Of a stretch of DNA of 32,000 bases, positions 1 through 32,000 are shown piece by piece. This DNA is from an uncultured Nitrososphaerota archaeon (GTDB lineage Archaea > Korarchaeota > Korarchaeia > Korarchaeales > Korarchaeaceae), in the NCBI GenBank assembly GCA_964480775.1, contig CAYZRF010000006.1, forward strand, positions 30,001 through 62,000. Direction: 5' to 3'. The notes under the pieces are model-generated. The model worked only from the letters and a program-made list of their open reading frames with translations. It was not told the origin of the DNA and made no database searches. Position 1 is the stretch's first letter; every line of letters starts with the position of its first letter. Both the position numbers and the translations under genes were made by a program.

Positions 1-651
1 TACGAGATTGGTAAGGCACTAAAAATGCCTGAATCGACAGTATATACGGCCTTAAAGTTTCTAGAAAGAAGAGGGTTTGTGACTTTTATTGAAGAGGAAA
101 AAGCAGGACCATTAAAAAAGAAAATATATAGACTAACTCCAAAGGGTCTGCAAGAAGCTTTGAGTTATATACCTCGGGAAAAAGAGGTTTGGGATAACGA
201 ACTCCTCCGAGAGCTGATTTCTCGTGAAAGTGGAGTTCCCTTTGAGTCCTTGAAGTTCAAAAAAGACCGACTCTTAGAAAATTGGGATGTAATAATGGGA
301 ATCATTAGAAAAAAGTACAGAGAAATGTGTCCAATCATCTTTGATAATTGGGATCTAATCTCTAAACATCTTGATCTTAGTAGAGGCGAGTTCCTTGATA
401 ACCTCTTCTACTCCTACAAAGACCCCAAAGAGCGAACGATTGCTTCCTTCCAAGAGTATTTCTTTGTTTCTTTAGTTATTAAGCCATCAGAAGAAGAAAA
501 AACGAGAATTGAAAAATTCTTGAAGGAAGCTAGTGAGATAAAGCCTTTGAAAGACATCCTTACTATAGCATTTAAAGAATTAGAGGAGCGTGTAGAGAGG
601 TCCTTAGAAGATATCAAAAAAATAAAGACCCGTCTTTCACAAAGCCCCTAA
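1..651 (+). CDS. PadR-like winged-helix transcriptional regulator; 5' end runs off the window
   Basis: Frame 1 is open from base 1 (YEIGKALK precedes the listed Met at 25). The segment PESTVYTALKFLERRGFVTFIEEEKAGPLKKKIYRLTPKGL fits the PadR-type recognition helix plus wing. A long helical C-terminal extension follows. A T6 tract sits directly after the stop. Confidence 0.6.
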   Translation, partial: YEIGKALKMPESTVYTALKFLERRGFVTFIEEEKAGPLKKKIYRLTPKGLQEALSYIPREKEVWDNELLRELISRESGVPFESLKFKKDRLLENWDVIMGIIRKKYREMCPIIFDNWDLISKHLDLSRGEFLDNLFYSYKDPKERTIASFQEYFFVSLVIKPSEEEKTRIEKFLKEASEIKPLKDILTIAFKELEERVERSLEDIKKIKTRLSQSP

Positions 652-830
652 CCATTTTTTCGAATCAGAAGAGGATTCAAATCCTTACCAAGAGAATCCA
701 CAGCATCGAAAGAAAAACACTCCAAAGGCGTTTTCGTGTTAGGACATGCCCCATGACCTATCTAACTTAGATAGGACCACTTCCCATAGCCCATGTTCCT
801 TAAATATGACTTCCGAAGGTGCACTTGGTT

Positions 831-844
831 TACTTTTTGCACCA
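831..844. repeat. 14-nt exact direct repeat TACTTTTTGCACCA, copy 1
   Basis: Read directly from the sequence. It is identical to 1344-1357. ACCAAGTG-like motifs lie next to both copies. Confidence 0.9.
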
Positions 845-984
845 CTTTGTGAAGTTTGTATCCTTGAAGATACCATCTCAAGCCTTGATCTCGAACCTAA
901 AAGAACAGATTTGAACCCTCTGAAGCTTGGATCTCTTAATGGCTTGTAACCATCCCACAAAAGGATAATAGGTTTTATCTGGCC

Positions 985-1335
985 TGCTTAATGCCCTCCC
1001 AAGCCTTAGAGGAGTGAGGAAGAAAGTCCGAGCACGACGGACATCGAGCCCTTCCCTCCCGGTCTATAAGCTGGGGTTCGATTACAAGGCCTAGGATCCG
1101 AGTTCATGCGACTTCCGATTGTGTACAAAGTACGCTACAATCATAACGATACCCACGAACCCCTGAGAACTACCCCAAATCTCGAACCTCCTTCGCCTTG
1201 CGGATCGTGTTGTAAACAGCCAAGTCCTAAACCCTCCCGGCTTCTCTTCACCTTTTCGCAAGAGGATCCAAGCCCTGTAAAAGGGGAAATAAGGGGAGGA
1301 TAAACGTCGCAGGGGATAGCCCTTATTTCCTAAAC
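985..1335. ncRNA. Candidate structured non-coding RNA (GC-rich block, identity unresolved; approximate ends)
   Basis: By hand count 1001-1320 is about 52% G+C, in an otherwise visibly AT-richer window. There is no credible ORF; the only one is a Pro-rich 65-aa artefact. Helices seen: 11-bp perfect hairpin 1285-1295/1320-1330; 9-bp long-range helix 1073-1081/1182-1190; nested hairpin 1117-1142; hairpin 1026-1030/1038-1042. CCCTCCC occurs three times. Confidence 0.4.
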
Positions 1336-1343
1336 ACCAAGTG

Positions 1344-1357
1344 TACTTTTTGCACCA
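1344..1357. repeat. 14-nt exact direct repeat TACTTTTTGCACCA, copy 2
   Basis: Identical to 831-844. It lies immediately 3' of the GC-rich block. Confidence 0.9.
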
Positions 1358-1675
1358 AGTTCCATTTCTTTAAAATTTCGTAATAAGGGTACCCCAACCC
1401 CTATTTTCAACGGATGCTAGCGTCAGAGAGTTGTTCTTGTGCCAACCTTTCTGTGGTTTTTTCCAAAACCCCCGGGCCGCCGAGCGAAGATCTTCGAAAC
1501 AACCGACAAAATAGGGAAAAGAGAGAGGAGAGTGAAGAATAAAACCGCGGGAGGATGCCTCGATTTTTCTCCGATTTTCTCCAACCCCTCCTCATGTTTT
1601 CATAGAAAACTTTTAGAGAATAACCTATTTATTGGACGTGAAAATAAATATATAGAAGATTGGAAGGATGTGAAA

Positions 1676-2125
1676 ATGATGAGCAGCAAGGGAGTGAGTC
1701 TCAAACGCTCCCTAATCCTCTGGTTGGTAAGAGAGTTCGAGAAGATGTTTGATAGGGGAATTACGGTAACTAGGCTAATGAAGCTTCTATACATGATAGA
1801 TGTCCGTCTAAAGAGTCTTGGTTTACCAACAACGAATATCAGATGGATTAGGTTTTGGTATGGTCCCTTTTCCGATGAAGTCATAGATCTGATAGAAGGA
1901 ATGGTCAAAGATAAGTCTTTAAGGAAGGAATATATCCCCTACGAAACCAAACTAATTAAAATCCTACATACTAAAGAGAATGTTAAACTGGACTCTAAAG
2001 TAGAACCCATAGCTCGCGAGGTATTGAAGGAACTTGGAGATCTTGAGTTCAATAAATTACTCGAGAAAGTCTACTCAACCTTTGATGAGAATAGAGTAGA
2101 TATAGGGGAGGAGTTGTTGGTTTGA
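1676..2125 (+). CDS. Panacea/DUF4065 (SocA/GepA-like) domain protein, putative antitoxin-type component
   Basis: ITVTRLMKLLYMIDVRLKSLGLPTTNIRWIRFWYGPFSDEVIDLIEGMV fits the L-x-KLLY...W..GP..(E)V signature of DUF4065. The in-frame ATG at 1676 is preceded by AGGATGTGA (SD-like) and an AAATAAATATATA TATA-like element. I regard the track's extension back to 1439 as non-coding. Confidence 0.75.
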   Translation: MMSSKGVSLKRSLILWLVREFEKMFDRGITVTRLMKLLYMIDVRLKSLGLPTTNIRWIRFWYGPFSDEVIDLIEGMVKDKSLRKEYIPYETKLIKILHTKENVKLDSKVEPIAREVLKELGDLEFNKLLEKVYSTFDENRVDIGEELLV

Positions 2126-2514
2126 ACGTAAGTATGGATTTGGAGGAGATTGTAAAGAGTACAAAAGAAAGAGTAATTCGAGGGGAAGAGATACCCAGCC
2201 TAGAAGAGCTCTCCTTTCCTAAAAAAACACCTTCTTTGAAGGTAATAATGGGACTACTTGAAGATGTTGTTTCCGTTACTGAGGAGATATCAAGTGCGCC
2301 ACCATCTCTTGAGTTAAACCTGAGAACGATAAAGGGATTATTAAAAGAAGCCAAAGGTAATGAAAAGATAAATAAGAGGGTCTTTTTTACTTACGTTCTC
2401 GCTGTTGCTATTTTAGAAAGTATATTGAGTAAAGAAATAAGGGGTCTTGACCGCTATCTAAAACGGCTTAATGAAGAGGTGATCTCTATCGCAGAGGCCC
2501 TCTCACCAGAATGA
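2122..2514 (+). CDS. Hypothetical protein (ORFan), candidate partner of the Panacea-domain protein
   Basis: The TTG start overlaps the upstream TGA stop (TTGA). GGAGGAG lies about 9 nt upstream. An alternative ATG is at 2134. The protein looks helical and has no His. It has one hydrophobic stretch, VFFTYVLAVAILESIL. I recognise no domain. Confidence 0.5.
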   Translation: MNVSMDLEEIVKSTKERVIRGEEIPSLEELSFPKKTPSLKVIMGLLEDVVSVTEEISSAPPSLELNLRTIKGLLKEAKGNEKINKRVFFTYVLAVAILESILSKEIRGLDRYLKRLNEEVISIAEALSPE

Positions 2515-2542
2515 TATCACTGTACTGGATACTTATTTCTAC

Positions 2543-3193
2543 ATGAACCCTATAGCCTTAAGTAATCTAAACTTTAGAAGAAGAAAAGTAATCTTCCTAG
2601 AAAATTTTCAACTTCTTCCAATAAAGAGGAATTTATTAGACGTTTCACAAAAACTTGTTCTTGATTGGCAGAGTCGTTTAATAAGATGTCCCAAAATAAA
2701 ATTTTCTACTGTTACCCACGGCTTAACTGGAGAAGAGCTTTTTGGAGCCATGTTCTTGGCCAGATCTATTAGCAATGAGAAAATCCCTAGACTTCTCAGT
2801 GGAAGTACAAAACTGAATTTGACCAGAGAAAGGGTTGGGATTCTAAGGGAAGAGACTCCTTGGACAAAACAGGAATTGATAAAATGCTTTTTAACAGATT
2901 TAATATGTCAAATCTTAGATAGTTATCTTAAATTCGAGAAAGTCGCTCAAGAGAGTCGAGAATTAATCCAACAAAAAGAAAGAGAATTCTCTTATCAATT
3001 TTGTAGCCGCTCATGTCCAAAAAATAGAAGCTCTCCAGAAAATGAGGATCTTAAACTGGCAATGGCCTGCAGGAGGCTTGTAGGGAGCGTAAAAGTCCAT
3101 GTAATTCCTAACAAAAAAGAGTGTTTTGGTTGTTTGTTGGAGTTCTTAACAGGGAGCCATCCAGATTGGCAGCACATTCAGGTCGTTCGCTGA
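2543..3193 (+). CDS. Hypothetical protein (ORFan)
   Basis: A 216-aa ATG-initiated ORF on the same strand, 28 nt after the previous gene. It is Cys/Gln/His-richer than its neighbours. It has no recognisable motif and no clear SD. Confidence 0.4.
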   Translation: MNPIALSNLNFRRRKVIFLENFQLLPIKRNLLDVSQKLVLDWQSRLIRCPKIKFSTVTHGLTGEELFGAMFLARSISNEKIPRLLSGSTKLNLTRERVGILREETPWTKQELIKCFLTDLICQILDSYLKFEKVAQESRELIQQKEREFSYQFCSRSCPKNRSSPENEDLKLAMACRRLVGSVKVHVIPNKKECFGCLLEFLTGSHPDWQHIQVVR

Positions 3194-3521
3194 ACCTCCT
3201 CTAAACAGATGATGATTTTCAAACCTTTTAATCCCAAAAACGAAGGTCATCGGGGTTTTAATTATTACCTCGAATCGTAGATTATAGCATTATCTTTACC
3301 ATTACTCAACAACTTTGGAAAAATTAAATATGTTGCCCCGATTACCATAAACCCAAGTGTTAGTATTCTGCTCCCGAATGTATGGAAGTACGGAATACGA
3401 ACATAAGGAAGGCGAATTTCCTTGACCACTTTGTACCTGGAAAAGTGAAGATCATAGGATCCATCTATTTAGCTATAATGGATCCTCAGGACCCTTTGTT
3501 TTCGAAATATTAACCGATGAA

Positions 3522-3656
3522 ATGGATCCTATGGAAACATTGATTTCTGAGGATCTCAATAAGCCAAAAAGAGTGAACTTCCCAAGACTTGAAAAAGAAG
3601 CCATTAGAGTTCTCTTTGAACATAAGACAAAGGAGCTTCAAGATTGGAGCCGGTAA
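3522..3656 (+). CDS. Possible 44-aa small protein (MDPMETLISEDLNKPKRVNFPRLEKEAIRVLFEHKTKELQDWSR)
   Basis: An ATG ORF below the track cutoff. It is followed by an 8-bp hairpin (3671-3678/3689-3696) embedded in a T-rich tract. There is no homology evidence. Confidence 0.2.
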   Translation: MDPMETLISEDLNKPKRVNFPRLEKEAIRVLFEHKTKELQDWSR

Positions 3657-3814
3657 TTGAAGAGAGGCTTTTCCTTTTCTCCTATAATAAAAGGAAGCTC
3701 CTTCAAAATAGACAGGATGGACCCTGAGATGTTGGCCTGTCTCGGTATCTTGCCATGGTTACCCCTTGCACCCTTAGGCACCAAAGTCAAGGATGGAAGG
3801 TCTTCTCATCATAG

Positions 3815-4966
3815 CTAGGTTGGTCCCTCCTCTTTCTCCAATACCATCTCTAGAGCTTCCCTAAGCTTGGCTCTGGCTTTTTTATTCTTCAAAATGCGCT
3901 CCATTAACTCATCAATCGTCTCTTCTATTGGCCTTATCTTCTCCCTGGCCTCCGCAGTAAGGGGATAGCCGCATTTCAAACAGAACATGGAATCGGAAGG
4001 GTTGATGAAGCCGCAGTCAGGACAAACTCTAGGTTCAAGAGCCCTCTCTTCCTCTTCCCTTATCTCCTTCAGCCCTAGAACCTTTCCAAGCACGGCATTC
4101 TCAACGTCCCTTCCTGATAAGTGAACATAAACAGAGGCCATCCTCGAATCCCTCGTCCAGCCGGCAAATAGCTTAAGTTCCTGCTCCGTGAGCTTCTTTG
4201 CAAGCTCCGTTAGCCTTGTATGCCTTAACATGTGAGGATGAACCCCTTTCAGCCCTGCTCTTTCCCCAGCCCTCTTGACTAACGTTCCCACGGCCGTCCT
4301 AGTAAGCTTTATTCCCTTCCTCCCAGGGAAGAGCCAGTTCTCGGGCCTTGGATCGGGATGTATTTGAAGCCAAGCCCTCAGGTATGGAACAGAGTCGTGA
4401 AGAGGGATCACGCGCTCTCCGGTCTTGCCCTTTATCCTTATCCTTAATCCGTAATCTGTGAACTCCAGATCTTTAATCCTCAAAGAGCAAAGCTCTCCAG
4501 CCCTAATGGCAGATTCGTACAGTAAGGCTATTATGGCCTTGCTCTTCGTGTTCCTACATCCCTTTATTAGAGCCTTGATCTCCTCCGGAGAAAGTATCTT
4601 ATCCCTTAAATTCGTCTCCTTTTTCTCCTTGATTATGAGATCCCACGCTTTGGGTAGTTCCCCTCCATTAAGCCATCTTACGAAGCTCCTGAACCTGTTA
4701 AAGTAAACAGAGGCAGAGCTTCTCCCGACCTCATTGAGCATACCCTTAAAGAAGTTCCTGACTTGGTTTCTATTTGCCTGAAGAGGAGGTCTCCCAACTA
4801 TCGAGCTATATCGTTTTGAAGCTTGAACATAGATGAATTTTGTGTGAGAACTAAGTCCTTTCTCAACAAAATAGTTTCTTAAGGGGTCTGAAAGCCAGGT
4901 CGGGAGTTCTTCCAAAATTTGGGTTGTGAGCCTCTCTTTCCTTGCTTTCTCCCTGTCCTCGGACAT
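3815..4966 (-). CDS. Tyrosine recombinase/integrase (phage-integrase family) with C-terminal zinc ribbon
   Basis: An N-terminal SAM-like core-binding domain is present. Catalytic pattern: ESAIRAGE (Arg), IKGKTGER (Lys), HPHMLRHTR (His-x-x-Arg), GWT, ASVYVHL (Tyr). A CPDCG-x10-CLKCG zinc ribbon is at residues 315-336, followed by a charged helix. Confidence 0.9.
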   Translation of the reverse strand: MSEDREKARKERLTTQILEELPTWLSDPLRNYFVEKGLSSHTKFIYVQASKRYSSIVGRPPLQANRNQVRNFFKGMLNEVGRSSASVYFNRFRSFVRWLNGGELPKAWDLIIKEKKETNLRDKILSPEEIKALIKGCRNTKSKAIIALLYESAIRAGELCSLRIKDLEFTDYGLRIRIKGKTGERVIPLHDSVPYLRAWLQIHPDPRPENWLFPGRKGIKLTRTAVGTLVKRAGERAGLKGVHPHMLRHTRLTELAKKLTEQELKLFAGWTRDSRMASVYVHLSGRDVENAVLGKVLGLKEIREEEERALEPRVCPDCGFINPSDSMFCLKCGYPLTAEAREKIRPIEETIDELMERILKNKKARAKLREALEMVLEKEEGPT

Positions 4967-4987
4967 TAAGGAATTATCCGATCAAGG

Positions 4988-4996
4988 TTTATAAAA
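4988..4996 (-). promoter_or_regulatory. TATA-like element (TTTTATAAA on minus strand) for the integrase, implying a leaderless or very short-leader mRNA
   Basis: The element is centred about 26 nt upstream of the integrase ATG (4966). There is no SD in between. Only 48 nt separate the integrase start from the tfs stop. Confidence 0.35.
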
Positions 4997-5014
4997 TGTA
5001 TAGAATACTAACAA

Positions 5015-5335
5015 TTAACTAAATTCTCTCCAAGAATAGCCACACTTTGTGCATAAATATATCCGAGTAGGGGGCTCATCAGCACTCCTAGTCTGTACCA
5101 TCTGAAAATAAGCCTTGGAATTTCCGCACTTAGGACAAACTTTCGTAACAACAGGTGAACTCAATAAATCTTCCTTAATTATAGGAGTTTCCTCTGATGA
5201 ACTGCTAGAAACGCTGCTAACTATATTGACTAACTTACCACCTTCTCCTTCATACCCGCAAACTGGACATTTGAAAACAATATTTTCTTTCTTTTTTCCC
5301 GGAGTCATCAGAGAACCGCATTTAGGGCATATCAA
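5015..5335 (-). CDS. tfs: Transcription factor S (TFIIS-type cleavage factor / RpoM-like)
   Basis: The N-terminal zinc ribbon is CPKCG...CPVCG. The C-terminal ribbon is CPKCG...QTRSADEPPTRIYLCTKCG..W, carrying the acidic DE hairpin. Confidence 0.85.
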   Translation of the reverse strand: MICPKCGSLMTPGKKKENIVFKCPVCGYEGEGGKLVNIVSSVSSSSSEETPIIKEDLLSSPVVTKVCPKCGNSKAYFQMVQTRSADEPPTRIYLCTKCGYSWREFS

Positions 5336-5415
5336 GATTTAACCCCCAGGTGTAACGACACATCCCAAATATATTAATTAGCTCGATGGCAAAACTACCT
5401 CATAAGGGTTAGGAA

Positions 5416-5952
5416 TTGAAAGTTATAAGAGGAGTCGCAGGAAGGGTAGGAAGAAGAAAACAGCTGGCAGTGATCGTTGATGGCCCAAACATCCTTAGAA
5501 AAGAGCTTGGACTTGACTTAGAGGAAATCCGAAAGATATCAGAGAGCATGGGTAGAGTTAGAAAAGCTGTTGTCGTACTAAATAGACAGGCGCCAGAAAA
5601 ATTGGTGGAAGCTGTAGCCAACGCTGGATTTGATGTAAAAATCTCTTTTGGAAAGCCCGAAGTGGATTTCACAATCGCCGCCATGGAAGCAGCTTTTACG
5701 GACAAGATACAAACCCTTATCTTAGCAACTAGGAGTGCAGCTTACCTTCCTATAATTCACAAAATTAAAGAGATAGGAAAAGAAGTCGTTGTAATTGGTG
5801 CAGAGCCTGGTTTCAGTGTAGCATTGAAGAAAGCGGCCGATCTATCTCTAGCCCTTGGAGAAAGTTCTTCTAAGTCCTCCAATACCAGAGATCAAAGACA
5901 AGACAATACCAGAAAAGCTAAAAGACACAAGAACGCTAAGAAAGAAGGCTAG
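5416..5952 (+). CDS. NYN/LabA-like domain protein (COG1432-like)
   Basis: LAVIVDGPNIL near the N-terminus and a Rossmann-like ILATRSAAYLPIIHKIKEIGKEVVVIG segment. The usual acidic SGDSDF-type motif appears replaced by ATRSAAY. The start is TTG. The basic low-complexity tail overlaps the convergent gene. Confidence 0.5.
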   Translation: MKVIRGVAGRVGRRKQLAVIVDGPNILRKELGLDLEEIRKISESMGRVRKAVVVLNRQAPEKLVEAVANAGFDVKISFGKPEVDFTIAAMEAAFTDKIQTLILATRSAAYLPIIHKIKEIGKEVVVIGAEPGFSVALKKAADLSLALGESSSKSSNTRDQRQDNTRKAKRHKNAKKEG

Positions 5953-6936
5953 CGAGCCATACTCCCCTATTAGATAAAGACCGAGAGCGTAGAAGATAAT
6001 CCACAAAGAAATGACAGAAGCCATTGAGAAAATCTTTAGGAGGAGTTCTTGACGCCTTCTTAAACAATATGCTTCTATTATGCCGCCCGATACCATTAAG
6101 ATCATAAATATTGTTATGAGAGAAGAAGAGTCGACGATCACTTTTCCAAATAACTTTGAAGGATTTAATTCAATAATTGACTTTGATATTAGCATGTATT
6201 CTCTAAAGAAGGTGTATCCAATGCCAATAAGCCCTATCCAGAAAGAGATTTTTCCTAATTTTTTCCCAAAAACTTCAGGGAGCCCACCAAGCCTCTTCTT
6301 AAGGGAGAAACCTCTTTCCATTAATAAAATTCCTAGAAAACCTCCTAACGCAGACCACATATATTTCTGAAGGTTAAAAACAGAAAGAACTGATGTTATC
6401 AAGATCACGGCGCCAGGAACGCCGAAAATATATGCCCTTGTTCCAGGGCTCTCTAATAATTTCTTTAAGTATCTTCTCAAAAGGAAGTAGGTTTCTTCTA
6501 ACTCTCTGCTTTGTTGTACAATAATTCTTCTGACAAAAACTCTAGGAAAGAAGCTATGAAGAAGGGGGAGAACTCTCTCGTCATCTGCCCCATCTGAAAC
6601 TAAAATTGCAAGATCTGCCTTGAACTCACTTGTGATTTCAATTAGTTGTCGCTCAACCTCCGCATCAGCATAGTTCTCACTTCTAGAGTCGCCAGTTATC
6701 GTTGCAACCTGCACCTCAGCGCCTTTATACTGTTGTAAGGCCCTATCATACTCTCGGACCGCCCCAAATATAGCGTTTGCATCTGCCTCCTCAGGATCTA
6801 CAGATAGAAGCTTAACTCCAGCTTCTACACAAGCTTCCCTCCCAATTACTGGACCCTTAATCCCAGCTTTATCAGTAAGATCCGCATCTCTATCGACGCA
6901 AAGAACAAGAATCTTCCTAACTGGGGAGGTAGACAT
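5848..6936 (-). CDS. Archaeal membrane protein with N-terminal soluble domain (DUF373-like)
   Basis: ILVLCVDRDADLTDKAGIKGPVIGRE is an N-terminal domain typical of this archaeal family as I recall it. About six hydrophobic helices follow. Confidence 0.55.
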   Translation of the reverse strand: MSTSPVRKILVLCVDRDADLTDKAGIKGPVIGREACVEAGVKLLSVDPEEADANAIFGAVREYDRALQQYKGAEVQVATITGDSRSENYADAEVERQLIEITSEFKADLAILVSDGADDERVLPLLHSFFPRVFVRRIIVQQSRELEETYFLLRRYLKKLLESPGTRAYIFGVPGAVILITSVLSVFNLQKYMWSALGGFLGILLMERGFSLKKRLGGLPEVFGKKLGKISFWIGLIGIGYTFFREYMLISKSIIELNPSKLFGKVIVDSSSLITIFMILMVSGGIIEAYCLRRRQELLLKIFSMASVISLWIIFYALGLYLIGEYGSLAFFLSVLVSFSFSGIVLSLISGIGGLRRTFSKG

Positions 6937-6981
6937 ACACCAGCCTCTATTTGTTTAGATCAAAACGTTATTAAAAAAGAT

Positions 6982-7893
6982 CTATTCGCTTCCTTCTTCA
7001 CCTTCGCCGCCAACAAGCTCTTCTCCAGTTTTCACTAGGGCCATTAGTTCCCCGATATCCAGCTTCTCCCCCATTTTTAGTTTTTGTTTTGCAATAACAG
7101 CTACTTCTTCTATGATTTCTTCTTCAACTTTCTTTTCTTTTTCTTGTATGATCTTCTTTATGTTCTCTCGTATCTCTCTAAGCTTTTCAAACAAAGAATT
7201 GAGCTCTTCGCGCAATTTATCTGCTTCTTTACTCTTTCTGCTGATTTCCTCATCTAACTTTTCAACTTCGCTTCCAAGTTGGTCTAAAGAAGTCATGGAC
7301 TCTCCTATCTTTTTCTTGAGATCCGCTATTTCTCTACCTTTCTCTCTTAATCTAGCGGAACTTTCATTTAGGAAAAATCTCCACCTTCCAGCCTCAGCAG
7401 CGGCTTCAAGATGCTCTTTCTTTATTTTCTTTGCTCTTGCGTATTCCCCCAACATAGCTTCAAAGTAGCCTATTCTCATCACAATTTCTCTTTCCTGCTC
7501 TACGGTCAGTCGACCAGTTTCAATTCTCCTTTCTAGCGCCCCAATTCTCCTTCTAAGTTCCCTTTCAGATATAGGAATTGATGAAATGATTTCCTCATAC
7601 TCATTCTTTAATCTCATTGCCAATTCTTTGGCCTTCTTGTATGTCTCAAGAACCTCGTTTCTCTCCTTTTGAAGTTCTGCATATTCCTCCTGAGCTCTTC
7701 TTTTTTCTTCAATAAGCTCTCTTACCTTTTTCCTTTCTTCTCTAATTTTATTGATGAGTTCACGCCTTTTTTCTCTCAATGATTTAATTTCATCAATTAT
7801 GCTTCTTCGTTGAGTCTTTAGCTTTCTAATAGCCTCCCTAGTGCTGGTAAGGCTTTCTCTTAGCTCCTCTATTGATTGGGTTACCGTATCCAT
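6982..7893 (-). CDS. Archaeal coiled-coil protein (COG1340-like)
   Basis: A 303-aa protein that is almost entirely E/K/R/L heptad-like sequence, with an acidic C-terminus. Confidence 0.6.
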   Translation of the reverse strand: MDTVTQSIEELRESLTSTREAIRKLKTQRRSIIDEIKSLREKRRELINKIREERKKVRELIEEKRRAQEEYAELQKERNEVLETYKKAKELAMRLKNEYEEIISSIPISERELRRRIGALERRIETGRLTVEQEREIVMRIGYFEAMLGEYARAKKIKKEHLEAAAEAGRWRFFLNESSARLREKGREIADLKKKIGESMTSLDQLGSEVEKLDEEISRKSKEADKLREELNSLFEKLREIRENIKKIIQEKEKKVEEEIIEEVAVIAKQKLKMGEKLDIGELMALVKTGEELVGGEGEEGSE

Positions 7894-7984
7894 TTGTTTT
7901 GCTCTCCTCTCGCTTATTCATTGGTGGAACCGCGGGCGCTCTAAGTGAGCGCTGATGTCTTTTAATCTTTCCTCTTCCAACCAA

Positions 7985-8200
7985 CTACAACTCCACTAGG
8001 TAGATGTCAGCACACGCCCTAACATTTTCATACGGGACGGTTTTCACTTTTCCGCCCTTCTCTGCGGCCAATATGATTGCAACAATGCTTCCTAGCTGGT
8101 CATCAAATATAAAATCATCAGCATATCCCAAAAACTTACCTTCTAAAGTGTAAACTTCTTTATCGAAGAGTTCAGATACCCTTTTGGCCATATTTTTCAC
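7985..8200 (-). CDS. PRC-barrel domain protein
   Basis: A 71-aa protein with the pattern L..KEVYT..G..LG...D.IFD...G.I..I.L, typical of small archaeal PRC-barrel proteins. Confidence 0.6.
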   Translation of the reverse strand: MKNMAKRVSELFDKEVYTLEGKFLGYADDFIFDDQLGSIVAIILAAEKGGKVKTVPYENVRACADIYLVEL

Positions 8201-8203
8201 CTC

Positions 8204-8896
8204 TTACCTCAAAATGATCCTCGCATCCACTACTTTTATTCCATTCGGATATGCCATTGTCGGATTAAGATCCATTTCAGCTATTTCCTCAATTTCTAAA
8301 CCCATCTCTCCTACTTTGATCAATGCATCCTTAATTGCTTCAATGTCTACGGGTTCTGAGCCTCTGTAGCCGTACAAAAGCGGCTTTGCTTTAATTTCAT
8401 TTATCATATCCTCTGCATCGTGCTCAGTAAGAGGAGCAACTCTAAAGCTAACATCCTTGAATACTTCGACAAATACACCGCCCAAGCCGAACATGACAGT
8501 GGGTCCAAATTGTGGATCTCTGATCAGCCCAATTATAACCTCTAAACCTTGAGGGGCAAACTCCTGCACCAACATTCCAACAACTTTTGCATCAGGTTTA
8601 TTTTTCTTTACGTTAGCTAGAATCATTTCATATGCCTTTTTTACACCCGCAGAATCCTTTATATTAACAATTACTCCACCAACATCGCTTTTGTGTATTA
8701 TATCCGGGGAAATGATCTTTAAGACCACAGGAAAACCGATTTCCTCTGCTGCCTTTATGGCTTCATCTACGCTATGAGCTACTCTAACTTTTGTGACAGG
8801 TATGCCGTAACCTTCAACTACGGCTTTTGCCTCATGCTCAAGTAGGCCTCTACCTTCTTGCTTAGCTCTCTCAATCATTCTTTTGATTTCTATCAT
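8204..8896 (-). CDS. acdB: Acetyl-CoA synthetase (ADP-forming), beta subunit (ATP-grasp)
   Basis: The N-terminus (LLEHEAKAVVEGYGIPV), FPVVLKIISPDIIHKSDVGGV and the NP...V.DARI C-terminus all match AcdB / ATP-grasp_5 proteins. Confidence 0.8.
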   Translation of the reverse strand: MIEIKRMIERAKQEGRGLLEHEAKAVVEGYGIPVTKVRVAHSVDEAIKAAEEIGFPVVLKIISPDIIHKSDVGGVIVNIKDSAGVKKAYEMILANVKKNKPDAKVVGMLVQEFAPQGLEVIIGLIRDPQFGPTVMFGLGGVFVEVFKDVSFRVAPLTEHDAEDMINEIKAKPLLYGYRGSEPVDIEAIKDALIKVGEMGLEIEEIAEMDLNPTMAYPNGIKVVDARIILR

Positions 8897-8922
8897 TCTA
8901 GACCACCAGGACCCTCACTCAC

Positions 8923-10140
8923 TTAAATCTTACGATGCCTGAACCTAAGTTTCCACTTAGGCTCAGTTGACGCCTTTTCCTCTTCCTCCTTCAAAAATCT
9001 ATCAGGGGGAACATAATATCTTCCAGCTGCATCCTTTTCTATTAATCCAGCGATCACCATAGCTTCAAGTCTTGTCCTCTCCTCACTTGGAGTGGCCTCT
9101 AGGGCCTCAGCTATGGCCTCAAGCCCCGCAGGCCCACCATCAAATTCTTCTACTAAAACAAAAAGCTCTCCTTTGTATTTTTCTACACATTTCTTGACGT
9201 AGTTAAACTTAGGGGCATCAACCTTGAGAATGCTGTCTAGAACATCCATATCAACTCTTCTTTTACCTAAGAGAACAGCAAGGTCGACAGCCCTACCCAA
9301 GAGTCTAAGTAATCTTCTTGGATTTCCTTCTATGAGTTCATTTATTTTGACAACCACTTCCTCTTCTAAGGGCATCCGAGAGGACCTTTGAACCTGATAG
9401 GCCTTGATTCTTTTTTCTACTAACAGCAAAGCTTCTTCATTCGTCAACGGATGCATGAAAAATCTGTGATGAAGTCTAGACGAAAGAGCTGGAAAATTCT
9501 GATCTACCTTCTCATAGGTTCCGTCGCTCATGGCCATTGCCACAACTATTCCCTCTGGCATCGAAGATACTATCTCTCGAATTGCTTCAAAGAAAATAAA
9601 TCTCCAATACTCTCCCATCTGAATTGCGTTATGCAAACCATCTAGCAGTATAGCTGCTGGCCTGTGTTTCACTAACGCTCCTAAAATTATATCTCCCATC
9701 TTAACAGGAGAAGATCTGATTTCTTCCAATTCCTCTTCTGGAATTGCTTCACTATACCCAAGCAAACCCTTCTTTATCTTAACAGTAATACCAGCTGATA
9801 AAGACATGGCCGTCTTAATGAGCATGTCAAGGACATCTGGCCCTGAAGCCATAGCTACGTCAAAGTATATGACCTCGCCACCTGCCTTTTCAATAGTATC
9901 CTCAATGACCATTAATCTATGGGTTCTACCACTACCTTTTGGTCCAGTAAGTGCGAAAAACGCTGATCCAGAACCAGCAATTGTTTCTGCGACCATCGCC
10001 AGGAGAAGACCATCCCCTTCTTGTTTCACAAAGAAAGAGGAAGCTTCTTCTGGGCTAATTAGAGATAGGGCTTTAAATGGATTTCTCTTTAGCCCTAGGA
10101 GTTTCTCATAAGCCCTAATAGGGGGAGTTGAAACGCTCAA
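8923..10140 (-). CDS. P-loop NTPase with C-terminal winged-helix-like domain (non-canonical AAA+-like)
   Basis: Walker A is LTGPKGSGRT. The Walker B-like segment AAILLDGLHN has D-G rather than D-E. A GNPRRLLRLL helix resembles the Orc/Cdc6 lid. The C-terminal AGLIEKDAAGRYYV looks like a wHTH. The start is TTG. Confidence 0.55.
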   Translation of the reverse strand: MSVSTPPIRAYEKLLGLKRNPFKALSLISPEEASSFFVKQEGDGLLLAMVAETIAGSGSAFFALTGPKGSGRTHRLMVIEDTIEKAGGEVIYFDVAMASGPDVLDMLIKTAMSLSAGITVKIKKGLLGYSEAIPEEELEEIRSSPVKMGDIILGALVKHRPAAILLDGLHNAIQMGEYWRFIFFEAIREIVSSMPEGIVVAMAMSDGTYEKVDQNFPALSSRLHHRFFMHPLTNEEALLLVEKRIKAYQVQRSSRMPLEEEVVVKINELIEGNPRRLLRLLGRAVDLAVLLGKRRVDMDVLDSILKVDAPKFNYVKKCVEKYKGELFVLVEEFDGGPAGLEAIAEALEATPSEERTRLEAMVIAGLIEKDAAGRYYVPPDRFLKEEEEKASTEPKWKLRFRHRKI

Positions 10141-10497
10141 CGCCTTAACCTACCCCATTCTTTCTTAATTAACTCCAAATTTATCGGCATCCCTATTAGA
10201 GTAGGCTGAGTTTGATCTTTTATAAGTTGTTCTGGACGCTGAGTTAAGTCTTATTTGAAAGATAAGCTAAACCGCTCTATATCTGCCTTCATAGGGATTA
10301 GACAGAGTTAAAGAAGAATAATGGTCCCACGGCTTTCATCTTATGACGTTTTCGCAACATATAAAGAGGGATAATTAGCGAACGAGCCAAATGGGCGTAC
10401 TATAAAGTTTCTCGGTTGTTAGAATCGGTTTAAGAAAAATGGGCTAACTTTTTAACCCAACACTCCATTCACTACAGCAGGTTGGGAGGTTACGATT

Positions 10498-12714
10498 TTG
10501 CAGAAGTACAAGAAAGTGCTAGATCACCTAAGAGATCTTATGCTTGATCCAAAAAACATCAAAAACATAGGTATTATAGCCCATATCGATCATGGAAAGA
10601 CTACTCTATCAGATAATCTCCTCTCAGCAGCCGGAATGATTTCAGACAAAATGGCTGGTGAGATGCGAGCACTCGACTATCATGAGATTGAGCAAGCTAG
10701 AGGAATAACGATCAAGGCAGCCAACATATCTCTCTACTATGAATGGGAGGGCAAAGAATATGCCATCAACTTAGTAGACACCCCTGGACACATAGATTTC
10801 ACAGGACACGTCTCGAGATCGCTAAGGGTAATAGATGGCGCAATCGTTGTTGTAGATGCTGTCGAGGAGGTCATGGTTCAGACAGAAACAGTAACGAAAC
10901 AAGCGTTGGAAGAAAGGGTTAGACCCCTTCTCTTCATAAATAAAGTAGATCGTCTGATAAAAGAACTAAAGCTGACGCCCCAAGAGGTTATGGAGAAGAT
11001 TTCTAGGATCATAAGTAAAATGAACGAGCTAATTGATGCTTATGCAGAACCTCAGTTCAAGGAAAAATGGAAGCTGAGCTGGGATAATGAAAGCGTGGCA
11101 TTTGGTTCAGCACTTCATGGATGGGGTCTGACAAAAGGAATAGCAGAAGCCCAAGGAGTAAAATTCTCTGATATAATCAAAGCTTACGAGGAAGGAAAGG
11201 GCGAGGAAATAAAGAAAACCCTTCCAGTTCACAAGGCTCTACTAGATATGGTGGTTAGACACGTTCCAAACCCAATCGAGGCTCAAAGATATAGAATAGA
11301 CAAGATATGGAAGGGAGATAAGGAAGGAGAACTTTATGATGCCCTGATAAGCTGCTCTGCAGATGGCCCACTTATAATCGGGGTCAATGCTGTTAAGGTG
11401 GATCCCCATGCCGGAGTGGTTGTTACAGGAAGGATCTTTAGCGGAACTGCTTACGAGGGACAGCAAGTCTATCTTCTTAACGCTAGAACAACCCAAAGAA
11501 TTCAGCAAACAGCTTTGTACATGGGACCATATAGGCTAAGAACAGAGAGAATTCCTGCTGGGAACATAGCAGCATTTCTAGGCCTTGATAAGGCAAAATC
11601 TGGGGAAACATTGGTTGAAGAATCAGTCAAAGACTTAGTTAAGGGGGGTTTTGAGGCAATACACTATGTCACTGAGCCCGTCGTTACCGTGTATGTGGAA
11701 CCAAAGAGGCCACAAGATCTTCCGAAACTAATTGATGAGCTAAGAAAAGTAACCATTCAAGATCCAAATTTGATAATGGCCCATAATCCAGATACAGGTG
11801 AAACTCTCCTAAAAGGAACTGGCCCACTACACATAGAGATCTCACTTTATGACATCAGAAAGAAGGGACTAGAGTTCGAGGTAGGAGAACCGACGGTAAT
11901 TTACAGAGAAAGCATAACGAAGGAGGGCGTTGAGGTCCTAGCAAAGAGTCCTAACAAACTTAACAGGCTTTGGGTAAGGGTTTCTAAGATGGATGATACA
12001 GCCCTTAATCTCATAAAGTCTGGGGAAATACATGAAAGAATAACAATCAGAGACGTGGCCAAGATATTGCATGATAAAGCTGGTTGGGACGCAAGAGAAG
12101 CTAGAAACATCTGGAAAATCGATCAAGAAAACTACAACCTTTTCATAAACTCTACAGTTGGTGTGCAAAGGCTAGACGAGGTAAAAGAAACACTTAAACA
12201 AGGCTTTATGTGGGCCATGAAGGAGGGGCCGCTTGCGGGCGAACCCATGATGGGCCTCGTAGTTAGGTTAACGAATGCTATGATTCATGAGGACCCTGCA
12301 CACAGAGGACCTGCTCAGATGGTACCTTCAATTAGAAGGGCAATTTACGGCTCTGTTCTCTCAGCAGACCCAGTTCTTCTTGAGCCAGTCTATGAAATTC
12401 AAATAACGGCACCACCTGAACTCATAGGGGACATCATCGGACTTATTTCTCAAAAAAGAGGTAAAGTAGCTGGAATAGAGGAAAGGGGAAGAATAGCAGT
12501 AATAACGGGTCATATTCCAGTTAGAGAGACTCTAGGAGAGTTTAGCAATGAAATGAGGAGCGTAACTAGTGGCAGGGCTTTCTGGCAGACAAGATTCTCT
12601 CACTGGGCTCCGCTTCCGAAGGGGCTAATGGAAAATGTTATCTTAGAAATAAGAAAGAGAAAAGGAATGAAACTGGAAATACCAAAGGCAGAAGAATATA
12701 TGGACAAATTGTAA
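10498..12714 (+). CDS. fusA: Translation elongation factor 2 (aEF-2)
   Basis: AHIDHGKTT (G1), DTPGH, NKVDR, and the diphthamide-region HEDPAHRGPAQ. The TTG start has GGGAGGT 7 nt upstream. Confidence 0.97.
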   Translation: MQKYKKVLDHLRDLMLDPKNIKNIGIIAHIDHGKTTLSDNLLSAAGMISDKMAGEMRALDYHEIEQARGITIKAANISLYYEWEGKEYAINLVDTPGHIDFTGHVSRSLRVIDGAIVVVDAVEEVMVQTETVTKQALEERVRPLLFINKVDRLIKELKLTPQEVMEKISRIISKMNELIDAYAEPQFKEKWKLSWDNESVAFGSALHGWGLTKGIAEAQGVKFSDIIKAYEEGKGEEIKKTLPVHKALLDMVVRHVPNPIEAQRYRIDKIWKGDKEGELYDALISCSADGPLIIGVNAVKVDPHAGVVVTGRIFSGTAYEGQQVYLLNARTTQRIQQTALYMGPYRLRTERIPAGNIAAFLGLDKAKSGETLVEESVKDLVKGGFEAIHYVTEPVVTVYVEPKRPQDLPKLIDELRKVTIQDPNLIMAHNPDTGETLLKGTGPLHIEISLYDIRKKGLEFEVGEPTVIYRESITKEGVEVLAKSPNKLNRLWVRVSKMDDTALNLIKSGEIHERITIRDVAKILHDKAGWDAREARNIWKIDQENYNLFINSTVGVQRLDEVKETLKQGFMWAMKEGPLAGEPMMGLVVRLTNAMIHEDPAHRGPAQMVPSIRRAIYGSVLSADPVLLEPVYEIQITAPPELIGDIIGLISQKRGKVAGIEERGRIAVITGHIPVRETLGEFSNEMRSVTSGRAFWQTRFSHWAPLPKGLMENVILEIRKRKGMKLEIPKAEEYMDKL

Positions 12715-12734
12715 GGATAAGTGCCCTAAGCACA

Positions 12735-13316
12735 CTATCCTCCTACTTCTTTTGCTTTTCTATGAGAAACTATTAGCCTCATTAGCGTTGTTATGTATCC
12801 AAAGATAATTAGAAGAATTAGACCTGTTTTAAGTATATTAAGCGCAGTCGAAATAGATATTATAATAAGTCTTTCAGGTCTTTCTACGATTCCTGTCGTA
12901 ATCTCAGAAAGCCCCTCTCCTTTCGCCCTTGCCCTTATGTAGGAGGGCATTAGGTTTGCATGAATGGCTAATGCGACCAACCCCCATCTAAACTCTTCTT
13001 TGGGTAAGGCGGCTCCCATCCCCATTATAAGGAAAAAATCAGAGAACCTGTCTAGTGTTGAATCTAAAATCCCACCAAACACACTTTCCTTTTTGGATAG
13101 CCTGGCTACAGCACCATCTATAAGATCTAAAAACCCTCCAATTAAAATGAGGGCAGAAGCGACTAATAATCTTCTTTTAAAGAAGGCAATCAAAGCAATT
13201 CCGTTCATAGAAAGTCCTAAAATACTCAAAGTATTGGGTGAGATGCCTGATGAAGCAATAAGATTTCCTAAGGGCTTAATGAAGTCGTTGACTATTGTCT
13301 TTAGTTTCCCAAGCAT
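12735..13316 (-). CDS. CDP-alcohol phosphatidyltransferase family protein (archaeal polar-lipid synthase type)
   Basis: The exact motif D-G-x2-A-R-x8-G-x3-D-x3-D is present in DLIDGAVARLSKKESVFGGILDSTLDRFSD. The protein is multi-pass membrane. AAGGTG SD lies before the ATG. Confidence 0.85.
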   Translation of the reverse strand: MLGKLKTIVNDFIKPLGNLIASSGISPNTLSILGLSMNGIALIAFFKRRLLVASALILIGGFLDLIDGAVARLSKKESVFGGILDSTLDRFSDFFLIMGMGAALPKEEFRWGLVALAIHANLMPSYIRARAKGEGLSEITTGIVERPERLIIISISTALNILKTGLILLIIFGYITTLMRLIVSHRKAKEVGG

Positions 13317-13451
13317 TATTTACACCTTTCAAAGCACTAGACTGTCATTAAAAATGGGATTGTAAAAGCCTTTTGCTCTTACCTTTTGAAGTTTTATGGT
13401 TAAATTTCAAGAAGCTTATCATGCAAGAAATGAAGATACAGCAACTTAAGG

Positions 13452-14177
13452 GTGGATATATTGCCTCATATTAGGGTTGTACTAGTAGAACCCGAAAAAG
13501 CCACAAACGTCGGGATGATAGCAAGGGTGATGAAGAACTTCGGACTTTCGGATCTGTACATGATAAGACCAGCGTTTAACTCTTTCTCTAGAGCTTACTC
13601 TACAGCCATGCGTGCAAGAGAACTACTCTATAGAGCCAAAATCTGCGTAAACTTGGAAGAAGCTCTCGAAGGAACGGATCTTGTAATTGGAACTACAGCC
13701 AAAAGAAGCAGGCATTCTATTGTAAGAAGATCTGTTGAACTTAGTGAATATGTAAGAGAACTCAGATGGGATGCCAAATATGCCCTTGTCTTCGGCAGGG
13801 AGTCCACTGGTCTAAAGGTAGATGAGTTGAAGAAATGCGATGTTGTATTAACTATAGAAACAGATTCAGCATATCCCACCCTAAACGTGGTAAATGCGGT
13901 AGCAATAATATTATATGAGTTTTATACACGGATCAGGAAGCTTGAACAACCTGTTAAACCAGTTAGAAGAAGAACTCGCGAGGTGATGGTGAACTATATT
14001 AGTGAGATAATACATAACCTACCACTGCCAGATCACAAGAAGGAGAGGGCCATCGCCCTTACATCTAGGATGATCTCAAGGATATATCCTTGTGGGATAT
14101 CCGAGGGTGAGGCAGCTTATCTTCTAGGAGTGATTCGAATGGTTAGAGACATTGTAATTGGTGGTGTTCATGTCTAA
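13452..14177 (+). CDS. SpoU-class tRNA/rRNA 2'-O-methyltransferase, TrmJ-like
   Basis: IRVVLVEPEKATNVGMIARVMKNFGLSDLYMIRP is TrmJ/LasT-like, and LVFGRESTGL is present. The start is GTG. The stop overlaps the uL16 start (ATGTCTAA). Confidence 0.75.
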   Translation: MDILPHIRVVLVEPEKATNVGMIARVMKNFGLSDLYMIRPAFNSFSRAYSTAMRARELLYRAKICVNLEEALEGTDLVIGTTAKRSRHSIVRRSVELSEYVRELRWDAKYALVFGRESTGLKVDELKKCDVVLTIETDSAYPTLNVVNAVAIILYEFYTRIRKLEQPVKPVRRRTREVMVNYISEIIHNLPLPDHKKERAIALTSRMISRIYPCGISEGEAAYLLGVIRMVRDIVIGGVHV

Positions 14178-14700
14178 GAGACCTGGATATTGCTATAGAA
14201 GGCTACAAAGACCGTATACTCAGAGGAAGTTCATCAAAAGAATACCACAGAGTAAAGTAAGGAAGTTCGATCACGGTAATCCAAGCGGGGAGTTTGATTA
14301 TCAGGTTAGCCTAGTCGCAACCGCAAGCTTCCAGGTTTTGTCTAAGGCTCTAGAAGCTGCTAGAATGTCTGTAATATCGCAACTTAGGAAGAAGATAAGT
14401 GATAGAGAAGGATTTTTCTTCAAGATAATGCCGTATCCACACCATATTGTTAGGAGACACGCCATGGCATCGGTTCACAAGGCAGAAAGGCTTCAAAAGG
14501 GTATGAGATTGGCCTTCGGTAAGCCTCAAGAGAGAGCGGCCCGAATTAAAAGAGGACAAACCCTCTTGATAATAAAGGTTAGGACAGAAGATTTAGACGC
14601 GGCTAAATATGCTATGAAGATAGCAAAACTAAAATTACCTCCGTTCACTACCATAAAAGTGGAGAAGATAGAAAAAGTTGAGGAAAAAGTGGCGGCTTAG
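14170..14700 (+). CDS. rpl10e: Ribosomal protein uL16 (L10e)
   Basis: The N-terminus is MSKRPGYCYRRLQRPYTQRKFIKRIPQSKVRKFDHGN. I prefer the ATG at 14170 over the track start at 14158. Confidence 0.9.
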   Translation: MSKRPGYCYRRLQRPYTQRKFIKRIPQSKVRKFDHGNPSGEFDYQVSLVATASFQVLSKALEAARMSVISQLRKKISDREGFFFKIMPYPHHIVRRHAMASVHKAERLQKGMRLAFGKPQERAARIKRGQTLLIIKVRTEDLDAAKYAMKIAKLKLPPFTTIKVEKIEKVEEKVAA

Positions 14701-15307
14701 CAAGAAACAGCTTGAGATAATCTTGCAATCCCTAGAACAGTTACCTAATCCAAGACCTGAATTAGAGCAGTATTCAACACCTTCCTCTCTTGCTGCTGAG
14801 ATCTTATATACGGCACTTCTGATGGGAGATATAGAGGAGCGTCAAATTGCGGATCTTGGATGTGGGGCAGGCACTTTCGCTATAGGAGCAGCTCTTCTAG
14901 GGGCAAGTGAGACCATTGGAATAGATATAGATCCCAAAGCCATCGTCACATCTTGGAGAAATGCAAGCTCTCTAAAGATAGGTAATATCAGGTTTTATGT
15001 AACGGATGTTTCAGAATTCAATGAAAAGGTTTATGTAGTGTTTCAAAACCCTCCTTTTGGAGTTCAGAGAAGACACGCAGACATTCCTTTCTTAGAAAAG
15101 GCATTGTCAATATCTAACGTCGTATACACAATCCACAAGGCTGGAAATGAGGACTTTATAACTGATTTAGCCCATAAGTATGGCGGGAAGATAACAAATA
15201 TCATCAAGGGGATGATAAAAATCCCCCGTATATTTGAATTTCATAGGAAGAAATGGAAAAGAGTAGAAGTTTCAGTATTTCGGTTAGTGAGGGAGATGAG
15301 TTGGTAA
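14678..15307 (+). CDS. METTL5-like N6-adenine RNA methyltransferase (COG2263)
   Basis: LEQYSTP, the SAM motif DLGCGAG, DIDP, and the catalytic NPPFG. The start is TTG and is uncertain; it overlaps the uL16 3' end. Confidence 0.75.
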   Translation: MRKKWRLSKKQLEIILQSLEQLPNPRPELEQYSTPSSLAAEILYTALLMGDIEERQIADLGCGAGTFAIGAALLGASETIGIDIDPKAIVTSWRNASSLKIGNIRFYVTDVSEFNEKVYVVFQNPPFGVQRRHADIPFLEKALSISNVVYTIHKAGNEDFITDLAHKYGGKITNIIKGMIKIPRIFEFHRKKWKRVEVSVFRLVREMSW

Positions 15308-15858
15308 AAAGGAGGTTTGTAATACCAGGAGAAAAGCTGGGCGTCATCGAAGAATTTGTTCCTGGAGAAAATGTTTATGTCAATGGTAGTGGTGCCTTAA
15401 GATCTGAAGTTCTGGGAGCACTGAAAATATTAAAGAATAGGGTAGATGTATCTCCCCTTCGCTCTTTAGAACTGCCTCTTAAGGCAGGAGAATTGGTTCT
15501 TGCTGAGGTTTGGGCTAGCGAAACAGCTCGTTTCATAGTGAAGATCGTAGCCAAATGGCACCCCTTTGCTCTACTTACTAACTCTGTTAGCGGCTGGATT
15601 ATGAAAGAAGAAGAAAATAGGCTTATTAGAGTTGGTGATCTTATATTAGCCAAGGTTGAATCCGCTTTATACAACCAAATAATACTCACCGTTTCTGGAG
15701 ACAAGAAGCTGGGAGTTATATACGCGAAGTGCCTAAGGTGCTCAGTTCCTCTTAAAAAGCTAGGAAATACGCTAGTATGTCCTGTATGTGAATCAATTCA
15801 TCTAGATAGGAAGATAAGTCCTTACTATGGGACAAATCCGTTTTCTAAAGGGGCGTGA
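15253..15858 (+). CDS. csl4: Exosome RNA-binding subunit Csl4
   Basis: The N-terminus is FVIPGEKLGVIEEFVPGENVYV. An S1-like core and a C-terminal zinc ribbon CLRCS...CPVC are present. The true start is possibly the TTG at 15301 (MVKRRFVIPG). Confidence 0.75.
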   Translation: MEKSRSFSISVSEGDELVKRRFVIPGEKLGVIEEFVPGENVYVNGSGALRSEVLGALKILKNRVDVSPLRSLELPLKAGELVLAEVWASETARFIVKIVAKWHPFALLTNSVSGWIMKEEENRLIRVGDLILAKVESALYNQIILTVSGDKKLGVIYAKCLRCSVPLKKLGNTLVCPVCESIHLDRKISPYYGTNPFSKGA

Positions 15859-16490
15859 GGGGATTGCCCAAGAGAACCATTGTTCTAAGCCTAAAGGATC
15901 AAGACATTGAGGAGTTTCTAGAATACATAACGCAAAGACTACGGGGCACTGACTACTCTTTGACCTATAAAGATGGAAGGATTTATCTGACAATTCACGG
16001 GAGTCCAAGAGAGATAGAGAACCTCATAAGATCTGCTAGAAAGGCCCATGGAGACTTCATGAGAATTCACAGACCCTTGGCTGGAGTAAGGAGATATCCA
16101 AAGGATTGGTTGGTTGAAAATAGTAGAGGAGTATCTCTTTCTTTACTTGTCAAAGCCTTATCGGCTAGAGGATATGTTGCGGAAATGAGAAACGATGTGT
16201 TGATTTCTGATATTGAGCCAAAGGAGATGCTAAATATATTCGGGCAGCTGAGAGATATATATTGGCCAATCAGATCTAAAATTAGACAAAAAAAGGTCAG
16301 AGAGATCCTAACAATAGCGGCTTTCATCACCAACGAACCTATAGTGTCACTCCTTTACAGAGCCGTGGAAGAAGGTCTAATAAAGAAAACAGAAGATGGA
16401 GTTTATTTATTTGCAATCAATCCCAAGATAGTCCTAGACAAGTTAATAGGTAAAAAAGACCATGAGGAGGGGAGCAAATATGAAATCTAA
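15855..16490 (+). CDS. Conserved-context hypothetical protein between csl4 and rpoL
   Basis: A 211-aa ORF whose GTG start overlaps the csl4 stop (GTGA). Its composition is protein-like. I can name no motif with confidence. Confidence 0.5.
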   Translation: MRGLPKRTIVLSLKDQDIEEFLEYITQRLRGTDYSLTYKDGRIYLTIHGSPREIENLIRSARKAHGDFMRIHRPLAGVRRYPKDWLVENSRGVSLSLLVKALSARGYVAEMRNDVLISDIEPKEMLNIFGQLRDIYWPIRSKIRQKKVREILTIAAFITNEPIVSLLYRAVEEGLIKKTEDGVYLFAINPKIVLDKLIGKKDHEEGSKYEI

Positions 16491-16776
16491 ACTTAGGATA
16501 CAAATCAAAAAAACTAAGCCGAACGAAGCCGAAATAGAGGTTTATGGTGAAACCTACACAATTCTAGTTCCTTTAGCTCAATCTCTTTTATCATTGAGTC
16601 GTGTCGAATTCGCCGGGTTCGATGTTCCACACCCTTTAGAAGAAAAAGGAGTATTGTACGTTAGAGTCAAGGAAGGAGATCCCATTGACGCCGTTTTTGT
16701 AGCCCTCAACAATCTAAAGAAGGAATATAGTGAACTCAAATCATCTTTATTAGAAGAACTTGAAAAGCTGAAATAA
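16480..16776 (+). CDS. rpoL: DNA-directed RNA polymerase subunit L (Rpo11)
   Basis: EIEVYGETYTILVPLAQSLL...VEFAGFDVPHPLEEK...DPIDAVFVAL matches the RpoL/Rpb11 pattern. The ATG at 16480 has GAGGAGGGGAG 6 nt upstream, so I prefer it over 16462. Confidence 0.75.
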   Translation: MKSKLRIQIKKTKPNEAEIEVYGETYTILVPLAQSLLSLSRVEFAGFDVPHPLEEKGVLYVRVKEGDPIDAVFVALNNLKKEYSELKSSLLEELEKLK

Positions 16777-16796
16777 GAGAAATAGAGGTGCAATAA

Positions 16797-18902
16797 ATGC
16801 AACTTAAGTACGAACGTGATGTCTTAATTAAAATCGTAGAATTTGTTTCTCTAGTAACTTCTTACTTGATGGGAGTTTATTTTAGGCTGAGACCTGCGCT
16901 TCTCTATGGATTTTCTCTGACAGCCGACGATCCGCTGCTTCATTATAGGATGACAAAATATCTATTAGAAACAGGAAGTCTCCCAACGAGAGACTTTCTT
17001 TCTTGGCAGCCATGGGGATATGTACCAGAAAGGGTTTTACCTCCTCTCCACTATTATACGGGGGTTTTTCTTTACAAAATTGTCCGATTGATAGCCCCAA
17101 GTCTATCTCTCTATGATTTTTCAGTCATAATTCCTGCTTTCTTTGCGCCTCTTGCAATATTTCCAGTTTACTTCATAGCTAGGGATTTGTGGGGCAAAGA
17201 AACAGCAGTTTTCTCAGCCCTTTCGCTATCATCGATAATGGCCTATCTAGTTAGGTCTCATGCTGGTTTCTATAGGCACGAACAATTTGCAATTCCGTTC
17301 ATCTGTCTTTCCTTGATGTTCACAATAATGTCAATGCGGTCAAAAGAAGAATGGAAGTCCCTACTATATGCAGGATTGAGTGGATTAATGCTTTTGTATG
17401 TGGCTGGATCTTGGGCCGCTTTCAGATTCCTATTTGATGGTTATGCTGTTTATTTTCTTATCTTACTTGTGTTGGACAAGGTGAACAGAAAGAGCGAATA
17501 CGCATTATTAATCCCCCCAATCTATGTCCTAGCTTCATCTCTGGGCTTTCTCTCAAATATAACTGCCAGAAAACAGTATTTGAGGGTAGATAGTTTACCA
17601 GTCTATGGTGCACTTTTAACAGCCCTTATATACGAAATTATACCCAGAGTCAATTTTCTGAGGAGAATTTCAAGGAAAATAAGGGCGAATTACCTTGCAA
17701 TCGTCGTATCAGTAGGTATAATGGCCTCAATGATTTTTGCGGGTTTGGCCATTCCTCTTACCGCAAGGCTCACAAGGGTAGTTTTGCCTGGCATTAGTTT
17801 GCCCAAAGGAAATGTTGTCGAAACCGTCATGGAACATAGACCTGGATCGACTGAGAACATACTTATAAACTTCTTTGGCTTCCTACTTCTTCCCTTTATG
17901 GCTGGAGTCATATTACTAGTAGTAGAACGATGGAAAAACATTGAAGATATGCTTGTTCTATTTCTTTCACTACTTTCCATGTATTTTGCGTTGAGTATGG
18001 TTCGTCTTCCTCCGTTAGCAGCGCCATTCTTCTGTCTAGTATCTTCCTACACTGTACACTGGATAACGAACGTTACATCTAAGAAGATAGAGTCCCTGTC
18101 TAGGAGAAGGCGGTTTCTTAAGAAGAAAGGTAGAAAGCCAAAGCGTTCTTATGTACTTAGTGAAATTGCTCCAGTTCTCTTGATTGCAAGCTTTCTCATC
18201 GTTGGACCACTAGCTCATTCCATTTATTCTGGTATTCAGTTCTCAAAAAGCAAACCTAACTTTATAGAGTTGGATGAAGAATGGATGAGAGCAATTCATT
18301 GGTTAACAGAGAATGCAGAACCAGGAGACATCATCATGTCTTGGTGGGATTATGGGTACTGGATCATCTTCGCATCCAACGAAAGTTTTAGGGTTCTTGT
18401 AGATGGGCTTACAATAAACAGTACCCAGATTAGACAAGTAGCAAAAGCATTTACTGGTACTGAGGAAGAAGCATTGGATGTCGCCATGAGATTTGGTGTG
18501 AGCTACATCATTATCCTTGATGTAGAGGTTGGACTTGATAGCTATTATGATCCTAATACAGGAAATACATTTTTCAGACCATTTGATGGATCAGGGAAAT
18601 GGATGGCGATGGCTTGGATTGCTAAAAGATTTGAATATAGCCCTTATAGCGAAGGATACCAGTGGTGGACAAACGATTTACCCAAGTTCTTTGTGCGTCA
18701 AGATAATACTATGTATCCGACATATAGAACCATTGATATGACCGTCTTCAAACTATTCGGTTCTTATTATAATCTAACGAAGCCGAGATACTTTGAATTA
18801 GCGCACTTCGAGACCTCCAAAGCTAAAGTAACAAGCAAGGATGGGAGCATAATAGACTACGAATGGCCCCACGTCCTGATATTCAAGGTGAAGGCGCCTT
18901 GA
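16797..18902 (+). CDS. aglB: Oligosaccharyltransferase AglB (STT3 family)
   Basis: A multi-pass N-terminal domain and the WWDYGYW motif are present. GAGGTG SD precedes the ATG. Confidence 0.92.
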   Translation: MQLKYERDVLIKIVEFVSLVTSYLMGVYFRLRPALLYGFSLTADDPLLHYRMTKYLLETGSLPTRDFLSWQPWGYVPERVLPPLHYYTGVFLYKIVRLIAPSLSLYDFSVIIPAFFAPLAIFPVYFIARDLWGKETAVFSALSLSSIMAYLVRSHAGFYRHEQFAIPFICLSLMFTIMSMRSKEEWKSLLYAGLSGLMLLYVAGSWAAFRFLFDGYAVYFLILLVLDKVNRKSEYALLIPPIYVLASSLGFLSNITARKQYLRVDSLPVYGALLTALIYEIIPRVNFLRRISRKIRANYLAIVVSVGIMASMIFAGLAIPLTARLTRVVLPGISLPKGNVVETVMEHRPGSTENILINFFGFLLLPFMAGVILLVVERWKNIEDMLVLFLSLLSMYFALSMVRLPPLAAPFFCLVSSYTVHWITNVTSKKIESLSRRRRFLKKKGRKPKRSYVLSEIAPVLLIASFLIVGPLAHSIYSGIQFSKSKPNFIELDEEWMRAIHWLTENAEPGDIIMSWWDYGYWIIFASNESFRVLVDGLTINSTQIRQVAKAFTGTEEEALDVAMRFGVSYIIILDVEVGLDSYYDPNTGNTFFRPFDGSGKWMAMAWIAKRFEYSPYSEGYQWWTNDLPKFFVRQDNTMYPTYRTIDMTVFKLFGSYYNLTKPRYFELAHFETSKAKVTSKDGSIIDYEWPHVLIFKVKAP

Positions 18903-20002
18903 GATCTCCTCTAGATTACTTCTCTAGAAAAGATCAATTTGAAAATAAAGTCTATAAAGACCTAAAGAGAGAAGTTCTGCAACTATCAACAGAGAAACAG
19001 CTGAAAAACCTTCATGGATTGGTTTTTGCGATGATAAAGCCAGCAGCATTTACTAGAGGGCTAGCTCCAGAAATTGTTCAGTGGTTGCACCAAGTAGGCT
19101 TCAAAATAGTTCTCTATAAATTTGGAGAAGTGAAAGGAGAGGAGCTAGATAAACTTTATCTTTTCGTAAAGCGAAAATACCAAGAATCTTGGTGGATAAT
19201 GGAGAGAGCTTATTCTATGGCGCCTGCCTTAGCGATGGTTTTAGTTGGAAATAAAAATAACCATGAACATGCTTGTGCTAGGTTAAGAGATCTTATTGGG
19301 CCCACGACGCCGGAAGCAGGAACAAAAGGAAATCTAAGATATGATCTAAAGGGAGTTAATCGAGTTTTTAACATAATCCATGTTTCTGATGATCCAGCTG
19401 CGGCTTTACGTGAATCAAGCGTTTTCTTCGAATTGAAAGAGGTCATAGAGTCTATAACATCCGAAGACGAAGTGAACCTATCAATTAACAAATTAAAACC
19501 TAACAATTCACGGAGAATATCTAGATGGGAGATCTTTTCAAAGCTAAAGAGGAGGTGTAACCTTCTCTTGAATTCCGAAAAGCTTCAGAAATTGCTTGAC
19601 ACGGAACTTGAAATATTAGCTGAAGACTTTCCTTTCGACAAAGAAAGAAAGGAGCTATTACCAATTGAGAGAGAGATCTCAAAAATAGCTCGTTCTATCT
19701 GGGAAGAAACAAATAAAGAAGCCATAAATAAAGCTAGAACAAAGCTCCCTTTAAGGGATAAGAGGATATGGGAAGAAATCAACGACAAGCTGTGTTCAGC
19801 AAGATGTATAGAACTCTTAAGCGACGAGCTTGAATTAACTGATGAGAGCAATTTTGAGCTATATTTACTTTGGATGATAAACAGAAACGTCATAACAGAC
19901 GGGTGGGAAGAAATTATTACTCACAGTACTTGGGCGGTAATGCCTCAAATGATTAAAGATTTCAAAAAATACGAAAAAATAATAATATCCAGAAGAAGTT
20001 AA
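18863..20002 (+). CDS. Nucleoside-diphosphate-kinase-like domain fused to an uncharacterised ~185-aa C-terminal helical domain
   Basis: Matches to NDK run motif by motif: FAMIKPAAFTRGLAPEIV, PALAMVLVG, RLRDLIGPTTPEAGTKGNLRYDL, NIIHVSD, ESSVFF. The start is more likely the TTG at 18899, which has AGGTGA 7 nt upstream and forms a TTGA overlap with the aglB stop. Confidence 0.7.
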   Translation: MAPRPDIQGEGALRSPLDYFSRKDQFENKVYKDLKREVLQLSTEKQLKNLHGLVFAMIKPAAFTRGLAPEIVQWLHQVGFKIVLYKFGEVKGEELDKLYLFVKRKYQESWWIMERAYSMAPALAMVLVGNKNNHEHACARLRDLIGPTTPEAGTKGNLRYDLKGVNRVFNIIHVSDDPAAALRESSVFFELKEVIESITSEDEVNLSINKLKPNNSRRISRWEIFSKLKRRCNLLLNSEKLQKLLDTELEILAEDFPFDKERKELLPIEREISKIARSIWEETNKEAINKARTKLPLRDKRIWEEINDKLCSARCIELLSDELELTDESNFELYLLWMINRNVITDGWEEIITHSTWAVMPQMIKDFKKYEKIIISRRS

Positions 20003-20056
20003 GCTTCTCTACCCTTATATACCTGAGACAGTATTACCTTAAGTGGGAGGACTCTA

Positions 20057-22264
20057 ATGGTGGACATTGATAAAAAGAAGGATGCCACGCTAATAGTAGC
20101 TGATGTACTCAGCCAAACAGATTTCGGGAGAGGAATAGTCAAGATAGATCCAGAGGTAATGAAAGATCTTGGAATAATGTCTGGAGATGTTATCAGGATC
20201 TTTGGATCTAGAGTTACTCATGCTAGAGTAATGCCTTCCTCTCCAACAGATGTTGGAAGCAAGAGAATCAGGATGGACAAGATAATAAGAGGAAATTCCA
20301 AGGTTAGAACGGGAGAGAAAGTTAGAATTCGTCCCGTTGAGGCGATAAGAGCAAAAAGAGTCGTTCTAGCCCCTCAAGATCAGAGAATAAGGGTTGGACC
20401 AGATTTTGGCGGTTGGGTCCATAGAAGGCTCCTCGATCAAATAGTTACTCAGGGTGATGTGGTCCTAATTCCTTTAGTTGGTAGATTTATTCCGCTAGTA
20501 GTTGTGCTTGTATCTCCAAGAAGTTATGGTAAGGTAACTGAGCTAACTAAAATTGAAGTTAGGGAAACTCCAGCCCCCCCAACCTTAGTTAGAGTTCCTA
20601 GCGTTACTTACGAGGATATAGGAGGGATAGAAGAGGAAATTCAGAGGATCAGAGAAATGGTAGAGCTTCCTCTTAAACATCCGGAGCTATTCAGACATCT
20701 CGGAATTGAACCTCCAAAAGGAGTACTCCTTTATGGGCCTCCTGGCTGTGGTAAAACTCTCCTAGCTAAAGCAGTGGCAAACGAGAGCGGAGCAAATTTC
20801 ATTTCTATAAATGGACCTGAGATAATGAGTAAGTACTACGGCGAAAGTGAAAAAAGGCTGAGAATGATATTCGAAAGGGCCCAAAGAGAGGCACCAACAA
20901 TAATATTCATAGACGAAATCGACTCTATAGCTCCAAACAGAAATGAAGTTACGGGAGAGGTTGAGAGAAGAGTAGTTTCACAGTTGTTGTCACTTATGGA
21001 TGGGCTGGAGGCTCGTGGTGACGTTATAGTTATAGGAGCTACAAACAGACCTGAAGCTTTAGATCCTGCTCTGAGAAGACCTGGAAGGTTTGATAGAGAG
21101 ATAGAAATAGGTGTTCCTGATAAAAATGGCAGGAAAGAAATACTGATGATTCACACACGAAATGTTCCACTAGCAGAAGATGTAGATCTTGAGGAGTTAG
21201 CAGAAATAACATATGGCTTTGTAGGGGCTGATTTGGCTGCCTTAGTACGAGAAGCCGCCATGGCTGCCTTAAGAAGGGTCCTCCCGCAGATAGACCTTGA
21301 GTCTGAGACAATACCACTAGAGATTTTGGAGCAGCTCATTGTTAAGAGGTCAGACTTTCAGGAAGCTCTTAAGCTGATACAACCTTCTGCCATGAGGGAG
21401 ATTTACATAGAAATTCCAAATGTAAAGTGGGATGACATAGGAGACTTAGAACAGGTTAAGAGAGAATTAATTGACCTGATAGAAATGCCCTTAAAACATC
21501 CTAAAACCTTTGAGAAAATTGGAATCGATCCACCAAAAGGTATACTCCTTTATGGGCCTCCTGGCTGTGGTAAAACTCTCCTAGCGAAAGCAATTGCCAA
21601 TGAGAGCGAGGCAAACTTCATCTCGATAAAGGGACCTGAACTTTTAAGTAAATGGGTTGGAGAAAGTGAAAAAGCCGTTAGAAAGGTCTTTAGAAAAGCC
21701 AGACAAGTTGCTCCAGCAATAATATTCATAGACGAAATCGACTCCCTATTTCCACGTAGAGGGACCGGATATGCTGATTCAGGAGTTACAGAGAGAGTTG
21801 TAAGCCAAATGCTGACAGAAATGGACGGAATCCAAAGTTTAAAGGATGTAGTTGTTATAGGAGCTACAAACAGACCCGATCTCATCGATCCTGCTCTGTT
21901 GAGGCCTGGAAGATTGGAACGTCTCGTTTATGTGCCGCCTCCTGATAAGTATGGAAGATTGAAGATTCTAAAAGTTCTAACTAAGAAAATGCCCATGGCT
22001 AAGGATGTAAATCTAGAGAGCATTGCCGAAAGGACAGAAAACTACAGTGGAGCAGACTTAGCAGCTATTGTAAGAGAAGCAGGCCTTAGTGCCATAAGAG
22101 AGGATAATAACGCCAAAATAGTTTATATGAGGCACTTCGAAGAGGCCCTATCAAAGATACAACCCAGTCTAACCGAGGAACTCATCAAGCATTATGAGAG
22201 CTTCACTTCTTGGGTAAGATCGCCAAGGAAAGTAGAGGTTACTAAAGAGGCATACGTTTTTTAA
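20057..22264 (+). CDS. cdc48: Cdc48/VAT (p97-like) double-ring AAA+ ATPase
   Basis: An N-terminal double-psi barrel-like domain is followed by two AAA modules. Each module has [22 protein letters not shown] and ATNRP..(L)DPAL.RPGR. Confidence 0.95.
20724..20766 (+). repeat. 43-nt segment of the cdc48 D1 Walker A region, identical to 21543-21585 in D2
   Basis: Direct reading gives TACTCCTTTATGGGCCTCCTGGCTGTGGTAAAACTCTCCTAGC in both places. Confidence 0.9.
21543..21585 (+). repeat. 43-nt segment of the cdc48 D2 Walker A region, identical to 20724-20766 in D1
   Basis: Exact match by direct reading. Further exact matches: 20898-20925 = 21727-21754 (28 nt) and 21029-21051 = 21854-21876 (23 nt). 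Confidence 0.9.
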
Positions 22265-22293
22265 GCTAAAGATATTACAACAATTTCTTGCTT

Positions 22294-22369
22294 GGCGGGG
22301 TAGCTCAGTAGGTAGAGCGTCCGGCTGTTAACCGGAAGGTCATGGGTTCGAATCCCATCCCCGCCGCCA
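22294..22369 (+). tRNA. tRNA-Asn (anticodon GUU), CCA encoded, no intron
   Basis: Hand-folded cloverleaf. Acceptor GGCGGGG/CCCCGCC; D arm GCTC-AGTAGGTA-GAGC; anticodon arm TCCGG-CTGTTAA-CCGGA; variable loop AGGTC; T arm ATGGG-TTCGAAT-CCCAT; discriminator G, then CCA. Confidence 0.95.
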
Positions 22370-22372
22370 TAT

Positions 22373-22387
22373 TCTTTATTTTTCTCA
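22373..22387 (+). terminator. T-rich tract downstream of tRNA-Asn
   Basis: TTCTTTATTTTTCTC begins 4 nt after the CCA. Archaeal termination typically uses oligo-T. Confidence 0.3.
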
Positions 22388-22508
22388 TTATTAAGCAATT
22401 GATTATTATATGTTTGGTCTGAGAACGACCGATTTTGGCGATAAAGACAATTGTGAGGTGATTTTCAACGAAATCTTAATTGCAACTCGCGAGTCTAAGA
22501 AAGCCCCA

Positions 22509-24341
22509 TTATATGGCTCCTACAAACCTAGGACGTTTACTTAGACGATATGGCTCATTTAGGGGTCTGTATGGCATTCCTTCACATTCTTTTTTGATTT
22601 CATCCTTCAATGCATCAATTGTTGAGAAGTACTCAGCTCCATCACGCCTCCTCCTGATTGTTATACCCTCTTTTTCTAATTCTTTCTCTCCTACGAAAAC
22701 CAAATACGGAATCCATCTCCTTTCTGCTTCTCTCACCTTTTTTGCCAAGCTTAGGTCTCTATCATCTAAATCTGCTCTGATTTTATCTTTTATCAGATGT
22801 TGTATTATTTTTTCTGAATATACTAAAGTTCTTTCAGTTATTGGGAATACTCTCACCTGAACTGGAGCTAACCACAGCGGAAGCATGGGTTTGGCACCCT
22901 TATCCTCTAATTTAGCCGCTTGTTCAAGTATTGCATAGATCATCCTTTCTATGCTTCCCATAGAAGTATGAATGATTATACCTGGTTTTTTCTCTCCCTT
23001 CTCGGCTACATAGTAAATGCCATATCTCGCTGAGTCCTCTACATCCAGCTGAACTGTGCTTATCTGTCCCGTTCCTTCTGACTTATCAATGAACTGAAAT
23101 TCATGTTTCATTGCCCAGTAGTGTTTCATTTTGGGCAAAATTTCAATCAAAGCTGGCTTGTTTACATGTCTTAACATTTCCAAGATGTGGGGCTTAAATT
23201 GCTTGTAGTACTCTTTCACTACTCTAAAAGCTACGACATAATCAATCTTCAACTTCTTAAGAAGTTCGTCATACTCTCTAAAATAGAGCTTGTATACATC
23301 GAGTGCTTGGTCTATGTCGGCTGCAAACGTATGAATGTCAGGCATAGTAAAGCCCCTGAGTCGCCTAAGTCCAACACACTCTCCCCTTTGTTCCAGTCTG
23401 AAAGAGGGCGAGATCTCATAGAAGCTTATGGGTAGATGTCTTTTTGAGATCGTCATGTTTTTCATCATCTGGAATAAGCCGAAGTCGCCTGCAAACCTTA
23501 AAGTAAAGGGTACCTTGTCGATTTCAAATCGATACCCTCTCTCTCTAAACTTTTCTGCCTGCTCTGCTATAGCTGGAACTGTTAGCCTGTATATCAGTGG
23601 GGTTTCGATCTCCATAGCCCCTATCTTATTTGCTATCTGGAAGGCAAGCTCCTCTATTAGTCTTTTTATCAGGGTTCCTTCTGGATAGAACCTGAAATGT
23701 CCAACATCAGAGGCAGGTTCGTAATCAACTAACTCCAGTCTTTTCATCAACTCTATGTGCACAGGACTTTCTCCAGAAGGGGGTTTTCCAAAAACCTCGT
23801 TTCGAACGAAGATTCGGAGATCTTCGTCCTCAATCTGCTCCAAGCTGATTAACTTAGCTTCCATTCCAGAAGGGTACAGGATAATGAACTCGCTGGGTTC
23901 TCCTTTCTCTTCTTTTTCCTCAACCCGCTTCACTCCCTTTATTACTCTCAAAGACTCCGCCAATGGATGGCCCTTTACCTTAATTTCAAATGCCTTGTAC
24001 CACCCTATTGGGACTTTGTGAACCTCAAATTCGGCCATTCGTAAAGTATCTACAAATAATTCATGTAATTCTCTTGCCTTTGAGAAAGGAGCTGGTTTCT
24101 CTGTTAGATGTACCCATGGATAGACCACTAATCTATTCACACCCAGCCTATCGGCTACTGTTCTCACTTCTTCCACAGCAGCCCCAATGCTCGAGGGATC
24201 ATCATCCCTCTCATATGATGTAAACAGCACTAAGGCTTCCTCTATGGAAAAACTCTTTTGTTCGACGTCTTCTGCCTCTTTAACGGCTTTATCTTTGACT
24301 TCATAACTTAATCTATCGGAATGCAAGCAATAGATCCTCAA
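22509..24341 (-). CDS. thrS: Threonyl-tRNA synthetase, archaeal type with N-terminal DTD-like editing domain
   Basis: An archaeal editing-domain N-terminus, a class II core (FRLEQRGE, RGFTMPD, HTSMGSIERMIY) and a C-terminal anticodon-binding domain are present. The TTG start overlaps the mvk stop (TTGA). Confidence 0.95.
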   Translation of the reverse strand: MRIYCLHSDRLSYEVKDKAVKEAEDVEQKSFSIEEALVLFTSYERDDDPSSIGAAVEEVRTVADRLGVNRLVVYPWVHLTEKPAPFSKARELHELFVDTLRMAEFEVHKVPIGWYKAFEIKVKGHPLAESLRVIKGVKRVEEKEEKGEPSEFIILYPSGMEAKLISLEQIEDEDLRIFVRNEVFGKPPSGESPVHIELMKRLELVDYEPASDVGHFRFYPEGTLIKRLIEELAFQIANKIGAMEIETPLIYRLTVPAIAEQAEKFRERGYRFEIDKVPFTLRFAGDFGLFQMMKNMTISKRHLPISFYEISPSFRLEQRGECVGLRRLRGFTMPDIHTFAADIDQALDVYKLYFREYDELLKKLKIDYVVAFRVVKEYYKQFKPHILEMLRHVNKPALIEILPKMKHYWAMKHEFQFIDKSEGTGQISTVQLDVEDSARYGIYYVAEKGEKKPGIIIHTSMGSIERMIYAILEQAAKLEDKGAKPMLPLWLAPVQVRVFPITERTLVYSEKIIQHLIKDKIRADLDDRDLSLAKKVREAERRWIPYLVFVGEKELEKEGITIRRRRDGAEYFSTIDALKDEIKKECEGMPYRPLNEPYRLSKRPRFVGAI

Positions 24342-25339
24342 ATTGATCCCTCGACATGTTCTATCCTTGCCCCTTCCCTGGCAACAGGGATCTTAAAAGC
24401 CTCAAGTCCTTCGCTTTTAAGTTTAGACACTAAAGTATCGGGATTGGGTGCAATTGCAACTATGCATCCACCACCTCCTCCGCCAGAAAGTTTCGCTCCA
24501 AAAGCTCCTTTAACTCTAGCTAGCCAAGCTATGCGATCCAATTCCGGAGTTGAAACGCCAAGCGCCGATAAAAGCCAATGATTGAAATCCATCAAAGCAC
24601 CTAGACTCTCTAAGTCTCTCCTAAGGATCGCTTCCTTCCCATCGATTGTTATTGTAGCTATCATATCTAGAATCCCATCCACAATCCGACCGTACCTTAA
24701 TCTAAGTTTTGAAACCTTTTCTATCATTTTCTTTGTTTTAGTTGATTCTTTACTGCATATCATGACAAGAGGGAGGCTTTCTCTGAATTCAGTCCGCGAT
24801 GCCCTCATTTCACCATTAATCCACTCAACCCAAACAAGTCCTCCATATACTGCGCAAGCAGGCCCAGTTTTACTGGCTTTTCCGTGTATTATCCTTTCAA
24901 ATTCATAGACTGCCTCAAGTAAAGCATCTCCCTGTAATTCACAGCCTAAGAGATGCGAAACCGCCTTTGAGATAGCTGCACCAACACTTGCTGAGCTAGC
25001 CATACCGCTTCCAATGGGAACAAGAGAATCTATTCGTATTTCCAAGCCCTTGCTTTTATCTAACAAATCAAAAAGTTTGGCGACTCCCAGAGCTATGGGT
25101 TTTAGATCAGGATTACCCTCTCCTCTGATAGCATCGCCAGAAATGATTCCTCTAAATGGCTTAGCGTAAGCCGATGATGTTATCAAAATCTCCTTTTCTT
25201 TACCCTCTTGGACGGTGGCCTTAGCTCTGCGATCCACGCCAGCCGCAAGAGCAGGTTTTCCGTATAGAACAGCGTGTTCTCCAAATAAAAAGGCTTGGGA
25301 AGGGGCTGAGGCTTCTACCTTCGTTCTCATCGGATCCAC
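24338..25339 (-). CDS. mvk: Mevalonate kinase (GHMP kinase)
   Basis: APSQAFLFGEHAVLYGKPALA, PIGSGMASSASV, and KLSGGGGGGC. Confidence 0.9.
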   Translation of the reverse strand: MDPMRTKVEASAPSQAFLFGEHAVLYGKPALAAGVDRRAKATVQEGKEKEILITSSAYAKPFRGIISGDAIRGEGNPDLKPIALGVAKLFDLLDKSKGLEIRIDSLVPIGSGMASSASVGAAISKAVSHLLGCELQGDALLEAVYEFERIIHGKASKTGPACAVYGGLVWVEWINGEMRASRTEFRESLPLVMICSKESTKTKKMIEKVSKLRLRYGRIVDGILDMIATITIDGKEAILRRDLESLGALMDFNHWLLSALGVSTPELDRIAWLARVKGAFGAKLSGGGGGGCIVAIAPNPDTLVSKLKSEGLEAFKIPVAREGARIEHVEGSI

Positions 25340-25342
25340 CCT

Positions 25343-26260
25343 TTATTCCTCAAAAGTCCTAGGTCCATCCTTTCTGATAAAGTAAGAGATCATTTTAGCA
25401 ACTTTCCTAATTTCTGCTTGGGCTGAAGGGTCAAGCCTCAAGTCAAGAAAATGATTCCAAGCCCTTTTTCTCCCGCTTACAAAGACTCGAGTGGATGTGG
25501 CTTGGGTCAACACATACCGCGCATCCTCCTTTTTCACACCCATTCCAACTAACTTTTCGTATAAGCCAAAAGAATCCTTAACACCCTTTATCATGAGATT
25601 AATCAAGCTATCGTTCAAGTTTTTGGGAAGATAAAAGTCGCCTGGCTTGACATGTCTCTGGCTCTGTTGAGTAAAGCTGAGGGTTCTGTGTCTGACAAAC
25701 TGATGGCTACAAACCCTACTTATTCCTTCAACTACAAATGAAAAGAAGGCATGTTTTTCGTTTGGATAATCCGACTGGATCACTGGATAGACACATATGC
25801 CATCTTGCTCAACCCCTTCACCCAGGCTAATCGTTAGATCTAGCTGCCTCTCTGGCTTTAACCTCAAAATCGATGCAAGTACTGGAAAATTCGTTATGCT
25901 CCTTACGGCTAGATCTCTTAGGAACTTATTCTCTGATTGCATCATTTCTAAGGCTGTCCTTAGATTAAAGGAAGCAACAGCCTCATTTTCTCCGCTTAAT
26001 TCTACGTATTTGAATTCAAAAAAGATTTTCTTCAACTCATTCAAATCTTCCTTCAGATACACCCTAACGAAAGAGTGTTCGAAGACAGAGAGATGCCCCA
26101 AGGTAAACAAGCTCTTTATCAGCCTTCTAACAAGAGCAAGATTTTCTAATTCTTCAACGAGTTCCTCCAAGCTCTTGGAACTTCTTGAGATTCGGGCAGC
26201 AATGTAAATTACAGCATCTGAACCAATTGCTTCTATTCTTTCATACATGTTTAAGCTCAC
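25343..26260 (-). CDS. thyX: Flavin-dependent thymidylate synthase ThyX
   Basis: The ThyX signature RHRTLSFTQQSQR is present, along with FEH in the N-terminal part. The start is GTG at 26260; an alternative ATG is at 26248. Confidence 0.92.
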   Translation of the reverse strand: MSLNMYERIEAIGSDAVIYIAARISRSSKSLEELVEELENLALVRRLIKSLFTLGHLSVFEHSFVRVYLKEDLNELKKIFFEFKYVELSGENEAVASFNLRTALEMMQSENKFLRDLAVRSITNFPVLASILRLKPERQLDLTISLGEGVEQDGICVYPVIQSDYPNEKHAFFSFVVEGISRVCSHQFVRHRTLSFTQQSQRHVKPGDFYLPKNLNDSLINLMIKGVKDSFGLYEKLVGMGVKKEDARYVLTQATSTRVFVSGRKRAWNHFLDLRLDPSAQAEIRKVAKMISYFIRKDGPRTFEE

Positions 26261-26795
26261 TCCTCAAAGACTTCGGTAATCTGATACCCTTCTGGCCTTG
26301 ATAGGAGCCAGAATAAGGATGCAGAACGCCGCCAGGAATTTCAAAGAAAATGACATGTAAAAAGCGAATTCCTGGGTAGATCTTTACGGGATTTGCACCA
26401 GTCCAAAAAACCTCTATCGTAAGTTGCCCCTTAAACCCAGCATCAATAACGGTTGGTGGTGCTATAAAACCAAATCTTGCCAGAGTACTTCTTAATTCAC
26501 AAAGAGCAGCTATATTTGAGGGAAGAGATATATATTCCTCAGTATGAAGGAGAAAAGCTGTTCTAGACCCTATTATAGCACCTTCCTTATTTAACCCCTT
26601 TACAGTAAAGGATCTCTCAACATCTGGATCAGCCAAGTCCAAGATCCCGCCTTCATTCTTATGAAAGCCAATTTCCCGCCCTATCCTCAAATCCACACCA
26701 TTTTGTTGAACGGTATCTTCTCTAAGAGGATCTATAATTAGGTCTCCAGAAGCGATTAGCTCTCGTATCCTTTTATCGCTTAACATTGACATCAC
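26241..26795 (-). CDS. dcd: dCTP deaminase (possibly bifunctional dCTP deaminase/dUTPase type)
   Basis: The N-terminus is LSDKRIRELIASGDLIIDP...NGVDLRIG. The length is typical for the dUTPase-fold Dcd family. Confidence 0.9.
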   Translation of the reverse strand: MMSMLSDKRIRELIASGDLIIDPLREDTVQQNGVDLRIGREIGFHKNEGGILDLADPDVERSFTVKGLNKEGAIIGSRTAFLLHTEEYISLPSNIAALCELRSTLARFGFIAPPTVIDAGFKGQLTIEVFWTGANPVKIYPGIRFLHVIFFEIPGGVLHPYSGSYQGQKGIRLPKSLRSELKHV

Positions 26796-26931
26796 TCTCT
26801 ATCAAAGGTACATTTTCATTCTTGCGATATAAGCGGGATACACTCAAGGTTATTAAGAAAATTCCTCCCATCGCGTCACCTCTGTCTTAATTCAGAAAGA
26901 TTTTAGGGAGCATAGCAATCCTATAATCAAG

Positions 26932-27762
26932 TTGAAAGTAAGGCCCGCAAGAAAAGGCGATTTCGAAACGATTGTTGAAATGAGATTGGCTGGTCCTCCC
27001 TTCATCAAAGCTGGATCAAAGAGCTTTGAGAAATATCTACAAATTATAAGGAGCACAGGGGGAGAAATCCTGATTGCAGAAGAAGAAGGAGAAATTCTAG
27101 GTGAAGCAGAGTTAATTCCACAACCAGATCTCAGTGTAGCTGGTCCACATGTTTTCTTACAGAATCTATCATCAGTGGACAATGATAGATCAATAAGGCG
27201 GGAACTTCTTCGCACATGTAAGAAGCTAACTAAGTCTTGGGGATTTTCTTTTTTGGATCACATCCCTTTTACAGAAGAATTAGATGACCTAGAACGGCTT
27301 GGATTTACGACCACAAGGGCCAATCAAGTTCTCCTTAAAACAGAACCAAAAAGGATCTCTAACTTAGCTAAAATTATAGAAGAGGTTCCACAGACATATC
27401 CGAAGAGCCTAGCCTTGCTTTCGGGAGAAATAAGGCCAGGAAAACTAGCATGGGCCTTGACATTTCAAGAAGGACTATCAGTTAAAAATAGGGCGATAAA
27501 GATAAGGGTTGGCAGATTTGAGTTCATCTCACTACTTTTTGGATTGAAAAAAGTAATTCACCTTTTCTTTTACGGGGTACCAGCCTCTGGTCCAGGAGAA
27601 ATATTTAATGCTCTTGGAGCAACGTTAACTATCGCAGATTATTTGGAAACAACTGAACTAAGAACTCTCTCGTGGGAAAGATATCTTTGCCCCTTTGAAT
27701 CCGCTGAATTTGAGGTAATAAAGGAAATACCACTCCTTAGGTTGAGAGTTGATGAAATTTAG
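26932..27762 (+). CDS. Hypothetical protein with GNAT-like N-terminal region
   Basis: VRPARKGDFETIVEM...ILIAEEEGEILGEAEL resembles GNAT beta1-beta4. I do not see a clean Q/R-x-x-G-x-G/A acetyl-CoA motif. The start is TTG. Confidence 0.35.
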   Translation: MKVRPARKGDFETIVEMRLAGPPFIKAGSKSFEKYLQIIRSTGGEILIAEEEGEILGEAELIPQPDLSVAGPHVFLQNLSSVDNDRSIRRELLRTCKKLTKSWGFSFLDHIPFTEELDDLERLGFTTTRANQVLLKTEPKRISNLAKIIEEVPQTYPKSLALLSGEIRPGKLAWALTFQEGLSVKNRAIKIRVGRFEFISLLFGLKKVIHLFFYGVPASGPGEIFNALGATLTIADYLETTELRTLSWERYLCPFESAEFEVIKEIPLLRLRVDEI

Positions 27763-28139
27763 GGGTTGTTTCTTGAACCATACTTTTTAAGGTACATCTC
27801 AACCGGATCATAATGTAATCTCTCTTTAAGCATTCTTCTTCCTTCCTCTGTTAGGTCTAGGGGTGTCCAAGGAAGATCAAGAACAAGCTCGACGCTTACC
27901 TCTTTAGCCTCTTTTATCTCCTGTTCAACGCTCTTCTTAGCCATTCCAAGGATGAAGAAAGCCATAGGACACCCAGGGGTAGTCATTGTCATTTTTATTT
28001 TGATGATAGGCCCATCTAAGACCTCTATCTCGCGCACCAAACCTAGATCAACGATATTTATTCCTATTTCAGGATCTAATACTTTTTTGAGAGCAGATCT
28101 AACTCTTACCTCAAGATCTTCCAAGCAAGCCACCACCAA
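27759..28139 (-). CDS. DUF59/MIP18-family (SufT/PaaD-like) Fe-S assembly-related protein
   Basis: VRSALKKVLDPEIGINIVDLGLVREIEV and TMTTPGCPM. Confidence 0.7.
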   Translation of the reverse strand: MVVACLEDLEVRVRSALKKVLDPEIGINIVDLGLVREIEVLDGPIIKIKMTMTTPGCPMAFFILGMAKKSVEQEIKEAKEVSVELVLDLPWTPLDLTEEGRRMLKERLHYDPVEMYLKKYGSRNNP

Positions 28140-28158
28140 ATCTTTCTATCCATTATAT

Positions 28159-29298
28159 TCAAAATGTTTGTTCATCTCTTAATAGGAACTTGTCGAGCAA
28201 ATCTCTTGCTCTTTCTCTCTTGTGTTGATGTTCCTCCAAGAACTCAACTATCCTTCCTATAAGTTCTTCCTTGCACTCACCACAAAGAAGGTCGCCAGAT
28301 GAACATCTTGACCTTCGCTCCTCAAGGGCTTTGTCATCCTCTTCGAATATAAAAGCATAGTAGAAGAATACTGGACAAATGTCTGGATTACCTCCTTTCT
28401 CCTTTTGTTCGGCCACCGTAGGCCTACCTCCTGTAAAAGCATTCCAGATCTTCCTTCTAACTACGTCTGGTGTATCAGTAGTGAATATCGCGCTCATTGC
28501 TTCACTTGAACTCATTTTTCCTGCCCCAGAGAGGCTGGGCAAGAACTTGCTATGAAATATTGCAGGTTTATAGAACCCAAGTTTAGGGGCCACATCTCTT
28601 GCAACCCTGAAATGAGGATCTTGATCTACTGCTAATGGTATTAGACATGGAATGTTTTTTCCAGACAAGAAGGACTCTATAAATGCTGGAGCGGCTTGAA
28701 TGCTGGTAAAGAATATCTGACCTATGTTTGAACTCTCTGTAAAGCCAAAGACAGATCTAACCGTTGAAAAAGTTATCTTCTTGGCACAACCAAGTGCTAT
28801 CTTGTACAATATCCCAATGTAGTCAGTATCTAAGAATATTCTGGTTTTTTCTTGATCAAAACCCAATGCAATTATGTCTAACGCATTGTCTAGCGCATAT
28901 TTTCTAGTTTTTTCAAGGGTTAATTCTGGCTTAAAGAGGAATTTCTCATCATCGGTCATCTGAAAGTAAAGTTTTACGTCAAATCTTTCTTGCAACCACT
29001 TAGTTAGGAACCACGGAACCATATGGCCCAGGTGTGTTTGACCAGAAGGCCCTCTTCCAGTATAGAGATAGAATTTTTCTCCCTGTTCATATCTGTCTAG
29101 TATCCAATCCAGATCCCTGTGAGCGAAGAAGATCCCTCTTCGCAACAATTTATGTGAATCTCCAGCTAATTTGGTTATTCTTTTGTATAGTTCTTCATTT
29201 AGGGGAGTTAGACCGAATTCTTCTACTAACCTCTCATAATTTACTTTTCCACGCACTTCCCAAGGAGTTACTTTGAACTCATCGTTGGCTTTCCTCAA
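28159..29298 (-). CDS. trpS: Tryptophanyl-tRNA synthetase (archaeal/eukaryotic type)
   Basis: TGRGPSGQTHLGHMVPW (HIGH-type) and KMSSS. The TTG start has GGAGGGA 6 nt upstream. A C-terminal four-Cys cluster is present. Confidence 0.93.
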   Translation of the reverse strand: MRKANDEFKVTPWEVRGKVNYERLVEEFGLTPLNEELYKRITKLAGDSHKLLRRGIFFAHRDLDWILDRYEQGEKFYLYTGRGPSGQTHLGHMVPWFLTKWLQERFDVKLYFQMTDDEKFLFKPELTLEKTRKYALDNALDIIALGFDQEKTRIFLDTDYIGILYKIALGCAKKITFSTVRSVFGFTESSNIGQIFFTSIQAAPAFIESFLSGKNIPCLIPLAVDQDPHFRVARDVAPKLGFYKPAIFHSKFLPSLSGAGKMSSSEAMSAIFTTDTPDVVRRKIWNAFTGGRPTVAEQKEKGGNPDICPVFFYYAFIFEEDDKALEERRSRCSSGDLLCGECKEELIGRIVEFLEEHQHKRERARDLLDKFLLRDEQTF

Positions 29299-29504
29299 AG
29301 AATATCCCTCCTAAAAACAGCTGGTTAATTCTTTTGTGACTTATTCTATCTACCTCTAAGGTAGACAGAGCGAGACCAAAAACCAACACCAGATCTCATA
29401 ATCAATTATTTCGTTTTTCATCATTAGATAAAAACATAATGTGATGAATCTTTCTAACATCATCATTACTTTATTAAGATTGAGGAGACATATAACAAGC
29501 GAAG

Positions 29505-30128
29505 ATGCCAACTTCAGAATCTGAAGAATCTGTTGTGAGGTGGACTGCTGAATCCCTTTCTATAACTGCAGTTGGTATTTGGACTGCTATTTTTCTACTT
29601 TGGGCTCTTTACAGTGGGAAACTTAGCCTAGAGCAGGGAATAGCATCTCTAGCTCAAATAGGTTTTATTCTACTAATTTGGGGAATAGGTGCGCTCATCG
29701 TTGCGGGTGGAAGCGGATTAATCTATGGAATGACTGCGAAGAAGGAAGAAGTTGTTAAGGTGGAGGAAATAGCCCCACCAAATGCTTTCTTAGGGCCTCA
29801 TCCACAAGCAGTAAAGGCTGGTCGCTTTATATTTGTGTCATATCAGCTTCCTTTGAATCCTGTAACTGGTCAGATAATAAAAGGAGATACACTATTACAG
29901 GCAAGAGCAGTCCTGGATTCGTTAAAGAATCTTTTACTCTCGAATGAGAAGGGCCTAGAGGATGTCATCAAACTAACCTTCTATGTAACAAGTCTAGAAA
30001 AACAACACGATGTTGAGAGAGCCTACTTAGAAACCTTTACTCATGGAAGGCCTGCTATGACTATAATTGAAGTTTCAGGACTTCCTTTTGGAGTTGATGT
30101 GGCCCTAGATGCTATAGTCAGGGCGTAA
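29505..30128 (+). CDS. RidA/YjgF/UK114-family protein with N-terminal two-helix membrane anchor
   Basis: The C-terminal ~125 aa are GPHPQAVKAGRFIFVS.Q.P.NP.TGQII.GD...Q....L..L......G..L.DVIKLTFYV, ending PAMTIIEVSGLP.GV.V. Two hydrophobic helices lie at the N-terminus. Confidence 0.8.
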   Translation: MPTSESEESVVRWTAESLSITAVGIWTAIFLLWALYSGKLSLEQGIASLAQIGFILLIWGIGALIVAGGSGLIYGMTAKKEEVVKVEEIAPPNAFLGPHPQAVKAGRFIFVSYQLPLNPVTGQIIKGDTLLQARAVLDSLKNLLLSNEKGLEDVIKLTFYVTSLEKQHDVERAYLETFTHGRPAMTIIEVSGLPFGVDVALDAIVRA

Positions 30129-31578
30129 TAAGCCCTGACTCCAAGAATTTCCTTCTTATGGTACCGTAGGCAGTCAAGGCAGCCATAGCAGTAGCAGCTC
30201 TTTCTGGTGTTGGATAGGCAGGAAAACCGAGTTCTTCAAATTTTTCTCTAAATGCAACTGCGTATTCGCCTTGACCTATATCACAAAAAACGATGGGTTT
30301 ATCAACTCCTCTTGCAACCTCGGCTAATTTTTCAGGAAGAGCGCCAGTTAGCCCAGGCACATGGTGCAAGGCTAGAACAATTATTCCATCAACGGCCGGA
30401 CTCTCTAAAAGGATCTCTAAAGATTTCACATAGGCTTCATCATTTGTAGATCCGGTTAGATCAATTGGATTTTTAACAGAAGCTATTGGTGGAATTATTC
30501 CCCTGTGTTTAAGCTCTTCAAGCCTTTCTTCTGTCTCTCCAGATAGATCTGCAATAATCTGACCTCTGCTTTCCAGTTCGTCGACGGCCATAACGCCAGC
30601 ACCCCCACCGTCAGTTAACACGGCAATGCGCTTTCCTTTAGCTGGTGGTTGCATGGAGAGAGCCTTTGCTACATCGAAGAGTTCTTCAACATTATTTACT
30701 CTTATTATGCCCGCCTGTCTAAAGGCCGCATCATATACGTCATCTCTTCCTGCCATTGCGGCCGTATGAGAAATGGCTGCGCGGGTCCCAGCCTTGGTTC
30801 TAGCTGCCTTTAATACAACGATGGGCTTACTAAGAATCGCTCTTCTAGCTGCATCGATGAATTCCTTACCTCTTACAAGAGATTCTATGTAAACTAGGAT
30901 GACACGGGTTTTATAGTCGTTTGCTAGATAATCTATGAGTTCTGCTTCATCCACATCAGCTCTGTTTCCATAGCTAACGAACTTTGCTAAACCGAGTCTT
31001 TCACCAGCCATGTAGTCTAAACAAGCCACTCCAAAAGCCCCAGATTGAGTTATAAGCGAGATAGATCCAGATTTCGGGCGCGGGAAAGATTCAAAGATCT
31101 TTCCTCCAATCTCTTTTTCGTAGGGAAGAAACATGGTATCTACTCCAGTTTCTGGACATAATATTCCTATGCAGTTTGGCCCGACTACCCTGATACTGTG
31201 CTTCTTTGCGGTTTCAACTAATTGTTTCTGTAAATCAATCCCTTCCCCACCTATTTCAGCAAAACCTCCGCTAATTACGACAATATTCTTTGTACCAAGC
31301 TTTCCGAGTTCATCAACAGCTCTAGGAACTAGCTTGGCTGGAATTGCTATGACGGCCAGATCTGGTGGTGAAGGTAGCTGGGATATTGATGGATAAGTGG
31401 CAACGCCCAAGATCTCTCTAGCGTCGGGGTTAACAGCATATAATTCGCCTCTAAACACCCCTCTGTCTTTGTTCTCCTTTAGAATTCGCAAAATCTCGTG
31501 TCCAACTTTACCTGGCTTTCTGGAGGCACCTATAATCGCTATGGTATCTGGATAGAAGAACTTGTCGAGGAGTAACAT
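30118..31578 (-). CDS. acdA: Acetyl-CoA synthetase (ADP-forming), alpha subunit
   Basis: The CoA-binding N-terminus is FYPDTIAIIGASRKPGKVGH. A succinyl-CoA-synthetase-like fold is present. The phosphohistidine segment is AAISHTAAMAG. Confidence 0.9.
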   Translation of the reverse strand: MLLLDKFFYPDTIAIIGASRKPGKVGHEILRILKENKDRGVFRGELYAVNPDAREILGVATYPSISQLPSPPDLAVIAIPAKLVPRAVDELGKLGTKNIVVISGGFAEIGGEGIDLQKQLVETAKKHSIRVVGPNCIGILCPETGVDTMFLPYEKEIGGKIFESFPRPKSGSISLITQSGAFGVACLDYMAGERLGLAKFVSYGNRADVDEAELIDYLANDYKTRVILVYIESLVRGKEFIDAARRAILSKPIVVLKAARTKAGTRAAISHTAAMAGRDDVYDAAFRQAGIIRVNNVEELFDVAKALSMQPPAKGKRIAVLTDGGGAGVMAVDELESRGQIIADLSGETEERLEELKHRGIIPPIASVKNPIDLTGSTNDEAYVKSLEILLESPAVDGIIVLALHHVPGLTGALPEKLAEVARGVDKPIVFCDIGQGEYAVAFREKFEELGFPAYPTPERAATAMAALTAYGTIRRKFLESGLITP

Positions 31579-31686
31579 TGTATTTAATGGTGGGTGATCA
31601 AAAAATTAAACTACACTGCCAAGTTCTAGAAAGTATCGCTGTTGACAAAAACCTCTCGAGGGCTTTAGCGTTCCATCGTAGGAAGG

Positions 31687-32000
31687 CTAAGTTGACTCTA
31701 GATCAAGAGCTTGTTTTAATTCTCTAGCTTTCTGCCTTTTTCTTGCTACTTCCTCAGAATGCTGGCTTATTTTCTGAAGAAATTGTTCCAATTCACCTTG
31801 ATCGGTTCCCTCCACAGAACTAAGCAATTCTTCATGGAGGTCGAAGTAAACTTTTGCAATGTCAACAAGCTTTGTTATTTTAGGTATTTCTGGCTCAACT
31901 AAGATCACTGCAACGTCAGATTCTTCTGAACCTTCTTCTAACCTTCGCAAGCCACTTGCAATATCAATTCCATTTATTTTGCGGAGGAAAAACTTCTTTA
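31687..32000 (-). CDS. Hypothetical protein; 5' end runs off the window
   Basis: The reading frame stays open upstream of the listed start through base 32000 (..KKFFLRKINGIDIASGLRRLEEG..). It has an acidic helical C-terminus. I cannot assign a family. Confidence 0.4.
   Translation of the reverse strand, partial: KKFFLRKINGIDIASGLRRLEEGSEESDVAVILVEPEIPKITKLVDIAKVYFDLHEELLSSVEGTDQGELEQFLQKISQHSEEVARKRQKARELKQALDLEST

Follow-up and report, generated by a model that had tools for sequence, protein, structure and literature searches.

As an antitoxin domain, Panacea is known to be hyperpromiscuous. To our knowledge, it has hardly been explored in archaea, with no archaeal example tested to date. 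The closest described systems are the PanAT systems (Kurata et al., 2022, PMC8832971; Ernits et al., 2023, PMC10440598), in which the Panacea protein is termed PanA and the toxin PanT. By definition, the toxic partner in such a system is neutralised when PanA is expressed with it and binds it in a complex. Toxin–antitoxin-like loci of this kind are characterized by a partner within 100 nt, a conserved neighbourhood of at most three genes and conservation across species; PanT toxins include small membrane proteins (PMC8832971), and in the published survey third genes accompany a given pair in a small fraction of genomes. There are also multidomain PanA proteins, fused to neutralisation domains (PAD1, Phd-C or the MqsA-type ZBD), and the question was raised whether Panacea neutralises toxins directly or whether this falls to a separate module, for which Panacea is a platform or sensor (PMC10440598). 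The same work describes the domain as compactly folded, with helices alpha1–alpha7 and strands beta1–beta2. We describe here a cassette of three genes, A, B and C, at positions 1676–3193 of a 32,000-nucleotide stretch of archaeal DNA (the window). It is one copy of a conserved, horizontally mobile Panacea module, most likely a tripartite cassette of the toxin–antitoxin or abortive-infection type, a reading to which we give about even confidence. Like a PanAT locus, it opens with the antitoxin-like gene, whose product is a Panacea protein that stands alone and scores above the Pfam threshold; its genes, tightly packed, form a locus of no more than three that is conserved across species, with partners without known domains and a mobile setting rich in defence genes. 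Unlike PanAT, it is tripartite throughout its clade, its middle gene is hypervariable and its conserved partner comes third rather than adjacent to Panacea; further, this family is seen in thermophilic archaea. The cassette is, on this comparison, a tripartite PanAT variant with presumed toxicity.

The three genes lie on the forward strand. A TATA-like A/T-rich box, AAATAAATATATAG (1643–1656, + strand), is read from the sequence about 25 nt 5' of the ORF1 ATG. It is a putative archaeal promoter for a leaderless three-gene transcript, placed before ATG 1676/1679 on account of the usual archaeal TATA-to-start spacing. Gene A (ORF1, 1676–2125, + strand) codes for a stand-alone Panacea (SocA_Panacea/DUF4065, PF13274) protein of 149 residues, or 148 in the NCBI call, which begins at the second methionine. 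Within its 3' end the Shine–Dalgarno-like string GGGGAGGAG (2105–2113, + strand) precedes by 9–10 nt the TTG start of gene B (ORF2, 2122–2514, + strand), coding for an acidic (pI 5.3), all-helical protein of 130 residues. The TGA stop of gene A (2123–2125) and the TTG at 2122 share letters as TTGA, just as the initial annotation had read them. Gene C (ORF3, + strand) was called from ATG 2543 to 3193 (216 residues) and, with the N-terminus conserved among its homologues, spans 2516–3193. An overlap of 4 nt between A and B and a gap of 1–28 nt between B and C thus keep the partners within the 100 nt of PanAT loci. All three frames are host-like in their coding statistics and each called frame ranks first among six, with a log-likelihood per codon of 0.25 for ORF1, 0.31 for ORF2 and, the weakest, 0.03 for ORF3. 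No DNA-binding autoregulator was recognised in the cassette.

Membership of gene A in the Panacea family, proposed from its letters, was borne out by the HMM search. ORF1 matches PF13274 SocA_Panacea with an E-value of 2.6e-8 and 35.2 bits (curated cut-off 25.7), residues 34–133 spanning profile positions 1–107 of 113. A HMMER search of 1.84 billion representatives yielded 128 relatives at E ≤ 1e-3, the nearest given as 45% identical; the Panacea relatives found with ORF1 are distant (30–51% identity), and all close ones carry a precomputed PF13274 match. In PADLOC, PHROGs and NCBIfam the matches are weak and limited to Panacea-containing entries (PDC-M19A, a type I specificity subunit, DarG), and no relative was found among PDB sequences. 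As a single query, ORF1 has no relatives in viral contigs; an alignment of PanA proteins searched against 2.9 million of them gave two distant matches only, and family C was not found in the contigs that yielded these two.

The contigs of ORF1 relatives show the order A-B-C repeatedly, in at least 13 lineages that differ in sequence and range in GC content from 35 to 67%, a count gathered through PanA similarity, so that the test of C lying next to PanA runs in one direction only. The hosts are thermophilic archaea, represented by a Korarchaeota/Thermoproteota MAG and by metagenome contigs from hydrothermal sediment. The slots are regular: a Panacea protein, a small helical protein of 114–210 residues, then a protein of about 215–290 residues. 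In every lineage that has B, its start overlaps A, mostly by the 4 nt ATGA or GTGA, and this start typically follows a GGAGG-like string by 9–10 nt; a GG(A/T)G(A)GG string stands 5' of the overlap in most of 13 aligned homologous cassettes. Since an overlapping A/B start is common to homologous cassettes, the TTG start in the window is supported. C begins 3–28 nt after B in most lineages. Between lineages, identity is 29–49% for A and 20–35% for C, while B has diverged beyond recognition; within one lineage (L095/L102/L107), a dN/dS of 0.15–0.25 indicates purifying selection on all three genes. The flanking genes vary from locus to locus, leaving a conserved neighbourhood of at most three genes, and conservation over at least 13 lineages agrees with the other mark of TA-like loci (PMC8832971). 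Elsewhere the module adjoins HicAB, Cas4, TnpB, an AAA_21/AAA_15 ATPase, an Eco57I-type methyltransferase or a PLD-domain protein, and it also accompanies genes of mobile elements (TnpB, recombinase, PolB/Rad51-like). The initial annotation had taken ORF2 and ORF3 for ORFans. This does not stand, as homologues of both exist beside distant Panacea relatives; a word-indexed homology search, returning self-matches only for all three proteins, had wrongly suggested orphan status. The coupling of the downstream frames to Panacea genes, by contrast, held up in the neighbourhood check over these same lineages.

The middle slot is hypervariable, and ORF2 belongs to one of its subfamilies, B1. Homologues at the same position could be proved in three lineages only, among them L082/L099 (32% identity, E = 3e-10) and L098 (27%, E = 3e-7), with the B protein of L084 tied to ORF2 by alignment only; elsewhere the position is kept and the sequence is too variable to align. 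ORF2 has no recognisable domain, as had been said of it: nothing was found at E ≤ 1 in Pfam, PADLOC, PHROGs or NCBIfam, and nothing significant in PDB sequences. A single-sequence AF2 model is helical at low confidence (pLDDT 51). The hydrophobic helix noticed in ORF2 is unconvincing as a membrane helix, its best 19-residue Kyte–Doolittle mean being 1.47, below 1.6, with three charged residues in the stretch. The B1 homologues score 0.75–1.55, and among some 13 B lineages only L109 (2.03) and L121 (1.72) exceed 1.6. With no transmembrane segment predicted for ORF2, the proposal of a small membrane-active toxin is not supported for this protein. Two lineages, L086/87 and L111, lack a B gene altogether; there, A is longer by a tail of some 110 residues and C follows 6 nt further on. 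By hhalign, neither the A tails (L086, L111) nor the B subfamilies could be linked to one another or to each other, all probabilities staying below 10%. A tail in the place of B nevertheless fits a role of B within the antitoxin part, comparable to that seen in multidomain PanAs (PMC10440598), and the swap suggests that the neutralising module can be joined to Panacea or separate from it, Panacea being the platform or sensor. The likeness to multidomain PanA has its limits, because B in the window is a separate polypeptide and Pfam gave no match to PAD1, Phd-C or ZBD for B or for the tails. A clade whose module always fills three slots, with an occasional A-B fusion, would offer a natural experiment on the role of Panacea.

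Gene C founds a second new family. ORF3 aligns over its full length with the C protein of L099 (34% identity across 218 residues, E = 1e-35) and with that of L084 (E = 1e-10). The family is marked at the N-terminus by hLD(T/S)(Y/W)Y.Y and at the C-terminus by a Cys4 motif (CxnC...ECFxC), and it has acidic residues that are conserved; in an alignment of 11 sequences C158, D169, E193 and C194 do not vary, and E64 and C197 hardly do. For ORF3, Pfam, PADLOC, PHROGs and NCBIfam gave no match at E ≤ 1 and PDB sequences none of significance, scans of the other members against PADLOC and PHROGs gave nothing, and a PDB profile search with the family was empty; over these searches, no similarity of C to a known toxin, enzyme or structure was detected. 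The single-sequence AF2 model of ORF3 is unusable (pLDDT 36). Two families, one filling a hypervariable slot and the other marked by its Cys4 and acidic residues, are thereby defined, neither of them in the libraries searched. The hhLD(T/S) motif of C resembles strand 1 of PIN domains and, together with E64, D169, E193 and Cys4, recalls the zinc-ribbon PIN-like nucleases (Mut7-C/DUF82, Nob1) and VapBC. Assignment of the family to PIN-like or Mut7-C nucleases, however, found no statistical support. Its matches to Mut7-C (E = 0.13) and Chp1-like_PIN (E = 0.086) are below the cut-offs and occur each in one of the 11 members, and an alignment to NYN has an hhalign probability of 0.1%. The LD(T/S)YY motif and the three acidic positions are conserved, with an atypical spacing of the acidic residues, about twice that of VapC. 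This likeness may serve as a lead only.

The start of C in the window calls for separate comment. The N-terminus of the family, ITVLDTYFY, is encoded in frame at 2516–2542, upstream of ATG 2543, where the translation reads ...NDITVLDTYFYMNP. No ATG, GTG or TTG occurs between the stop at 2480–2482 and 2543, and the GTG that starts C in L099 is replaced by ACT at the aligned position. It follows that the 28-nt distance between ORF2 and ORF3 given by the initial annotation is in part an artefact of the called start, the common strand being correct. Loss of the canonical start before a conserved N-terminus means that the effector here may be attenuated or may use a non-standard start codon.

Toxin genes typically decay one-sidedly. 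In at least seven independent lineages C alone is broken, with A and B intact, by an IS605/TnpB insertion in L082 and by frameshifts or truncations in L084/85, L090/91, L101, L103, L105 and L108. If hits were proportional to gene length, all seven would fall in C with a chance of about 0.006. L116 has lost C entirely, and the sole damage to B is found there; B is intact wherever C is broken. Because C alone is repeatedly disrupted, while B is hypervariable and in two lineages seems to have become part of PanA, family C rather than ORF2 is probably the toxic component. This recurrent, selective breakage would predict that hyperthermophilic archaea have a new toxic effector, possibly one whose enzyme fold is also new.

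The surroundings of the cassette were compared in two sister genomes. A tyrosine recombinase with a XerA-like core and a C-terminal zinc ribbon (3815–4966, − strand; Phage_integrase E = 2.8e-30, Zn_Ribbon_1; 119 bits against NCBIfam XerA, below the cut-off of 220) lies 622 nt 3' of the cassette on the opposite strand, beside the TFS gene. Its position is kept in the sister species, where L002 has the orthologue intact and L003 one with an internal deletion; no relatives of the recombinase were found in viral contigs. Similarity to the sisters begins at 3208, 14 nt after the C stop, so that the right edge of the variable segment falls at 3194–3207: by blastn, window positions 3208–3300 match L003 12796–12704 and 3208–3259 match L002 5191–5140. 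Nothing in L002 or L003 matches left of 3208 (the sister contigs end on that side). In the same slot these two genomes carry a ParE toxin with a 73-residue partner, and DUF2283 with a PBECR2 nuclease. No att-like repeats were found in 1–6500. The integrase island first proposed, which would have direct att repeats at its flanks and be missing from related genomes, calls for qualification: a recombinase is indeed close by, but it is conserved in the sisters, only the cargo left of 3208 differs and no att repeat was seen in the part searched. The comparison shows what appears to be a toxin–antitoxin exchange spot beside a conserved recombinase in Korarchaeota-like genomes. Since toxin–antitoxin pairs occupy the same slot, an uncharacterised effector partnered with the Panacea protein is the best reading of the cassette, in which respect the initial annotation is partly supported, though not in its ORF2 as membrane toxin.

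Other distributions of roles have to be weighed. A gene translationally coupled to an antitoxin is classically the toxin, which here would point to B, and it might be argued, much as in the initial annotation, that A and B form a classical PanAT pair, with B (ORF2) as the toxin and C as an accessory or regulatory gene such as a zinc-ribbon DNA binder of the operon. Stand-alone Panacea proteins do neutralise toxins directly (PMC10440598), small membrane PanT toxins exist (PMC8832971) and the B proteins of L109 and L121 have a membrane-grade helix. Cys4 motifs are frequent in DNA-binding zinc ribbons and loss of an accessory gene is tolerated, which could explain the broken C genes; for a dispensable accessory C, selective loss is equally expected. 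We nonetheless judge this assignment improbable. B is never broken where C is, it is the least conserved part, with subfamilies that cannot be aligned, when a toxin is normally the better conserved partner, and its slot is seemingly fused to PanA in two lineages; no membrane helix is credible in the B protein of the window or in its nearest homologues. Third genes were sporadic in the published survey of PanAT, whereas C is found across the clade, L116 having lost it.

The module could also be an accessory operon of archaeal mobile elements, devoted to regulation, partition or anti-defence, with Panacea as a mere protein-binding scaffold. No component resembles a known toxin, what Panacea does biochemically is unsettled, with a function as sensor among the proposals (PMC10440598), and the module travels with TnpB, recombinase and PolB/Rad51-like genes. 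Yet the locus has the marks of TA-like loci listed above, it replaces bona fide toxin–antitoxin pairs at the same chromosomal slot, its decay is one-sided as in toxin genes, and 2.9 million viral contigs gave only two distant PanA matches, with no C found in them. The operon is in our view an unlikely explanation. A doubtful but more serious possibility is that the cassette of the window is a decaying remnant, without start codon and hence without full C, where A and B would be transient and functionless. The N-terminal motif of C, including a conserved Asp, does sit 5' of the first ATG, GTG or TTG, ORF3 has the weakest coding score and C is disrupted in many other lineages. Against this, the C frame stays open for 237 codons (2483–3193) with no frameshift, its Cys4 and acidic motifs are intact, and translation may re-initiate at ATG 2543 or at ATC 2516, which follows the B stop by 1 nt. 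The region is identical in a second, independent assembly, and the missing start is therefore not an assembly error.

In the tripartite toxin–antitoxin reading that we prefer, C would be the toxic effector, possibly a metal-dependent enzyme, given the metal site of its Cys4 motif and the conservation of four acidic positions; it may be a nuclease, an idea that has its sole basis in the conserved D, E and Cys residues. A and the tightly coupled, fast-evolving helical B would make up the neutralising and sensing part, B acting like the detachable PAD1, Phd-C and ZBD neutralisation domains of multidomain PanA. A further proposal, which we put forward with low confidence, is that A-B-C might be an archaeal antiviral system, with A as platform or sensor, the hypervariable, fast-evolving B providing specificity or trigger recognition and C a Zn-dependent enzyme of hitherto unrecognised fold, whose release would kill the cell or arrest it. 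If true, this would be a sensor–adaptor–effector version of PanAT specific to thermophilic archaea. By analogy, the tripartite systems TAC (toxin–antitoxin–chaperone), HipBST and PaaR-PaaA-ParE may be compared with the A-B-C module, as they too consist of three small co-transcribed genes and split neutralisation between two proteins, as is proposed here. The cassette of the window differs from them in having no SecB-like chaperone, HipA-type kinase or HTH regulator; its three proteins match none of these families, and no SecB or other chaperone, as would be expected for the third component of TAC, was found among them.

Upstream of the cassette, the gap of about 1 kb at 652–1675, considered as a structured RNA, has no Rfam match and no excess folding energy. 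An RNase-P-like string, GGAAGAAAGTCCG, is probably due to chance. At the left edge of the window a PadR-like gene looks truncated because it continues beyond the window.

The window is archaeal chromosome, encoding EF-2, Cdc48, AglB/STT3, ThrRS with the archaea-specific editing domain, TFS and a DUF373 protein. On its plus strand lie ORF1 (gene A, 1676-2125, 149 aa), ORF2 (gene B, 2122-2514, 130 aa, opening at TTG) and ORF3 (gene C, 2543-3193 as called from the ATG at 2543, 216 aa). The features at 1676-3193 are real. Positions 876-3310 are identical in an independent 2,435-bp Logan assembly, and codon-usage scores, trained on the window's other genes, are positive only in the three called frames (per-codon log-likelihood 0.25, 0.31 and 0.03 for ORF1, ORF2 and ORF3). 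ORF1 is a member of the Panacea family (PanA): the DUF4065/Panacea signature noticed in the initial annotation corresponds to a Pfam SocA_Panacea match (PF13274, 35.2 bits, E 2.6e-8), above the curated cut-off of 25.7, and the proposed overlap of its TGA stop with the TTG start of ORF2 is indeed read as TTGA. ORF2 and ORF3 gave zero matches at E<=1 in Pfam, PADLOC, PHROGs and NCBIfam, and no significant match to PDB sequences.

A word-indexed protein search with all three genes returned self-matches only. With ORF1 as query, HMMER run in full against 1.84 billion representatives retrieved 128 Panacea relatives (the closest at 45%, 36%, 36% and 32% identity), and their contigs repeat one order: Panacea gene A, small gene B and, after a short gap, a C gene of about 215-290 aa. 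A metagenome scan using an alignment of this PanA clade as query added 80 loci. When every ORF in the collected loci was searched with iterated profiles, homologues of ORF3 appeared 3' of PanA in at least 13 lineages distinct in sequence, their GC contents running from 35% to 67%; the A-B-C order thus recurs in at least 13 lineages. Neither downstream gene is the ORFan it was taken for, as homologues of both sit beside distant Panacea relatives. ORF3 aligns over its full length with C of L099 (34% identity, E 1e-35), a locus from a Korarchaeota/Thermoproteota MAG whose Panacea protein is annotated merely as a hypothetical protein, and with C of L084 (E 1e-10). ORF2 matches the B proteins of L082/L099 (32%, E 3e-10) and L098 (27%, E 3e-7), that of L084 being added through a three-sequence alignment. 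Among the 1.55 Mb of DNA retrieved, family C was found only in PanA-containing loci; since retrieval went through PanA similarity, the association is seen from one direction.

In homologous cassettes the stop of A and the start of B overlap, as a rule by 4 nt, and the junction reads ATGA, GTGA or TTGA in almost all lineages. A GGAGG-like string, encoded by PanA's conserved C-terminal G-E-E, lies 9-10 nt 5' of it. This recurrence supports both the TTG start in the window and translational coupling. The B-C gap is 3-28 nt in most lineages. In the L095/L102/L107 lineage dN/dS is 0.15-0.25 for A, B and C, which marks B and C as genuine genes subject to selection. Between lineages, identity is 29-49% for A and 20-35% for C, and falls to background (17-29%) for B, whose subfamilies could not be linked to one another by BLAST or hhalign; the B slot thus keeps its position while its sequence is hypervariable. 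In L086/87 and L111, two lineages without a separate B gene, PanA is extended by a helical tail of some 110 aa, and C starts 6 nt later.

Family C has an N-terminal motif, hLD(T/S)(Y/W)Y.Y, invariant C158, D169, E193 and C194, and almost invariant E64 and C197 (ORF3 numbering). Its first Cys pair and ECFxC motif look like a Cys4 metal site. No entry in Pfam, PADLOC, PHROGs or PDB matched the family; the only PIN-type hits, Mut7-C (E 0.13) and Chp1-like PIN (E 0.086), are at noise level.

Which component would be the toxin? C is internally broken in at least seven independent lineages where A and B are intact. An IS605/TnpB insertion interrupts it in L082/83: L082:1669-3035 is an IS200/IS605-type TnpB (OrfB_IS605, Cas12f1-like TNB) with a 47-aa ORF upstream, inserted into the 3' part of C, which it truncates relative to L099, where C is intact and which is otherwise 95% similar. 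Frameshifts or truncations fall at differing positions in L084/85/100, L090/91/106, L101, L103, L105 and L108, and C is wholly missing in L116. If disruption were proportional to gene length, the chance of all 7 landing in C would be about 0.006. The hydrophobic stretch of ORF2, initially read as a helix, does not hold up as a membrane segment: it peaks at a Kyte-Doolittle value of 1.47 and includes three charged residues, homologues span 0.75-1.55, and only two distant B lineages exceed 1.6. B is the least conserved part and apparently fusable to PanA, resembling the multidomain PanA antitoxins, where neutralisation falls to the attached domain and Panacea is proposed as the sensor (PMC10440598). 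Selective disruption of C, the variability and fusability of B and the lack of a membrane helix in ORF2 together favour C as toxin. However, it is B that is coupled to the antitoxin, a dispensable C would show the same selective loss, and the PanA tails are not provably B. On balance, the best-supported model, in which C would be the effector and A together with B would neutralise or sense, has in our view about an even chance of being right, while B as toxin, for which its coupling speaks, seems unlikely.

Three bioinformatic criteria define PanAT-like loci, in which a PanA antitoxin is paired with an unrelated PanT toxin (PMC8832971), and the window cassette shows all three. A role of the module other than toxin-antitoxin is given little credence. 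In the published survey third genes occur in only a small fraction of genomes per pair (PMC8832971), whereas the present module is tripartite across its whole clade. Lacking a SecB-like chaperone, a HipA-type kinase and an HTH regulator, it lies outside the known tripartite toxin-antitoxin classes. We file it as a new tripartite variant of PanAT. Somewhat more distant PanA relatives have very different partners of 244-284 aa (L093:1521-2276, L097:551-1402 and L112:4435-5169), joined by a 4-nt overlap or, in L097, by direct abutment. The L093 partner is very hydrophobic and that of L097 ends in a possible PD-(D/E)xK-like motif; these illustrate how partners are swapped at the margin of the A-B-C clade.

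The start of C in the window is peculiar. ORF3 was first placed 28 nt after ORF2; the same-strand ATG at 2543 is there, but the conserved N-terminus, ITVLDTYFY, is already encoded in frame at 2516-2542, from 1 nt past the B stop. The frame is open from 2483, overlapping the end of ORF2 by 32 nt, and holds no ATG, GTG or TTG between the stop at 2480-2482 and 2543; the GTG start of L099 C aligns with ACT in the window. A conserved motif 5' of the first canonical start implies a non-canonical start or a truncated product. On one reading, C would start at ATC 2516 or CTG 2525, perhaps with translation re-initiating past B; on the other, translation would begin at Met10, and the product, lacking the conserved Asp, would likely be attenuated. 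The missing canonical start fits the general tendency of C toward inactivation, and functional decay of this particular copy is a possibility to be entertained, if a rather doubtful one.

Scanning GTDB genomes with the DUF373 protein identified three sister species, L002, L003 and L004 (91%, 86% and 80% identity), MAGs that are labelled as Thermoproteota or as Nitrososphaerota and come from Guaymas-type samples; the Korarchaeia contig Kor4 matches at 81%. Adjoining the TFS gene is a XerA-like tyrosine recombinase with a C-terminal zinc ribbon (3815-4966, minus strand), scoring 119 bits against XerA, far under the cut-off of 220. L002 is collinear with the window across the entire gene, down to 3825, and L003 through its first 537 nt, down to 4430; the orthologues beside TFS are intact in L002 (2485-3642) and internally deleted in L003 (12025-12297). 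L002 has an additional Cdc6_C winged-helix ORF (3602-4447) directly after it. Of the integrase island initially proposed, the nearby recombinase stands, but it is conserved in sister species and a search around the cassette found no att repeat; it looks like an old, fixed gene flanking a cargo-exchange hotspot, not a recently arrived island integrase. Similarity to L002 and L003 stops exactly at 3208, 14 nt past the ORF3 stop. Beyond it the sister cargo (L002:5222-6200; L003:12827-13048) differs, consisting of a ParE toxin accompanied by a 73-aa protein, and of DUF2283 with a PBECR2 nuclease; in the slot of the Panacea cassette, close relatives thus have other toxin-antitoxin pairs. The comparison covers the right edge, the sister contigs ending before the left edge of the variable segment.

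On the left, a stretch of about 1 kb (652-1675) lacks any ORF with coding signal, matches nothing in Rfam, shows no RNA folding excess and is missing from the L002 and L003 loci. Within it, a 17-nt sequence, GT(T/G)TACTTTTTGCACCA, occurs as a direct repeat at 828-844 and at 1341-1357, and a string resembling RNase P CR-I, GGAAGAAAGTCCG, lies near 1018-1030. The stretch may represent the left portion of the variable segment, or cargo that has decayed. Elsewhere the module neighbours HicAB, Cas4, TnpB, an AAA_21/AAA_15 ATPase, an Eco57I-type methyltransferase, a NOV_C helicase and a PLD protein. In L123 the flanks (878-3882 and 6116-8402) encode a Rad51-like ATPase and family-B DNA polymerase, and an Eco57I/N6_Mtase-type restriction-modification gene, which suggests carriage on a self-replicating element or defence island. 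Unrelated to the cassette, the window also encodes a 405-aa ORF with no Pfam match at E<=1e-5 (8923-10140, minus strand) and a 379-aa protein (18863-20002, plus strand), the NDK domain of which covers residues 55-193 and does not account for the C-terminal half of about 185 residues.
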